Source: Kiritimatiellia bacterium
GTDB taxonomy: Bacteria > Verrucomicrobiota > Kiritimatiellia > CAIKKV01
Direction of reading: 5' to 3'
Assembly: GCA_046484345.1 (NCBI GenBank)
Contig: JAWOJA010000007.1
Span: 11,206 to 75,205, forward strand
Length of the DNA stretch: 64,000 bases
This document shows positions 1 through 64,000 of this stretch, one piece after another. The position numbers and the translations under genes were made by a program. Below the pieces are notes generated by a model. It was not told the origin of the DNA. It ran no database searches and was given only the letters and a program-made list of their open reading frames with translations. How positions within the stretch are numbered: the stretch's first letter is position 1; each line of letters begins with the position of its first letter.

Positions 1-737
1 CGCCCCTGCTCGAACGCCTGCTCGAAGCCGTGCGGAGCGTGCCGAGTGTCGAACTGATCCGCATCGGCACGCGCACGCCCGTGGTGTTGCCCATGCGTAT
101 CACCTCCGCGCTCACGTCCATGCTGAAGAAATACCAGCCGATCTGGATCAACACCCATTTCAACCATCCCCAGGAGCTGACCCCCGAAGCTATTGCCGCC
201 TGCGGCGCGCTGGTGGACGCCGGCATTCCAATGGGCAACCAGACCGTGCTGTTGCGCGGGGTGAACGACGATCCCGAGGTCATGGCCCAGCTCTGCCGCG
301 GCCTGTTGCGCGCGCGCGTGAAACCCTACTATCTCTTCCAGTGCGACCTGGTGCGCGGGGTGGAGCATTTCCGCACGCCGCTGACCAAGGGCCTGGAAAT
401 CATGGAATACCTGCGCGGCCGCGTGAGCGGGTTGGCCATTCCGACCTTTGTGGTCGACACCCCCCACGGCGGCGGCAAGGTTCCGTTGCTCCCCAACTAC
501 ATCGTCTCCATGAGCCCCACGCACACGGTGTTGCGGAACTTCGAGGGCATGATGATGAGTTACCCCGAGCCCCAGTATCGCGCCGCGGCCGAAGCCGCCC
601 CGGTTTCAGATTGCGGCGCCGCCCGGGGCGTGTGGCAGGTCAGCAACGGCCGCGTCTCGGCGCTCGTGCCGGCCGGCAGCGAGAGGACGACCCGGCGGGC
701 GCGGATGCAACTTCGGAAGCCCCTGTCCGATGTGTAA
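1..737 (+). CDS. kamA: Lysine 2,3-aminomutase (KamA/AblA-type radical SAM), 5'-truncated at window edge
   Basis: C-terminal 235 aa matches KamA, including the long KamA-type C-terminal extension (GGGK...NYI.S.S...VLRNFEG) that EpmB lacks. The ORF is open to position 1. Confidence 0.8.
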   Translation, partial: PLLERLLEAVRSVPSVELIRIGTRTPVVLPMRITSALTSMLKKYQPIWINTHFNHPQELTPEAIAACGALVDAGIPMGNQTVLLRGVNDDPEVMAQLCRGLLRARVKPYYLFQCDLVRGVEHFRTPLTKGLEIMEYLRGRVSGLAIPTFVVDTPHGGGKVPLLPNYIVSMSPTHTVLRNFEGMMMSYPEPQYRAAAEAAPVSDCGAARGVWQVSNGRVSALVPAGSERTTRRARMQLRKPLSDV

Positions 738-746
738 GCCGGGTTC

Positions 747-2270
747 ATGAAACGATTCAAAGAATCGGTCCTGCTGCTCTACAACGCCCCGCAATCCGAC
801 GCGGAAAGCGAACGTGGCATTTTGTACGAAGTGGCCGCTGTCGAAGCGGCTCTGGAGCATCTACACGTTCCGTTCGTCAAGGCCGGCCTCCAAGCGCTCA
901 CCGATTTGCCGGCCCTGCTGATCAGCTGCCCCGCCCGGGTGGTCATCAACCTTGTCGAAGGCTTTCCAAACCGGCCGGAGGATGCCAACCTGGTGCCGGG
1001 TGTGTGCCGCGCCTTCGGCCGCAGCGTCACCGGCAACGACCTGGGCGCGCTGGAACTTGCGCTGGACAAAAACGTGGCCAAGGCCGTTCTGGTGGCCGCC
1101 GGCGTACCCGTGCCGGCCGGCGGAGTGGTCGCTCCCGGCCGGGTCCTGTCCGAAGCCTCTTTTCCCGCCGGCACCTACATCGTCAAGCCCCTCCGCTCCG
1201 ACGGCAGCGAGGGCATCGACGCCCGTTCGGTGGTGGCCTGGCCGGGGCCGGAATTAACCGCCGCCGTGCGCCGCGTGCACGATCAATTCGGCCAGCCCGC
1301 CCTCGTGGAGACGTTCTGCGGCACCCGCGAATTTAACGTATCCCTTCTCCAGGTCGCGGATGAGCTGCGCTGCATGCCCGTGGCCGAAATCGCTTTCAAG
1401 GGGTTCGGGCCGGATCGTCCGCGCATTGTGGGCTATGAGGCCAAGTGGCGCCCCGATTCGTTTGAATTCACGAATACGACCCGTGTGCTGCCGGCCGAGG
1501 TGACCGCGGAACAGGCCGAACGCCTGTGCGAATGCGCCCGCGCGGCCTGGCAGGCGCTCGGTTGCCGCGATTACGCGCGCGTGGACCTGCGGATGGACGA
1601 GGCGGGGGAGCTGACTGTGATCGAGGTCAACCCCAATCCCGATGTCTCGCCGGATGCTGGGTTTGCCATGGCATTGAAGGCGGGCGGGGTGGCGTATTGC
1701 GATTTTGTGGAAATCCTTTTGAACAACGCCTTGATCCGGCTGGGGCCGGAAGAATCGGCCCCCGCCGGGACGAGCGCGGTTCCGGCGCACGGGTATCCGA
1801 TCCGACGCAGCGAACAGGCCGACCGGGATCGGGTGATGGAGATTATACGGGAAACCGGCTTTTTCCGGCCCGATGAAATCGAAATAGCCCGCGAGGTGCT
1901 GGACGACTCCCTGCGGGACGGCCCGGGCGGACATTATCAGTCCTTTGTGATCGAAGCGGACGGCCGCGTCACCGGCTGGGTTTGCTGCGGGCCCACGCCC
2001 TGCACGGTGGGAACCTGGGATGTTTATTGGATCGCGGTGGATCCGGATTATCAAAAAAGAAGCCTCGGGAAGGCCCTTTTGCAGCATGCCGAGTCGTGCA
2101 TTATGGAGCGGGGCGGCCGGATCAGTGTTCTGGAGACCTCCGGAAAATCGGATTATCTGCCCACCCGGGGCTTTTACCTCAAGTGCGGCTATGAGGAGTC
2201 GGCGGTCCTTCGCGATTATTACGCTCCCGGCGACGCGCTGGTCATCTATACCCGGCATCTCCAGGCGTAA
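747..2270 (+). CDS. ATP-grasp (D-Ala-D-Ala ligase-like) domain fused to C-terminal GNAT N-acetyltransferase; possible beta-lysine acetyltransferase (AblB/YodP-like) with extra ligase domain
   Basis: N-terminal ~330 aa has an ATP-grasp Ddl-like fold (VIEVNPNP...). C-terminal ~150 aa carries a GNAT motif (WIAVDPDYQKRSLGKALL). It lies 10 nt downstream of kamA on the same strand. Confidence 0.65.
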   Translation: MKRFKESVLLLYNAPQSDAESERGILYEVAAVEAALEHLHVPFVKAGLQALTDLPALLISCPARVVINLVEGFPNRPEDANLVPGVCRAFGRSVTGNDLGALELALDKNVAKAVLVAAGVPVPAGGVVAPGRVLSEASFPAGTYIVKPLRSDGSEGIDARSVVAWPGPELTAAVRRVHDQFGQPALVETFCGTREFNVSLLQVADELRCMPVAEIAFKGFGPDRPRIVGYEAKWRPDSFEFTNTTRVLPAEVTAEQAERLCECARAAWQALGCRDYARVDLRMDEAGELTVIEVNPNPDVSPDAGFAMALKAGGVAYCDFVEILLNNALIRLGPEESAPAGTSAVPAHGYPIRRSEQADRDRVMEIIRETGFFRPDEIEIAREVLDDSLRDGPGGHYQSFVIEADGRVTGWVCCGPTPCTVGTWDVYWIAVDPDYQKRSLGKALLQHAESCIMERGGRISVLETSGKSDYLPTRGFYLKCGYEESAVLRDYYAPGDALVIYTRHLQA

Positions 2271-2395
2271 GCATTTTAAGCTGGAACGAAACGGCCCTTT
2301 ACTCTATAAATATTCTCATAGCGCGTGTAGCGCCCGGTAGCTTCCGCTCAATGAGCGGTTCCGGAATAAAGCCAAAGTGCCGAGAAGGAGATCGC

Positions 2396-3733
2396 ATGTA
2401 CAAGGATAAATCGTTGTTTCGCCAGGTCGGTTTTTCGCTGATTTGCGCCGGTTTGCTGACGGCGGGTTGCAACCGCCAGAGTGAGACGACCAAGACCGAA
2501 GAGGCGGCCAAGCCCGCCGCCGCTCCCGAAGTCAAGGCCAGTGCCGCTGTCGATCCCGCCAAGGTCATGATCCAAATCGATGACAAGAAGATCACCGAAG
2601 GAGAGCTGACCAAGCAGGCCGCCGAACAGTACGAGCAGGTGGCCGCCATGGTCCCCCCGGAGCAGTCCGAGACCTACCGCAACCAAATGCGCGTCCAGGC
2701 CGCCCAGTCGTTCATCATCACCACGCTGCTGGAAAACGAAGCCACCAAGCGCAACATCACGGTCAATGAGGCCGATATCGAAAAGGCCATCGCCGATATC
2801 ACCAAGCGTCTCCCCGCGGATATGAACTTGGAGAAGGTGCTCGAAAAGGAGGGCATGACCCCCGAGACCTTCCGTGACCGTTTGAAAAAGGATCTTCGCA
2901 TCAAGAAGTTGTTCGATGTGGAGATGGATAAGGCCGGTCCGATTGCGGACAAGGAAGTCGCCGATTTCTACGCCAAACAGAAATCCGCCTTCGAAGTGCC
3001 CGAGCAGGTGACCGCCCGCCACATCCTCATCAAGGTGGATGAAAAGGACGATGAGGCCGCGAAGGCTGCCAAGAAGGGCAAGATCGAGGATCTGAAGAAG
3101 AAGATCGAAGCCGGCGCCGATTTCGCGACCCTCGCCAAGGAAAATTCCGACTGCCCTTCCGCCAAAGAGGGCGGCTCGCTGCCCAAGTTCGGCCGCGGCC
3201 AGATGGTGCCCGCGTTCGAGGAAGCCGCTTTCACGCAGGCCACGAATGTGGTGGGCCCGATTGTCGAGACCCAGTTTGGCTATCACCTCGTCCAGGTGAT
3301 CGAGAAGGACGCCGGGTCCACGCGCTCCCTCGAGGACGTCAAGGAGCAGATTCTCGACTACCTCAAAATGATGAAGAGCCGCACGATCATCCCGCCGTTC
3401 ATCGACAGCCTGCGCGCCAATGCCAAGGTGACCATCGACCCTGAGCTGGATGAAGAAATCCAGGCCCAGAAGCTGGCTGACGAAGCCCGTCAAGCTGCCT
3501 CCATGCAGGGCGACGAGGGCGACGAGGGTGAAGAGGGCGAAGAGCAGGAAGAAGAAGTTCAGGCTCCGGCCGTTGAACCGGCCCCGGAAGCCCCGGAAGC
3601 CCCGGAAGCCCCGGCGGCCCCGGAAGCCCCGGCGGCCCCGGAAGCCCCGGCGGCTCCGGAAGCCCCGGCGGCTCCGGAAGCCCCGGCGGCTCCGGCTCCG
3701 GCCGTCGAGGCCGTCCCGCCAGCGGCGAAATAA
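2396..3733 (+). CDS. Parvulin-type peptidyl-prolyl isomerase lipoprotein (PrsA/SurA-like) with acidic Pro/Ala-rich repeat tail
   Basis: RBS AAGGAG lies 7 nt before the ATG at 2396. Lipobox LLTAGC. Rotamase domain (ARHILIKV...FGYHLVQV). C-terminal (PEAPAA)n repeat. Confidence 0.75.
   Translation: MYKDKSLFRQVGFSLICAGLLTAGCNRQSETTKTEEAAKPAAAPEVKASAAVDPAKVMIQIDDKKITEGELTKQAAEQYEQVAAMVPPEQSETYRNQMRVQAAQSFIITTLLENEATKRNITVNEADIEKAIADITKRLPADMNLEKVLEKEGMTPETFRDRLKKDLRIKKLFDVEMDKAGPIADKEVADFYAKQKSAFEVPEQVTARHILIKVDEKDDEAAKAAKKGKIEDLKKKIEAGADFATLAKENSDCPSAKEGGSLPKFGRGQMVPAFEEAAFTQATNVVGPIVETQFGYHLVQVIEKDAGSTRSLEDVKEQILDYLKMMKSRTIIPPFIDSLRANAKVTIDPELDEEIQAQKLADEARQAASMQGDEGDEGEEGEEQEEEVQAPAVEPAPEAPEAPEAPAAPEAPAAPEAPAAPEAPAAPEAPAAPAPAVEAVPPAAK
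3581..3700 (+). repeat. In-frame tandem repeat (9/18-nt units gccccggaa / gccccggcggccccggaa) encoding PEAPEAPAAPEAPAA within the PPIase tail
   Basis: About 7 near-identical tandem copies, read directly from the sequence. Confidence 0.8.
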
Positions 3734-3736
3734 GGC

Positions 3737-4399
3737 GTGCCGCGACGGTTGTTTATCTTCGATCTGGACGGCACGCTGGTTGACTCCGCCGCCGATTTGG
3801 CGACAGCTGTCAACCTGACCCGGGCCGCGTTTGGGCTCGGTCCGATATCCGCGACTACCGTGACCGGTTACGTGGGCGATGGCATCCGCATGCTCATGGT
3901 TCGTGCGCTCCAAGACTGTCCTGACGCGGATATCGAACGGGCCGTGAATTTCCAGAAGGCCTATTATCTGGCCCATCTGTGCGATCAAACACGGTCCTAC
4001 GATGGGGTCAGGGAAGGCCTGGCCCATCTGCGCGTCCGCGGACATGTTCTGGCCGTAGCCACCAACAAGCCGGTGGATGTCACCGAAACGTTGCTGGCCG
4101 ATCTGAAGATGCGTCACCTTTTCGATGCAGTCTATGGGGGCGGCAGCGTGCCGGAGCTCAAACCGCATCCCGCCATGCTGGAAGCCGCCATGACCGGACT
4201 GGGATTCGGCCGACCGGACAGCTGGATGGTGGGGGATAACCGGACGGACTTGGAATCGGCGCGCCGCGCCGGGATCCGCTCGGTCCTGATGCGCTACGGC
4301 ATGGGCCGTTCGGACCCGGAAAAACCGGATTTGGCGTTCGACACGTTTTCAGAATTCGTGACACATTTTGAACCGGACTTCCGGGGGGATCAGAGATGA
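3737..4399 (+). CDS. HAD-superfamily hydrolase, phosphoglycolate phosphatase-like
   Basis: Motif I FDLDGTLVDS and the remaining HAD motifs are present. GTG start 3 nt after the PPIase stop. Confidence 0.7.
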   Translation: MPRRLFIFDLDGTLVDSAADLATAVNLTRAAFGLGPISATTVTGYVGDGIRMLMVRALQDCPDADIERAVNFQKAYYLAHLCDQTRSYDGVREGLAHLRVRGHVLAVATNKPVDVTETLLADLKMRHLFDAVYGGGSVPELKPHPAMLEAAMTGLGFGRPDSWMVGDNRTDLESARRAGIRSVLMRYGMGRSDPEKPDLAFDTFSEFVTHFEPDFRGDQR

Positions 4400-5499
4400 A
4401 AAAGCCATCGACCGTATATTTTGCATCCGTCGGCGTTGCCCGCCCCGAAGGCTCGGCAACCCTGCCCGCGAAGCTTCAGCGGATGCTGGCGCAATTCGAT
4501 CTCAAGGAGCTCAGCCAGGGCCAGGCCGTGCCCATCAAGATGCACCTGGGTGGAAACCTGGGCTATTCCACCATTCATCCTTTGCTGGTGCGCATGGTGG
4601 TCAATGCCGTCAAGGCCGCCGGCGGCAAACCGTTCGTGGTGGAAGCCGGCTTCGGCACCGTCGCCGCCGCGGCGGACCGCGGCTATACGGCCGAAACCCT
4701 CGGATGCCCCATCGTCGCGGCCGGCGGCCCGTATGACGCATACGTGGTGGAGCGCGAGGTCGGTTTCCGCCAGCTCGACAAGCTCCGCATTTACGGCACG
4801 ATCTGGGATGCCCCCTGCCTGATCAACCTCTCCCACGTCAAGGGCCATGGCGCCTGCGGTTACGGCGGCGCCTGCAAGAACATTGCCATGGGCTGTGTCG
4901 ATGCGAAAACGCGCGTCAAGATTCACGCCCTCGAGGGCGGGATCGATTGGGACAAGAACGCCTGCCTATTTTGCGGCCGTTGCGTGAAGGCGTGCGACAG
5001 CGACGCCATCACGCTCGACAAGAAGAAGAAATCCCTCGATATCTTTTTCCACAATTGCCGCTTCTGCCGCCACTGCGTGGCCGCCTGTCCCACGAAGGCG
5101 CTCGTCATGCGCGAGGAAAGCGGGTTCCGCTATTTCCAGGAAGGCATGGCGTTGACCACGAAAACGGTGCTGGATTCCTTCAAGCCGGGCCGCGTGCTGC
5201 ACATCAACGTGCTCACTCAGATCACTATGTTCTGCGATTGCTGGGGCATCACCACGCCCAGCCTGGTGCCGGACATCGGGATCATGGGGTCCACGGACAT
5301 GGTGGCGCTGGAAACGGCCTGCCTGAACGCCATCAAGACGGAGAACCTGATTCCCGGCTCCATCATCGGCAAGCGGAAAATGAGCAAGGGCTCGCATCTT
5401 TTTGAGCGGATTCACGGCAAGGATCCCTGGCTGCAGGTCAAGGCCCTGGAGGCGCACGGCGTCGGCTCCCGGAAGCACGTGGTCAAGGAAGTGGGCTGA
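4396..5499 (+). CDS. DUF362-domain protein with two 4Fe-4S ferredoxin motifs
   Basis: CxxCxxCxxxCP motifs (CLFCGRCVKACD, CRFCRHCVAACP). ATGA overlap with the upstream gene. Confidence 0.6.
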   Translation: MKKPSTVYFASVGVARPEGSATLPAKLQRMLAQFDLKELSQGQAVPIKMHLGGNLGYSTIHPLLVRMVVNAVKAAGGKPFVVEAGFGTVAAAADRGYTAETLGCPIVAAGGPYDAYVVEREVGFRQLDKLRIYGTIWDAPCLINLSHVKGHGACGYGGACKNIAMGCVDAKTRVKIHALEGGIDWDKNACLFCGRCVKACDSDAITLDKKKKSLDIFFHNCRFCRHCVAACPTKALVMREESGFRYFQEGMALTTKTVLDSFKPGRVLHINVLTQITMFCDCWGITTPSLVPDIGIMGSTDMVALETACLNAIKTENLIPGSIIGKRKMSKGSHLFERIHGKDPWLQVKALEAHGVGSRKHVVKEVG

Positions 5500-5516
5500 T
5501 CCGCGAAGGAGGACGC

Positions 5517-6038
5517 ATGAGCAGGTGGGATGATACATATCCGGGCGCGAAGATCACTCTCGGGGTTGCCACGGGGTTCGGCCTCGGCTTGAGCCGTTTC
5601 GCCTCCGGTACGGCGGGCTCCCTGCCGGGCTTGCCGCTGGCGTGGGCTTTGGCGGGCCTGACCGTGAACTGGCAGATCGCGGCCGCCCTGGCCCTGGCCA
5701 CCCTGGCTGTTCCCTTTTGCGATTACGCCGAAAAATGGTTCAGGCGCAAGGACGATGGCCGGATCGTGGCCGACGAATACCTGACCTTTCCGCTCTGTGT
5801 GATCGGGTTGCCGCTGCAAGAGGAACCCCTGCTTCTGGTCGTTGCCTTCTGCTTCGCCCGGCTTTTTGACATCCTCAAGCCTTGGCCCGCGAGGGGGTTG
5901 CAGTCGCTTTCGGGCGGCTATGGGATCGTCATCGACGATGTGTTCGCCTCCCTGTACGCCCTGGCCGGCAACTGGCTCTTTTACCTTTTCGCCTATCCGC
6001 TCGTGAAGACCTGGATTGCCCGGTATTGGGCGTTCTGA
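5517..6038 (+). CDS. pgpA: Phosphatidylglycerophosphatase A
   Basis: Similarity to PgpA (GFGLGLS...GTAGSL; LKPWP...GGxGIVIDDV). RBS GAAGGAGG. Confidence 0.75.
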   Translation: MSRWDDTYPGAKITLGVATGFGLGLSRFASGTAGSLPGLPLAWALAGLTVNWQIAAALALATLAVPFCDYAEKWFRRKDDGRIVADEYLTFPLCVIGLPLQEEPLLLVVAFCFARLFDILKPWPARGLQSLSGGYGIVIDDVFASLYALAGNWLFYLFAYPLVKTWIARYWAF

Positions 6039-6050
6039 TCCGGAGGATGC

Positions 6051-6926
6051 ATGAAAGCGGCGTTGCGGTTCCGGATGGCCGGCCTATTTCTGATGGCGGC
6101 CTTCGCGGCTGTCCCTGTTCCGGCGGCCTCTCCCCTGGTCCTTCAGGTCTTTTCCAACGCCACGCTGGTGGCCGATCACCCGGCCAATGACGGCGACAGC
6201 TTCCTGGTGACGGCGGGCGGCGTGCGCCACCATCTTCGTTTGTATTATGCGGACTGTCCCGAATCGCGCGCCACGCAGGAGTCCGATTTCAAGCGCGTGC
6301 GCGAGCAGCGCCGCTACTTCGGCCTCCCCGGCGAAGCCCGGGTGATCGATTTCGGCCGCCAGGCCTCCGCCTTCAGCCGGCAGGCGCTCGCCCGGCCGTT
6401 CGTATTCCATACGGCCTTTGTGAATGCTTTGGGGCGCAGCCAGGACAAGCGTTACTACGCCTTCATCCGCACGGCGGACGGGCAGGATCTGGCCGAACTG
6501 CTGGTCCGGGCCGGCCTCGCCAGGGCCTACGGCATGGGTCGCGAAACGCCCTCCGGCCAGGCCCAGAACGAGTATAAGGCCTGGATGGGGGACCTCGAGG
6601 CCGCCGCCATGCTGAAGCGCCGGGGGGTCTGGGCGGAGTCGGATCCGGATCAGATCGTCGCGCTCCGGGCGGAGCGCCGGCGGGAGGACCAGGAGCTGGA
6701 TACCATTCGCGAAACGCTCAAGGCCGCCGATTCGGCGGGACAGCCGCGAATCAACCTGAACAGCGCCGCGTTGGAGCAGTTGATGGATCTTCCGGGCGTG
6801 GGCGAAGCGACCGCCCGGCGCATCCGGGACGGGCGGCCGTGGAAATCCTGGGAGGCGCTCGACCGGTTGAAGGGCGTGGGGCCCGCCACGCTGGCGCAAT
6901 GGCGGGAGCGCGCGGTTCTGGAATGA
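6051..6926 (+). CDS. Secreted thermonuclease (SNase-like) with C-terminal ComEA-type helix-hairpin-helix DNA-binding domain
   Basis: Signal peptide. SNase core (GDSFLV...VRHHLRLYYADCPE). C-terminal tandem HhH (LMDLPGVGEATARRI...LKGVGPATL). Confidence 0.6.
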   Translation: MKAALRFRMAGLFLMAAFAAVPVPAASPLVLQVFSNATLVADHPANDGDSFLVTAGGVRHHLRLYYADCPESRATQESDFKRVREQRRYFGLPGEARVIDFGRQASAFSRQALARPFVFHTAFVNALGRSQDKRYYAFIRTADGQDLAELLVRAGLARAYGMGRETPSGQAQNEYKAWMGDLEAAAMLKRRGVWAESDPDQIVALRAERRREDQELDTIRETLKAADSAGQPRINLNSAALEQLMDLPGVGEATARRIRDGRPWKSWEALDRLKGVGPATLAQWRERAVLE

Positions 6927-9463
6927 GCCGCGAACTGCCCATCTTCGAACTGGAGAGCGAGCTTGTCCGGGAGGCCGGCCGCTCAAGGCGCTTCATTCTG
7001 ACCGCCCCCACGGGTTCCGGAAAATCCACGCAGGTGCCCCAGATGCTGGTGGACCGGGGCCTGGCCGACCACGGCGAAGTGGTTATTCTTCAACCCCGGC
7101 GCCTGGCCGCGCGGCTTCTCGCCGCGCGCGTGGCGCGCGAGCGCGATGGGCGGCTCGGCGGCGAAGTGGGCTACCGGATCCGGTTTGACGATGTGACCTC
7201 CGCGGAGACGCGGATCGTCTACGTCACCGAGGGCATTCTCCTGCGCCGCATCCTGGCCGACCCCTTGCTGAAGGGAGTCAGCGCGGTTCTCTTCGATGAA
7301 TTTCACGAGCGGCACCTGTATGGCGATGTCACGCTGGGCATGGTGCTGCGCCTCCAGGAAACGACCCGGCCCGATCTGCTGCTGGGCGTGATGTCCGCCA
7401 CCCTGGAGATTGCTCCGCTGAAGGCGCGCCTGGGGGACTGTCCCGTATTGACCGCCCGCGGCCGGCTCTATCCGGTCGATATTCGTTACCTCGACCGGGC
7501 CCCCGATCCCCGGCGCACCCCCCCCTGGGAGGCGGCGGCCGACGCCCTGGAGTCGCTGGTTGGCGAGGGCGTGCCCGGCGATGCGCTGGTGTTCATGCCC
7601 GGCGCTTATGAAATCGGGCGGACCCTCCAGGCACTCCAGGCCCGCTCCTGCACGCGCGGGTTCGCCCTGCTGCCTCTGCACGGCGAATTGTCCGCCGACG
7701 CCCAGGACGCGGCCGTGGCGCGAAGCGAACGCCGCAAGATCGTGGTGGCCACCAATGTGGCGGAAACGTCCCTCACCATCGACGGCGTGCGGATGGTGAT
7801 CGACAGCGGCCTGGCCCGCGTGCCGCGCTACGATCCGTGGCGGGGCATTAACACGCTTCTGGTGGAATCGATCAGCCGCGCCTCTTCGGACCAGCGCGCC
7901 GGCCGCGCGGGCCGCACCGCCCCCGGCGTCTGCATGCGGCTGTGGACCGAGCGGGAGCAGGCGGGCCGGCCCGCGGCGGAGCTTCCCGAAGTGAGGCGGG
8001 TCGACCTTTCCGAAGCCGTGCTGCTGCTGAAGGCGGCGGGCGTGGGGGAGCTGCGCGACTTCCCCTGGATCGATCCGCCCGAGGAAAAGGCGCTGACGCG
8101 CGCCCAGACCTTGCTCGACGACGCGGGGGCGATCGAGGGACCGGCGGGCGGGATTACGGAACTGGGCCGGCGCATGGCGGCCTTTCCGATGCATCCGCGC
8201 TATTCCCGCATGCTGCTGGCGGCGGAGCAGTTCGGCTGCGTGCGCGAGGCGGCCTGGATTGCGGCGCTGACCGAGGGGCGTCACCTGCTGGTCCGGCGCA
8301 CCGACGCCGACACCGAGGAGCGGCGCGATCGTTCGCTGGGCGAGGAGTCGGACTCTGATTTTGCCCTCATGATCCGGGCCTGGCGGCACGCCCAGGATGC
8401 CGGCTACGCGTTGGAGGCCTGTCGCCGCCTCGGCATTCACGCCCAGGCCGCCCGGCAGGCGGGCGCCACGGCGGACCTGTTTTTGAGGCTCGCCCGCCGG
8501 GCGGGACTGCGCATCGCCGATGCCGAAGCGGATCCCGAGGCTGTGGCGCGCTGCGTGCTGACGGCCTTTCCCGACCATGTGGCGAAGCGGTTTGACGGCG
8601 GAACCCTGCGCTGCCAGATCGTGCACGGGCGGCGCGGGATGCTGGCGCGCGAGAGCGCCGTGCGCGGCTCGCCCCTGCTCGTGGCCGCGGAGATCCGCGA
8701 GATCGAGGCCGGCCGCGGCGAGATCGAGGTGCGCCTCAGCCTGGCGGTGGCGATCCGCCAGGAGTGGCTCGAGGCCCTCTTTCCGCGCCATTTCACCCGG
8801 CAGGTCCGCGTCGCCTGGGATGCGGCGGCCAAGCGCGTGACGGCGGAGGAGGAATGGCGGTACCACGACCTGGTGCTGGAGAGCCGGCGCCTCGACCGGC
8901 CGCCCGCGGAGGAGGCCGCCGCCGTGCTCGCGGAGGAGGCGGTCAAGGGGCGCCTGGTGCTGCAGGGCTGGGACCATGCCGTGGAACAATGGATCCTGCG
9001 GGTCGATTTTCTGGCCCGTGTTTGTCCCGATTTTGATCTTCCCCCGTTCGGCGCGGCCGAACGGGAGTTCTTGATCCGACAGTTGTGCCTGGGTTCGGCC
9101 TCCTACAAGGAGATCAAGGACAAGCCCGCCCTGCCGGTGGTGCGCGACTGGCTCTCCGGCGCTCAGCGCGCGCTGGTGGAGCGCCATGCCCCCGAGCGGA
9201 TCGAGCTGGCGAACGGGAAGCGGGCGAAAGTGGTTTACGCCGCTGGTGCCCCGCCGCATATTGCCATGCGCATCCAGGAGCTTTACGGGGTGAACACGAC
9301 GCCCACGATCGCCATGGGCCGCGCGCCGCTGCAGGTGCAGATTCTCGCGCCCAGCCATCGGCCCGTGCAGATCACCCAGGATTTGCGAGGCTTCTGGCGC
9401 GATGCGTATCCCAAGATCAAGCAGGAACTCCAGCGGAAATATCCGCGGCATGAATGGCGGTAA
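6923..9463 (+). CDS. hrpB: ATP-dependent RNA helicase HrpB (DEAH-box)
   Basis: Walker A TAPTGSGKST. DEAH motif (FDEFHER). HrpB C-terminal domain. Start ATG overlaps the upstream stop (ATGA). Confidence 0.85.
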   Translation: MSRELPIFELESELVREAGRSRRFILTAPTGSGKSTQVPQMLVDRGLADHGEVVILQPRRLAARLLAARVARERDGRLGGEVGYRIRFDDVTSAETRIVYVTEGILLRRILADPLLKGVSAVLFDEFHERHLYGDVTLGMVLRLQETTRPDLLLGVMSATLEIAPLKARLGDCPVLTARGRLYPVDIRYLDRAPDPRRTPPWEAAADALESLVGEGVPGDALVFMPGAYEIGRTLQALQARSCTRGFALLPLHGELSADAQDAAVARSERRKIVVATNVAETSLTIDGVRMVIDSGLARVPRYDPWRGINTLLVESISRASSDQRAGRAGRTAPGVCMRLWTEREQAGRPAAELPEVRRVDLSEAVLLLKAAGVGELRDFPWIDPPEEKALTRAQTLLDDAGAIEGPAGGITELGRRMAAFPMHPRYSRMLLAAEQFGCVREAAWIAALTEGRHLLVRRTDADTEERRDRSLGEESDSDFALMIRAWRHAQDAGYALEACRRLGIHAQAARQAGATADLFLRLARRAGLRIADAEADPEAVARCVLTAFPDHVAKRFDGGTLRCQIVHGRRGMLARESAVRGSPLLVAAEIREIEAGRGEIEVRLSLAVAIRQEWLEALFPRHFTRQVRVAWDAAAKRVTAEEEWRYHDLVLESRRLDRPPAEEAAAVLAEEAVKGRLVLQGWDHAVEQWILRVDFLARVCPDFDLPPFGAAEREFLIRQLCLGSASYKEIKDKPALPVVRDWLSGAQRALVERHAPERIELANGKRAKVVYAAGAPPHIAMRIQELYGVNTTPTIAMGRAPLQVQILAPSHRPVQITQDLRGFWRDAYPKIKQELQRKYPRHEWR

Positions 9464-9485
9464 GTAAAGCCGTTCGCGGCCCGGA

Positions 9486-10631
9486 TCAGGCGCCGGCTGC
9501 CGCCCCGTCGGCCAGCGCGGCATTCAGACGCGCCAGCTGATCGACGGGCGCTTCGGCGAGCGCTCCATCCGGGGAGATGTTGGCGCCGAACGTGACAGGC
9601 GCCTGATTTTGGCGGCAGAGGCGCGCGTAATTCAAAAGATCCCCGTCGGAGAAGCGCGGCGGGTCGCCCAGGTCCACCCAGCCGTGCCACTGCAGCCCCC
9701 CGTCCGGCAGGAAGCGCCCCGTCGGCGGAGCGCTCAGGTCCGGCAGCTCGCCCGCCCAATAGTCCTGGTGATGCGTGTATAAGGAGGTCTCGGCCAGGCC
9801 GGCATGGTACGCCACCAGCCGCTCCCCGTAGCCGGCTTTCGCGGCGGCGGTAAAACGGTCCCACGGGAATTGAAAACCGGCCATGTCGGTCGACACGGCG
9901 TTGTGCGGGCCGGCGGGATCAAGCGCATCGGCGCCGTCAAACCACCAGGCCCGGATCATGCTCCCATAGCGTTCGCCCAGCTCCTGCACGAGGGCGCACA
10001 GGTTGTTGACCAGCCGGGTCTTGTCGGGATCGTGATAACCCGCGGCTTGTTCCCAGGACGGGTCGGCCTGGTTGCAGCAATAATGGTAACGGACAACCAG
10101 GGGCTTGCCCAGATCGGCCAGGCCGCGGCCCAGTTCCCCCAGCAGGTCGCGCCGGGCCGTGCGGCCGGGCAGGATGGCATCCAGCGCGGCACAGGGGCAG
10201 GGGAGCACCTGGCGGACTTGCGTGAGCGGGAACAGGACGTAGTCCGCGCCGCTTCGCGCGACGCCGTCGAGGAAAGCATCGAGGCGGAAAGAGTCCACCG
10301 CTTCGGGCGTTGGAGCGGACCAGCGGACGCCAAGGCCGCAGGTGCAGGCCGCCAGCCATTTGGTGGACGCCCGGTGGTAGCGGTTGGCGGCTTCCGTTTC
10401 GGCGCGGCATTGCAGGAAAAGGGTCTCCACCTTTTTCCGGGCCCACGGGGTTTTTCTCAGGAAGGTCAGGCTGGACTTGATGCTCGGATCGATGGTGAAG
10501 CATTTGAGCCGCACGCGGGCGGCCACTTCCTCCCAGCCCAGCTGGTCGACCAGTTCGGTCAGCATCCTTTCAAGCGTGATGCCGTGGAGCGGATTTTTGG
10601 GCTGGGTCCGGATGGGGGCGGGATTATCCAA
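9486..10631 (-). CDS. Fusion protein: N-terminal VF530/DUF2132 putative DNA-binding domain plus C-terminal GH29 alpha-L-fucosidase-like domain
   Basis: N-terminal ~80 aa matches the VF530 family ([21 protein letters not shown]). C-terminal region has GH29-like motifs (WWFDGA..., FGANISPDG). The second-domain assignment is tentative. Confidence 0.5.
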
Positions 10632-10702
10632 GGGCGGGCTTGTCCTCTGGCGTATGTTTTATGTTCGCGACAGCGTGCATGTGAAATCCTATTTCCATGA
10701 GG

Positions 10703-11437
10703 TTACGGTTTATCGGGCGTGCGATCAATTCTGAAATGCCGCGTCAGGCCAAGCAGGGTGGCGCCCGCAAGCGTGATAAAGGCGAACCGGACAATGGTGG
10801 CCCCCAAATATTTGCCCAGCCCCCGGATGGCGGTGGGGAGCCCCCGCTGGATCAGAACACTGGCCAGGGCCAGCAGGGCGGCCAGGAAAAGGGCCGCCGC
10901 CAGGACGACGAGCGTCCGGCGCGGGAGGACCGGCCACTGCCGCCGGTGGCGCAGGGCGAGAAGTCCCAGGATGCCCAAGCCCAGAAGGCCGCTGCCATGC
11001 TGGAGGATTTTGAAAACCGGGAGGGCGTACCAGTGGCCGTCCCAGACCGTGGCGCTCAGGGCGGGGAGGCGCAGCACGGCAAAGCCGTACTCATGGGTGA
11101 AGGCGTCCCATATGATGTGCGTCACGGAACCCAAAAGAATGCCCAGCCCGATCCGTAAAAAATGGCGCGGCGGCACGAAAAGCCCGTTCGCCGGCAAGGA
11201 ACAGAACGACTGTGCGGCCGGCAGCCAGAGCCGGCAGAAGAACCACAGGAGCACGGCGCCCGCGGGCAGGCTGAAAAGGAAAAGGCCGGGCAGCGTGTGG
11301 CTGAAATCGCTTCGCGGGGCGAGATAGAGGAAATGTTCCAGGTCGGGCGCCATGCTTCCGGCGATCAGCGCGGCGAGCGGCAGCCCGATCTTTTTGAACG
11401 GCAGCACGGCAACAGGATGGGCGATGGTCAGGGGCAT
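10703..11437 (-). CDS. DUF4184-family membrane protein (putative membrane-bound metal-dependent hydrolase)
   Basis: N-terminus MPLTIAHPVAVLPF, multiple TM segments, HxxxD-type motifs. Confidence 0.55.
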   Translation of the reverse strand: MPLTIAHPVAVLPFKKIGLPLAALIAGSMAPDLEHFLYLAPRSDFSHTLPGLFLFSLPAGAVLLWFFCRLWLPAAQSFCSLPANGLFVPPRHFLRIGLGILLGSVTHIIWDAFTHEYGFAVLRLPALSATVWDGHWYALPVFKILQHGSGLLGLGILGLLALRHRRQWPVLPRRTLVVLAAALFLAALLALASVLIQRGLPTAIRGLGKYLGATIVRFAFITLAGATLLGLTRHFRIDRTPDKP

Positions 11438-11444
11438 GGTTTAG

Positions 11445-11909
11445 TCAAAAACGGTTCCGTCTCGGAAAGGGGACCAAGCGGTTTCGCCCCCGGCGTCGGA
11501 CGAGGGGATCGGCCGCCCGGGCGGCGGAGTTGAAAACATCGCCCTGGCGGTAGAGGCCCCGCGCGCCCAGATCGCGCGGCGTGCGCAGGGCCTCAGCGGC
11601 GGCTTCGTCGCGAACGCCGGAGATCGCCGGGTCGAATCCCTCGCGCGCGGTCCGGCGGGTGGCTTCGGCCGGTTCGCGGTGGCGCGCGTAGCGGCGGAAG
11701 GAGAGCGGCCCGGGGCCGTTGTCGTCGGCCGCGTCGAACCCCTCCATGGGCTGCACGGCGAAGCGGTTGGGGGCGGATCGGGACCCGATGGGGAGGGCTG
11801 TCCCCAGAATCGACAGATTGGCGGAAAGCGGCGGTTGAAGGCCCCGGCGGGTCAGCTCGGCGGTGAGTTCGCCGAGCGTGTGCAGGTGGAAACGGGCATG
11901 CGCGGACAT
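11445..11909 (-). CDS. Hypothetical protein (weak N-terminal resemblance to OYE-type flavin oxidoreductases; possibly a truncated remnant)
   Basis: Sits 8 nt upstream of the DUF4184 gene in operon-like spacing. Composition is Arg/Ala-rich; only weak motif NRFAVQPMEG. Confidence 0.35.
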   Translation of the reverse strand: MSAHARFHLHTLGELTAELTRRGLQPPLSANLSILGTALPIGSRSAPNRFAVQPMEGFDAADDNGPGPLSFRRYARHREPAEATRRTAREGFDPAISGVRDEAAAEALRTPRDLGARGLYRQGDVFNSAARAADPLVRRRGRNRLVPFPRRNRF

Positions 11910-11957
11910 ATAAAATCCTCAGCGGTGAAAGGCATTTCCGGTCAGCAGGGGGCTTCC

Positions 11958-12947
11958 TCAGTGAACAATGAAACGGCCGTCTTCATAACGCACGTCCGGT
12001 CCTTTGAGTTTGGAAAGGTCGGTCGGGTTGAGCTTCAGCAGGCGCGCGGGGTTGTCGAACCCGACCTGCCACAGCCCCTTTTCGTCGAGCAGATGGAGGC
12101 CCGCCAGGTGGTTCATGCACTCCAAAAGGGTGGAGTGGGAGCCGGCGAGGCTCTGGCTTGTTTCCGAATAGATTTTGCCGTTTTCGCCGACCACCACAGG
12201 AAGCCCGTTGAAGATGGTGTAGCGGCCGGGCGGCATTCCGGCGAGGCAGGAGGCGTCGCTGGTGACAATGAATCCATCGGGCGTCTTGGCCCGGAGCGCG
12301 ACTTTGATCAGGTCGTCGGGCAGGTGGTGCCCGTCGGTAATGAAGAGTCCGCTCGCCTCGTCGCAGGACAGTTGCCACCAGAGCGGGTTGTCGTGCCGGT
12401 GCATCAGGTTGGGACAGCCGTTGCCGACGTGGGTGCACAGGGAGGCGCCGGCCTGGACGGCGCGGGTCATTTCCTCGTCGGAGGCCAGGTGATGGCCTAT
12501 GGAGACCACGACGCCGGAGCCCGCCGCGTAGCGGATCAGCTCCTCCGCGCCCGGCAGTTCGGGCGCCAGGGTGAGGATGCGGATGCCTCCGCCCGCCCAT
12601 TCCTGGTATTGCCGGAAGGCCTGGACATTCGGCGTCTGGACGAACTTTTTTGAATGGGCGCCAACCGCGCCCGGTTCGGTGGAAATGAAGGGGCCCTCGA
12701 GGTGGATGCCGAGGATATGGGGCCCGACGAGGGGATCTTTCATGGCCTCGGCCAGCACGCGGAGGTTGTTTTTGTAAACCGCCGGATCGCCGGTGATGAC
12801 GGTGGGGCAGTAGGCGAGGGTGCCGCGGGCGATGAGGTCCAGGGTGGTGTTCCGGACCTGTTCGAGGGTGAGTCCGGCGCAGGTGAAGTCGATGCCCATC
12901 CACCCGTTGTTTTGAACGTCGATAAAACCTTTTCGAGTTGATTTCAT
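11958..12947 (-). CDS. N-acetylglucosamine-6-phosphate deacetylase-like amidohydrolase (NagA family, short N-terminus)
   Basis: GFIDVQNNG (E. coli NagA has GFIDVQLNG), HLEGPF, SIGHH, THVGNG, TDGHH and VTSDAS motifs are collinear with NagA. Confidence 0.7.
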   Translation of the reverse strand: MKSTRKGFIDVQNNGWMGIDFTCAGLTLEQVRNTTLDLIARGTLAYCPTVITGDPAVYKNNLRVLAEAMKDPLVGPHILGIHLEGPFISTEPGAVGAHSKKFVQTPNVQAFRQYQEWAGGGIRILTLAPELPGAEELIRYAAGSGVVVSIGHHLASDEEMTRAVQAGASLCTHVGNGCPNLMHRHDNPLWWQLSCDEASGLFITDGHHLPDDLIKVALRAKTPDGFIVTSDASCLAGMPPGRYTIFNGLPVVVGENGKIYSETSQSLAGSHSTLLECMNHLAGLHLLDEKGLWQVGFDNPARLLKLNPTDLSKLKGPDVRYEDGRFIVH

Positions 12948-13017
12948 AGCCTATGAGTATAGGAAATCGCAAAACGCTTGCGCAAGTTATTCGTTGGAAG
13001 CCCGTCGCACGCCCGGG

Positions 13018-13047
13018 TTGACAGGGGGAGGCGGCTTGCCGTAGTGT
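13018..13047 (+). promoter_or_regulatory. Sigma-70-like promoter TTGACA-N17/18-TAGTGT; predicts a leaderless or near-leaderless transcript for the 13054 ORF
   Basis: TTGACA at 13018-13023 and TAGTGT at 13042-13047. A 10-bp perfect palindrome CTTGCGCAAG lies at 12977-12986 in the divergent region. Confidence 0.4.
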
Positions 13048-13053
13048 GAGGGG

Positions 13054-13539
13054 ATGAAGTGCAAATGGATGGTTGTCATGTTTTTCGGGGCGCTGACGGG
13101 CTCCCTGGCGCAGGAAGCGGCGGACAGTCTGGCCCAGGTGCGGATCCGGGTGACCGACGACGCCGGAACGCCCGTGCCCAGCGCCCAGGTGGCGTTCAGC
13201 ACCTACAATACCTGGGTGCCGGCCAGCGAAGGCGTCGGGCGCGGCGAGTACGAAACGGTGGTGGGCCGGACGGACAGCAACGGCCTGGTTCGCCTGTCGC
13301 TCAAGACGCCCACCGGCAATTGCGGCTTCATGGCGCTGCCCTTGGCGGGCTACCATTGGGACAAAGGCCAGGAGTATGTTTTCACCAACGCCGTTTTGGG
13401 TCGCTGGGAGCCCTGGTCGCCTCTTGTTGAGATCGTGCTGAAGCGGCGGGACGCGGCGCCTGAGGGGTCGCCCAAGGAGGCCAAGCCCGCCGGGGCGGTC
13501 AAGGATTCGCGGTTCGAACGGCCCGATATGCCCCGGTGA
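13054..13539 (+). CDS. Secreted hypothetical protein (carboxypeptidase-regulatory-like beta-sandwich?)
   Basis: N-terminal signal peptide MKCKWMVVMFFGALTGSLA. No catalytic motifs. Confidence 0.45.
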   Translation: MKCKWMVVMFFGALTGSLAQEAADSLAQVRIRVTDDAGTPVPSAQVAFSTYNTWVPASEGVGRGEYETVVGRTDSNGLVRLSLKTPTGNCGFMALPLAGYHWDKGQEYVFTNAVLGRWEPWSPLVEIVLKRRDAAPEGSPKEAKPAGAVKDSRFERPDMPR

Positions 13540-13554
13540 GGGGGGCCCCGGGGG

Positions 13555-14502
13555 CTAGGTTTTTTTTCCCGATGGGCGGGCTGGGTTGACCTCCACCGTG
13601 ATGTGGTGAAGGCCGGGGATGGCGGCCAGTTTTTCTTTGTAGAAGGCGGCGGGCTTCGGGTCGTCGGTGACAATCGAGACGATGGCGGCGCCGGAATCGG
13701 GCCCCACTTTCCACACATGCAGGTCCGAGAGCCGGCAATCGCCGCCCAGCGCATGGCGGACGGCGGCGACACCTTTTTCATCGATCGCGGCGTCAAGAAG
13801 GATGGCGCCCGTGTCGTGAAGCAGACCGAAGGACCAGCGGCCGATCAGGAGCGCCCCGATAATCCCCATGACCGGATCCATCCAAACCATGCCGAAAAAT
13901 TTACCGGCCAGGAGCGCGAAGATGGCCAGCACGGAGGTGAGGGCGTCGGCCAGCACATGGATGTAGGCGGCCCGCAGGTTCGGATCGTGTTTGTGGTGGT
14001 GAGGGTCCCCCGGTCCGTGCCGGTGGCCGTGGCCGCTTTCGAGGATGAAAGCGCTGGCCACGTTGACCACCAGACCGATGAGGGCGACGAGGATGGCCTG
14101 GTCGAAGAGAATGGGGGCGTCTTCCAGGAGACGGTGGACGGATTCCGCGACCATGAGAAGCGCCACGATGCCCAGCGTGGTGGCGCTGGCAAAGCCGCCC
14201 AGCACGCCGACCTTGCCGGTGCCGAAGGTGAAGCGCGTGTTGACGGCATGGCGGCGGGCAAAGCGGTAGGCGAAGACCGCGATGGCGAGCGCCAGGACGT
14301 GCGTGCCCATGTGCCAGCCGTCCGCGAGTAGGGCCATGGAGCCGGAGCAGGTGCCGGCCGCCACTTCCACCACCATGGTGACGGCGGTGAGCCAGACCAC
14401 GATCAGCGTGCGGCTTTCGTGGGAGGGATCGACTTTGGCAAATTCGTGCGAATGGCTCCAGGGATCCGGCGCGGCAACGCTCTGGCTATCGTCTTTCTTC
14501 AT
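13555..14502 (-). CDS. Cation diffusion facilitator family metal efflux transporter (CzcD/ZitB-like)
   Basis: Six TM segments. CDF signature (HVLADALTSVLAIFALL). His-rich loop. C-terminal cytoplasmic domain. Confidence 0.85.
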   Translation of the reverse strand: MKKDDSQSVAAPDPWSHSHEFAKVDPSHESRTLIVVWLTAVTMVVEVAAGTCSGSMALLADGWHMGTHVLALAIAVFAYRFARRHAVNTRFTFGTGKVGVLGGFASATTLGIVALLMVAESVHRLLEDAPILFDQAILVALIGLVVNVASAFILESGHGHRHGPGDPHHHKHDPNLRAAYIHVLADALTSVLAIFALLAGKFFGMVWMDPVMGIIGALLIGRWSFGLLHDTGAILLDAAIDEKGVAAVRHALGGDCRLSDLHVWKVGPDSGAAIVSIVTDDPKPAAFYKEKLAAIPGLHHITVEVNPARPSGKKT

Positions 14503-14811
14503 GGCGGCCCATGCGGTTAATAGGGCTGACGGAGGCGCCCGAGGGCGCTTTGCCGGCGGGCGGCCGCAATCCCTTGATCGCGGCGCGGCAGGATGTCATC
14601 GGATTCTCCTTTAATTGGCGGAATAGTAGCAAAAGGAGCGGCAAAAGTCCCCTTTTCTTTCACGCGGGCCCGAACGTCCACGTTTTGTTTGATGGCGACA
14701 ATGTTTTTTTATTGAACAAACAGGAACATCCTTTAGAATTCTGCGTCCACAATGGGGAAGGTTTTCCCGGTCGGACTTTGGGTGCGGACAGACTCACATC
14801 GAAGGAGGGGT

Positions 14812-16470
14812 ATGAGGGCAGGGGCGTGCGTGTGGCTGGCGGCGGCGTGTGCGGTTCTGGGCGGTTCGGGGGGGGCGCAAGCCGCCGGGCCCGGCTTCCC
14901 GATCCGCGAGGTGCAAGTCGGGGGCGATGCGGCGGTGCTGGCCCGGGAGGGCCTGCTGGAGCCCTGGAAGGCGGAATTGACGGGGCGGACCCTTTCTTCG
15001 GAAGAGGTCCAGGAAAAGGCCCGCCAGCTTCGCGACCAACTGCGCGAACGGGGTTACTTCCTGGCGTCGGTGCGCACGCCGCCGGCCGATTATTCCGCCG
15101 GCGTGGTGCCGATCGAGGTGGATGCCGGGCGGTTCGGCACGCTGTCCATTTCGGGGCCGGGCGGCGCCCCCTTTGAGGGCCGCTGGTTCGACGAGGAGCA
15201 GCTGCGGTACCGTCTTTCCGGCATGGGCGAGGGGCTGTTCTTCCGTGAATCCGATTTTTACCGCCACGTGCTGGGCGTCAACACGCATCCCGATCTCGTT
15301 CTGGATCCCGTACTCAAGGTGCGCAAGGAAACGGAGGACGGGCTTGTCCGGCGCCATGTGGACATCCGGGCCGAGGTGACGGAAGCCCTGCCCCTGCACG
15401 CCATCCTGACGGTGGACAACACCGGCACCGAAGCGACCGGCGAATGGCGCGCCACGGCCCTGGTGCAGTACCTGAACCTGACCCGGCACGACGATATTCT
15501 CTCCGTCTGGCTGGGGCCGGTCTCGGAGGAATCGGGCTCCAGTCGCTCGGCCGCGGCCAGCTATCTGCGGCCGAACCGGATCGGCCGGGGGGGCGGCACG
15601 CTGCTCTATGGCGGTTATTCCGATGTGGAAGCGCAGGAGGTTGCGGACGTCTTCGCCTTCCGCGGCGAAGGTTGGTTTGTCGGTTTGCGCCAAGATTGGC
15701 GCCTGGCCGCCAACGAGGTGCGGGAAGTGGTGTTCAGCCTGGGCGCCTCCTGGCGCGGCCAGGAGGAGACGCTCTCCGTCGAACAGGATGATTTAGACCA
15801 TGATGGCGACACCCGCACGGTTTCCGTGATGCCGGTCAGCGTCGGACTGCAGGTCAATCCCATGCGGACGGACGCCTGGAACGGGCGGACTTTTCTGGAT
15901 GCCGAAATCGTCTGCGGTCCCGGGGGGCTCATGGGAAGCGAGGATGACATCGAGGAATTCAAGCCGGGCGCGGAGGCCACCTATGTCGTCGGGCGCTTGC
16001 GCCTGGCGCGGCTACAGCCGCTCGGAAATGCCCCGCGCGAACGGACCGGGGATCTCTGGATGCTCTTCGGCCGGGCGGAGCTGCAGGCCGCCAACGGGGC
16101 GCTTCTGGGCGCCGAGCAACTGGCGTTGGGCGGCATGGAAACCGTGCGCGGCTTTGCGGAGCGCGCGGTCATGGGCGATCAGGGCGGGGATGCGACGCTG
16201 GAGCTGCGCACGCCGCTGGCGGGCTCGTTCCTGCACGCCCAGGGCGTCCTGTTTGCCGATGCGGGCCATGCCATTTCCGAGGGCGAGGACGACCGGGACG
16301 CCATCACGCTGGCCGGAGCGGGTGCGGGAATTCGCCTGGCCATGGGGCCCTACTCGCAACTCCGCCTGGATTACGGCGTGCCGGTGAGCGGCAAGGAAGA
16401 GGTGGAGGAGGAAACCGGAACGACCGTCGACTCCGGCCGCCTGCATCTGCGCGCGACAATTCAATTTTAA
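14812..16470 (+). CDS. ShlB/FhaC/HecB-family outer-membrane secretion/activation protein (TpsB, two-partner secretion transporter)
   Basis: RBS GAAGGAGG before the ATG at 14812. Signal peptide, POTRA region, conserved GG(M)ETVRGF motif, and a C-terminal Phe. Confidence 0.8.
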   Translation: MRAGACVWLAAACAVLGGSGGAQAAGPGFPIREVQVGGDAAVLAREGLLEPWKAELTGRTLSSEEVQEKARQLRDQLRERGYFLASVRTPPADYSAGVVPIEVDAGRFGTLSISGPGGAPFEGRWFDEEQLRYRLSGMGEGLFFRESDFYRHVLGVNTHPDLVLDPVLKVRKETEDGLVRRHVDIRAEVTEALPLHAILTVDNTGTEATGEWRATALVQYLNLTRHDDILSVWLGPVSEESGSSRSAAASYLRPNRIGRGGGTLLYGGYSDVEAQEVADVFAFRGEGWFVGLRQDWRLAANEVREVVFSLGASWRGQEETLSVEQDDLDHDGDTRTVSVMPVSVGLQVNPMRTDAWNGRTFLDAEIVCGPGGLMGSEDDIEEFKPGAEATYVVGRLRLARLQPLGNAPRERTGDLWMLFGRAELQAANGALLGAEQLALGGMETVRGFAERAVMGDQGGDATLELRTPLAGSFLHAQGVLFADAGHAISEGEDDRDAITLAGAGAGIRLAMGPYSQLRLDYGVPVSGKEEVEEETGTTVDSGRLHLRATIQF

Positions 16471-16488
16471 TTCGAGGGGGACCAGAGC

Positions 16489-17094
16489 ATGAACCGAATC
16501 ATGGGTAAATGGGTTGGTGCGGGACTGATCGGCCTGGCGCTGAGCGCGGCGATGGCGGGCCCGCCGCCTCCGCCGCCGCCAAACGGCGGCACGATCAAAC
16601 CCCCGGATACGCTTCCGCCGGGAAAGATTTATTTCGAGGACAACGTGGTCATCGTGGGGCCCGGCTTCGTGAAGCCCGATTCCAACGGCGGCACGGTGTT
16701 CGTGGACCTGTCCAAGATTAATGCCGATACGCTCGATCCAAACGGGAAAAACAGCAAAACGTTCAACCAGGTGGTTCGGGAATTGAGCCAGGTCAAGGCG
16801 CAGGTCGAGGCCGAAGCCGTTGCCCTGCCCCGCGGATTGCTGGATCCGGTCTCGCTGCTGGCGGTCCTCAACGCGGATGACCTACCGGTGGGCGAGGGCA
16901 TTTTCGAAGACCCCGCGTTCCTGCACGAGGAGGCGGGCTCGCGGGATCTGTCGGCCTCGGATCGGACGGACCAGGCCCGTTCCGGCGGGGCGGCGGTTCA
17001 GGCCGCACCCGGCGCGCCCGCGCCGGCCCGCGCCAAAAAAGGGGGCCCCGGCGCTCCGGCGATTCCGTCATACTGGCAATTGCCCATCCGCTAG
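16489..17094 (+). CDS. Small secreted Pro/Gly/Ala-rich protein of unknown function (immediately downstream of TpsB)
   Basis: Signal peptide. PPPPPPP tract. Low-complexity C-terminus. Starts 18 nt after the TpsB stop, preceded by RBS GAGGGGGA. Confidence 0.5.
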   Translation: MNRIMGKWVGAGLIGLALSAAMAGPPPPPPPNGGTIKPPDTLPPGKIYFEDNVVIVGPGFVKPDSNGGTVFVDLSKINADTLDPNGKNSKTFNQVVRELSQVKAQVEAEAVALPRGLLDPVSLLAVLNADDLPVGEGIFEDPAFLHEEAGSRDLSASDRTDQARSGGAAVQAAPGAPAPARAKKGGPGAPAIPSYWQLPIR

Positions 17095-17142
17095 CCGTTG
17101 TGATAGGCTGTCCCCCTTGCCAACGGGACGGATGGAAAATTC

Positions 17143-18927
17143 ATGCGGGACGCCTTCAGCCAGTTTAAGTTTGCGGAACGGACCGACAAGGGCCGGGTCC
17201 GCGAAAACAATGAGGATGTGATACTCTGCCTCCCCGAGGCGGGGCTTTTCGCCATAGCCGACGGCATGGGCGGCGCCCGCGAGGGGGAGGTGGCCGCCCG
17301 CGCGGCCATCGAGCATCTGCGCGAATCGTGCGGCGATGCGGGCGTGCCCCTCTTGACCCGCTTCCGCCGCTGCCGCGACGCCGTCAATGACGCCAGCCTC
17401 TGGATCCGCCAATATGCGACCCGGCACGGCAATCCCGGCATGGGCACCACGCTGGTGGTGCTGTTGTTCGATTTGGACGATCCCGCCGCCGCCGCCGTCC
17501 TGCACGCGGGCGACAGCCGCCTGTACCGTTTCCGCAAGGGCGTGCTGGAGCAGATGACCCGCGATCATTCCGTGGCCGCCATGGCCGGGGTGGGCGAAGG
17601 CGGTCATTTGCCGCCCATGTTTCGGAGTGTGATCACCCGCTCCGTGGGCGCGCGCCGGAGCGTGGAATTGGACACCACCACACTCGACGTCCAGCGTGGC
17701 GATCTGTTCCTGCTTTGTTCCGACGGCCTTCCCAACATGGTGTCGCGGGATAAAATGGCCGCGATTCTGGGGGCCCCCCAAGACCTGGAAGGCCAGGCCG
17801 AGGCGTTGATCAAGGAGGCCCTTGACCAAGGCGGGGACGACAATATTTCGGTGGTGCTGGTCCGGGCCGAGGGGGCCCCCGACGGGGAGACCCCGGTCAC
17901 GGCCGATGCCGAACCGGTTCCCCTTCGGGATATGCCTTCGCCCGCCCATGACACGCCCCCGCGCCGGGTTTGGGGCCCCCTGGCCAGCCTGTTGGCGATT
18001 GCCCTGGCGGGCGTCGTGGCCGTCTGGTTCGCGTTCCTGCCCGCTTCCGACCCCCCGCCAACCGTTCCGGCTTCCGTTCCGGAGCCCGCCCCCGTTGAGC
18101 AACAGCCGCTGTCTTTGAGGCAGGCGGCTGTTGTTCCCAATATGGATACTAATGCCGTGCCGGGCCCCGCTGCCGTGGAGGCGGCCTGGCAGGCCGAGCT
18201 TGCCGAGGTGGCGGCCGAGCCCGACCGGCTCAATCACCGCCATGAGGCCGTCTTGCGCGCCTTTGCCCAGTTGTCGGGCTGGGCCGGCAAGCCGCTTCCG
18301 GCGCCCTCGCTGATGATCGCGGGGGAGCCCGGGGAACGGGCCGAGGCCTGGGGCCGCTATCTGAAAAATGCGCAGGATCAATGGCGGACGTTCGCCGGGA
18401 TCGAATGCGCCCGCCTGCGCGCCGAAGCGTCCTGCCTGTCGGCCGAAGCGCTGCAAGCCCTCTGGCGCTGGGATCGGGCGGGGGACGGGCCCGACCCCGC
18501 CGGATTAAACGAAATTGTGGCGGACTGGGAGGCCTGGCGCCGGGAATTGGACCGGATGGAGAAGTTTTTTAATGAGGAACAAGGGGTCGCGCCTTTTCTT
18601 TATGCGCTGCGGGCGGACCTCTTCACGCCGGGCGGCCTGGCCGCCGACCTGGGCGACAGGACGTGGAACGGCGTGCTGCCCGCCATCGGCGGCATGTGGC
18701 GCAAGCGGGAGTATTGGATCGGGCCAGCCGGGGAGGCGGACGTGGTGAAGGTGGATGAGGCGATCCGGCAGGCCAACGCCATCACCGGCGGCTACCGGGA
18801 CGCCGGCTACGCGGTTCGCCCCTGGCGGCAGACGATGGACCCGGCGGGCCTCGCCGCCTTTTTAGAGCTGATGCGGTCGGAGGCGATCGGCCGTGTTTTG
18901 AAGCGGCAGCCGGACGACCCACACTAG
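17143..18927 (+). CDS. PP2C-family Ser/Thr protein phosphatase with C-terminal TM segment and ~270-aa extracytoplasmic domain
   Basis: PP2C motifs (FAIADGMGG, GTTLVVL, CSDGL). TM helix LASLLAIALAGVVAVWFAF. Confidence 0.8.
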   Translation: MRDAFSQFKFAERTDKGRVRENNEDVILCLPEAGLFAIADGMGGAREGEVAARAAIEHLRESCGDAGVPLLTRFRRCRDAVNDASLWIRQYATRHGNPGMGTTLVVLLFDLDDPAAAAVLHAGDSRLYRFRKGVLEQMTRDHSVAAMAGVGEGGHLPPMFRSVITRSVGARRSVELDTTTLDVQRGDLFLLCSDGLPNMVSRDKMAAILGAPQDLEGQAEALIKEALDQGGDDNISVVLVRAEGAPDGETPVTADAEPVPLRDMPSPAHDTPPRRVWGPLASLLAIALAGVVAVWFAFLPASDPPPTVPASVPEPAPVEQQPLSLRQAAVVPNMDTNAVPGPAAVEAAWQAELAEVAAEPDRLNHRHEAVLRAFAQLSGWAGKPLPAPSLMIAGEPGERAEAWGRYLKNAQDQWRTFAGIECARLRAEASCLSAEALQALWRWDRAGDGPDPAGLNEIVADWEAWRRELDRMEKFFNEEQGVAPFLYALRADLFTPGGLAADLGDRTWNGVLPAIGGMWRKREYWIGPAGEADVVKVDEAIRQANAITGGYRDAGYAVRPWRQTMDPAGLAAFLELMRSEAIGRVLKRQPDDPH

Positions 18928-18930
18928 GGG

Positions 18931-21900
18931 ATGAGGGGCATGGCAGAAACCGAGCAGGCGCGGATCGGCGATTTCCAAATCGAGGGCAAAATCGGCGAAG
19001 GCTCCCTCGGCACGGTCTTCAAGGCGGTTTGCCTCGCCGATGGGCCGCCCCCGTTGCGGAAAGGGCTGGCGGTGGCGCTCAAAAAGCTCCACCCGTCCGC
19101 GGATCTCACGCGCGAGATGAAGGCGTTGCAGGCCCTGGCCCATCCGCATATTGTCCGGTTTTTCTCCTGTTTTGTCTCCCGTCCGGGCGAGTGGGACGAA
19201 GCGCCGTTCCTGGTTACGGAACTCCTCGAGGGGTGCGACCTGGCCCGGCATTTGCAGGGATTCCCCTCCGGCCTTCCGTGGGAGGAGGCGAAACGGCTCC
19301 TGGACCAGACGCTGGATGCGCTGGCCTTTGCCGAATCCCAGGGCGTGACGCATCGCGACCTGAAACCGTCCAACCTATTTGTCTGCCGCGACGGCTCCGT
19401 GAAAATCATCGATTTCGGCCTGGCCCGGCGGACGGGCGGCACGGTGTCGGTGGCCGAAGCCGGCCGGGCGGGCGGCTTGACCGGCACGCTGGACTACATG
19501 GCCCCGGAATTTGCCCGGATCGACGGTTTCCGGGGAGATGCGCTGTCGGACCTGTTCAGCTTCGGGGTGCTGGCCAGCCAGATCCTGACCGGGCAGTTGC
19601 CGTTCCCTCCGCTGGGGGAGCATCCGGAAATCGCGTTCATCCGGCGTTGGACGGGGCCCCAGCCGCCGCGCGCCATCCTGCCCCGGCCCATTGCGTACGC
19701 CTGGGAGGGCGCGGGCCCCTTTCTGGCGCGAGTCCTGCATGTGAATCGCGAAGCCCGCTTCCCGCATTTTGACGCTGCCCGCGAAGCCTTGGCCGGCATC
19801 CGGCCGCGGGTGTTGGCGGGAGGCCGCGAGGTCTACACGCTGGAAGCGTTCGTGGCATCGGGCGGATTTTGCGATGTTTTCCGCGGGCGGGCGGAGCGCG
19901 GCGGCGGCCCGGTGGCGATCAAGCGGCTGCATGCGGGACGGCACGAATGGCGCTTCCGCCGGGAAGCGGGGCTGTTGGACGCGTTGCAGAGCCTCGAGCA
20001 TCCCGCCCTGGTGAAGGTGCATGAATTGGTGGAGGAACCCGGACCCGACGGGGCCCCCTGCCTGGTCATGGAATATTTGCCCGGCGAGGATCTGCGCCGG
20101 CGGCTGTCCGATGGCTGGGAAGCGGGCGGGCTTGCGCCGGCGGAAGTCGCGCGCCTGTTTATCCGTTACCTCGAGGGGCTTGAAGCCCTGCACCGCCGGG
20201 GAATCGCCCACCGTGACATCAAGCCCGCCAACCTGTATGCGCCGGTCGGGAAGGCCGGCGAGGCCAAGCTCCTCGATCTTGGCATTGCCTGCGAGAAGGA
20301 AGGCACGCTGTCGATGAACGGCATGCCGCCGGGAACCCTCGATTACATGGCCCCCGAACTCGCCTCCGGCGCGGGCTCGCGCGGGTCGCCGCAGGCGGAC
20401 CTGTTCGCGCTGGGCTGCAGCCTGTACGAGGCTTTGACCGGGCGCCCGGCCTTCAAGCGGCTGCCCCGCGAGGATGCGGCCGCCCTGCGGGGCCTGTGCG
20501 CCCGCTCGGAGAGCGAATCGGCGTTTCTGGCGGCGTTTGAGGGCTTCGAGCTGCCGGTGTTTGAGGCGCAACCCGAATGGGCGGCCGTGATCGGCCGAGC
20601 CCTTCAGTATAATCCCGAAATTAGGTACGGTGGCCGGGAAGAAGAGCAGGCGAAGGGCTGGCAGGGGGCGGGCGCCCGGGCGATGCGGGTGGACCTGGAG
20701 GCGCTTCTGGAGCAGACGGCTTCCGGCCCGGGAGGCCCCGTTTCCGCGGGGGCATCCGCGGCCGCGCCGCCCACCTCGGATTTGACGGTGGCGCTGGAGC
20801 CCCCGCCTCCACCTAAGCGACGGCGGCGGGTTTGGCTGGCGGCGGGCCTGGCGTTGCTGGCCGCCGCCGGTGCCCCGCTCATCTGGTCCGGCCTTCCGGA
20901 AGCGGAAAAACCGGCCGCGTCCGCCGTGTCGGAGCCGGTGCCGCTGCGGGAGCAAGTGGAGCCTCCGGTTCAGGAGCCCGCGGTTCGGCCCGATCCTCCG
21001 GCGGCTGAAGTTCCACCCGAACTTCCGACCCCGGCCCCGGTTGTTCCGGCGCCCGAGGCCCCGCGCGTGGTGATCCGGCCCGCCCCGGCCGCGCCCAAAC
21101 CAATTGCAGTACCGGTTGCGCCCGTTGCCTCCCGGCCGGCGGTCCCGCCGGAGCCCGCCGGGCCTGTGGCCGCAGCACCGGATATTCCGGCGCCGCCTAT
21201 TCCCGACCCGCCCCCGGCACCAGCGAGGGAACCGGTGGAGGCGGAATTGGGGCTGGAGGAAAAATCGATCGACGCCTGGCGCGACTGGCTTTTCCGGGTG
21301 AACGATCCGCTGCAATCGCTCACGTTGAAGCGCTATGAGCAGGGGCTGACGAGTCCCGCCTGGAAGGGGCAGCTGCCGTTCCTGCTGGCGGCCGAGCGGG
21401 AGGCCATGCCGGCGGGGTTGCGCTGGCGGTATGAACGGGCGCACGTGTGGGAACAGGCTGTTCCCGGATTGAATGGGGCGGCGGCCTTTCAGGCGCTGGG
21501 CAAGGCTTTGCGCGGCGTGGCGGAGCGGGCGCGGGCGGAGGATCCGGGAACGGCCGATCAGTGCCTGTTCGACAGCGCCCTGGTGGAATGGGACGGCCGC
21601 ACGCCGCCCGATCCGGGGAAACTGCCCGCGCTGCCCGAAGCGGGAATCTGGCTTGCCCATGCGCTGGCGGCGTCGGGCGACGACCAGGACTGCCGTGACG
21701 TGCTGGCCGAAATTGCCGGCTATGCGGGACAGCCGGGCGCGCAGATCCGGGTGGAAGACGCCTTGCTGGCCCTGCGGGCGGCCGACACCTGCCTGGGCGG
21801 GCTGGTGAGGGATATTCGCGAGAAAACCTCCGCGGACGTGGTCAAGCCCGGCACGGGCCGCGCGGTCCGGGACCCGGTGGCCGCCTATGCGCTGGCGGTG

Positions 21901-22206
21901 GAGCGCGTGAGGGAAGAGGCGGCGGGGGCTGTCCGGCGGCTGTTGATTGTGGCGGGCGCGACCGGGCCGGGGGTTGCCCGGGCTATGGAGGAACGCCTGC
22001 GGACTGGAGTTAAAAAGGGGACGGTTGGCGATTATGCCTGGTCCGTTTCCGAATTGGGAAAGACGCCCTGGCGGGAAAGCCGCCAGACAGGGCTGCCGCG
22101 GCCGGAACGGCTGGCGGCGGAGGACCGCGCCATCCTGGGCCATGTGCTGGGCTATTCGCCCCTGCCGAAGCGGCCGGAGGAGCTTCCGCTGGCCCGGTTG
22201 CGCTAG
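18931..22206 (+). CDS. Membrane-anchored Ser/Thr protein kinase with two tandem, apparently intact kinase domains
   Basis: Domain 1 has GEGSLGTV, VALKKL, HRDLKPSN, DFG, APE. Domain 2 has VAIKRL, HRDIKPAN, DLG, APE. A Pro-rich linker and one TM helix precede a ~430-aa C-terminal domain. Confidence 0.8.
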   Translation: MRGMAETEQARIGDFQIEGKIGEGSLGTVFKAVCLADGPPPLRKGLAVALKKLHPSADLTREMKALQALAHPHIVRFFSCFVSRPGEWDEAPFLVTELLEGCDLARHLQGFPSGLPWEEAKRLLDQTLDALAFAESQGVTHRDLKPSNLFVCRDGSVKIIDFGLARRTGGTVSVAEAGRAGGLTGTLDYMAPEFARIDGFRGDALSDLFSFGVLASQILTGQLPFPPLGEHPEIAFIRRWTGPQPPRAILPRPIAYAWEGAGPFLARVLHVNREARFPHFDAAREALAGIRPRVLAGGREVYTLEAFVASGGFCDVFRGRAERGGGPVAIKRLHAGRHEWRFRREAGLLDALQSLEHPALVKVHELVEEPGPDGAPCLVMEYLPGEDLRRRLSDGWEAGGLAPAEVARLFIRYLEGLEALHRRGIAHRDIKPANLYAPVGKAGEAKLLDLGIACEKEGTLSMNGMPPGTLDYMAPELASGAGSRGSPQADLFALGCSLYEALTGRPAFKRLPREDAAALRGLCARSESESAFLAAFEGFELPVFEAQPEWAAVIGRALQYNPEIRYGGREEEQAKGWQGAGARAMRVDLEALLEQTASGPGGPVSAGASAAAPPTSDLTVALEPPPPPKRRRRVWLAAGLALLAAAGAPLIWSGLPEAEKPAASAVSEPVPLREQVEPPVQEPAVRPDPPAAEVPPELPTPAPVVPAPEAPRVVIRPAPAAPKPIAVPVAPVASRPAVPPEPAGPVAAAPDIPAPPIPDPPPAPAREPVEAELGLEEKSIDAWRDWLFRVNDPLQSLTLKRYEQGLTSPAWKGQLPFLLAAEREAMPAGLRWRYERAHVWEQAVPGLNGAAAFQALGKALRGVAERARAEDPGTADQCLFDSALVEWDGRTPPDPGKLPALPEAGIWLAHALAASGDDQDCRDVLAEIAGYAGQPGAQIRVEDALLALRAADTCLGGLVRDIREKTSADVVKPGTGRAVRDPVAAYALAVERVREEAAGAVRRLLIVAGATGPGVARAMEERLRTGVKKGTVGDYAWSVSELGKTPWRESRQTGLPRPERLAAEDRAILGHVLGYSPLPKRPEELPLARLR

Positions 22207-22431
22207 CTGTGGTCGGTTGGACAGGGTGCGGCGTTTCGATCAGACGGACGCTGGCGATGCGATTTTGCGATGCTGGCGGTTGACGGCGAGGGGAGCTGGG
22301 CTCGTGCCCGCGAGCCTCCAGCCGGAAACCGGCAGCGCGCAAAAGCGCGCGGCAGGGAACGCCCGAAACGCCGCACCCAGCCCAACCGGGCATATAACCG
22401 CAACCATGTCGAATCCGCCGACGGCTTTCGC

Positions 22432-22460
22432 TTGAAGATCGGGACGGGAAGCGGTAGTGT
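22432..22460 (+). promoter_or_regulatory. Sigma-70-like promoter TTGAAG-N17-TAGTGT for the small-membrane-protein / sigma-54 activator operon
   Basis: Same -10 hexamer and spacer length as the promoters at 13018 and 44449. The ATG follows ~10 nt after the -10. Confidence 0.4.
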
Positions 22461-22469
22461 TTCACCACT

Positions 22470-22694
22470 ATGTACGAATTCTGGCTCTGTTTTATTCCGT
22501 TGTTTGTGGCCGTTCTCACCACCGGCATGCTGCTGGTCGGGCTGACGTTTCTGTTTGCCGATTCCATCACGCGCCGGCTGGGGCGCACGGGGACGAAGGC
22601 GATATCCAAGCCGACCAGCCTGTTTCTGGCGGCCATTGCCGTGATGCTGATGCGAAAGGGAATTGTCCTGGCCATTGCGACGGCGGGACCGTAA
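22470..22694 (+). CDS. Small (74 aa) two-TM membrane protein, hypothetical
   Basis: Two hydrophobic helices. Lies directly upstream of the FHA sigma-54 activator on the same strand. Confidence 0.4.
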
Positions 22695-22704
22695 GGGGTG
22701 CCGG

Positions 22705-24510
22705 ATGAAGACAGGGGTGCTGGTCAGGCAGAGGGCGGATGGGCATATGCGGCCGTGGCCGCTGCTGAAGCCGCTGGTGCGCGTTGGGCGGGCGCTTTCC
22801 CATGATATTGCCCTGACGGACCCCAGCGTGTCGCGCGATCATGCGGTCATTGAGACCCAGTACGGCGCCTGGGTGCTGACCGACCGGGACAGCCGCAACG
22901 GCACGCGGGTGAACGGCGTGGCCGTGGCCCGGCGGCAGTTGAACGACGGCGATGTGATCGCCTTCGGCGATGTGGCCATGGTCTTTCACGTGGTCGACGA
23001 GGAGCCGGCGCCCTCAGCGGTGGCGGCCGAATCGCGTGTGGGGCTGGATCTCGACCGGCGAACGATCGTCGCGCCGGATATCGCCCCGGAGGCGACCGCG
23101 TGGCCGGGCGTGTATGCCTGGCAGATGCTCAAGGCCCTTTCCAGCATCCAGACCCGGCCGCTGGACGATTATGTGCGCATGGCGATCAACGATTTGTCGG
23201 GCATTCGCCATGTGACGGGCAACGGGGTGGGGCTGATGGTGGAGCCCGGGGGCGCGTGGAAATGGATCTGGCACGAGGGGGCGGACGCCTCCATCAAGAC
23301 CTGGTGCGCCACGGAAGAGGTGGCGGCGGAGGTGCGGGCCAATCGCGCCGTTTATCGCTCCAAGGGCGCGCGGATTGAGGTGGAGGAGCTGGCCGACGGC
23401 GCCGTGTTTCCCATTGCCACCTGCGGCCGCGTGATTGGCTGCCTGTGCGTGCAGGGGCGCGGCGTGTTTCCCTCCGCGCTGCTGGCCATTTTTCGTGTTG
23501 CGGCCGAGGCGGTCGGCACGGCCCTGGGCTTGCGGGAGGTCATGGCCCAGCGCGCCGCCGAGCCGGGCCGGGGTCCGGCGGATGCCCGGCGGGCTCCGGT
23601 GATTGTGGGGCGCGGGCCCGCGCTGCTCCAGGTGATGCGCCAGGCCGGCAAGGCGGCGAAGCACGATGCCACGGTTTTGATCCGGGGCGAAACGGGAACA
23701 GGCAAGGAGCTGTTCGCCCGGCTGATCGTGGAGGAGAGCCCGCGGCGGGAGAAGCCTTTTATTCCGGTGCACTGCAGCGCGATCGATGAAAATTTGCTGG
23801 GCAGCATGCTGTTCGGGCACGAGAAGGGCGCCTTCACCGGGGCCGTGGGGCTGAAGAAGGGCGTGTTTGAAGAGGCGGACGGCGGCACCATTTTTCTCGA
23901 CGAAATCGGCGAGCTTTCGCTTTCCATGCAGGTCAAGCTATTGCGGGTGCTGCAGGAGGGGGAGTTTATGCGGCTGGGGGGGACCAAGCCCCTGCGGGTG
24001 AACGTGCGCATCATTGCGGCGACGAACCGCGATCTGGAGAAAGCGATCCGCGGGGGCCATTTCCGGGAGGATCTTTTTTACCGGTTGAATGTCATTTCGT
24101 TGCGGCTGCCGTCGTTGCGTGAGCGGCGCGAGGACATTCCCGAGCTGGTGCGCCATTATGTGGAGCAGCTTTCGCGCGAGACGGCCCGGGGCGTCTGCAC
24201 GGTGAGCGAAGAGGCCATGGCGCGTTTGCGGGAATATGATTGGCCCGGCAACATCCGGGAGCTGCGCAATGTTGTGGAGCGCGGCCTGGTGCTGGCCGAA
24301 GGGGGCGCCATCACGGAGGACGACCTTCCCATCGAGGTGGCGGCCCGGGCGGCCTGGCCGTCTGGCGCGCCCGAAGGCCATTCCCTAGAGCGGATGGAGC
24401 AGGGGCATATTCAGAGCGTGTTGCGCGACTGTGGCGGCAACAAGCGCCTGGCGGCCGGGCGGCTCGGTATTAGCCGCAGCACGTTGTATGTGAAATTGAA
24501 GGGCGAGTGA
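22705..24510 (+). CDS. Sigma-54-dependent transcriptional activator (bEBP) with N-terminal FHA domain
   Basis: FHA motifs (GR...DI.L.D..VSR.HA, NGT.VNG). AAA+ sigma-54 interaction domain ([28 protein letters not shown]-like). C-terminal Fis-type HTH. Confidence 0.85.
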
Positions 24511-24667
24511 CGTTCCTGTCCGCGGGCGAAGCGTGGAGGGCGAGGCGCCGTCCGAGCCGCATAGCGGAGTTCTAGCGGGATGTGTTGTGGTTGGCTTCCA
24601 GATAAAGCCCTCAGGATGTAGTGCCGCTCTGTGAGCGGCATCGCAGTGTGTCTCAAACACCGGTCCC

Positions 24668-25831
24668 TCACAGCTTGACGTGATAGCGGACGCTGCGGCC
24701 GCCGCCAGTTGAAACAAAAACTTCTTTTTCGACCAGATCCCGGAGATCGCGCGTGGCCGTCGGTTTTGTTGTCCCGGTAATGGACTTATACTTCTCCGCG
24801 CTCATGCCGCCTTCAAAGCCGTCAGGGCCATCCTTCAGCATGCGGCGGAGCGCCTTGAGCTGGCGTTCGTTGAGTTGGTTCTGCACCCGATCGAACAGGC
24901 GGGTCTTTTTCAATGTGAATTCAAGGGCGGCCTCCGCCTGGTTTTGGGCCGTGAGAAGCATGCCCGTGAACCAAACGATCCAGGGGGTGATTTCATTCGA
25001 ACGCTGGCCCTGCTTAAGCGCGGCATAATAACTTGACCGATCGGTTTCGATGGATTTTGAAAGGCTCAGCAGCGCGGGCCGGCCGATGCCCTGAGAGACG
25101 GCCTTTTCCGCAAGCCCCCGTCCGATCCTGCCGTTTCCGTCTTCAAACGGGTGGATCGTTTCAAAATAGAGATGGGCGATGGCCGCACGCACCGGAGCCC
25201 ACCGGATTTCGCACGTGCCACCGGGTGCTGTCTTGTTGAACCAGGTGATAAAGCGTTTCATTTCACCCGGCACCTTTTCGGAAGGGGGGGCTTCAAAATG
25301 AACGGTTTCGTTGCCGACAGTCCCGGAAACAACCCGCATGGCCTCATCATGCTTACGCCATGCGCCGGAGCGAACGTTGCGGGATCCTTTCATCAGCATC
25401 ACGTGCCATGAAAACAGCGACTCCCGACTTAAGGGTTTCTGCCAGTTATTTCGAACGCAGAGCATCAGCTCGGCGATTCCCTCCGCCCGTTTATCGCCAA
25501 TCGGCTCCGCTGTCCTGTTCAGGCCCAGGTTATTCCGGATCGACGACAGCACGTCGGGTCGGCTGAGATACGCCCCCTCAATTTCGGAAGTTTTGATGGC
25601 TTCCGAAACCATCAGATCGATTATGGTTTCGCTTTGCACATTTTGCGGCATAGCATCCAGCAGTCCGCCCAGGCGCCCGGTTTTCTCTCTGAACGTCAAG
25701 AGCAGGCCTTCAAGCGCTTCCAGTTTGAACGTGAAGTTTGGCCAGTCCGATTGTTGCCAATTGTAACTCTTGAGGCGATTATATCCTTTATTCGGCTCAT
25801 GAAGCCCCCCTCCGCCGGGTCTTTTCCACAT
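24668..25831 (-). CDS. Fic-family protein (AMPylation/adenylyltransferase-type) with C-terminal winged-helix domain
   Basis: Canonical Fic motif HPFEDGNGRIGR. N-terminal DUF4172-like region. Visibly lower GC than its flanks. Confidence 0.85.
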   Translation of the reverse strand: MWKRPGGGGLHEPNKGYNRLKSYNWQQSDWPNFTFKLEALEGLLLTFREKTGRLGGLLDAMPQNVQSETIIDLMVSEAIKTSEIEGAYLSRPDVLSSIRNNLGLNRTAEPIGDKRAEGIAELMLCVRNNWQKPLSRESLFSWHVMLMKGSRNVRSGAWRKHDEAMRVVSGTVGNETVHFEAPPSEKVPGEMKRFITWFNKTAPGGTCEIRWAPVRAAIAHLYFETIHPFEDGNGRIGRGLAEKAVSQGIGRPALLSLSKSIETDRSSYYAALKQGQRSNEITPWIVWFTGMLLTAQNQAEAALEFTLKKTRLFDRVQNQLNERQLKALRRMLKDGPDGFEGGMSAEKYKSITGTTKPTATRDLRDLVEKEVFVSTGGGRSVRYHVKL

Positions 25832-25925
25832 TCGCTCCCTGGTGAATCACGAGCATTTCATTCGCGCTCCGGCGGTGAAAAAACTATCTTTCCCCTTCGC
25901 TTGGCGCTATGATAAAAAGCCTATT

Positions 25926-29449
<3,524 letters not shown>

Positions 29450-29453
<4 letters not shown>

Positions 29454-31387
29454 CCGTGGCATCCGCAGTCGGCACCGACCAATGGCTGCTTCGCGCCCCC
29501 GGCGGGCAGGAGTACGGCCCGGTCTCCTTCGATACGCTCCGCGCCTGGGCCGCGCAGAACCGCTTCACCGCCGGCTACGGCGTCTCGTCGAACCGCGCCG
29601 ACTGGCGCCCCGTGGAGGCCATTCCCGAATTGGGAATGGATTGGTTCGTGGAGCCCGGCGACGGCAACCGCTACGGGCCGTTCCATCCGCTCGCGTTGCT
29701 GGATTATGTCCGCGAGGGGGCCGTCCCCCCCGAAACCCGGGTGACCCACAAGTCCAACGGAGGACAGGCCCGCGCCTACCAGGTGCTGCTCGAGGCCTTC
29801 GTGGACGCCATCGACCAGACCGGCGAAGTGCAGGGCGAGCTCATCCAGCAGATCCAGACGCTGCAGGAGCGGCTCGAGGAGCGCGACCGCTGGTTCCAGG
29901 AGGAAAGCCGCCGGCTTCAGGCGGAGCGGGAAAAACGGCAGGAAATCGAACTGGCCGCCCGCCGTCTCGAGGAGCAGGCCCGCCCGCTGAACGAATTGAA
30001 GGGGCGCATAACCCGTTTGGAGGCCGAGCTGGCCCAGGCCCGGGCCGAGACGGAGGCCGAACGCAAAGCCCACCAGGAATCCCGCGCCCGGCTGGAGGAG
30101 AACGCCCGCCGTGAAAATGCCGAGGCGGTCCGTCGGGCGGCCGAACTGGAGCAGAAGTCGGCCGCGCTGCTGGCCGTAACCGAGGGTTGCAAGCGCGATG
30201 TTGAGCGCATGGCCGGCCGATTGGCCCAGGAGCGCGAGGCCCGGGAAACCGAAAAGAGGTCGCTCGTGGAGCAGGCCCGCCTCGCGGCGGAAACCCTCCA
30301 GCAGTCCCATGAACGGCGTCAGGCCGAAACGGAAGCGCGGCTCCAAGTCCAGGCCGCCGCCGAAGCCCGCGTGCGCGAGGAGCTATCCGTCCTGCGGGCC
30401 TCGCTGAAGGCCGACGAGTCCGGCGTTCAGCAGGAGCTGCTGAAGTCCCGCGAGGAGTCCCAGCGGCAGAAGCGGGAGCTGGATGCGCGGCTTCAGGAGG
30501 CGGAAACCCGGGCCGCCGAATCCGCCGTGTCCGCCAGCCGGGCGGAGGCGGAACTGGCCCTGCTCAAAGGCCGCGCCGAGCGCGCCCTGCAGGCGCGCGA
30601 GTCCGAGCAGGCCCAGGTCGAGTCGCGCGTGATCAGCGCCGGCGGCGAGCTGGAGGCCGCCAAGGCTCAGCTGAAGGCCGGGGAGGCGGAACAGGCGTTG
30701 CTGCGCGGTCAGCTTGAAAAGGAACGCAAGGCCCGCGCCGAGGATCAGGCCGCCATGGCTGCCCGGGCCGAAGCCGAGATTCAACAACGCGAAGCCCTCG
30801 GGGCGCTGACCCAGGAAGTCAGCGGCCTGCGGCGGGAGAAGGCCGATTTGACCCACCGGCTCGACAGCGTGCGGGCCCGGACGGAGGAAAACGCGCAGGC
30901 CGACCGGGAGCTGGCCGTGCTGCGCGGATCGCTGATTTCACTGAAAAAGGAACAAGCCGAGTCGGAGGCCCGCGCCCGGCGGCGGCTGGTGGAAATCGAC
31001 GAACGGCTGGGTCATGCGGTCCGCGCCGGCGAGGAGGCCGCGCGCGAGGCGGCCGCCGGCCGCGAGCGGATCCGGTTGCTCGAATCGCGCCTCGCGGAAA
31101 CCGCCCGCCCTGCGGCGCGCCCCGCCTGGGACTCCGGGCCCGTAACGGAAGCCGCGGTGGAGAGTTCGGCTCCGGAAGGCCGGCCCGTTTCGGAGCCCTG
31201 GCCCGCCGCGGAACCCCGTTCCGCCCCCGACCCGGTGCGCGTTCCGCCCCGCAAGGCCGGCAGCCTGGCCGGCTTGGAAGCGCAGGCCCAGGCCGAGTTG
31301 AAGGCCTGGCAGGAAAAGAAGCAGGTCCCGCCCGCCGTTGAAAATCCGCCCCGCAACAAAAGCTGGCTGCCCTGGAAAAAATCATGA
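29450..31387 (+). CDS. Hypothetical protein: two N-terminal DUF4339/GYF-like domains, long Glu/Arg/Ala/Gln coiled coil, Pro-rich C-terminus
   Basis: ATGA overlap with the dnaE stop. Repeated W..YGP...L..W motifs. Heptad-like ERA-rich central region. Confidence 0.5.
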
Positions 31388-32226
31388 GCCGTATTCACGA
31401 TCCCAAAAATGCGGGGGCTGACCCGGGCCGAGATGACGAGCGCGAGCCCGTTGGGACGGAGGAGTATCCCGCCCCCCGGCGCCGCCCCCGCCGCGAGCGC
31501 GGGGTTGTGCTTTTTGCCGACCGCTCCGGCTCCATTATCCGGGCCGGCGCGGATACGGACGAGGAGTCCATGCCGGTCCTCAACGCGTTCCGTCAGTTCC
31601 TTGAAGCGGAACGCCGGCGCTCGCGCCGGCAGCTGATCGCCCTGGTCTGCGTCTTCAGCGCCCTGGTGGCGGCGCTGCTGGGCTCGGGCGGGTGGTACCT
31701 GAAGACCCGCCTGGCCCGCCTGGAAAGCGGGATCGAGTCCGACAAGATCCGCAGCCAGGAGGATCTCCTGGCGTCGGTTTCCAACATGCAGAGCGTGGCC
31801 CGCGCCGCCGTGTCCCTTAAAAAGGATGTCGTCGACACGCGCAAGCTGTCGGCCGTGCTGAATGAAAAAGTGGCCGAACAGTCGGGCGAGCTGTCCAAGC
31901 TGATCGACACCATTACCACGCTCGAGATCCAGAACTCGCTGCTGCAGGGCTCCTTCCGGAAGATGGCGGGGGGCCGGCGGCCGGATCCCGCGCTCGACTG
32001 GGAAGCCTATCCGGCCCCCGTAACGACGTCCCCTGTTCAGGTCCAATCGCCGCCGGTCCAATCGCCTCCGGTTGCCGCGCCCCGGGCCGCGCCGATCCGC
32101 GAGGAGGCCAAGCCCATCCCCGCCTGGGAGCCGCCCCAGGCGCCCGGTCCGGCGGATCAAACGCCGGTTCCCGTCGACACCACCCCGGGGGGCGTGCCGT
32201 TCCGGCTGCCCCTCCCGCGGGGTTGA
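31384..32226 (+). CDS. Hypothetical membrane-anchored coiled-coil protein
   Basis: ATGA overlap with the upstream gene. One TM helix (LIALVCVFSALVAALLG), then coiled coil, then a Pro-rich tail. Confidence 0.45.
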   Translation: MSRIHDPKNAGADPGRDDEREPVGTEEYPAPRRRPRRERGVVLFADRSGSIIRAGADTDEESMPVLNAFRQFLEAERRRSRRQLIALVCVFSALVAALLGSGGWYLKTRLARLESGIESDKIRSQEDLLASVSNMQSVARAAVSLKKDVVDTRKLSAVLNEKVAEQSGELSKLIDTITTLEIQNSLLQGSFRKMAGGRRPDPALDWEAYPAPVTTSPVQVQSPPVQSPPVAAPRAAPIREEAKPIPAWEPPQAPGPADQTPVPVDTTPGGVPFRLPLPRG

Positions 32227-33819
32227 TCAGGGCTTGTGCGAATAGCTTTCCACGATCCAGCGCGAAAGCTCGCGGTCCGGTGAATCCACCACGGCTTTTG
32301 TGATGGTGAAGGTCGTCTGCCCGGTGTTGCGCGCGATCAGCTGGAGCCCATGTTGGAAATCGGCGAACTTCTCCGAACAGATGGCGGGAACGGATTTGCC
32401 GGTGCTGATGCTCGCGTCGAGCAGGGCGTTGACGCCGTCCGGGTCGAAGGCCAGTTTCAAGCCGTGCTCGGTCGCGAACCCGCTGGCGAATTCGTCCAGC
32501 GCGGTGCGGAGATTTTCCATGTGCAGCGAGTAGCCGGCCTTGAGCAGCCGGTTGAGCGCCTGGCGCGGATCGGCCACGGTGTCGGTGGTCACCTCGAACG
32601 AGGCGATGGAGGTGGAGGGCAACTCGAATTTGAACTCCCGGAACAGCCGCTCCATCACGGTCATCAGGCCGCGCGCGCCCGTCTTCTCCCCCCATGCCCG
32701 CTCGGCAATTTCGCGGATCGCTTCCTTCGAAAGGCTGACCTCGATGCCGTACCCCCGGAAGTCGGCCTTGTATTGCTTCAAGATGCTGCCCTCGGATCCC
32801 ATCAGGATGGCCTGCAAGTCGTCCGTGGAAAGGGGATCGCAGACCACCCGCACGGGCAGCCGGCCGATGAATTCGGGCTCGAAGCCGTAGGCGATGAAGT
32901 CGGGGGTTTGCATCAGCCGGAGATATTCGGATTCCTCGCTTTTGCCCTTGGAGGAGGAAAAGCCGATCGCGGAACTGCCGACCCGGCGGCGGATGATGTC
33001 GCCAAGGGTGTCGAAGGCGCCGCTGACGATGAACAGGATGTGGCGGGTGTTGATGGTGCGCTTGCCCGGTTTGCGGCCTTTCTGCATCTCCATCATGGCC
33101 TGCATCTGGCCGATCAGGTCCGTCTGGCTGAAGAGGTTCACGTCGGTGTCCTCCATCAGCTTCAGGAGGTTGATCTGCACGCCGCGCCCCGAGACGTCCC
33201 GCGTGCCCGGGGTGGACTGCGTGGCGATTTTGTCGATCTCATCGATGTAGACGATGCCGTAGGCGGCCAGGTCGGTGTTGCCGTTGGCGGCCTTGACGAG
33301 GTCGCGGACGATATCCTCCACGTCGAAGCCCACGTAGCCGGTTTCCGAGAACTTGGTGGCGTCGGCCTTGACGAAGGGTACCCCGATGAGGCGGGAGAGG
33401 CAGCGCATGAGATAGGTTTTGCCCACGCCCGTGGGGCCCAGCAGGATGACGTTCTGCTTGATGTAGTCGGCCTCCACGAGGGCCGGATCTTCGAGGCATT
33501 GGCGCACATGGTTGAAATGGTCGCAAACGGCCACGGAGAGGACTTTTTTGGCGTCGCCCTGCCCGATGACAAAGCGGTCCAGCCATTCGCGCACGTCGCG
33601 CGGGGTGTGGTGGAAGGCCCGGACTTTTTCCAGGGCTTTGTGGACGTCGTCCTCTTCGGCTTTCGGGGGGGGAGGAGGCGGCTGGGCGTGCAGACGGCTG
33701 GGGTCGCCGACGAAGGAGAGGTTGGCATGCTTGAGCAGTTCGCTTAGTTGTTCCTTCAGCTCCTCTTCGGTGCGTGAGGCGTCGGGCTTCTCTTTTTTCT
33801 TTTCGGGGTCATCCATCAT
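32227..33819 (-). CDS. ClpX-like AAA+ ATPase lacking the N-terminal zinc-binding domain
   Basis: [13 protein letters not shown], Walker [19 protein letters not shown] and the sensor regions are collinear with ClpX. The N-terminus is acidic/Pro-rich with no C4 zinc finger. Confidence 0.7.
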
Positions 33820-33908
33820 GATGGGGTTCTCCGGAAGGTGATTTCATACCCTTACAGTATGCGTCCGCCATGGGGGCTGTCAATTCGGGATATCCCTATT
33901 GGGGGTGT

Positions 33909-34007
33909 CTTAATCGTAATCTTAATCGTAATCCCTTCCTGCTCGGCCGTACCTCAAACAGCCAGGGGCGCAGCAAGAGTTGGATTGAGATTAAGATTAC
34001 GATTAGG
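33909..34007. promoter_or_regulatory. Large AT-rich inverted repeat between the ClpX-like gene and uvrA; candidate repressor operator
   Basis: Arm 1 is cttaatcgtaatcttaatcgtaatccc at 33909-33935. Arm 2 is agattaagattacgattagg at 33988-34007. The arms share a 17-nt perfect reverse-complement match, and arm 2 abuts the uvrA -35. Confidence 0.5.
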
Positions 34008-34025
34008 AGTAAGAGTAAGCCTGAC

Positions 34026-34054
34026 TTACAGGGGGTAGACAGTTGTGGTATACT
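34026..34054 (+). promoter_or_regulatory. Predicted uvrA promoter: TTACAG-N17-TGgTATACT (extended -10)
   Basis: Extended -10 TGnTATACT at 34046-34054. RBS AAGGAA lies 9 nt before the ATG at 34079. Confidence 0.45.
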
Positions 34055-34078
34055 GATTGGTAAGAAGGAAATCCGGAA

Positions 34079-39514
<5,436 letters not shown>

Positions 39515-39607
39515 TCCAAGCCTTGCGCGAAGCATGGAGGGCGGCGCGCTGTCGCCGCCGCCGCATGGGATTGTCTCGGTTGATGGTTTCCGATACGCCC
39601 GCGAAGG

Positions 39608-39653
39608 TGGTGGGCAGTACAGGAATCGAACCTGTAACATCCAGCGTGTAAAG
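39608..39653 (-). pseudogene. 46-nt fragment of tRNA-Val (anticodon loop through CCA), inverted relative to the intact tRNA-Val at 44497; candidate att-site remnant
   Basis: The reverse complement of 39608-39653 equals ctttacacgctggatgttacaggttcgattcctgtactgcccacca, identical to the 3' 46 nt of the tRNA at 44497-44572. Similarity ends abruptly at the anticodon-stem/loop junction. Confidence 0.8.
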
Positions 39654-40051
39654 GTATTCAAGCTGTTTTCGTAAGTGCCACAATAAGAAGTTGTTGTGGC
39701 TATAAGCCCTTGAAAACACAATTTTTAAGGCGATCCAGATCGATCCGCCACGATAACAGGCGATCAAGTGAGAAACCAAGTGTCATGCGGTGTGTCATGC
39801 ACTTTGTTAAAAAGCATTTTATAGGGACAGGAAATGCGCTCTTATGATTGAGATTCTCCTGATATATCCACTGGACCTTAACAGGCGAAATCCTACCCTT
39901 ATCGCTTTACTCTATAATATTACTTTAAAGGATGTTGACTGAATGCCCTGTTGAGTCCAACATTGAAGAAGCTCGTTTTTGAGAAATTTCTCTTTGTCAA
40001 ACAAGACCCGCAAAGTCCAGAGGGGAACGAGACACCGAAAGGAGGCTACAC

Positions 40052-40273
40052 ATGGGCGACTGGTCAGACTACTTCGAGCAATTCCCCGAGGAGAATCCCG
40101 GCAACTACGATAAGAACGGCCAATTCGACCCGCACGGGGTTCTCCGGAAAGAGCGGGCAACCCAGCAACTTGCCCAAAGGCGTTTGACCGAAGTGCAACT
40201 GGCGAACGCAACGGCAACCCAACCGGTGACGCAAGTTGACACAGGAATATCCCAACACCCGCGTCCACGGTAG
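40052..40273 (+). CDS. Small (73 aa) hydrophilic hypothetical protein
   Basis: Strong RBS AAAGGAGG 7 nt before the ATG. Its stop codon lies inside REP-like hairpin copy 1. Confidence 0.45.
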   Translation: MGDWSDYFEQFPEENPGNYDKNGQFDPHGVLRKERATQQLAQRRLTEVQLANATATQPVTQVDTGISQHPRPR

Positions 40274-40301
40274 CCTCGCAAGCTCGGCACCGTGACGCGG
40301 G
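40258..40301 (+). repeat. REP-like imperfect palindromic repeat, copy 1 (core cacggtagcctcgcaagctcggcaccgtg)
   Basis: A 13-14 bp stem with one bulge (cccgcgtccacggt / accgtgacgcggg). Contains a GTAG tetranucleotide. The 29-nt core is repeated at 41699-41727. Confidence 0.6.
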
Positions 40302-40320
40302 ACGTTCGAATATAATAAGA

Positions 40321-41064
40321 ATGATAAAAACCATGACAGACATCCGTAAGTTTTGTGGATGGCTAATGCTGGTCTTGGTGATCGGCGAATTTGTATTCTT
40401 TGCCAACAGTTGGCTTCGATATTGCCCGCCAACCGAAGCACTCCAATTTGCTTTCAGCGGCGCGTGGTTTAGGGACAAATTCCCGTATGGCGGTGCAGGT
40501 TTCGCCTTGGATAAGCCGACGATAGGAAAATTATTCTTATGGACCTCAGTTTTGACCTGCCTCGCCTGCACAATAATATTGCTGCTACATACTGTCGTAG
40601 AACGCAATCACCGCGTGGGGTGGCGGTGCGCGAAAGCAAGTGCGGCTTTTCTTATTGCTTTTGTCTTGGTTGAGTTCCTCGTCCCAACCTTTTTTCTTGT
40701 TCAGTATGTTTTTTCCATGGGTGTGACGATTCGTCGGTTCCTGGGGCTTTGTTTGTGTTGTGGTTTTTGGTTCTCTCTTCCGTCAATCATATTCTGGATC
40801 AGGAAGACGGGGCCATCGCTGATAGATTGGAAACGTAATCCTCTTGTTTTAGCGCTCGCCTGCTCTATTGTTATTCCTACTTACTATTTGATCCTCATAC
40901 TGCAACCATACGAATGTCGCCATTGGGGAACAGTAAACACAATGTTCTTACTTGCATGGCTAATGCTGGTTGCTCCAATACTCTGCGTCATGTGGCTAAA
41001 CTCACGGGTCAAGACTAATGTCACCGAACCAGCGGTTGCGACTAACCGCAAGAGCCGCAATTGA
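40321..41064 (+). CDS. Hypothetical polytopic membrane protein (about 6 TM), low-GC
   Basis: Six predicted hydrophobic helices. No recognisable catalytic motif. ATGA overlap with the next ORF. Confidence 0.45.
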   Translation: MIKTMTDIRKFCGWLMLVLVIGEFVFFANSWLRYCPPTEALQFAFSGAWFRDKFPYGGAGFALDKPTIGKLFLWTSVLTCLACTIILLLHTVVERNHRVGWRCAKASAAFLIAFVLVEFLVPTFFLVQYVFSMGVTIRRFLGLCLCCGFWFSLPSIIFWIRKTGPSLIDWKRNPLVLALACSIVIPTYYLILILQPYECRHWGTVNTMFLLAWLMLVAPILCVMWLNSRVKTNVTEPAVATNRKSRN

Positions 41065-41681
41065 ACCTAGTCATTCAGGCAGTGGCCGCACAGGCCAGTC
41101 GTTCGGCAGGCAAACATCACATGACAAAACATCGCATCGTATTCATTGGCGCATGGATAGTGCTCATATTAGCTCTTTTCGCGTTCCCGGGGTTCGAGGC
41201 ACGAGGTATCGCGAGTGGTCTTGTCATTGGCTGGTGGCCTTTCCTGTTCCTCGGACCCCTGGTCGCAAATTCACAGAACGGGGAGGGAATCGCATATCTC
41301 ATTGCCTTCATAACGAGCGGGACAATAGTTGGATTTTGTGCATGGGTTATGGACAGAGCTGAATTGACGAAAAAGGCCTGGCTGGTGTTACTGTTGTCGA
41401 TCATAGGAGGAGCCGCCGTTATCTACGTCTTGACCGATTACAGTTTTGATGATTGGAAAAGATCTCCCGCTGTGTCGGCTGCAATGGAGTCACCAGAATT
41501 GAGCTACGAACCCACAGGGGGGGAGTTTAACGAGTCAATTGTGATACCGCAATTGCTGGCCGGTGGCATGTGGGGTCTATATGTGGCTACAACCTTGAGT
41601 TTCTTTTATTCAATAATCCTCTTGAGGATACTTCGCTTGAAGCAGATGCAGGCGGCGGCTGACTCACAACATGAAACATGA
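41061..41681 (+). CDS. Hypothetical polytopic membrane protein (about 5 TM), low-GC; alternative start at 41121
   Basis: Hydrophobic helices. Translationally coupled to the upstream membrane protein. REP-like copy 2 lies 12 nt after its stop. Confidence 0.45.
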   Translation: MNLVIQAVAAQASRSAGKHHMTKHRIVFIGAWIVLILALFAFPGFEARGIASGLVIGWWPFLFLGPLVANSQNGEGIAYLIAFITSGTIVGFCAWVMDRAELTKKAWLVLLLSIIGGAAVIYVLTDYSFDDWKRSPAVSAAMESPELSYEPTGGEFNESIVIPQLLAGGMWGLYVATTLSFFYSIILLRILRLKQMQAAADSQHET

Positions 41682-41692
41682 AGCCGAACACT

Positions 41693-41730
41693 GCGGCGCA
41701 CGGTAGCCTCGCAAGCTCGGCGCCGTGCCT
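41693..41730 (+). repeat. REP-like palindromic repeat, copy 2 (core cacggtagcctcgcaagctcggcgccgtg)
   Basis: 28/29 identity with the copy-1 core; the flanks are unrelated. Confidence 0.6.
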
Positions 41731-41943
41731 CGAAGAGGCATTGGGGTCACGTCTATAAATTCTAATTTCATAAATTAGGGACAAATAGCCTTCTCATGCG
41801 GAGCATCCGCTTTCCGAAGGCTGAGTAGCTCCCGTTGTCGTTGAACGGGGCAACCGAGTACCAGAGATCCGACTCCTTCGTCGTCCGGATCACGGTGCCC
41901 GGCACGGACTGCACTTCCTTCATCAACGTGTCCGATTCTCGCT

Positions 41944-42945
41944 TCACGTCGATTGCACGGTTCCCGGACGCTCGTACGGCGCATTGTAACTGACGATGGC
42001 TTGTGCCCATTCATTCAGTTCCATGCATTGTTCGCGGGTGACCGGCTTGCGCTGCCTTTGGTAAGGGAATGGGGCGATCATCAGCAGTCGTCCTGCGGCG
42101 CAGGCATCGAAATAGCGTCCAATGGGTTTGTATTGGGGCGCGAACCCATTGGCGAGCAGCACTATGAGTGGTCGGCCGGCTTCCAGCGCCGCACGGGCAA
42201 TGGCTTTCTCTCCAGGGCTGATGCAGGGAGAAACCAGAACGGCGCCGTGTTCCGCTTCGCAGAGCAGTTCCCGCCGCCTGGCGTCCAGTTCTTCCGCAGA
42301 GACGCGCCGCGAGACTTGGATCTGGCATTTCAAAGGGTGCTGCAGGAGAAAACGGTTGCCGATGGCGGCAGAGGTTCTGCCGGCGGCGATTTCCAGATGG
42401 GAGACAACGGTAAAGAGGCTCGGGTTCGCCCTTTTCACGGCCAGACGCCGGGGATTGTCTGCAATATAGGCCGCCATGGCCTTCAACTGGCCACGGCGCA
42501 GGAGGATGCTATCCTGGAAACCGGGCTGCCATAACCCGGCGGCAGGGGCTGCCGCCCGAACTGGACTGGAGGCTGCCGCCGGGTCCGGGCGCAGGAGCAA
42601 CCCCCTGCTCCTGCATTCCTTCTCGCTCACGCTCTTGAACGCCTTCACCATGTGGCCCATCGGCCGCACCAGGCGTTCTTTGACCCAGAGAATGCCATGA
42701 AAGTGGTCGGGCATCACCACATGCTCGCAGGCCTCCACTCCGGGATACACGGACGAACTCCGCCGCCAGACGTCGCGGACGATCTCCCCCATGGTCGAGA
42801 GTGCCATGGCGGCCTGGCCGCCGGGGCCGGCATGCAACGCGCCGAGGCAATTCCGCCGCTGTTCGGTGACTACCGTAATCATGTAGAAGCTGGGAGCGTA
42901 GTAGTCGTGCTCCCAGCAGCGCTGAAGCATTCCCGTGTTGCTCAT
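41944..42945 (-). CDS. REP-associated tyrosine transposase (RAYT)-like HuH/Y1 protein with a ~140-aa C-terminal DprA/SLOG-like extension
   Basis: N-terminal ~190 aa carries the RAYT hallmarks YY...ITVVT, HuH motif VVMPDHFHGILWV, and catalytic-Tyr motif YIADNPRRLAV (compare YIxxNPVRAGLV). The C-terminal region resembles the DprA Rossmann domain (VLVSP.ISPGEKAIARAALEAGRPLIVLL...LLMIAPFP). The second domain is tentative. Confidence 0.6.
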   Translation of the reverse strand: MSNTGMLQRCWEHDYYAPSFYMITVVTEQRRNCLGALHAGPGGQAAMALSTMGEIVRDVWRRSSSVYPGVEACEHVVMPDHFHGILWVKERLVRPMGHMVKAFKSVSEKECRSRGLLLRPDPAAASSPVRAAAPAAGLWQPGFQDSILLRRGQLKAMAAYIADNPRRLAVKRANPSLFTVVSHLEIAAGRTSAAIGNRFLLQHPLKCQIQVSRRVSAEELDARRRELLCEAEHGAVLVSPCISPGEKAIARAALEAGRPLIVLLANGFAPQYKPIGRYFDACAAGRLLMIAPFPYQRQRKPVTREQCMELNEWAQAIVSYNAPYERPGTVQST

Positions 42946-43066
42946 GCTCTGGTTCGCTATTCGCTATCCATCATTGAGATGGCCCTCCTACGCGCGGCGT
43001 CGAAACCGACTTGCGATTCGAAGGGCCCACCACCTTCGCGAAAACGCTGACCCGACGACCGGCGAA

Positions 43067-44362
43067 TCAGCCGCGTTTTTCGTTCCGCGCGTGAAGAACG
43101 GCCCGGTAGGAGCCGAGGTCGAAGCCCTCCTTGGCGGCGCCCGATTTCACGGCGGCCTCGGCCACGGCCGCCGGCACGGTTTCGAAGAGCCGGCGGTCGA
43201 AGGGCTTCGGGATGATGTAATGGCGCCCGAAGGTCATTTCGGGCTCCCCGTAAATATCCTTCACGTGGGCCGGAACGGGTTCGCGCGCCAGTTCGGCCAG
43301 TGCCCGGGACGCCGCTTGTTTCATTTCCAGGTTCACGGTGCGGGCGCGCGCGTCGAGCGCGCCGCGGAAGAGGTACGGAAAGCCCAGCACGTTGTTGATC
43401 TGGTTGACGTAGTCCGACCGGCCCGTGGCCATCACGTAGGGCTCCCTGCCCATAACCTCGGCTACCAGTTCGGGCCGGATCTCGGGGTCGGGATTGGCCA
43501 TCGCGAAGACGGCGGGGTAGGAGGCCATGGACTTGACTTCGGCCGGCTTGAGGCAGTCGGCCGCCGACACGCCGACGAACACGTGGGCGCCCTTCAGCGC
43601 GTCGGCCAGCGTGGCGGCCGTGGTTTCGACCGCGTGTTCCTTTTTCTTGCCCGACAGGCCGGCCCGCGCGGTCCGCACCACGCCCTTGGTGTCGCACAGC
43701 GTCACGCGGGTGCAGCCGGCCACCTTCAGCATTTCACAGATCCGGATGCCGGCCGCGCCCGCGCCGTTGATCACGATTTTCAGCTCGCTCATGTCGCGGG
43801 CGGAAAGCCGGGCGTAGTTCATGACGCCCGCGAGGGTGATGACCGCCGTGCCCCACTGGTCGTCGTGGAACACGGGGATATCGAGCAGGGCGTCGAGCTT
43901 GTCCTCGATTTCGAAGCAGGCGGGGGCGGCGATGTCTTCCAGGTTGATGCCGCCGTACATGCCGGCCAGGGCGGCGGTGGCGTCGATGACGCGGGCGGGG
44001 TCGGTTTTGCCCGTGTTGGCGCCGCCCAGGCGGCAGCGGTCGAGGGGAACGGGCCAGCCGTCCACGTCGCCGAAGGCCTTGAAGAGGACGGCCTTGCCCT
44101 CCATGACGGGGATGCTGGCCTGGGCGCCGAGGTCGCCTAGGCCGAGGATGGCGGTGCCGTCGGACACCACGCCCACCAGGTTGGCGCGGCTGGTGTATTG
44201 GTAGACGGAGTCGGGCCGGGCGGCGATTTCTTTGACGGCCTGGGCCACGCCGGGGGTGTAGGCGAGGCAGAGGTCCTGCTGCGAGGCAAAGGGTTTCATG
44301 ATGCGCATCCCGACCTTGCCGCCGAGATGATAGTGAAGAACGTCTTCTTTGGTGATGGCCAT
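43067..44362 (-). CDS. NAD(P)-dependent malic enzyme (short MaeB-N-type)
   Basis: Malic enzyme motifs are collinear (YTPGVA..., GAGAAG NAD-binding). ATG at 44362 with RBS AAGGAA. Confidence 0.85.
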   Translation of the reverse strand: MAITKEDVLHYHLGGKVGMRIMKPFASQQDLCLAYTPGVAQAVKEIAARPDSVYQYTSRANLVGVVSDGTAILGLGDLGAQASIPVMEGKAVLFKAFGDVDGWPVPLDRCRLGGANTGKTDPARVIDATAALAGMYGGINLEDIAAPACFEIEDKLDALLDIPVFHDDQWGTAVITLAGVMNYARLSARDMSELKIVINGAGAAGIRICEMLKVAGCTRVTLCDTKGVVRTARAGLSGKKKEHAVETTAATLADALKGAHVFVGVSAADCLKPAEVKSMASYPAVFAMANPDPEIRPELVAEVMGREPYVMATGRSDYVNQINNVLGFPYLFRGALDARARTVNLEMKQAASRALAELAREPVPAHVKDIYGEPEMTFGRHYIIPKPFDRRLFETVPAAVAEAAVKSGAAKEGFDLGSYRAVLHARNEKRG

Positions 44363-44448
44363 GTCCAATTCCTTCTTGATGAGACGGAAAAATATACCGG
44401 ATTGTGGCCGTCCGTGCAATTGTGTTTAATCCCGAAAGGCTGTCCGGC

Positions 44449-44477
44449 TTGCAATTGAAGGCGCGCTTCGCTAGTGT
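44449..44477 (+). promoter_or_regulatory. tRNA-Val promoter TTGCAA-N17-TAGTGT
   Basis: Hexamers lie ~20 nt upstream of the mature tRNA 5' end. Same architecture as the promoters at 13018 and 22432. Confidence 0.45.
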
Positions 44478-44496
44478 ACACGGATTGTTGCACGCC

Positions 44497-44572
44497 GGGC
44501 AGTTAGCTCAATTGGCAGAGCGCCAGCTTTACACGCTGGATGTTACAGGTTCGATTCCTGTACTGCCCACCA
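44497..44572 (+). tRNA. tRNA-Val (anticodon TAC)
   Basis: 76-nt cloverleaf: acceptor GGGCAGT/ACTGCCC, D-arm GCTC...GAGC, anticodon loop TTTACAC, T-arm ACAGGTTCGATTCCTGT, 3' CCA encoded. Confidence 0.9.
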
Positions 44573-44886
44573 TCATCTATCCTGTCCGCTATCCGCTATC
44601 CGCCGGGCAATCGATGTGAAACGGGAGCCGGATGCTAATTTTGGGAGTAGGGGCAGCCACAAAGCCATTTATCGAGTCACTTGGCTTATTTATTATTGTT
44701 AGGACTGATTTCAAGATTCGGTATCGTAACATCCGCAATGCCGGATTCCAGCATAAACGCATACATTCATACGCCTCATTTCCTTCGGCCGAAGGAGTCG
44801 TAAACCGATCAAATCCATAAACCCGTTTTACGATGACCATTTTCTCGGTATCAGTTTGTCGTTTGTCGGGACTTGACCCCTTTCGG

Positions 44887-44921
44887 AAAAAAGCCCGCAA
44901 AGAGGGTGCTTTGCGGGCTTT
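44887..44921 (-). terminator. Rho-independent terminator downstream of the XRE gene
   Basis: On the minus strand reads AAAGCCCGCAAAG-caccct-CTTTGCGGGCTTTTTT: a GC-rich stem followed by a U-run. Confidence 0.6.
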
Positions 44922-44939
44922 CAGGAATGGGAAAACGAA

Positions 44940-45194
44940 TCAACCGCGTTTCTTGCCGGCCTTGCCGGTGCCGATGAGCTTCAGCCCCTTCGTGGCATCG
45001 ATGCCGAGGGCTTCGCAGAAGCGGACATACTCCAGCACGTCCAGGCGGCGTTCTCCGGTTTCATTCTTGCTCACCCAGGAGGGCGGCATTTTGAGGGTCT
45101 TGGCCAAGGTCCGAAGCGTGATCTTCTGGGAGGTCCGCGCATTCCGCAACCAGGCGAGCAACTCGGCAAACTGCTTTATTTGTTTCGTTTTCAT
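44940..45194 (-). CDS. XRE-family helix-turn-helix transcriptional regulator (Cro/CI-like)
   Basis: An 84-aa HTH_XRE domain (LRTLAKTLKMPPSWVSKNETGERRL). Lies in an AT-rich segment between two tRNA genes. Confidence 0.7.
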   Translation of the reverse strand: MKTKQIKQFAELLAWLRNARTSQKITLRTLAKTLKMPPSWVSKNETGERRLDVLEYVRFCEALGIDATKGLKLIGTGKAGKKRG

Positions 45195-45208
45195 GCTGTA
45201 TAGAGTAC

Positions 45209-45221
45209 CTGTTTTGAACAG
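45209..45221. promoter_or_regulatory. Small inverted repeat CTGTT-ttg-AACAG 15 nt upstream of the XRE start; candidate autoregulatory operator
   Basis: Perfect 5-bp arms with a 3-nt spacer inside TACCTGTTTTGAACAGTA. Confidence 0.3.
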
Positions 45222-45332
45222 TAATACAATGCTGATATTTTAAGGTTTTTAGACCCCGGGATTCATGTTTTGCCCGATAAACAGGTTTGCTTTGATTTTG
45301 GCGGGGCCGGTTGGTAAGATGGGCTTTCTTTA

Positions 45333-45409
45333 AGGGCCCATAGCTCAGTTGGTCAGAGCGGGAGACTCATAATCTCTTGGTCGCAGGTTCGAGCCCTGCT
45401 GGGCCCACC
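45333..45409 (+). tRNA. tRNA-Met (anticodon CAT; elongator, or tRNA-Ile2 if lysidinylated)
   Basis: 77-nt cloverleaf: acceptor GGGCCCA/TGGGCCC, anticodon loop CTCATAA, T-arm GCAGGTTCGAGCCCTGC, CCA encoded. Confidence 0.85.
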
Positions 45410-45456
45410 ATATCGACGAGGCGCTCCATGAAGCTATTATCCGGCGGGACCGCGTT

Positions 45457-46632
45457 TTGAAGCTATTCGGGGAAAAAAGCGAAAATTTCCTGGTGGACCT
45501 GATCACCGGGCGCATTCCGTTGCGGTTGTTGCTGCGGCGGGATATTTTCCTGTTGCGGATCCTGCGCGGGCTGGCCCTGGTTTATGGCGCCGGCGTCCAG
45601 TTCCGCCTGTTCCTTTATCACCACGGCATTTTTCGCCACCACACTCTCGGTTGCCAGATCATCAGCGTCGGAAACCTGACTGTGGGCGGGACCGGAAAGA
45701 CACCCGTGGTGGAAGTTTTTGCCCGAACCTTGCAGCGCCAGGGGCGGCATGTGGCCGTGTTGAGCCGCGGTTACCGCCGCAAGGCGCCCCCGGTTTCCTG
45801 GTGCCAGCGGCTGAGCCTCCTGCGGAATCCGCACGCGCCGCCCTCCTGCGTGGTGTCCGACCCGCAGGGTGTTCGCGCCGAACCGCTGGAAAGCGGCGAC
45901 GAGCCCTACATGTTGGCCCGCCGGCTTCCCGGCACGGCCGTTCTGGTGGATCCCGATCGCGTCAAGAGCGGCCGTTTTGCCATCCGGAGCCTGGGCTGCG
46001 ACACCTTGATCCTCGACGACGGCTTCCAGCATCCCGAACTGCATCACCGGCTCGACATCGTGCTGGTCGACAGTCGCAATCCCTTCGGCAACGGCTATGT
46101 GTTGCCGCGCGGCGTTCTGCGCGAGCCGTTCGCCAACATCCGGCGGGCCAGTTACATTTTTCTGACCAAGTGCGAGGATGGCGGGCCGCCCAAGCTGGTC
46201 GCCCGCATCCGGGCGCTGAACCCCACGGCCGAAATCATCGCCTGCCGCCACCAGGCCCGGTACCTGCAGGATGTCCAGTCGCCGGCCACCCGGCCGCTGG
46301 AGTATCTGCGGGGCTTGCGGGTCGCGGCGCTTTCGGGCATCGCCGCTCCCGAGGGCTTCGAGCAGGAGCTGGAGAAACGCGGCGCGATTCTGCTCCGCCG
46401 CGAACGGTATGCCGATCATCACTGGTATTCCCGCGAGGAGCTCGAGACGCTGATCCGGGCTGCGGCGCTGGAGGGCGTCCAGGCCATCGTCACGACGGAG
46501 AAGGACGCCGTCCGTTTTCCCCGGCTGGAGACGGGCGGGATGGAGGTCCTGTACCTGCGCGTGGAAATCGAACTGTCCAGTGGAACAGGAACCCTCGATG
46601 AATGCATTTCCCGCATCTGCTCCCTGCGCTGA
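45457..46632 (+). CDS. lpxK: Tetraacyldisaccharide 4'-kinase
   Basis: LpxK P-loop [15 protein letters not shown] and collinear similarity. Confidence 0.8.
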
Positions 46633-47701
46633 GGCGCCGGCCGCCGGGGATGTCCTCTGGATCCGCGCGGTGAACTGGCTGGGCGACAGCGTGATGACGC
46701 TGCCCGCGCTGGGTGCCTTTCGCGCGGCTTTCCCCCGGGTGCGCGTGCTCATGGGCTGCCGCCCCGGACTGGCCCCATTTTGGGAAATGTGCCCCTCCGT
46801 GGACGGCGTCACGCTGCTGCCCCCCGGCGGGATGGGCGACTGGGCGGCGGCCCGGGAACTGCGCCGCCTGGGCGCGGGGCGGGCGGTTGTTTTTCCGCAC
46901 TCTTTCCGCTCGGCCTGGGTGCCCTTCCTGGCCCGCATTCCCGAGCGGATCGGCTATGCGGGCCATTTCCGGCGCTTTCTGTTGACGCGCGCGGCCTCGC
47001 CGGTTTCCTGTCCGGGCTCGGCGCACCAGGCGCTCGATTATTATCCGCTCCTGGGCGTGGTGCCGGACGTCGTTCCGCCGGCGCTGGACGGGCTGTTGCG
47101 CGTTCCGGAGGCGGTCCTGCTGGCGACGGCGGAGCGGCTTGGCCGGGCTGCGGCGGCGTTGCCGGGATTTCCGCCCGGTGGGCCCTGGATGGCGGTGGCG
47201 CCGGGCGCGGCCCGCGGCGGATCGAAGCGCTGGCCGGCGGAGCATTTCGCCGCCGCCGTCGCCCGGATCGTGCGCGAGCGGCCCTGCGGGGTCCTCGTGT
47301 GCGGCACGCCGGCGGAGAAGGCGGCGGCGGCCCAGATCGCCGCGGCGGCGCCGGGGGCCGCCGTGGACCTGACGGGCGCCACGACGCTGGCGCAGCTGGC
47401 GGCGGTGTTCCGTTTGTGCCGCCTTGTGCTGTGCAACGACAGCGGGGCCATGCACCTGGGCGCGGCGGTCGGCACGCCCGTGGTGGCGATTTTCGGCCTG
47501 ACGGATCCCGGGCGCACGGGGCCGCTGGGCCTCGGGCATGCGGTGCTGGCGCCGACGGGGGTCGCCGGCCACGCCGCTATTGCGCGGGAATCCGGCCGGG
47601 CGGCCGAAGTGTTGGCGGCCATCCGGCCGGAGTCGGTGGCGACCGCGGCCATCGGGATATTTAACGGCAACGGAAACGGGGGGGCGCCTCATGCGCGATA
47701 A
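46598..47701 (+). CDS. ADP-heptose:LPS heptosyltransferase (GT9 family, WaaF/WaaC-like)
   Basis: GT9 fold motifs (WIRAVNWLGDSVMTLPAL..., CNDSGAMHLGAAVGTPVVAIFG). Confidence 0.75.
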   Translation: MNAFPASAPCAEAPAAGDVLWIRAVNWLGDSVMTLPALGAFRAAFPRVRVLMGCRPGLAPFWEMCPSVDGVTLLPPGGMGDWAAARELRRLGAGRAVVFPHSFRSAWVPFLARIPERIGYAGHFRRFLLTRAASPVSCPGSAHQALDYYPLLGVVPDVVPPALDGLLRVPEAVLLATAERLGRAAAALPGFPPGGPWMAVAPGAARGGSKRWPAEHFAAAVARIVRERPCGVLVCGTPAEKAAAAQIAAAAPGAAVDLTGATTLAQLAAVFRLCRLVLCNDSGAMHLGAAVGTPVVAIFGLTDPGRTGPLGLGHAVLAPTGVAGHAAIARESGRAAEVLAAIRPESVATAAIGIFNGNGNGGAPHAR

Positions 47702-48506
47702 AATCTCAGCCTGCATCACCGCCTGCGACGAGGATCTCAACATTCGCCGCTGCCTGGAGAGCGTCAAGTGGGCGGACGAGATTGTGGTGGTGGACAGCTT
47801 CAGCAAAGATCGCACCGTTGCGATCTGCAAGGAATACACCGACCGCGTCTATCAGCACGAATGGCTGGGCTACATCGGGCAGAAGAACCTGATCAAGGAC
47901 CTCGCGCAAGGCCCCTGGCTGCTGTTCATCGACGCCGATGAGGAGGTGTCCCCGGCGCTGCTGGAGGAGATCCGCTCGGAATTCGAATCCGGTTCCAACC
48001 GGGAGTTTGCCGGCTACATGTTTCCCCGCATGGTCTATTACCTGGGGAAATGGATCCGCCACGGCGAGTGGTACCCGGACATCAAGCTGCGTCTTTTCCG
48101 CAAGGACAAGGGGACCTGCGCCGGGCACGAACCCCACGACCGCACCACGGTGGACGGGGCGGTCAAGCTGCTCCGCGGGCACCTGCACCATTACACGTAC
48201 GAGGACATTTTCGACCAGATCAAGACCATGAACCAGTTCTCCAGCATCGCGGCCCGTTCGATGCACGACGCGGGTTATCCCTTCCTGTGGCGGGACCTGC
48301 TCTTCCGGCCGGGCTGGCGCCTGTTCAAGGCCCTGGTGCTCAAGCGCGGCATCCGGGACGGCATCCGGGGCATCATCATTGCCATGTGCTCGGGGTTCGG
48401 CGTCTTCATGAAATACGCCAAGCTGATGGAGCTTTATCTCGAAAAGCCGAAGAGTCCGGCGCCTTCGAAGATGGGCGAACTAAAAAAAGGCGGCGGTAAC
48501 CGTTGA
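47691..48506 (+). CDS. GT2-family glycosyltransferase (LPS core, KdtX/WaaE-like)
   Basis: Start MRDKISACITACDED. DxD motif in FIDADEE. Confidence 0.7.
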   Translation: MRDKISACITACDEDLNIRRCLESVKWADEIVVVDSFSKDRTVAICKEYTDRVYQHEWLGYIGQKNLIKDLAQGPWLLFIDADEEVSPALLEEIRSEFESGSNREFAGYMFPRMVYYLGKWIRHGEWYPDIKLRLFRKDKGTCAGHEPHDRTTVDGAVKLLRGHLHHYTYEDIFDQIKTMNQFSSIAARSMHDAGYPFLWRDLLFRPGWRLFKALVLKRGIRDGIRGIIIAMCSGFGVFMKYAKLMELYLEKPKSPAPSKMGELKKGGGNR

Positions 48507-48532
48507 CAAACAAGCCGTTTTGCGGCTATATT
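48503..48532 (+). promoter_or_regulatory. tRNA-Ala promoter TTGACA-N17-CTATAT(T), overlapping the stop of the upstream GT2 gene
   Basis: Consensus -35. An inverted repeat CGTTTTGC / GCAAAACG at 48516-48523 and 48561-48568 brackets the -10 and leader. Confidence 0.5.
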
Positions 48533-48569
48533 TTGACCCTTGTCCGCATGAAGGCATCCGGCAAAACGT

Positions 48570-48645
48570 GGGGGATTAGCTCAGTTGGTAGAGCGCTTGA
48601 ATGGCATTCAAGAGGCCAGGGGTTCGAATCCCCTATCCTCCACCA
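48570..48645 (+). tRNA. tRNA-Ala (anticodon GGC)
   Basis: 76-nt cloverleaf with the G3:U70 Ala identity pair, anticodon loop ATGGCAT, T-arm CAGGGGTTCGAATCCCCTA, CCA encoded. Confidence 0.9.
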
Positions 48646-48691
48646 ATCCACGTTTTCTTTTTAACCCTTCTTATCGGCTGGTCAAAACCCT

Positions 48692-49543
48692 ATGAGCCGG
48701 TATTCCGTCAGTGTGGTTGTCACGACTTTCAACTCCCCGGAAATCCTCCGGCTGGTTTTGCTGGGGTTGGCCCGGCAAATCGTCCTGCCCGCCGAGGTGC
48801 TGGTGGCGGACGACGGCTCCGAGGCGAACACCGCCGACACCCTTGAGCGCGTGGCCCCGGAGATGCCGTTTTCGCTGATTCACCTCTGGCAGCCCCACGA
48901 GGATTTTCGCGCCGCCCGCAGTCGCAACAACGCCATTGCCCGGGCCCGGGGCGATGTGCTGGCGTTCCTGGACCAGGACACGATTCCCCACGCCGGCTGG
49001 CTCGAAGCCCATGTTTCCGGACTGGGGGCGGACCAGGTCTCCCTGGGCGATGTGATTGCGCTTTCGCGCGACGAGGCGGCCCTGGTGACCGAGTCGGCCA
49101 TCCGGACCGGGCGCTTCGAGCATTTCCTTTCGTTTGCCAACCGGCGGCGCATGGCGTGGCTGCAGGCCAAGTATGCCCTGTATGCCTGGATGCGGCGCCA
49201 GGGCGCGCCCGTCAAGTCCAAGCCCCGCCTGCGCTCGTCCAATTTCGTCGTTCCTGCGCCCCCCCTGCGGGAGGTGAACGGGTTTGACGAAGCCTATGTG
49301 GGGTGGGGGCAGGAGGATGACGACCTGGGCCGCCGCCTGTACAAACTGGGCGTGAATCCCCTCATCCGCGTGAGCGCGGCGCGGGTCAGCCATTTTCCCC
49401 ATCCCCCCCGCCGCCCGGTCCACTGGCATGCCGGCGACAATGCCCGGCGGTATGCGGAAGGCGCCGCCGCCTCGGCCCGGTGCGACGCCGGGCTCTCGAA
49501 GCATCCCTACCCGGACGTGCGGGTCAAGGTGCTGAGCTTTTAA
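48692..49543 (+). CDS. GT2-family glycosyltransferase
   Basis: N-terminus VSVVVTTFNSPEIL, DDGS, and a DQD motif. Confidence 0.7.
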   Translation: MSRYSVSVVVTTFNSPEILRLVLLGLARQIVLPAEVLVADDGSEANTADTLERVAPEMPFSLIHLWQPHEDFRAARSRNNAIARARGDVLAFLDQDTIPHAGWLEAHVSGLGADQVSLGDVIALSRDEAALVTESAIRTGRFEHFLSFANRRRMAWLQAKYALYAWMRRQGAPVKSKPRLRSSNFVVPAPPLREVNGFDEAYVGWGQEDDDLGRRLYKLGVNPLIRVSAARVSHFPHPPRRPVHWHAGDNARRYAEGAAASARCDAGLSKHPYPDVRVKVLSF

Positions 49544-50726
49544 CGGCCGGCCGGGGTTGTGACACCGCCAGGGCCAGCGGCACCAGGCCGACCAGCCCCA
49601 GTTGAAGCCGGTTGTCGGGGCAGTCGACGAGCCCGTAGAGGTGCCACATCAGCAGCAGCAGGGACACGAGCGCGACGCGCAGGCGGGCCGCCTCGTCTTG
49701 TTCCCTTTTCATTGCCATCATCAGGCGGGCCGCCAGGAGCAACCACAGCGTCCCGTGCAGGATGAGCCAGACCCGCCCCCCCTGGAACAGCACGAACAGC
49801 GTGTATTGGTGCGGGTGGGGGAAGACAAAGGGCGAGGGGGGCGGATCCGAGGCCCGGTAAACCGTCTGGAAGGTTGTCTTGCCGTACCCGTAACCCAGCC
49901 AAGGACGGTCCCCGATCAGGCGGACGGTGTGGCTCCAGACGGCGTCACGGCCGGAGAGAAAGTCCTTTTTTTCAAGGAAACGCGCGTTGATCCGCGAAAG
50001 GTTGGCTCCGATCGGCAGGGCCACCATGACGGCCAGGCCGAGTCCGATCAGCCGCCCCCGCCAGGAGCGCGGGGCGAGCAGGAGCACGGCGGCGGCCGCT
50101 CCGGCGAAGGCGGCCTGCGGCCCGCGCGAGGCGAGGGCTACCAGGTAGGCGAGCGCGATTCCCGCGCCCGCGGCGAACCCCGTTGCCTGGATCCGGCGGC
50201 GCCGGCGGGTCCACGCGCCATACAGCCCGACGAGGACCGTTGCGCCAGCCAGCAGGCTCGCCACGTTCGGATGGTTCAGGACATAGGGTTTATAGTAGCG
50301 ACCCTGGACCAGCAGCGCGGGGCCCAGAGCCGTGGAAAGCCGGATCAGGTCTCCGGCAAAAAGAAGGGTCAGCACGCCGGCGGAAGCGAAGAGCACCCGC
50401 TCCGCCCGCCGTCCGTCCGCCACCCACACCGAAAGGGCAAAAGCGCCGGCCGCGAGGCGCCAATCGCTCAGCAGTTCCCACCCCGCAGCGGCCGGAAAAA
50501 CCGCGAAGGGCAGCAGGAGCGCGGCGGACAGGGGGATGAGCAGGGCGGCCAGCCCGGGCGGGGAGGACCAGAGGGCGGCGGCACGGCGCCAGCGTGGGAG
50601 CGCCCAGAGAAAGGCGCCGCCGATCAGGATGTCGGTGACGGCCTTCGAGGGAAGAGCCCAGACCAGAAACGCGGCCGCCAGACCCGCCGTGATCCGGCTA
50701 ATTTTGCATGCGGCGGAACAGCTCAT
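49524..50726 (-). CDS. O-antigen ligase family protein (WaaL/Wzy_C-like polytopic membrane protein)
   Basis: About 10 TM segments and a periplasmic loop with the ligase-type HPH (NHPN) region. Start chosen at the first ATG, overlapping the kinase 3' end by 29 nt. Confidence 0.65.
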   Translation of the reverse strand: MSCSAACKISRITAGLAAAFLVWALPSKAVTDILIGGAFLWALPRWRRAAALWSSPPGLAALLIPLSAALLLPFAVFPAAAGWELLSDWRLAAGAFALSVWVADGRRAERVLFASAGVLTLLFAGDLIRLSTALGPALLVQGRYYKPYVLNHPNVASLLAGATVLVGLYGAWTRRRRRIQATGFAAGAGIALAYLVALASRGPQAAFAGAAAAVLLLAPRSWRGRLIGLGLAVMVALPIGANLSRINARFLEKKDFLSGRDAVWSHTVRLIGDRPWLGYGYGKTTFQTVYRASDPPPSPFVFPHPHQYTLFVLFQGGRVWLILHGTLWLLLAARLMMAMKREQDEAARLRVALVSLLLLMWHLYGLVDCPDNRLQLGLVGLVPLALAVSQPRPAVKSSAP

Positions 50727-53700
50727 AGCCGTTGAGTTCCTTGAGGCGGGGGAAGGCCTGAAACAGGCCCATTTGGCCCATCTGGCCGGGGCGCAGGTCG
50801 CAGTACAGGATTTCAAGGTCGGGGGAGCGCAGGACGGCCAGGCACTCGGGATTGAGCCCCTCGCAGCGCAGCTCGGTCAGCGGAGCGCTCGCCAAGGGCT
50901 TCAGGCTGGTCACCTTGGTGTTGGAGAGGATGACGCGGCTCAGGGGCATCCCCTCCAGGGGCGACAGATCGCCGATGCCGGTGTTGGCCGCCACGAATTC
51001 CGTGAGCGACAGGCCGCGCAGGGGAGTCAGGTCCTCGATCAGGGTTCCGCTGAAGGCGATGACTTTCAAAGGCAAGCCGGCGAGCGGGGTCAGGTCTTTT
51101 ATCCGGCAGTTGTTGAAGCGCAGTTGTTCGATTTTATGGCCCTGAAGGGGCGACAGATCCTTCACGGGGGTGCCGGAGATGTTCAGATTCTGCAGGGGCA
51201 TCCGGCGGAGGGCGGTTAAGTCGTTCAGTTTGGTGTTTGCCAGGTTGAGTTCGACGAGCGGCATCTCGGCCAGCAGGGAGGGGTCCTTGAAGCCGGTGTC
51301 GGCCGCCTGGAAAACGGCCAGTTGCGGGAAACGGCGCAGGGAGAGGAAGTCGAACACCTTGGTGCCCGAGATGTTCATATCCCGCAGGGGCATGTCGCGG
51401 ATGAAGGAGAGTTCGCTGAACGGAGTGTTGGCGAGGTTGACCCGGGTGAGGCTGAAGTTGCGCAGGGGATCGAAGATGGAAACCCGTGTGGCGGCGATTT
51501 CCAATTCCAGCAGCGGCATGCCGCGCAGGGGGCTCAGGTCCTTGACGCGAGTGTTGTTCAGGTTCAAAGATTCGAGCCGAAGATCTTTGATGGCTGCCAG
51601 GTCCGCCACGGAGGAGCCTGCGAGATTCAGCCGGCGCAGGCGGCTCAAGCCGGCGAGGGGCGCCAAGTTGGCGGCCTGGTTGTCGGGTATGGAGAGGCAC
51701 TCAAGGGAGGCCGCCAGTTTGTTCAGGGGCTCCAGGTTCTGCAGGTGGGGGGATTTGCACTCGAAGCGGACGATGTTTCCCCGGCTGTCCGTTTCGCACT
51801 TGATGTTGAAAAGTTTCAGGCCGGGATTGGCCTCGACCAGCAGGGCGGCGAACGCATCCGCAGAGGGTCGGATGCCGTCCGCCGGAGCAGCTTTGGCAGG
51901 CTCCGCGCTTGGGGGCGGGGCGACGGTTGGAGCGGCCGGCCGCGCGGCGGCCGCTTCGGCTTCGCGTCGCTCAAGCCCCGCGAGCAGGCGGGGGCCCAAA
52001 GGTTCCGGGAGGGCCGAGAAAAAGAGGCGCGCGTCGGCGGCGCCGCGGTTGTGCAAGGCGGCGCAGCCCTTGAACAGGGCGACATCGGGATCGGTGTCCG
52101 GTCCCATGCGCTGGAGCCGTTCTCGTGGCGCCAGTTCGTCGAATGAAAAGCGGATTTTGATGAGCGCCACGGCCACGCCCTCGCCGACAGAGACCTTCTG
52201 GTCCCCGAAAACAGCGCCGTTGCGCACGGCGTCGAGGACGATGGTTTTGGGGCCGGACAGGAGTTGGACCGTCACCTCCTGGCCTGCCTGGCGAGTGAAC
52301 GAATCGGCGATTTTCTGATCCATGGCCCCGGCCTTTTTGACAAGGTCGGCAACGGTCTTCAATTCGGCCAGCAGGGATTGCATTTCCGGGCGGCTTTCGG
52401 CCGCGGCGAGTGTTTGGGCGGCTTCTTCCAGCCGGTTTTGGAGCAGGCTGGCGACTGCTTCATCCAGGAGCCCCTCGAAGGCGAGGCGGGCTTCGTTTCC
52501 CTGTGCCTGCCGCGACTGGTGGGCCTGGGCGGCCTTTTTCCGCCAGCGCTGGGCTTCGATCCGGCGTTCCCGGCCGGTCTCGGCGGCCAATTTTCCGGAA
52601 TAATCCTCGAACAGCGCGGCCGCATCGTCGAATTGCCGCGCCTGGCCCAGCTTGGCGGCGCCGTCCCGGAGTGGCTGCATGACGCCCTGGAGGGCGGCCT
52701 GGCGTGCCTCGCGGACGGAGCGCATGGCGTCCAGGGCCATCAGCGAGTACTTGGAATCTCTAGTCGCCTTGGCCACGCGGTCGAACTGGTCGATGGCCTC
52801 CTGGTAGCGTTCGGGATTGGACTGCCACCAGTTTTTGGCGAACTCGAACATCTCCGCGTACCTTTTTTCGGCGCTATCCACGGCCGGGTTGGGCGTGGGA
52901 GCCGGGGCCCGGTGCACGGCCGGCGGCGGTCTGAGCGGGGTGTGGGGGGCGGCGCGGGGCCGGAAAATGAAATACGCGGCCACGGCCAGCGCGGCCAGGA
53001 TTCCGATAACAAGCAACGTGCGCAACACCGTATCCGAGGAGGAACCCGGCGCCTTGTCCAGCGTCGTCGTGGGAGGCGGGGCGGGCTGGTGGGGCTTCAG
53101 GCGCCGGTTGCTGCGTTGCATTACGCTGCCGACGGGGGCGGGGAACGGCGGGGCCGGGTATCCGCGCCGCATCAGGCGCGCGACATCGGCCGTCACCGCC
53201 GACCAGTCCGCGTGGCGGTGTTCGCGGTTGCGCGCCAGCATTTTTTCGGTCATCCAGGCGATGCGGGAGGAGAGGGACGGGGTCAGGTCAAGCACGTCGG
53301 GGACCTGGCCCTTAAGCATCAGGTCCAGGACGGCATCGTCCGCGGTGCCTTCGAACAGCATTTTTCCGGTCAGCATCTGGTAGACCGTGGCGCCCATGGA
53401 AAAGATGTCCGTCCGGGTGTCCAGGGCGGGCGTTCCGATAATCTGCTCGGGCGACATGTACTGGGGCGTGCCCATGACTTCGTCGGTCTGGGCGAGGGCG
53501 TTCATGCCCCCCAGGGTGGTGGCCAGGCCCAGATCGGTGACTTTGACCGATCCGTCGGCGTCGATCAGGATATTGTCGGGCTTGATGTCGCAGTGGATCA
53601 GGCCCGCGCTTTTCCAGGCGTGGCCGAGGGCTTGCCCGACGTGTTCGAGCACGAAGAGGACCTCGTCCTCCGACATCTTCTTTTTGCGCCGGATGCGGTT

Positions 53701-54000
53701 GCCGAGGCTTTCGCCGGCCACGTATTCCATGATCAGGCAGTAAAGGCCCTTGTGCATCAGGGCGTCGTAGACCTGCACGATGCCGGGATGCTTGAGCATG
53801 GCGGCGGAGCGGCATTCGGCGTGGAAGCGTTCGACGTCGGCCGGCTCGCTGGCGAGGCGGGGCGAGAGAACCTTGATGGCGACAAGGCGGTCGAGTGACA
53901 ACTGCCTGGCTTTCCACACGGTTGCCATGCCGCCCTGCCCGATTTTGTCCAGCAACTCAAAGCCTGGTAAAGACAGTTGATCCATACATCCATTTTCCAC
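50698..54000 (-). CDS. Transmembrane Ser/Thr protein kinase with periplasmic helical/TPR-like region and C-terminal leucine-rich-repeat (LRR) domain
   Basis: Kinase motifs (GQGGMATV, VAIKVL, HCDIKPDN, DLG, SPE). One TM helix. More than 12 LRR-like units (L..L.L..T.v.DLSPL.g) in the C-terminal 350 aa. Confidence 0.8.
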   Translation of the reverse strand: MENGCMDQLSLPGFELLDKIGQGGMATVWKARQLSLDRLVAIKVLSPRLASEPADVERFHAECRSAAMLKHPGIVQVYDALMHKGLYCLIMEYVAGESLGNRIRRKKKMSEDEVLFVLEHVGQALGHAWKSAGLIHCDIKPDNILIDADGSVKVTDLGLATTLGGMNALAQTDEVMGTPQYMSPEQIIGTPALDTRTDIFSMGATVYQMLTGKMLFEGTADDAVLDLMLKGQVPDVLDLTPSLSSRIAWMTEKMLARNREHRHADWSAVTADVARLMRRGYPAPPFPAPVGSVMQRSNRRLKPHQPAPPPTTTLDKAPGSSSDTVLRTLLVIGILAALAVAAYFIFRPRAAPHTPLRPPPAVHRAPAPTPNPAVDSAEKRYAEMFEFAKNWWQSNPERYQEAIDQFDRVAKATRDSKYSLMALDAMRSVREARQAALQGVMQPLRDGAAKLGQARQFDDAAALFEDYSGKLAAETGRERRIEAQRWRKKAAQAHQSRQAQGNEARLAFEGLLDEAVASLLQNRLEEAAQTLAAAESRPEMQSLLAELKTVADLVKKAGAMDQKIADSFTRQAGQEVTVQLLSGPKTIVLDAVRNGAVFGDQKVSVGEGVAVALIKIRFSFDELAPRERLQRMGPDTDPDVALFKGCAALHNRGAADARLFFSALPEPLGPRLLAGLERREAEAAAARPAAPTVAPPPSAEPAKAAPADGIRPSADAFAALLVEANPGLKLFNIKCETDSRGNIVRFECKSPHLQNLEPLNKLAASLECLSIPDNQAANLAPLAGLSRLRRLNLAGSSVADLAAIKDLRLESLNLNNTRVKDLSPLRGMPLLELEIAATRVSIFDPLRNFSLTRVNLANTPFSELSFIRDMPLRDMNISGTKVFDFLSLRRFPQLAVFQAADTGFKDPSLLAEMPLVELNLANTKLNDLTALRRMPLQNLNISGTPVKDLSPLQGHKIEQLRFNNCRIKDLTPLAGLPLKVIAFSGTLIEDLTPLRGLSLTEFVAANTGIGDLSPLEGMPLSRVILSNTKVTSLKPLASAPLTELRCEGLNPECLAVLRSPDLEILYCDLRPGQMGQMGLFQAFPRLKELNGYELFRRMQN

Positions 54001-54312
54001 AGTTTACCGCGCAGGGGTCTCGCCAGTTGATATGCTTTCCCAAACAGCGGTTAAAGTCAAGCCACATCCCCCAGGGCAAACGCATCAAAAAACCGTTCAA
54101 CCGGCCAAAAACCGGCATGGTTCTTGATCGGGCGGGTCACCCGGTGGCCGCGGAGCAGGCCCTGATCCGGTCGGCGCCGGCTTCTGGGCTCAAGGGGTCA
54201 AACCTAACAATAGAGAATATGGCCGGTGACGGTTGAGGAACCTTGGGAGGATTGCCGCGATAGCGCAAGGACGGGGATCCGAGGATCGGACTCAGAAGGT
54301 TGAAAAACGCAG

Positions 54313-54341
54313 TTGCATCACAAACGGCACTGCGATATAAA
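54313..54341 (+). promoter_or_regulatory. Predicted comM promoter TTGCAT-N17-TATAAA
   Basis: Near-consensus hexamers with a 17-nt spacer, 50 nt upstream of the comM ATG. Confidence 0.45.
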
Positions 54342-54361
54342 CAGCGTAGACATTCCCGGAC

Positions 54362-54390
54362 GATCCCCGCATTCAAACGGGGATTTTTTT
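54362..54390 (+). promoter_or_regulatory. Leader hairpin GATCCCCG-cattcaaa-CGGGGAT followed by a T7 run ending at the comM ATG; it sequesters the only SD-like GGGGA
   Basis: A 7-bp GC-rich stem whose 3' arm contains GGGGA 7 nt upstream of the ATG, followed by TTTTTTT. Confidence 0.5.
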
Positions 54391-55929
54391 ATGTTAGCCA
54401 AAGTCATGTCGGGCGCCGTTTGCGGTGTTGAAGCCTATCCGGTTGAAATCGAAGTCAATGCCGGCCGCGGCGACCCCTCCATGGTGCTGGTCGGCCTGCC
54501 CGACACCGCCGTCAAGGAATCCAAGGACCGCGTTCTCACGGCCCTCACCAACTCCGGCTTTAAGCTTCACGTCGGCAAGGTGACCGTCAACCTCGCGCCG
54601 GCCGACATCCGCAAGGAGGGGCCCTGCTTCGATCTGCCCATCGCCATGGGCCTGCTCGCGGCCAAGGAGGAGAGTCTCGACCCCGCCGTGCTGGCGCAAT
54701 ACGCCCTCATCGGCGAACTCGCGTTGAGCGGGGAGGTCCGCAAGGTCAAGGGCGTGCTCCCCATGGCGATCCGCCTCAAAAAGGAGGGCATCAAGGGGTT
54801 CATCGTGCCGTTCGATAACGCCGAAGAGGCCGCCGTGGTGGATGGCATTGAAATCTATCCCGTCCGCACGCTCCGCGAAGCCGCCGACTTTCTCTGCGGA
54901 GTCGGCCCGCTCGCCCCGTATCGCGTCGAGCCCGACGCGCTACTCGAAGCCGGCCAGGCCGACGCCGAGGATTTCGAGGACGTCAAGGGCCAGGAGCTGG
55001 CCAAGCGCGCGTTGGAGATAGCGGTTTCAGGTAACCATAATGTTTTAGTGATTGGGCCGCCAGGGACGGGCAAGACGATGCTGGCCAGGAGGCTGCCCGG
55101 CATCCTGCCGCCGCTGACGCTCGACGAAGCGCTGGAGAGCACGAAGATACACAGCATCGCGGGGGTGTTGCCGGCCCACCAGGCGCTGATCGTGCACCGG
55201 CCGTTCCGCGCGCCGCACCACACGATCTCCGACGCGGGACTGCTGGGCGGGGGCACGCATCCCTTTCCCGGCGAGGTGAGCCTGGCCCACCGCGGCGTGC
55301 TTTTTCTCGACGAGCTGCCCGAGTTCCACCGCAACGTGCTGGAGGTCATGCGCCAGCCGCTGGAAGATGGCGCGGTCACGATCTCCCGCGCCATTGCCAC
55401 GGTGACGTTTCCCTGCCGCTTCATGCTCGTGGCGGCCATGAATCCGTGCCCGTGCGGCCACTTCGGCGACCCCAAGCGCGAGTGCCGCTGCTCGAACCAG
55501 CAGATACTTCATTATCGGAACAAGATATCGGGGCCGCTTCTCGACCGCATCGACCTGCATGTCGAGGTGCCGGCCGTTTCGTACAACCAGTTGTCGTCCG
55601 TTTCAAAGGGCGAGAGTTCGGCCGCCATTCGCGGGCGGGTGATGGCGGCGCGGCGGGTGCAGCGCGAGCGGTTCGCGGGGCGTCCGGGGGCGCACTGCAA
55701 CGCCCAGATGCGCCCCAAGGAGATCCAGTCCTGCTGCAAGCTCGATGCGGCGGGGCAGGAGATTCTGCGGGCGGCGATCACGGAACTGCACTTCAGCGCC
55801 CGCGCCTACGACCGCATTCTCAAGGTGGCGCGAACCATTGCGGACATGGCGGGCAGCGAGATCCTTCGCGCGGAACATGTTTCCGAGGCGATCCAATACC
55901 GGACGCTCGACCGCCAGTGGTGGGTGTGA
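54391..55929 (+). CDS. comM: Mg-chelatase-like AAA+ ATPase ComM/YifB
   Basis: Collinear with YifB/ComM. Lon-like N-terminal domain, Walker [10 protein letters not shown]-terminal chelatase domain. Confidence 0.85.
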
Positions 55930-55975
55930 TGACTTTCCGCTTGCCCGGGGTTGCGTTGTCTGACAAAGTTCCCGC

Positions 55976-57166
55976 ATGAATCTGGCCTTTATCGCCAAGG
56001 GGTTGGAAGGGAAGGGCGGCACCGAAAGCGACCTGCTCCAACTCCTCCGGGGGCTGGCGGAGCGCGGGCATCGCCTCACCGTGTACAGCCTGAAGCCGTG
56101 GCTTCCACCCGGACTTTCCTGTCGGCTTATCCGTGTTCCTGTTATTGGCCGCGGTTCGCTGGCCGCCCTGTGGAGTCTGGCCTGGCTGGGTCCGCGCCTG
56201 GCATTCGGCGGGGGGCACGACCTGGTGATCGGCTATGCCCGGTTGTTGCGGCAGGATGTGGTCCGTTGCGGCGGCGGGGCGCACGAGAGCTGCCTGGCGA
56301 GCCTCCATGCCGCCGGCCCCCGCTGGCGAGGCTGGCTGCGCCGGATCCAGCCGCTGCACCGCTCCATCCTGGCCATTGAGCGCCGGCAATACCAGCCCGG
56401 CCGCTACCGCCGGGTGCTGGCGGTCTCCCATGCCGTCAAGGCGGATCTCATGCGCGTGCACGGAGTGCCCGCCGAGGCGGTCGCCGTGATTCCCGGAGGC
56501 GTGGATACCGCCCGTTTCCATCCCCGCCGGCGCGAGGAGTATCGGGCGGCCGTGCGTGCCGCCTGTCGGATTCCCTCAAATGCGCCGTGCCTGCTTTTTG
56601 TGGGCAACGGCTTTCGCCGCAAGGGGCTGGAGACGTTTCTGCGCGCCCTGGCGGTGGAGCCGGACCCGAATCTCTACGCCCTGGTCGTCGGAACGGATCC
56701 CGATGCCGGCCGTTACCGCGAGCTGGCCGTCCGGCTCGGCGTGCGCGGCCGGGTAGTCTTTACAGGAGCCGTAACGGACACGGAACGGTATTACGCCGCC
56801 GCGGATCTGTTGGCCTTGCCGGCTCTTCAGGAAGCGTTCGGCAACGTCGTGCTGGAGGCGCTCGCATCGGGTTTGCCGGCGGTCGTCAGCGCTTGTGCGG
56901 GCGTGGCCGAAGTCCTTGGGAAGGGACTGGAAGAGGGCCTGCTTTCCGATCCGCTCGATCCGCGGGAACTGGCCGCGCGGGTCAAATCGATGCTGGCCGT
57001 TCGTGCGGCCGGCGTCTTCGCCGCCCCCGCCCGCCGCGTGGCCGAATCCTATTCCATGACGGCCTCCCTTGACCGGACCGAAGCGCTTTTCGGGGAAGCA
57101 ATCCGCGAAAAAACCGAAAGCGCCGCCGGAATGGCGGAAAATAGTGGGGCAAAGGTTGCTTTTTAA
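55976..57166 (+). CDS. GT4-family glycosyltransferase (WaaG/RfaG-like)
   Basis: GT-B fold with the EX7E-type C-terminal motif region (EAFGNVVLEALASGLPAV). Confidence 0.75.
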   Translation: MNLAFIAKGLEGKGGTESDLLQLLRGLAERGHRLTVYSLKPWLPPGLSCRLIRVPVIGRGSLAALWSLAWLGPRLAFGGGHDLVIGYARLLRQDVVRCGGGAHESCLASLHAAGPRWRGWLRRIQPLHRSILAIERRQYQPGRYRRVLAVSHAVKADLMRVHGVPAEAVAVIPGGVDTARFHPRRREEYRAAVRAACRIPSNAPCLLFVGNGFRRKGLETFLRALAVEPDPNLYALVVGTDPDAGRYRELAVRLGVRGRVVFTGAVTDTERYYAAADLLALPALQEAFGNVVLEALASGLPAVVSACAGVAEVLGKGLEEGLLSDPLDPRELAARVKSMLAVRAAGVFAAPARRVAESYSMTASLDRTEALFGEAIREKTESAAGMAENSGAKVAF

Positions 57167-57190
57167 GTCAAAGCGCCCTAGTATAAACAA

Positions 57191-58336
57191 ATGCTCAAAA
57201 TCCTGCATCTGCTGAGCAACTGGAAGTGGACCGAGCGGGCGGAGCCGGCTGCGGACATGGTTTTGGGGCAAACCCAGCTCGGCGCCAAGGTTTCCTTTGT
57301 TTGCGGCCGTTGTCCGTTTGACGCTCCGGATGCCGTGGAGCATCGCGCGCGCAGCAAGGGGCTGGATCCCGTGGCGATGGACTTGTGCAAGCACTTCAAT
57401 CCCATCACCGCCGCCCTGGCCTGGCCGCGCCTGGCGCGCTACTTGCGCGAAAATGCCTTTGATATCGTGCACCCCCACATGATCAACGCCCACCTGATGG
57501 GCGGCACGGCGGCCCGCCGGGCTCTGCCCAAGGCGCGCATCATCACCACCTTTTACGAAGCGGACGGCCCTCCCCGGGGGTGGCGTCAGAAATTTCTGCT
57601 CAAGGGGCATACCGACGGCGCTATTGTGATCACGCCGCAGGCCCGGGACAATCTCGTGCGGCTATTCCGTTTCCCCGCCGACCGCATCGCCATCATTGAG
57701 CCGGGCCTGGATGTAGCCCGTTTCGATTCGTCGTTATCGCGGGAAGCCGCTCGGTCCCTCTTCCACCTTTCTTCCGAGGATGCCGTGGTCGGCATGGTCA
57801 CCCGAATCCGCGAGGCGCGGCGACTGGACTTGGTTCTCGAAGCCGTGGCCCGGCTGGCGCCGAAAATGCCCAACCTGAAGCTGATGATCGTGGGCCGGGG
57901 CGGCGAGGGGGCCGTCGAAGAGGTCATCGAAAAGCCCGCCGAAGCGCTGGGCATCCGCAGCCGCATCGTACTGCCGGGCTATTGCCGCGACCGGATGCTG
58001 GTGGCCGCCTACAAGGCCATGGATCTGCTGGCCTATCCTTTTCCCGGGACTGATCCCTCGTGCCGGACGGTCCGGGAGGCCATGGCCTCCGGACTGCCCG
58101 TGGCGGCAAGCCGCGTGGGCTATCTCAAAACCCTGGTGCGGGAGGGTGAAACCGGGTTCTTGACGGAGTTGGACTCCGGCTCCCTGGCCGGGGCGCTCCA
58201 ACGCATCCTGACGGATCCTGCCTTGCGCGCCAAGATGGCCCAGCAGGCGGTCCGGGAGGCGCGCGAACGCTTTTCGAGCAAGCAGCAAGCTGAAAAATGC
58301 CTGACCTTTTACGAGAAAATAGGAACACGCCGGTGA
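57191..58336 (+). CDS. GT4-family glycosyltransferase
   Basis: GT-B C-terminal motif (REAMASGLPVAASRVG). Confidence 0.75.
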   Translation: MLKILHLLSNWKWTERAEPAADMVLGQTQLGAKVSFVCGRCPFDAPDAVEHRARSKGLDPVAMDLCKHFNPITAALAWPRLARYLRENAFDIVHPHMINAHLMGGTAARRALPKARIITTFYEADGPPRGWRQKFLLKGHTDGAIVITPQARDNLVRLFRFPADRIAIIEPGLDVARFDSSLSREAARSLFHLSSEDAVVGMVTRIREARRLDLVLEAVARLAPKMPNLKLMIVGRGGEGAVEEVIEKPAEALGIRSRIVLPGYCRDRMLVAAYKAMDLLAYPFPGTDPSCRTVREAMASGLPVAASRVGYLKTLVREGETGFLTELDSGSLAGALQRILTDPALRAKMAQQAVREARERFSSKQQAEKCLTFYEKIGTRR

Positions 58337-59388
58337 CAGCCTCCATCCTTTTCCTTGAAAAGGTGTTTTTGGAGCCCTGCCGCTCCGCTCCGCGCGGGGT
58401 GGAGATATTCAATGTCAATTTACTGCAGGACTTGGTCCGCCTGGGCCGCTCGGTCACCGTGATTGTCCATCCCGATTGGAAGAGCGTCCTGTGCGAGCGC
58501 CTGGGCCCGGCGGCTCCCGAAATGTTGCTCTTCCCCCATTTCTTGAAGGGCGCGCTGGGCGCCATGGCGGCCCTTTATCGCGCCCGCACCCGGCGTTTCT
58601 CAACGCTTCTGACCGCCAATGTGGGCGATCGCCTGATTCCGGCCTTGTCGGTGATCCGGCACTACGGGATGGCGAGCCAGGCCGTGCTGATCGCGCACCG
58701 CGAGCCCACCAGCCGCTTTGTCGCCGCGCAGGGGGCCTTCCCCTGCACCGTGGTCGCGGTGAACGGCAAGATCGCCCGTCACTTTGAGGGGGGCAATTAT
58801 GGCCGCGTCCAGGTCTATTATGGCATCACGGAGGGCGAACGGTTCCTGGGCGAGCGCCCCGTCAAGCCCGCGGAGGAACCGGTCCATTTCTGCGTGGTGG
58901 GCGACCTGAGTTCGGCCTGGAAGGGGGCGGATACGGCGGTCAAGGCCTTTTTGATGCTGGATCCGGCCTTGGCCGGCCGCGCCCGCCTTCACCTCGCGTC
59001 TTTCCGCGAGCCGCGCGAAAGCGGCGATCCGCGGATTATTTGCTATCCCTGGCTGCCCTATGAGGAGATGCCGGCCTTCCTCAAGCGCATGGATGTGATG
59101 CTGGTGCCGTCGCGCGACGAGGGGGTCATGCGCGAAACCTTCAGCCAGGCCGCGGTTCAGGGCATGTTGTCCGGCTTGCCCCTGATCGTGAGCGACCTGC
59201 CCGTCCTGATCGAAAAGGTGGACGAAGGCGGGGGGGTGGTGGCGCACTCCGCCGAGGAGATGGTCAAGGCCATGGCGATGCTGATCCGGGACGTGGCCTG
59301 GCGCGGGCGCATGGGTGAAACAGCCCGCCAGGTTGCCCGGGTCCGCTATATGTGGTCCACGGAGGAGTTTCTTCGCCGCTTTTTCTAG
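58333..59388 (+). CDS. GT1/GT4-like glycosyltransferase (GTGA-overlap start)
   Basis: The GTG at 58333 overlaps the upstream stop by 4 nt. GT-B C-terminal domain (ETFSQAAVQGMLSGLPLIVSDLP). An alternative ATG start exists at 58297. Confidence 0.55.
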   Translation: MTASILFLEKVFLEPCRSAPRGVEIFNVNLLQDLVRLGRSVTVIVHPDWKSVLCERLGPAAPEMLLFPHFLKGALGAMAALYRARTRRFSTLLTANVGDRLIPALSVIRHYGMASQAVLIAHREPTSRFVAAQGAFPCTVVAVNGKIARHFEGGNYGRVQVYYGITEGERFLGERPVKPAEEPVHFCVVGDLSSAWKGADTAVKAFLMLDPALAGRARLHLASFREPRESGDPRIICYPWLPYEEMPAFLKRMDVMLVPSRDEGVMRETFSQAAVQGMLSGLPLIVSDLPVLIEKVDEGGGVVAHSAEEMVKAMAMLIRDVAWRGRMGETARQVARVRYMWSTEEFLRRFF

Positions 59389-59472
59389 GCTGGGTTTTTG
59401 CTGACAGGCGGGGGCCGGCCTCTTATACTACCCCCTCGATTATCGGATTGTGAACCGGAATTGAGGAGTACC

Positions 59473-60765
59473 ATGATACCACGCTACACCGGTCCCGAAA
59501 TGGGAGCCATTTGGACGGACGAAAACAAGTTCGCCATTTGGCTGAAGATTGAAATCCTGGCCTGCGAGGCCATGCACAAGCGGGGCCAGGTTCCGGCCGC
59601 CGATCTCAAGAACATCCGCGAAAAAGCCGCCTTTGAGGTCGACCGGATCAACGAGATCGAAAAAAAGGTCAACCACGACGTCATCGCGTTCCTCACCAAT
59701 GTGGCCGAGCATGTGGGGCCGTCCTCCCGCTTCATCCACAAGGGCATGACCAGTTCCGATGTGCTCGACACCGCCCTGGCCGTCCAGATGGTGCAGGCGG
59801 CCGACATTCTCATCCGGGGCGTCAAAGCCGTCCGCGCGGCCGCCGCGCGCAAGGCCCGCAAATACAAGTTCACCCCCATGATCGGCCGATCCCACGGCAT
59901 CCACGCCGAGCCGATCACGTTCGGGCTCAAGATGGCCCTGATGTACGACGAATTCGGCCGGGTCCTCCAGCGGCTAGTGGCGGCTCGCGAAACCGTGCGG
60001 GTGGGGCAGCTCTCCGGCGCCGTGGGCACCCACGCCCACCTGGACTACCGCGTGGAAGAATATGTCTGCCGCAAGCTCGGCCTGCGTCCGGCGGCCATCT
60101 CCACCCAGGTCCTGCAGCGCGACCGCCATGCGGAATACATGAGCGCCATCGCCCTGGCCGGCGCCTCCGTGGACCGCTGGGGCCAGGAGTTCCGCCACCT
60201 TCAGCGCACCGAGGTGCACGAGGTCGAGGAGTTTTTCGGCAAGGAGCAGAAGGGCTCCTCCGCCATGCCCCACAAGAAGAACCCCATTACGGGCGAGAAG
60301 CTTTGTGGCCTGGCCCGCCTGCTGCGCGGCAACCTGGTGGCGGCCCTCGAAAACGTGGCCCTTTGGCACGAGCGCGATATTTCGCACTCGTCGGTCGAGC
60401 GGGTCATCCTGCCCGACAGCACGATCGCCCTGGACCACATGTTCACGAATCTGACCAAGCTGGTCGAGAACCTGCGCGTCTTTCCGGCCCGCATGAAGAC
60501 CAACCTGCAGATGACCCACGGGCTGATTCATTCCCAGCAGGTGCTGCTGTTGCTGACGGAAAAGGGCTTTTCACGCGAGGACGCCTACCGGCTGGTCCAG
60601 AAACACGCCATGGCCGCGTGGGAAACGGGGCGCGAGCTGAAGGAGCTGGCGGCAACCGATCCCGAGCTGATGAGCAAAGTCACGCCGGCCGACCTGGAGC
60701 GGGTCTTCGACCTGGCCGTGCATTTCCGGGACGTGAACCGCACCTTCAAGGCGGTGGGATTGTGA
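59473..60765 (+). CDS. purB: Adenylosuccinate lyase
   Basis: RBS GAGGAG. Fumarate-lyase signature GSSAMPHKKNP. Full-length collinearity with PurB. Confidence 0.9.
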   Translation: MIPRYTGPEMGAIWTDENKFAIWLKIEILACEAMHKRGQVPAADLKNIREKAAFEVDRINEIEKKVNHDVIAFLTNVAEHVGPSSRFIHKGMTSSDVLDTALAVQMVQAADILIRGVKAVRAAAARKARKYKFTPMIGRSHGIHAEPITFGLKMALMYDEFGRVLQRLVAARETVRVGQLSGAVGTHAHLDYRVEEYVCRKLGLRPAAISTQVLQRDRHAEYMSAIALAGASVDRWGQEFRHLQRTEVHEVEEFFGKEQKGSSAMPHKKNPITGEKLCGLARLLRGNLVAALENVALWHERDISHSSVERVILPDSTIALDHMFTNLTKLVENLRVFPARMKTNLQMTHGLIHSQQVLLLLTEKGFSREDAYRLVQKHAMAAWETGRELKELAATDPELMSKVTPADLERVFDLAVHFRDVNRTFKAVGL

Positions 60766-60776
60766 AAGGGGGGGCC

Positions 60777-61811
60777 ATGAAAAAGAAAAACGTGTCCGCA
60801 TATGCCGCCGCCGGCGTCAATATCGACGAGAAAATGGCCGGCATCAACGCCATCAAGAAAATGGTCAAGACCACCGCCACGCCGGGCGTATTGACCGGCA
60901 TCGGCTCCTTCGGGGGCATGTTCCGCTCGCCGGGCAAGGGCCAGATCCTCGTCGCCAGCACGGACGGCGTGGGCACGAAGCTCAAGATCGCCACCCTCGC
61001 GAACCGTCACGACACGGTGGGCCAGGACATCGTCAACCATTGCGTGAACGACATCCTGGTGCAGGGCGCCAGGCCGCTCTTTTTCATGGATTACATCGGC
61101 ACCTCCAAGGTTGACCGCCACGTGATGGCCGCCCTCGTCAAGGGCATGTGCGCCGCCTGCCGGCAGAACGACTGCGCCCTGCTTGGCGGCGAAACCGCCG
61201 AGATGCCCGGCGTCTATCCCCCCGGGGAATACGATCTCGTTGGCACCATCGTCGGCGTGGTGGACAAGCGCGCCGTGATCACGGGCGGCACGATCCGCCC
61301 CGGCGACGTCATCCTGGGGTTGCCCTCCTCGGGGCTCCACACGAACGGCTATTCCCTGGCGCGCAAGATTGTGTTCGAGACCGCCGGCCTGAAGGTCGGG
61401 GACCGCTTCCCCGGCACGAAGGAAAGTGTGGCCGACGTGCTGCTGGCCGTCCATCGCAGCTACCTGAAGCCGGTGTCCACGCTCCTGAAAAAGGTGTCGA
61501 TCCGCGGCCTCGCCCATATCACGGGCGGCGGGTTTCCCGACAATGTTCCGCGCATTCTGCCCGAAGGCGTGACAGCGGTGTTCGACCGGTCCGCCTGGAA
61601 GATTCCGCCGCTCTTCTCCTTCCTGCAGGAAAAGGGAGACGTGAACCGCGAGGAGATGTACCGCGTCTTCAACATGGGCATTGGCATGGTGGTTATCGTG
61701 CGCGAGGCGGACGCGGCGCAGGCCCTGGCCGTTCTCAAGGCCGCCCGGGCCCGGCCGATCCGGATCGGCCGCATCGCGAAGGGGCGCGTTCCCGTTCTGC
61801 TGGAAAATTGA
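60777..61811 (+). CDS. purM: Phosphoribosylformylglycinamidine cyclo-ligase (AIR synthetase)
   Basis: PurM motifs (YAAAGVNID, GIGSFGGMF, DYIGTSK, HITGGG). Confidence 0.9.
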   Translation: MKKKNVSAYAAAGVNIDEKMAGINAIKKMVKTTATPGVLTGIGSFGGMFRSPGKGQILVASTDGVGTKLKIATLANRHDTVGQDIVNHCVNDILVQGARPLFFMDYIGTSKVDRHVMAALVKGMCAACRQNDCALLGGETAEMPGVYPPGEYDLVGTIVGVVDKRAVITGGTIRPGDVILGLPSSGLHTNGYSLARKIVFETAGLKVGDRFPGTKESVADVLLAVHRSYLKPVSTLLKKVSIRGLAHITGGGFPDNVPRILPEGVTAVFDRSAWKIPPLFSFLQEKGDVNREEMYRVFNMGIGMVVIVREADAAQALAVLKAARARPIRIGRIAKGRVPVLLEN

Positions 61812-62611
61812 AAGCCTTTTGGCCAGCATGGGGGTTGTGGCTTCTGGTTGCCCAGGCCGCCTGCGGCGAGGTGATCCAGCTTCAGGCCGCCATGCTGCGG
61901 CACGGGAATGCCGGGGCGTCGTCGATACTCTTTATCCTGCGCAACTCGGGCGACGAGGCGGCGCGCGCCATCCGCATCGAAGGCCGGCTGGCCGGCGTTT
62001 CCCTTGTTCGGGAACTGCCTGACCTGGAGCCGGATTCCGAACAGGATGCGGAATTTGATTTTCCCGCCTCCGCCATGCCCCGGGGGCTCCACGCCGCCGA
62101 GTTCCTGATCCGCTACCATGACGCCAACGGGTATCCTTTTTCCTCCCCCCAGGCCGTCCTGGTCGACCGTGGGGCGCCCGCGCCGGCGGCGGAAATCGCG
62201 GCGCACGTGGAACCCCTGGTCCTGGCGGATACCGGCCGCCTTCGGCTGTGGCTGACCCTTCCGGAAGGCGCTTCTCCCGTCAACGTCCGGGTGCGGATCC
62301 TCGCGCCGGACGAACTGGTCTGCGAAGCTCCGGATCGAACGCTGGCCCTTTTCCCCGGCCGGCCGGTCCTGGTGGAGGCGGCGGTTTCCAACCGGTCGGG
62401 TCGGGCGGGAAGCGACTATCCCGTGTTCGCGGTTGTTTCCGCGACGCACACGAACGGGGTCCTGGAATCGCTGGCCGAGGGCCGGGTCCGGGTGAAGGGC
62501 GGCGGGCTGGGGGATTATTCCTGGCCGCCGGCGGCGCTGGGCGCGGCCGTGATCCTGCTGACCGCCTTTTTCCTGGCGCAGCGGAAGGGGGGCGGCGAGC
62601 GTGCAGCCTGA
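61808..62611 (+). CDS. Hypothetical exported protein with C-terminal TM anchor (TTG start, tentative)
   Basis: Signal-peptide-like WPAWGLWLLVAQAA and a C-terminal hydrophobic helix. The ORF continues in-frame from the TTG at 61808, overlapping the purM stop. Confidence 0.35.
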   Translation: MKAFWPAWGLWLLVAQAACGEVIQLQAAMLRHGNAGASSILFILRNSGDEAARAIRIEGRLAGVSLVRELPDLEPDSEQDAEFDFPASAMPRGLHAAEFLIRYHDANGYPFSSPQAVLVDRGAPAPAAEIAAHVEPLVLADTGRLRLWLTLPEGASPVNVRVRILAPDELVCEAPDRTLALFPGRPVLVEAAVSNRSGRAGSDYPVFAVVSATHTNGVLESLAEGRVRVKGGGLGDYSWPPAALGAAVILLTAFFLAQRKGGGERAA

Positions 62612-64000
62612 ACCCAAGCGGAGTGAATATGAGGGGCGCGGGACCGGCTGGGGCACGGCGGCGGTGCTGGTCCTGATCGCATTGTTTCTGCTGGATCACA
62701 TTCCGTGGAAGCTGCTCCTGCTGGACACGACCCCGACCGGGGGCGACACGCCCGCCCATCTGTACCTGATGTCGCATCTCAAGCGGACGCTCCTCGGCGA
62801 GGGGCGCATCGTCTCCTGGGCGAACGGCTGGTGGTGCGGCTTCCCGATGTTCCGCTACTATTTTCCCCTGCCATACCTGGCGGCCGTTCTGCTGAGCCTG
62901 GCGGTTCCGTTCAACGTGGCCTTCAAGCTGGCCACCGTCCTGGGCCTTTTCCTGCTGCCGCCGGCCGCGTGGGCGGCGGGGCGGCTGATGCGCCTGCCCC
63001 GGCCCGTCCCTGTTTTGTTGGCTGTCGCCATGGTACCCTTCCTGTTTGTGCGCACGCATTCGATGTGGGGCGTCAATATTTCCAGCACGTTGGCCGGGAT
63101 GATCGCCAACAGCCTGAGTTTCCCCCTCATGTTGCTGGCCGTCGCCTCCGCCTGGCGGGACGCCCAGGATGAGGCGATCCGCCTGCGCACCGTCCTGCTG
63201 CTGGTGCTGACCCTGATGTCCCATTTTTTCACCTCGCTCATGGCGGGCCTGACCATCGCGCTGATTCCGGTTCTCCTCATCTCCAAGCGGCGATTCCTGA
63301 AAACGGCCGGACTGCTGGCCGCGGAGGGCGCGCTCGCGGCTCTGATGACGGGCTGGTGGCTGATTCCGCTGCTGGCGCGCCGCGAGTTCAGCATGGACTT
63401 TGGAACGAACTGGGCGATCTCCTTATTCAGAACTTTTCCGCCCTATGCCCCGGCCCTGCTGCCGCTTGTCGGGGCCGCCCTGTTCCTGGCCGGCCGGCGC
63501 GGCGTTCAGGCGGTCTGGCTCTTTGCCGGGATGGGGGCGGCCGCGGGCCTGCTGTTGTGGAAGGGGTCCCTGCTCTCCCCGGTATTTGTGAACGTCCGCC
63601 TCTGGCCGTTCCTCTATTTTAGTTTCCTGGCGCTGGCCGCCTGCGGGGCCGGCCTTCTGCTGGCCGGCCGCCGCAAACCCGGTCTGGCGGTTGCGGCGTT
63701 GACCCTGGCGGCGCTGGCCGCCGTGGAACTGGGCGAGCGGGACGACCGGTGGGCGGTGGGCTCCGGGGTGGAGGCGGGGCCGGTGGCGCGGCTTAGCGCC
63801 GAGTGGAATTATGAAGGCGTGGAGCCCAAGCCGCTGGGCCCCGTGTTCCGGCAATTGATCGAGCCGCTGCGCGGAACGCCGGGCCGCCTGGCCAACGAGC
63901 TGAACGCCGAAAACACGGTGTTCGGGTCTGTCCGCATTTTCGAAACAGTGCCCCATCTCCTCGGCAAGCCGGTGCTGGAGGGCGGACTGGTCAACTCCGC
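62601..64000 (+). CDS. Polytopic membrane protein (possibly GT-C/YfhO-like glycosyltransferase fold), 3'-truncated at window end
   Basis: Open frame from the GTG at 62601 to the window end with 8 or more TM helices. Absent from the ORF track because no stop codon falls within the window. Confidence 0.45.
   Translation, partial: MQPEPKRSEYEGRGTGWGTAAVLVLIALFLLDHIPWKLLLLDTTPTGGDTPAHLYLMSHLKRTLLGEGRIVSWANGWWCGFPMFRYYFPLPYLAAVLLSLAVPFNVAFKLATVLGLFLLPPAAWAAGRLMRLPRPVPVLLAVAMVPFLFVRTHSMWGVNISSTLAGMIANSLSFPLMLLAVASAWRDAQDEAIRLRTVLLLVLTLMSHFFTSLMAGLTIALIPVLLISKRRFLKTAGLLAAEGALAALMTGWWLIPLLARREFSMDFGTNWAISLFRTFPPYAPALLPLVGAALFLAGRRGVQAVWLFAGMGAAAGLLLWKGSLLSPVFVNVRLWPFLYFSFLALAACGAGLLLAGRRKPGLAVAALTLAALAAVELGERDDRWAVGSGVEAGPVARLSAEWNYEGVEPKPLGPVFRQLIEPLRGTPGRLANELNAENTVFGSVRIFETVPHLLGKPVLEGGLVNS

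Follow-up and report, generated by a model that had tools for sequence, protein, structure and literature searches.

Three small genes lie on one strand within a GC-poor patch of a Kiritimatiellia metagenome-assembled genome, between a tRNA fragment and a transposase-like gene. Do they form one accessory system, or are they separate genes that happen to be neighbors? The original prediction favored the former: a small soluble protein and two translationally coupled membrane proteins, acting in defense, immunity or toxin-immunity. The question was addressed in a window of 64 kb, taken from a contig of 91 kb that bears the locus tags R6X19_00605 to R6X19_00615.

The three same-strand ORFs lie where they were expected (Table 1), and ORF1 is indeed small and hydrophilic, with a strong ribosome-binding site. 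The stretch from about 40021 to 41746 is, in all likelihood, a CALIN (cluster of attC sites lacking an integron integrase), here a small array of integron-type cassettes. Very probably it comprises three independent, co-oriented gene cassettes on the + strand, each made up of a brief leader, a single ORF and an attC site: ORF1 and attC1; ORF2 and attC2; and ORF3 and the degenerate attC3. Each attC site overlaps the stop codon of its own ORF or directly follows it. The organizational unit is the single integron cassette, as opposed to a three-gene system, and the genes are accessory cargo, gained by horizontal transfer in the setting of mobile elements.

Table 1. Features of the cassette array and its flanks (window coordinates)
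Feature	Position	Strand	Remarks
Orphan tRNA-Val 3' fragment, att-like	39603..39653	-	inverted relative to the intact gene (44497-44572)
Cassette 1 5' leader	40021..40051	+	AGGAGG ribosome-binding site at 40040-40045
ORF1, 73 aa	40052..40273	+	acidic, hydrophilic, soluble; N-terminal motif MGDWSDYFEQFPEENPGNY
attC1, 61 nt	40250..40310	+	R'' TCCCAAC 40250-40256, R' GTTCGAA 40304-40310; overlaps last ORF1 codons; predicted crossover G40304/T40305
ORF2, 247 aa, six-helix membrane protein	40321..41064	+	start 17 nt past attC1 crossover
attC2, 85 nt	41023..41107	+	R'' ACCGAAC 41023-41029, R' GTTCGGC 41101-41107; overlaps ORF2 3' end; predicted crossover G41101/T41102
ORF3, most likely 186 aa, about 5 TM	41121..41681	+	start 19 nt past attC2 crossover; NCBI call: TTG 41061, 206 aa
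attC3, degenerate terminal site	41683..41746	+	R'' GCCGAAC; ATT (41740-41742) in place of R' GTT
RAYT-like neighbor outside the array, 333 aa	41944..42945	-	HUH/Y1 transposase-like N-terminal domain

attC sites and the ends of the array

An attC site is bounded by inverse cores, RYYYAAC on its 5' side and GTTRRRY on its 3' side, in which AAC and GTT are conserved; extrahelical bases also have been described (PMC5027507). Both attC1 and attC2 have the AAC and the GTT, which pair in the predicted folds, and the core 7-mers depart from the consensus at one or two positions each. Folded as DNA, attC1 reaches -18.4 kcal/mol (z -3.9) and attC2 -17.7 kcal/mol (z -2.75), with 1 of 200 shuffles as good in either case. 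The attC1 hairpin consists, in order, of the R stem; an internal loop of 1-2 nt; an 8-bp stem; a bulge; a 5-bp stem; a second bulge; and a 10-nt loop. Its bottom-strand fold bulges a G and a T on one arm, which resemble the published extrahelical attC bases (PMC5027507). Thus attC1 has the extrahelical bases, spacer and terminal loop of an imperfect attC hairpin. The attC2 site fits less well, folding as a branched rather than a clean hairpin, and the attC-like fold of attC3 is weak.

Both canonical sites also were found with R1, an ad hoc covariance model built on attC sites from elsewhere alone, as opposed to the curated model of IntegronFinder. Alignment of 20 attC sites (loci L039, L028, L029 and L009) shows an invariant AAC...CGTT and the consensus GCCGAAC...AACGTTCGG. 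Covariation in the R box is 0.261 versus 0.130 in shuffles, none of which (0/500) reaches 0.261, and the signal collapses once the pairing is slid. R1 is mostly a sequence model, its structure being the 5-bp R box only; over both strands of the 64 kb it ranks attC1 first (22.8 bits, E 0.003) and attC2 second (only 15.1 bits, E 0.25). Both matches are + strand and coincide with the 3' end of an ORF, ORF1 in the first case and ORF2 in the second. The third match (52837-52894, - strand) is false: it has no fold, and lies inside an ORF of 1100 aa. R1 missed attC3, a site predicted to be inactive in recombination. Rfam, which has no attC family, gave no match at its gathering threshold or by E-value between 39450 and 42000.

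The sites also share sequence, among themselves and with other arrays. A 29-nt core is common to the hairpins at 40266 (attC1) and 41699 (attC3), with 28 of 29 residues identical and both copies direct; chance alone would give 0.02 copies. Near-identity of this kind is not a product of standard attC x attC exchange; it has to come from attC homogeneity within an integron or from some other duplication event. The attC1 R'' sequence also follows the ORF1 homologues in L028 and L029. The attC2 R'' (ACCGAACCA) recurs in the attC behind the ORF2 homologue in L039, and the attC2 junction (TCGTTCGGCA) recurs at the boundary upstream of the intI-adjacent ORF3 homologue in L022.

Both outer junctions of the array are non-canonical, with GAG on the left, ATT on the right and GTT at neither. 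Similarity to the ORF1 cassettes of L028 and L029 begins at 40023, directly past their R' GTT, and the degenerate left boundary reads GAG/GGGAACGAG in the window versus GTT/GGGAACGAG in L029. No attC or attI site was found upstream of ORF1, between 39654 and 40020.

IntegronFinder defines a CALIN as two or more attC sites that share a strand, are separated by less than 4 kb and have no intI close by (Cury et al., 2016, PMC4889954). Here attC1 and attC2 lie 773 nt apart on the same strand. Neither intI nor an intI pseudogene was detected in the 64-kb window by tblastn with the L022 IntI or by a scan for tyrosine recombinase motifs, a search that reaches 40 kb upstream and 22 kb downstream of the array. 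The locus therefore fits the definition. It resembles CALINs further in that its ORFs are small, co-oriented and apparently promoterless, each followed by attC, and in that the function of its cargo is obscure, as in most CALINs. It differs in that only two of its three sites are canonical, its outer junctions both lack the core TT, and an orphan tRNA fragment lies 400 nt away.

Sedentary chromosomal integrons, such as the Vibrio superintegron and those of Xanthomonas, offer a second comparison. There, too, attC sites within an array resemble each other (here, the attC1 and attC3 cores); the cassettes encode uncharacterized proteins; related arrays carry toxin-antitoxin modules (ParE in L039); and a homologous cassette adjoins a true intI (in L022). 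In contrast, the present array has only three cassettes and lacks integrase, attI and Pc promoter; its host belongs to the PVC group, and its attC sites are of a CCGAAC...GTTCGG flavor.

The integron integrase, IntI, binds the folded bottom strand of attC and cuts the GTTRRRY core between G and TT. An IntI encoded elsewhere could act likewise on the sites described here; it would then excise circles of ORF plus attC and insert them at attI or attC sites. The array leaves knowledge of how integrons work unchanged. Expression without an integron promoter is uncertain; no promoter was found upstream of ORF1, and scans for promoters and terminators returned background levels.

Flanking tRNA fragment, hairpins and RAYT-like gene

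GC content is 0.50 in 40052-41681 and 0.49 in 39654-41760 versus 0.649 for the whole window, in which this is the main low-GC patch. The predicted compositional contrast is therefore real, but the value is about 50% rather than about 45%. GC3 is 0.51-0.66 in the three ORFs versus 0.84-0.88 in neighboring core genes; such foreign codon usage would follow from acquisition as cassettes. The array lies in the interval between a uvrA-like gene and a malic-enzyme gene.

Upstream lies the tRNA-derived fragment that the original prediction had noted: the 3' part of tRNA-Val, identical over 47 nt from the anticodon loop to CCA. Between it and the array are 398 nt of non-coding DNA of 42% GC. The patch might accordingly be read as the decayed end of a tRNA-Val genomic island, with the hairpins as terminators or stability elements and the genes as leftover cargo. 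The perfect fragment 400 nt from ORF1, with low-GC DNA on the island side, speaks for this reading, as does L030, in which an ORF1-like gene with the MGDWSDYFEQFPEENPGNY motif lies on a P4-like island, 2 kb from the P4-type integrase. Yet the fragment runs opposite to the intact tRNA-Val gene, no integrase was found in the window, and the hairpins lack T-tracts. Moreover, the AAC and GTT cores, the matches to the attC model and the cassette-wise distribution of homologues would go unexplained. A simple integrated island bounded by attL and attR was rejected, as it requires direct att repeats along with an integrase. The island reading is quite improbable as a replacement for the cassette array, and is a partial rival only, being compatible with arrival of the array on such an island.

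Downstream, about 200 nt away, is the predicted RAYT-like gene, in which HUH and Y..NP motifs can be seen by eye. It has no match in Pfam, and its match to NF047646 (48.2 bits) falls below that model's cut-off of 80. The REP-like hairpins of the original prediction exist as well, but they are attC sites, in two direct copies within 64 kb, rather than dispersed REP elements tied to this gene. That they are REP elements served by the RAYT-like transposase, which would mobilize ORF2 and ORF3 in trans in the manner of IS200/IS605, is very unlikely: short GC-rich palindromes beside an HUH/Y1 transposase-like gene are indeed typical of REP/RAYT systems, and two hairpins of like orientation with near-identical cores do bracket ORF2 and ORF3, but such systems should have many dispersed palindromes, typically as inverted pairs that flank the RAYT gene, whereas neither an inverted REPIN pair nor a copy on the far (5') side of the RAYT-like gene was found in the 64 kb; the hairpins carry the inverse AAC and GTT cores of attC and match the attC model; and in L027, L028 and L029 the first hairpin accompanies ORF1, with no such transposase seen.

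Homologous cassettes in other genomes

Separately mobile cassettes would account for the distribution of the three genes: each is met alone, across a wide range of neighborhoods and phyla, and in each homologue a GTT core shortly precedes the start codon. Homologues of ORF1, ORF2 and ORF3 occur apart in nearly all other contexts, and for all three GTT[C/A]G.. lies 10-30 nt upstream of the start.

Nine ORF1 homologues were identified. The match to the closest (L027; 91% nucleotide and 89% amino acid identity) is confined to 40031-40302, that is, to ORF1 and attC1, and this confinement counts for the cassette reading. In L028, L029 and L009, the homologue is a single cassette within an array. 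Searches against plasmids and phages returned only relatives of the N-terminal motif; on plasmids of Vibrio, Acinetobacter and Psychrobacter, this motif forms part of a fusion with a Zn-ribbon.

ORF2 has 27 homologues, whose ATG is preceded at 15-30 nt by GTTCGG or GTTAGA. They occur mainly in the PVC group (Planctomycetota-Verrucomicrobiota-Chlamydiota) and also in Hydrogenedentota; among 185,579 species genomes, five contain ORF2. In L039, a canonical attC site stands on either side of the ORF2 homologue, and the array has at least eight attC sites in all as well as a ParE-like cassette. In L015, an attC site (20.5 bits) closes the ORF2 homologue.

ORF3 homologues likewise are found mainly in PVC-group bacteria. 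The closest (L020; 74% amino acid identity) has no ORF2 upstream. In L022, the ORF3 homologue is the first cassette of a complete integron, divergent from an integron integrase (TIGR02249, 455.7 bits; cut-off 265).

The ORF3 homologues also settle where the gene probably starts. All 13 align from M.KHR, corresponding to ATG 41121, and the annotated TTG start at 41061 falls inside attC2; ORF3 is therefore most likely 186 aa rather than the 206 aa first supposed, begins 56 nt from ORF2, and is free of translational coupling. The predicted ATGA overlap does not exist: the sequence is AATTGA, and the only overlapping start is that same TTG. This corrects the public annotation of ORF3.

These observations bear on the initial idea, a single operon in which a soluble protein and two coupled membrane proteins form one defense, immunity or toxin-immunity system. 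The ORFs are co-oriented and closely spaced; homologues of ORF2 and ORF3 are neighbors in L015 as well, in reverse order; and in other arrays homologues lie near genes for ParE, AbiEi/AbiEii and Thoeris-like TIR/Macro proteins. However, the idea was to be given up if the trio was not conserved as a unit, and even in the closest relatives of ORF1 (L027) and ORF3 (L020) the homologues are unlinked. Each ORF has its own attC, and the supposed overlap reduces to a start codon within attC2. PADLOC, one of the defense databases proposed as a check, returned no model match, nor did PHROGs, Pfam or NCBIfam, for any of the three proteins; a known anti-phage defense or toxin-antitoxin system was rejected on these grounds, together with the separate occurrence of the components elsewhere. 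A three-gene operon is thus highly improbable. What survives of the predicted accessory cargo is the mobile setting and the company of defense and toxin-antitoxin genes in other arrays.

Independent cassettes replace the three-gene system, now with mapped predicted crossover points. Through CCGAAC...GTTCGG attC sites, Victivallales, Verrucomicrobiota and Hydrogenedentota have cassette families in common with this Kiritimatiellia genome. Verrucomicrobia and Planctomycetes are known to carry integrons (PMC4889954); a literature search found no paper connecting integrons with Kiritimatiellia.

Cargo of the cassettes

The cargo consists of an acidic protein of 73 aa and two polytopic proteins of the inner membrane, both rare, whose conserved motifs probably face the periplasm by the positive-inside rule. 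The predicted membrane topologies were borne out, with six helices in ORF2 and about five in ORF3. The best guess, held with low confidence, is that these are accessory envelope-acting proteins rather than a defense or toxin-immunity trio.

As originally stated, none of the proteins shows an assignable motif. Beyond the family databases, profiles A1 and A2 drew no match in a sequence search of the PDB, and none of the three proteins could be given a function from a structural match. Scans of IMG/VR and tblastn against plasmids and phages returned nothing for ORF2 and ORF3. AlphaFold2 models ORF2 as six long helices (pLDDT 73.5, pTM 0.71), and ORF3 at pLDDT 72.8. The two proteins are unrelated by hhalign. 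Alignment A1 of the ORF2 family has 30 invariant positions and 51 nearly invariant columns; a conserved loop in ORF3 reads DWKRSPAVSAAMESPE.SY.PT.

Two candidate identities for ORF2 were rejected, with sequence identity at 7-13%. ORF2 itself does not match Pfam DUF4153, for which the literature search found no function; the matches of its remote relatives all fall below the gathering threshold, reaching E 1.5e-5 at best, with, for example, 17.2 bits versus a cut-off of 27. Remote relatives of the ORF2 core number 94. Cytochrome b561 fails on its ligands: A1 contains no histidine among its invariant or nearly invariant columns, so the four b561 heme ligands of the central helices are absent. 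The three cargo families are rare, well conserved and uncharacterized, which makes them sensible candidates when integron cargo is screened for function.

It is conceivable, but rather unlikely, that ORF2 and ORF3 belong, as a co-selected pair, to a previously undescribed module by which PVC-group bacteria modify the envelope or membrane lipids. If so, integrons would spread pieces of a pathway among Kiritimatiellota, Lentisphaerota, Verrucomicrobiota and Hydrogenedentota. The two families are adjacent in two arrays, this one and L015, the only other genome in which they were found together; the arrays are from different phyla and have opposite gene orders. At Victivallales-like loci, relatives of ORF2 and ORF3 share neighbors: an ArsR-type regulator; a radical SAM enzyme of class B (B12-binding); and several uncharacterized polytopic proteins. 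These partner genes are absent from the window. In L015, a protein of 557 aa fuses an ORF2-like core to a polytopic partner, which in L034 is a separate gene beside ORF2.

Hairpins of the array as probable attC sites

Two plus-strand hairpins, at 40266 and 41699, have in common a 29-nt core, CACGGTAGCCTCGCAAGCTCGGC[A/G]CCGTG, of which 0.02 copies are expected by chance. Several of the loci from other genomes and elements that carry homologues of ORF1, ORF2 or ORF3 (L001-L039) are runs of small co-oriented ORFs, and a repeat search in these loci revealed imperfect intergenic palindromes of ~60-85 nt (for example, GCCGAACCAGCGGGTCGAGCCTACCGCCTGACGGCGGCGGCTCACCCGCAACGTTCGGT). Alignment of 20 palindromes, from L039, L028, L029 and L009, identified an invariant 5' AAC and an invariant 3' CGTT (consensus GCCGAAC...AACGTTCGG). 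Integron attC sites carry the inverse cores RYYYAAC and GTTRRRY, in which universal conservation is limited to AAC and GTT (PMC5027507); the ends of the 20 sites are this inverse-core pair. The seven-base terminal stem covaries (0.261, versus 0.130 in shuffles; 0 of 500 shuffles reach 0.261), and sliding the pairing drops paired cells in the alignment from 81% to 16-38%.

These 20 sites, all from outside the window, served to build a covariance model, which was then run without filters on both strands of the 64 kb. The model's best match, attC1 (22.8 bits, E 0.003), lies at the 3' end of ORF1, and its second-best, attC2 (15.1 bits, E 0.25), at the 3' end of ORF2. attC1 (TCCCAAC...GTTCGAA) folds at -18.4 kcal/mol (z -3.9) with, in order: the AAC/GTT stem; a small internal loop; an 8-bp stem; a bulge; a 5-bp stem; a second bulge; and a 10-nt loop. 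The bulged bases of its bottom strand are G and T; the extrahelical bases of attC-aadA7 are G16 and T23 (PMC5027507). attC2 (ACCGAAC...GTTCGGC, 85 nt) forms a branched fold (-17.7 kcal/mol, z -2.75). A further site, attC3, starts with GCCGAAC, contains the core found in attC1, and has ATT at the position expected for GTT; it was missed by the model in the scan of both strands, and is read as a degenerate terminal site. The hairpins, called REP-like in the original prediction, are instead very probably attC sites: attC1 and attC2 have AAC/GTT cores and supply the top two matches of an independent model. (The third match was rejected as an attC site: it has no fold and lies inside a 1100-aa ORF.)

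IntegronFinder's definition of a CALIN (cluster of attC sites lacking integron integrase) asks for two or more attC sites on the same strand, spaced by less than 4 kb, and no integrase gene, intI, nearby (PMC4889954). A tblastn search of the window with the L022 integrase found neither an integron integrase nor a pseudogene, and a scan of the window for tyrosine-recombinase motifs gave no match. Because the array fits this definition, it is very probably a CALIN, an integrase-less integron cassette array, which replaces the three-gene system with REP hairpins first proposed. Published origins of CALINs are loss of intI, rearrangement that splits an integron, and secondary-site insertion (PMC4889954). 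Both outer junctions are non-canonical: the left has GAG for GTT, and the right ATT. The left flank is partly common to L027 (GACCCGCAAAG); this junction is therefore older than the split of the two lineages. Integrons are on record in Verrucomicrobia and Planctomycetes (PMC4889954), and a literature search found no paper mentioning them for Kiritimatiellia.

Features of the window and of homologue-bearing loci, with their coordinates
Feature	Sequence	Position	Strand	Remarks
ORF1	window	40052-40273	+	73 aa; no hydrophobic segment; AGGAGG six bases 5' of ATG
attC1	window	40250-40310	+
ORF2	window	40321-41064	+	247 aa
attC2	window	41023-41107	+
ORF3	window	41121-41681	+	ATG 41121 fits homologues; NCBI R6X19_00615 starts at TTG 41061, 206 aa
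attC3	window	41683-41746
Third model match	window	52837-52894	-
tRNA-Val fragment	window	39603-39653	-	51 nt
tRNA-Val, intact	window	44497-44572	+
RAYT-like gene	window	41944-42945	-	333 aa; HUH/Y1 transposase-like N-terminal half (HFHGIL, YIADNP)
tRNA-Val to tRNA-Met	window	44573-45333		GC 0.50
Xre-type HTH gene	window	44940-45194	-	84 aa
UvrA-like gene	window	34079-39514	+	1811 aa
High-GC segment	window	47050-47650		GC 0.77-0.80
ORF2 homologue over two frames	L019	1585-2107
Thoeris-like genes	L009	3332-6000
ORF1-motif ORF	L030	1973-2170		65 aa
ORF1 motif fused to zinc ribbon	L031	4001-4390		CxxC...CxxC
ORF1 motif fused to zinc ribbon	L032	2252-2683		CxxC...CxxC
ORF1 motif fused to zinc ribbon	L033	1023-1457		CxxC...CxxC
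Domain fusion	L015	2751-4424		557 aa
Adjacent genes	L034	6086-8095		375 aa, then ORF2 homologue

Cassette boundaries and distribution of homologues

The tyrosine-recombinase scan of all loci found one match, a 347-aa protein in L022, which passes the NCBIfam integron-integrase model TIGR02249 at 455.7 bits (cut-off 265). This intI and an ORF3 homologue read divergently, so the latter is the first cassette of a complete integron. The L022 boundary, TCGTTCGGCAAATGACATATG, matches the attC2/ORF3 junction of the window, TCGTTCGGCAGGCAAACATCACATG. Across loci, similar cores precede the homologues: GTTCGG or GTTAGA 15-30 nt from ORF2 ATGs; GTTCGG, GTTAGG or GTTAGT 4-20 nt from ORF3 starts; and GTTGGG or GTTAGA ~30 nt from ORF1 starts. 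The 5' inverse core box (R'') at the ORF2 C-terminus, ACCGAACCA, is seen again in L039 and L015, and that at the ORF1 C-terminus, TCCCAAC, in L028 and L029; the L015 ORF2 homologue is closed by an attC (20.5 bits). Because of these upstream GTT cores, recurring R'' boxes, and L022 and L015 junctions, ORF1, ORF2 and ORF3 are each, judged from sequence, a separate cassette of the form G|TT-leader-ORF-attC.

Among 5.8 billion clustered proteins, homologues number 27 for ORF2 (44-58% identity), 13 for ORF3 and nine for ORF1. ORF2 occurs in five of 185,579 species genomes, from Victivallales, Kiritimatiellae, Hydrogenedentota and two Verrucomicrobiota. ORF2 homologues turn up in varied company: an integrase and defence-like genes in L001; Lar, AbiEi/AbiEii, a Mu portal gene and Fic in L037; and a ParE-like toxin in L039. 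In L004 the neighbours are PAP2 and YhdP, one on each side; in L003 and L017, Tex; and in L034-36 and L015, a B12-binding radical SAM gene. The 3' neighbours of ORF1 homologues are unrelated each time: SHOCT, FKBP, or Thoeris-like TIR/Macro genes. Similarity between the window and L027, the closest ORF1 relative (89% aa), is confined to 40031-40302, a span made up of ORF1 and the first hairpin; upstream of the closest ORF3 relative for which flanking sequence exists (L020, 74% aa), ORF2 is missing. In profile searches of all fetched loci, ORF2 and ORF3 co-occur only in the window and, in reversed order, on the Victivallales contig L015. Such varied contexts and this single linkage elsewhere make it very unlikely that the three genes form one conserved system.

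An ORF2 homologue spread over two frames in an uncultured Verrucomicrobiota (L019) is probably a frameshifted pseudogene. In L009-L013, ThsB-TIR, ThsA-Macro and SEFIR/TIR genes share an attC-punctuated array with an ORF1 homologue; these Thoeris-like genes are likely to be defence cargo of integron cassettes.

NCBI has exact matches under the locus tags R6X19_00605, R6X19_00610 and R6X19_00615; these sit on a contig of 91,448 bp in a Kiritimatiellia metagenome-assembled genome. The low-GC three-ORF stretch, the hairpins and the tRNA fragment first noted are largely real. The proposed ATGA overlap of ORF2 and ORF3 is not: ORF2 ends ...AAT TGA, and the sole overlapping ORF3 start is TTG 41061, which lies inside attC2. 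All 13 ORF3 homologues align from M.KHR, at ATG 41121, and N-terminal extensions, if any, are unconserved. The ORF3 cassette begins at 41102, 19 nt before this ATG, and thereby settles the start. For ORF2, NCBI uses the second ATG (243 aa); homologues favour 40321.

Cargo proteins

The mechanism of the array is textbook; its cargo is uncharacterised yet rare and well conserved. None of the three proteins matched defence models.

The ORF1 family, which has no Pfam match, shares the N-terminal motif MG[DE]WS[DE]YFE.FPEENP[AG]N. This motif also occurs in a small ORF of an IMG/VR element (L030), where a P4-type integrase and AlpA are its neighbours, and opens 129-144-aa zinc-ribbon proteins on Vibrio, Acinetobacter and Psychrobacter plasmids. 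Conserved across PVC-group cassettes, gammaproteobacterial plasmids and a P4-like island, it marks an unnamed family of small proteins associated with mobile elements.

ORF2 is tightly conserved, with six helices (predicted structure pLDDT 73.5, pTM 0.71). The positive-inside rule suggests an N-in/C-in topology that places ALDQPTIGK and QY..SMG.T.RR in periplasmic loops. Among 1.84 billion representatives, a full HMM search picked out 94 relatives with a common core of ~120 residues; 12 of 87 scanned match part of DUF4153 weakly, all below threshold. Structure searches returned only generic bundles; the top match, cytochrome b561, was rejected, as ORF2 has no conserved haem ligands. About five helices make up ORF3, whose loop DWKRSPAVSAAMESPE.SY.PT is invariant; a structure search found no relative.

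In Victivallales-like loci, ORF2 and ORF3 relatives have neighbours in common: a 196-201-aa four-helix protein with an ArsR-type regulator (adjoining ORF3 in L007, near ORF2 in L034); a class-B B12-binding radical SAM enzyme (L015 and L034 copies 62% identical; no NCBIfam equivalog); and a polytopic protein of 375 (L034) or 557 (L015) aa. The L015 protein ends in an ORF2-like core (residues 422-548, including GGALDQP and QMGFTPMR); in L034, the 375-aa protein is followed by a separate ORF2 homologue. Fusion and split pair, 44% identical over the 375-aa family part, both adjoin orthologous radical SAM enzymes. This domain fusion, with two ORF2-ORF3 adjacencies, hints that ORF2 and ORF3 take part in a shared membrane process. 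None of these neighbours is present in the window, and genes within cassette arrays can be adjacent by chance.

Chromosomal setting

GC content is 0.50 across 40052-41681, the window's principal low-GC patch, versus 0.649 for the window as a whole. The contrast sharpens at third positions: 0.66, 0.51 and 0.54 in ORF1, ORF2 and ORF3, versus 0.84-0.88 in the neighbouring UvrA-like, malic-enzyme and ClpB-like genes. Such a composition points to DNA gained recently by horizontal transfer.

The tRNA-Val fragment repeats the 3' part of the intact gene (47 nt identical, anticodon loop to CCA), in inverted orientation and 4.9 kb away. Between the copies lie the cassette array, the RAYT-like gene and a high-GC malic-enzyme gene, and low-GC DNA flanks one side of each copy. 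With this orphan fragment 400 nt upstream, the array may have been brought in by a tRNA-targeted island, or have inserted into one, before that island decayed; the fragment's inverted orientation and the missing integrase keep this reading tentative. The paired inverted copies may reflect an old island plus an inversion.

The RAYT-like gene is a neighbour of the array, without partnership. Its protein scores under the RAYT cut-off and has no Pfam match, the C-terminal half (~160 aa) being unassigned; its third-position GC (0.73) lies between cassettes and core genes.

The sole other low-GC patch (44.3-45.3 kb) surrounds tRNA-Val, the Xre-type HTH gene and tRNA-Met. The UvrA-like protein, about twice normal UvrA length, contains UvrA DNA-binding and interaction domains and about four ABC ATPase modules, and looks like a tandem fusion. 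Directly upstream of a glycosyltransferase gene, the high-GC segment shows strong AT skew.

Follow-up and report, generated by a model that had tools for sequence, protein, structure and literature searches.

A RAYT-like HuH-Y1 protein with a predicted DprA-like module, and palindromes inside its gene, in PVC bacteria and Bacteroidales

The gene and its two domains

The window analysed here is the whole 64,000-nt stretch of contig JAWOJA010000007.1 from a Kiritimatiellia bacterium. It contains a gene whose product is identical to GenBank MFO7534187.1 ('MAG: transposase [Kiritimatiellia bacterium]'). The current labels on proteins of this family are only 'transposase', 'RayT' or 'hypothetical'. 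The gene and its product have the following features:

41944-42945, minus strand: complete ORF, 333 aa plus stop, ATG start (ORF translation)
42412-42945, minus strand: HuH/Y1 (RAYT/IS200-like) domain, residues 1-178
42694-42714, minus strand: HuH motif MPDHFHG, with H81 and H83 as predicted metal ligands (translation)
42532-42609, minus strand: variable, partly low-confidence loop holding the palindromes, residues 113-138 (alignment and AlphaFold)
42442-42468, minus strand: catalytic tyrosine motif YIADNPRRL, with Y160 and, at Y+4, N164 (translation)
41986-42405, minus strand: C-terminal minimal DprA-like (SLOG superfamily) Rossmann-type domain, residues 181-320
42205-42231, minus strand: near-invariant loop SPCISPGEK, comprising S239, P240, I242, S243, G245 and E246 (translation and conservation)

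The ORF is one genuine gene encoding a two-domain protein. An AlphaFold model of the 333-aa product (mean pLDDT 87.4) consists of a HuH/Y1 domain (1 to ~178) and an alpha/beta domain (~181-320); together with the full-length homologues it bears out the two-part layout proposed in a first-pass annotation. The motifs named there are also where that annotation put them: YYAPSFYMITVVT at residues 15-27, VVMPDHFHGI at 76-85 and YIADNPRRL at 160-168. Values of dN/dS are 0.10-0.20 for each half (0.31-0.38 in the closest pair), indicating purifying selection on both.

The N-terminal half had been taken for a RAYT, and this stands. It has the HuH motif, the single tyrosine with a polar ligand at Y+4 and the IS200/RAYT fold that mark the HuH-Y1 superfamily. 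Among 127 family members there is no variation at M78, P79, H81, H83 or G84, and D80 is kept in 126, as is each of Y160, N164 and P165. The motif set DHFH / WQ / YIxDNP (the window protein has LWQ) fits class 2 in the motif table of PMC6006769, which gives YIxxNP as the class-2 tyrosine signature. The NCBIfam profile REP_Tyr_transpos (NF047646) matches the window protein with E=1e-12 and an alignment spanning 124 of its 146 positions, the score of 48 bits being under the 80-bit equivalog cut-off; the same search gave no IS200 match. A Pfam match to Y1_Tnp (PF01797) had been expected as well, and here the expectation failed: Pfam returned nothing for the window protein at E<=1, PF01797 included. 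Relatives score 17.8-24.5 bits against PF01797, one of them (L056) above the 23-bit cut-off. To judge from its sequence, then, this half is a class-2 (RAYT/TnpA_REP-like) HuH-Y1 enzyme with all predicted catalytic residues (H81, H83, Y160 and N164) intact. The loop at 113-138, which runs from helix 96-113 to strand 145-149, varies widely in length among homologues.

Sequence libraries gave nothing for the C-terminal half, and the domain was identified by structure comparison. Pfam (including PF02481, DNA_processg_A), NCBIfam and PADLOC contained no match, and PDB searches with the single sequence and with the family profile were empty. By Foldseek the best structural match is ShosA (6e-6), and the closest folds belong to the ssDNA-binding DprA/ShosA clade, not to ThsA-type or LOG-type SLOG. 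The family profile aligns weakly with that of DprA in hhalign (probability 13%, E=0.002), and its score against the strand-SGSLIT-helix-strand segment of DprA is 24.8 whereas the maximum in 150 shuffles was 18.5. In this register the SPCISPGEK loop pairs with the 'SGSLIT' loop of DprA; both are presumably the SLOG phosphate-binding loop, equivalent to the PGGxGTxxE loop of LOG. A different register, in which QVSRR / SPCISPGE / YKP matched DprA 'GSR / SGxAxGID / YP', was rejected because hhalign put SPGEK on the later SGSLIT loop. The predicted structure and the weak but non-random profile match point to a DprA-type SLOG Rossmann fold, in agreement with the DprA/SLOG-like region of the first-pass annotation.

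Palindromes in and around the gene

A hairpin search found two palindromes inside the window gene, neither assigned to a strand:

42591-42614: palindrome A, GCAGGAGCA-N6-TGCTCCTGC, 9-bp perfect stem, encoding CRSRGLLL
42533-42585: palindrome B, with core GGCGGCAG-GGG-CTGCCGCC at 42538-42556

Palindrome B has a duplicated left arm, which makes a longer hairpin, and a loop orientation opposite to that of A. Palindrome A is kept at the nucleotide level in 15 PVC orthologues; its codon position is fixed, and it hardly changes between orthologues that are 66-82% identical. Synonymous sites are constrained (top-codon frequency 0.96 in the hairpin versus 0.67 elsewhere), and the ssDNA fold has z = -4.1. 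Covariation of window-type hairpins gave 96.7% paired and three compensatory pairs, a result that 1 of 500 shuffles equalled, with the compensatory changes all coming from one sequence (L014). Neither palindrome has a further copy in the 64-kb window, a flanking copy or a GT[AG]N foot.

The first-pass annotation had instead proposed as partners of the gene two REP-like hairpins outside it, next to low-GC cargo, and had missed the gene-associated palindromes, which lie within. The two hairpins (repeat D1, 40251-40299 and 41684-41732) and the low-GC stretch (39600-41800, GC 0.42-0.54 versus 0.62-0.70 around it) do exist. Both D1 hairpins, the only copies in the window, are on one side of the gene within this insert; two further copies turned up in a metagenome scan, on unrelated contigs (53-55% GC) without the gene, and an Rfam search with D1 gave no match. 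D1 was accordingly rejected as a partner: it belongs to the insert, which nothing indicates to be cargo. An inverted tRNA-Val fragment also adjoins the gene, and the region around 39600-43040 contains a 16-nt inverted repeat.

RAYT genes are typically accompanied by palindromes with a GT[AG]G foot (the REPtron arrangement). Is anything similar found across the present family? The density of perfect hairpins is 0.96 per kb within family genes and 0.29 per kb outside them. A hairpin lies between the HuH and W motifs in 61 of 83 loci, none being present in the shortest loops; the number of copies per gene is 0-3, and loop position and sequence differ between lineages. About a dozen loci have identical copies just outside the ORF. 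In Bacteroidales relatives the equivalent hairpins have the canonical GT[AG]N REP foot, also flank the gene, and there are tandem duplications in which the foot is repeated along with the left arm. Such footed hairpins reach 0.341 per kb in the gene and the 150 bp on either side versus 0.025 per kb elsewhere. In the covariation analysis 97.9% of cells are paired and 5 of 8 pairs are compensatory, a level that none of 500 shuffles reached. Across the 9-kb loci of relatives, hairpins are concentrated at the gene, with few at a distance from it. The many dispersed intergenic REP/REPIN copies that serve as a criterion for RAYTs were found neither in the 64-kb window nor in these 9-kb loci. When flanks were compared with each other, shared inverted words of at least 10 nt were absent from 68 of 81 loci and only about 5 of 81 had clear flank-to-flank repeats; a 'no REPs' reading of this test was reversed by the hairpins found inside genes.

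Each lineage appears to have its own palindrome, either translated in frame as part of a surface loop of the HuH domain, or directly beside the gene, or both, and the family, large, chromosomal and low-copy, appears to behave like a REPtron. The palindromes are probably the enzyme's cognate sites or substrate. Alternatively, the hairpins may regulate the gene in cis, as DNA or mRNA structures acting in transcription attenuation, mRNA stability or autoregulatory binding, and the protein may act on other ssDNA, such as that of repair or recombination. The fixed, near-invariant and synonymously constrained palindrome A would fit this, since it points to long-term maintenance rather than recent insertion, as would the lack of other window-hairpin copies in 64 kb and the polA, mutS or mfd genes adjoining some relatives. 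It is harder to reconcile with hairpins whose copy number, loop position and sequence vary by lineage, with identical copies outside the ORF, or with the canonical REP feet and tandem foot/left-arm duplications in Bacteroidales; moreover, no recurrent partner family occurs among neighbour genes. We consider regulation unlikely as the main explanation.

Family distribution and genomic setting

A homologue search found 785 sequences, the best 120 of which are almost all full length. The C-terminal domain by itself matched 1165 cluster representatives (50% identity) and is C-terminal in all of the best 150; each of the 15 matches inspected shows HuH-Y1 motifs or is a truncated piece of a protein built in this way. 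Among the homologues inspected, the domain is known solely in the HuH-Y1 fusion. The fusion was surveyed, as the first-pass annotation had advised, and at least 581 species-representative genomes proved to encode it. The family that it founds, in PVC bacteria and Bacteroidales, is large and hitherto undescribed and constitutes a new subclass of RAYT characterised by the DprA-like module; a literature search for RAYT/HuH combined with DprA/SLOG found no description of the fusion.

The window has one copy of the gene and no dispersed repeats or dispersed k-mers. Second copies within a MAG are rare, and these paralogues and their flanks are divergent at the DNA level. Similarity to relatives ends at the ORF borders, without conserved element ends. 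IMG/VR, phage genomes and BFVD contained no relatives, and a plasmid collection merely two distant matches to the N-terminal half and no full-length copy. Prevotella relatives are in stable synteny with polA or mutS, and in some lineages polA, mutS or mfd adjoins the gene. These were considered as functional partners and rejected, since no family recurred when 105 distinct clusters of neighbours were surveyed with Pfam. The gene is chromosomal and low-copy, has no IS ends and is not currently mobile.

The first-pass annotation had suggested a mobile or defence-related function, and neither suggestion found support. For defence, one can picture an effector whose HuH nuclease is activated by the SLOG domain, either on sensing a nucleotide second messenger (as ThsA does) or in the capacity of an antitoxin module resembling ShosA. 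The SLOG superfamily does include ligand sensors, the antitoxin ShosA is the best structural match, and a few relatives have restriction-modification or Cas neighbours. That said, PADLOC is silent, no ShosT-like phosphoribosyltransferase, TIR or cyclase partner (or any other partner gene) is conserved, the surrounding genes serve housekeeping and glycan degradation, with synteny in Prevotella, and the nearest folds are those of the DprA/ShosA clade rather than the ThsA or LOG types. All this makes a defence or signalling role improbable.

Mobility would mean that the gene is an autonomous, still active insertion sequence of the IS200/IS605 type, or belongs to a mobile island, with the low-GC DNA as cargo. 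Motif (YIxxNP instead of Y...Q), copy number (one in the window, with old and divergent paralogues), the lack of conserved ends or an adjoining tnpB, the stable Prevotella synteny and the absence of full-length copies from the viral, phage, plasmid and BFVD collections largely refute this, and the hairpin of the insert recurs on unrelated contigs without the gene. What favours it is the 'transposase' label in the sources, the low-GC insert and tRNA-Val fragment beside the gene, and the repeats on both flanks in 5 of 81 loci; we rate it very improbable. Finally, that a sequencing or assembly frameshift fused separate genes for a RAYT and a small Rossmann protein, an idea whose sole support is the prior that canonical RAYTs are short, is refuted to near certainty by more than 100 independent full-length homologues carrying both halves (from NCBI, JGI, ENA and Logan), the 581 or more genomes with the fused gene, the constant placement of the C-terminal domain downstream of HuH-Y1 in the sequences inspected, a model pTM of 0.80 that suggests a single compact unit, and the purifying selection on both halves; of the two outcomes that the first-pass annotation named as fatal to its proposal, an unrelated C-terminal domain and such a frameshift, neither occurred.

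Proposed function and comparison with known systems

The two-domain architecture is solid. From it, and from the folds, residue conservation, selection, family distribution and palindrome covariation established above, we infer a function: the protein is probably a host-resident two-domain RAYT with a DprA-like module and its own palindromes, processing REP-like hairpins. Its substrate would be ssDNA exposed at replication or repair. Because all predicted catalytic residues are intact, cleavage of ssDNA at the hairpin foot is expected of domain 1, which would cut, and probably rejoin, at a specific foot via a 5'-phosphotyrosine intermediate. Domain 2 would be a stripped-down DprA-type SLOG Rossmann domain that retains a near-invariant phosphate-loop-like motif and dispenses with the SAM and winged-helix parts. 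The Rossmann domains of ShosA and DprA bind ssDNA (PMC11961720); extrapolating from these, domain 2 most likely holds the flanking ssDNA and/or drives oligomerisation, and it might recruit RecA. A dispersed REP population is not supported in the source genome, since the window palindromes are single and footless within 64 kb. A bolder version, which we put forward only tentatively, is that of a widespread and so far unrecognised host-resident RAYT class that couples hairpin-specific ssDNA cleavage/joining to a DprA-like ssDNA-binding or RecA-loading module and has its recognition palindromes in frame in its own gene.

For over ten years it has been asked what purpose RAYTs serve in their hosts, and this family could help with the answer. 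Its size is considerable, with 581 or more species and 1165 clusters (50% identity), and abundant Prevotella of gut and rumen are among its carriers. The joining of a RAYT core to a module whose relatives bind ssDNA, DprA being a RecA loader, hints at a link between REP-hairpin processing and ssDNA or recombination handling. If the coupling is real, it would amount to a new pathway for processing ssDNA or initiating recombination in PVC bacteria and Bacteroidales, with the dominant Prevotella of gut and rumen among the latter, and to the first mechanistic handle on the benefit of RAYTs to hosts. Material for experiments is at hand: a defined protein, putative cognate hairpins with covariation and a canonical foot, and natural alleles with no, one or several hairpins. 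The finding also fills an annotation gap, the C-terminal domain having no Pfam, NCBIfam or PADLOC model, and in-frame palindromes under nucleotide-level selection in a coding loop are a case of overlapping constraints.

How does the protein compare with known systems? It differs from IS200/IS605 TnpA (IS608, ISDra2) in having Y...NP rather than Y...Q, in not being multi-copy, in lacking left-/right-end structures and tnpB, and in not residing on mobile elements. Unlike ShosA, the DprA-like antitoxin of the ShosTA defence system (PDB 8ZVA, 9VZO), it has no ShosT partner and no SAM domain, and PADLOC does not recognise it. Compared with DprA/Smf (PDB 4LJK, 3UQZ, 3MAJ), the module is shorter (~140 aa versus ~200 aa, with nine strands in DprA), lacks the SAM and C-terminal winged-helix domains, does not match PF02481 and is fused to a predicted nuclease.

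Among the TnpA_Y1 subclasses of Quentin et al. (2018, PMC6006769), subclass 2.4 occurs in Bacteroidetes and its REPs can be 'double-foot'. As described there, its members have NH[IFV]H / YIxNNP, a mean length of 194 aa, no C-terminal domain and an insert between beta3 and alphaC; the fusion family has DH[FILV]H / Y[ILV]xDNP, 320-380 aa and an insert after the helix that follows the HuH strand. Among the 12 TnpA_Y1 subclasses, 2.4 or 2.5 would be the expected sister group of the fusion family. Subclasses 2.1.2 and 2.3 are, in that account, similarly low-copy and likewise combine a RAYT-like core with a conserved C-terminal domain. Their added domains differ (helix-turn-helix/DnaA_C, or an unrelated 2.3-specific one), their motifs are of the NH.H type and they are reported not to be REP-associated. 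The main text of that paper, including its section on domain organisation, mentions no DprA-like module. The architecture, which the first-pass annotation had called unusual, is therefore unusual in part: RAYT relatives with extra C-terminal domains (DnaA_C, HTH) are described in that source, and the novelty is the DprA-like module, not a two-domain RAYT as such.

The class-2 enzymes TnpA_REP/RAYT (E. coli, PDB 4ER8) lack the extra 140-aa DprA-like domain, and the NCBIfam match of the window protein stays below cut-off; unlike theirs, the window palindromes are intragenic only, footless and not dispersed within 64 kb. With TnpA_REP/RAYT the family nevertheless shares the REP_Tyr_transpos match, the YIxxNP and WQ motifs, a low-copy chromosomal location and gene-associated palindromes, which in Bacteroidales are GT[AG]N-footed.

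A single gene joining a HuH-Y1 half to a DprA-like domain

The ORF and the three motifs quoted for it in the first-pass annotation are all present on the minus strand:

41944-42945, minus strand: HuH-DprA ORF, ATG start, 333 aa
residues 15-27 of the product: motif YYAPSFYMITVVT
42694-42714: HuH motif MPDHFHG, from translation
42442-42468: Tyr motif YIADNPRRL, from translation

The product is identical to GenBank MFO7534187.1 ('MAG: transposase [Kiritimatiellia bacterium]'); family proteins are labeled only 'transposase', 'RayT' or 'hypothetical' in the databases. Among 5.8 billion proteins searched there were 785 matches; the best 120 mostly have 300-380 aa and are 52-82% identical over ~95% of the query. 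Relatives were found in at least 581 genomes (scanning one genome per species), their hosts being Kiritimatiellia, Lentisphaerae, Verrucomicrobia, one Planctomycetaceae and many Bacteroidales (Prevotella, Muribaculaceae); the last are ~40-43% identical to the window protein over residues 6-317. Computed separately for the N- and C-terminal halves, dN/dS is 0.10-0.20 for eight of the nine pairs; the closest pair has 0.31-0.38. Could the fusion have arisen from a frameshift, as the first-pass annotation had allowed? The full-length homologs, their spread over these genomes and the low dN/dS in both halves exclude this; the fusion is one gene, and that it is an artefact is barely conceivable.

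Sequence libraries recognize only the N-terminal half, and weakly: it scores 48 bits (E=1e-12) against NCBIfam REP_Tyr_transpos, below the cut-off of 80. A Pfam search with the window protein gave no match, and one relative reaches the Y1_Tnp threshold. No model in Pfam, NCBIfam or PADLOC covers the C-terminal domain. Because residues ~181-320 match the DprA clade, this domain is predicted to belong to the SLOG superfamily, with DprA/ShosA as the nearest clade, which bears out the DprA/SLOG assignment made from sequence alone. Profile-profile comparison with DprA sequences from the PDB aligned the family 'GAVLVSPCISPGEKAIARAALEAGRPLIVL' to DprA 'GVIVAEAKMRSGSLITCERAMEEGRDVFAI' with a score of 24.8 (E=0.002, probability only 13%), above all 150 column-shuffled controls (mean 12.0, sd 2.2, maximum 18.5). 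In this predicted DprA-type fold, a conserved loop occupies the place of the SLOG phosphate loop.

With the C-terminal domain alone as query, 1.84 billion cluster representatives yielded 1165 matches. The domain is C-terminal in every one of the best 150, and each of the 15 sequences inspected either has the HuH and Y motifs ahead of it or is a truncated piece of a protein so built; P0166, an atypical one, has the domain duplicated. Among the sequences inspected the DprA-like domain is confined to the HuH-Y1 fusion.

Invariant or nearly invariant residues in 127 members are M78, P79, D80, H81, H83, G84, Y160, N164, P165 and R167 in the HuH-Y1 half, whose catalytic set is intact in the window protein, and G196, N197, S239, P240, I242, S243, G245, E246, K273, P274 and R304 in the C-terminal domain. 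Two homologs (P0163, P0229) and a cluster are variants of 482-522 aa with very large inserts and MPNH.H instead of MPDH.H. Since one 90%-identity cluster of these has 693 members, the MPNH.H form is abundant in some sampled habitat.

Palindromes inside the gene

The gene contains palindromes missing from the first-pass annotation:

42591-42614: palindrome A, GCAGGAGCA-N6-TGCTCCTGC, encoding CRSRGLLL
42538-42556: core of palindrome B, lengthened to 42533-42585 through duplication of its left arm

Perfect hairpins number 0.96 per kb in family genes against 0.29 elsewhere in the loci and 0.30 over the whole window. At least one lies between the HuH and W motifs in 61 of 83 loci, and loci with the minimal HuH-W spacing of 37-40 residues have none there. 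Their sequence is lineage-specific and their palindromic symmetry is kept. The loops of A and B are oppositely oriented, and together the two give an ssDNA fold z of -4.1. Palindrome A is nearly invariant in nucleotides in 15 PVC orthologs and is 96.7% paired, with three compensatory pairs, all from one locus (L014); one of 500 shuffles scored as high. Its codons are under synonymous constraint, with a top-codon frequency of 0.96 versus 0.67 at other amino-acid-invariant columns; among such columns with four- to six-fold degeneracy, 0 of 28 are single-codon. Because A and B have no other copy in the 64 kb and neither has a foot, no dispersed REP population is evident in this genome.

Bacteroidales hairpins have a 5' GT[AG]N foot and often also a 3' [CT]TAC. 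Footed hairpins occur there at 0.341 per kb within the gene ± 150 bp versus 0.025 elsewhere, and about a dozen loci have a further copy of their hairpin immediately up- or downstream of the gene. Of 12 loci with polA-linked Prevotella orthologs, 11 have a footed hairpin after the polA stop. Across these orthologous hairpins pairing stands at 97.9%, and five of eight pairs show compensatory changes; none of 500 shuffles scored as high. The structured palindromes associated with the gene are under selection. That they are cis-regulatory structures and nothing more is unlikely, though worth keeping in mind.

Some of these Prevotella orthologs have the foot and left arm duplicated in tandem (L031, 3799-3884; L033, 3663-3760; L075, 3816-3861), for example as CCTGTAGACTGAGA repeated before a complete hairpin, and the left-arm duplication of palindrome B resembles theirs. 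Such duplications may have been left by repeated rounds of cutting and ligation at the foot. The variable loop (columns ~200-300 of the family alignment, A1) and the homolog P0224 contain peptide tandem repeats (GLLLPPNPSKG..., PPVAPPPASSGGARGSACAAA three times), probably derived from an amplified palindrome-bearing DNA unit.

The low-GC insert and other window features

34079-39514, plus strand: UvrA-like protein, unusually long at 1811 aa
39650-41900: low-GC insert
40052-41681, plus strand: three insert ORFs (73, 247, 206 aa)
40251-40299 and 41684-41732: 49-nt repeat folding as a hairpin, both copies in the insert
44497-44572, plus strand: tRNA-Val
44600-45300: second low-GC patch, between tRNA-Val and tRNA-Met
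44890-44921: perfect hairpin with a 13-bp stem, in the second patch
44940-45194, minus strand: small ORF in the second patch, which looks like an XRE-type helix-turn-helix protein
3580-3690: tandem array of 9- and 18-nt GC-rich units (CCGGGGCTTCCG...), from a k-mer scan

The two REP-like hairpins that the first-pass annotation had set beside the gene are real and fold, but they are not its partners, since they occur on contigs without it. Both lie just past the stops of plus-strand ORFs on the same side of the gene. The element also turns up on two metagenomic contigs, unrelated and with 53-55% GC (L087, 554-610; L088, 202-272), and these two encode neither the HuH-DprA protein nor the insert's proteins. 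The 49-nt repeat is part of the insert, not of the gene. The element is ~45-60 nt long, has the conserved core CACGGTAGCCTCGCAAGCTCGGC[AG]CCGTG and an outer stem that covaries among copies, and matches no Rfam family. The two larger insert ORFs gave nothing in Pfam and, from their hydrophobic sequence, look like membrane proteins; no relative of any of the three was present in the fetched loci.

The 3' 51 nt of tRNA-Val (44527-44577) are repeated inverted at 39603-39653, exactly where the insert starts. The tRNA 3' end and 8 further nt make up a perfect 16-nt inverted repeat (39600-39615 / 43025-43040), whose second copy lies in the 121 bp that separate the HuH-DprA and malic enzyme genes. Together these repeats bracket the tRNA fragment, the insert and the HuH-DprA gene, which suggests an old integration followed by inversion, or MAG misassembly. 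Beyond the insert, and convergent with the HuH-DprA gene, the UvrA-like gene encodes several ABC ATPase modules with UvrA_inter and UvrA_DNA-bind.

Chromosomal context, proposed function and known systems

Neighbor genes vary from lineage to lineage. In Prevotella the gene is directly downstream of polA in 14 loci (L027, L030-L033, L041, L045, L046, L050, L054, L058, L060, L065, L075) and divergent from mutS in seven (including L028, L037, L043, L051, L053); in Lentisphaeraceae (L021-L023) it comes after mfd, 22-120 bp away. Such an arrangement agrees with vertical inheritance of a chromosomal gene. The adjacency may be synteny only, because deduplicated neighbors show no recurrent partner family, and the independent cases are too few for a repair function to be read from the linkage.

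The first-pass annotation had offered a defence or mobile role. PADLOC gave no match to the gene and a Pfam survey of 105 distinct neighbor clusters gave no recurrent partner, which leaves the defence reading unsupported; that the protein is a signalling or defence effector is improbable. The mobile reading fares no better: the gene has one copy in the 64-kb window, where no dispersed repeat family was found, similarity to relatives ends at the ORF borders, and IMG/VR, phage genomes, plasmids and BFVD contain no full-length relative (the plasmid search gave two distant matches, both to the N-terminal half). Where a MAG has two copies, the paralogs are old and divergent in DNA sequence. An active IS is very improbable indeed.

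Two Bacteroidales loci, unlike most in the family, have the whole gene between direct repeats: L078 (3760-3922 / 4913-5070; at least 63 nt at 98% identity, ~150 nt of similarity judged by eye, hairpins inside) and L081 (72 nt, 3836-3907 / 4988-5059).

E. coli TnpA_REP nicks and rejoins REPs via a phosphotyrosine link. By analogy, the HuH-Y1 domain would nick and rejoin ssDNA at the gene's hairpins through such a link, while the DprA-like domain would bind adjoining ssDNA or mediate oligomerization and might contact RecA. The architecture is well supported; the function we infer. Our verdict is that the family forms a new subclass of RAYTs, marked by a DprA-like module and by REP-like palindromes inside the gene. 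Literature searches, whose coverage left out one key SLOG survey, found no description of a RAYT-DprA fusion.

In ShosA and DprA, ssDNA is bound by a Rossmann domain of nine strands (PMC11961720). Compared with DprA, the C-terminal domain is reduced to ~140 aa, without SAM or winged-helix parts. By its motifs DH[FILV]H / WQ / Y[ILV]xDNP, the family is class 2 (TnpA_REP-like) as Quentin et al. 2018 (PMC6006769) define it, and it exactly fits none of their 12 subclasses. Extra C-terminal domains described there for TnpA_Y1 members are DnaA_C, HTH and one specific to subclass 2.3; the word 'DprA' is absent from the main text, and its account of subclass domain organization lists no such domain. 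From subclass 2.4, as described there, the HuH-DprA family differs in motifs, insert position and extra domain.
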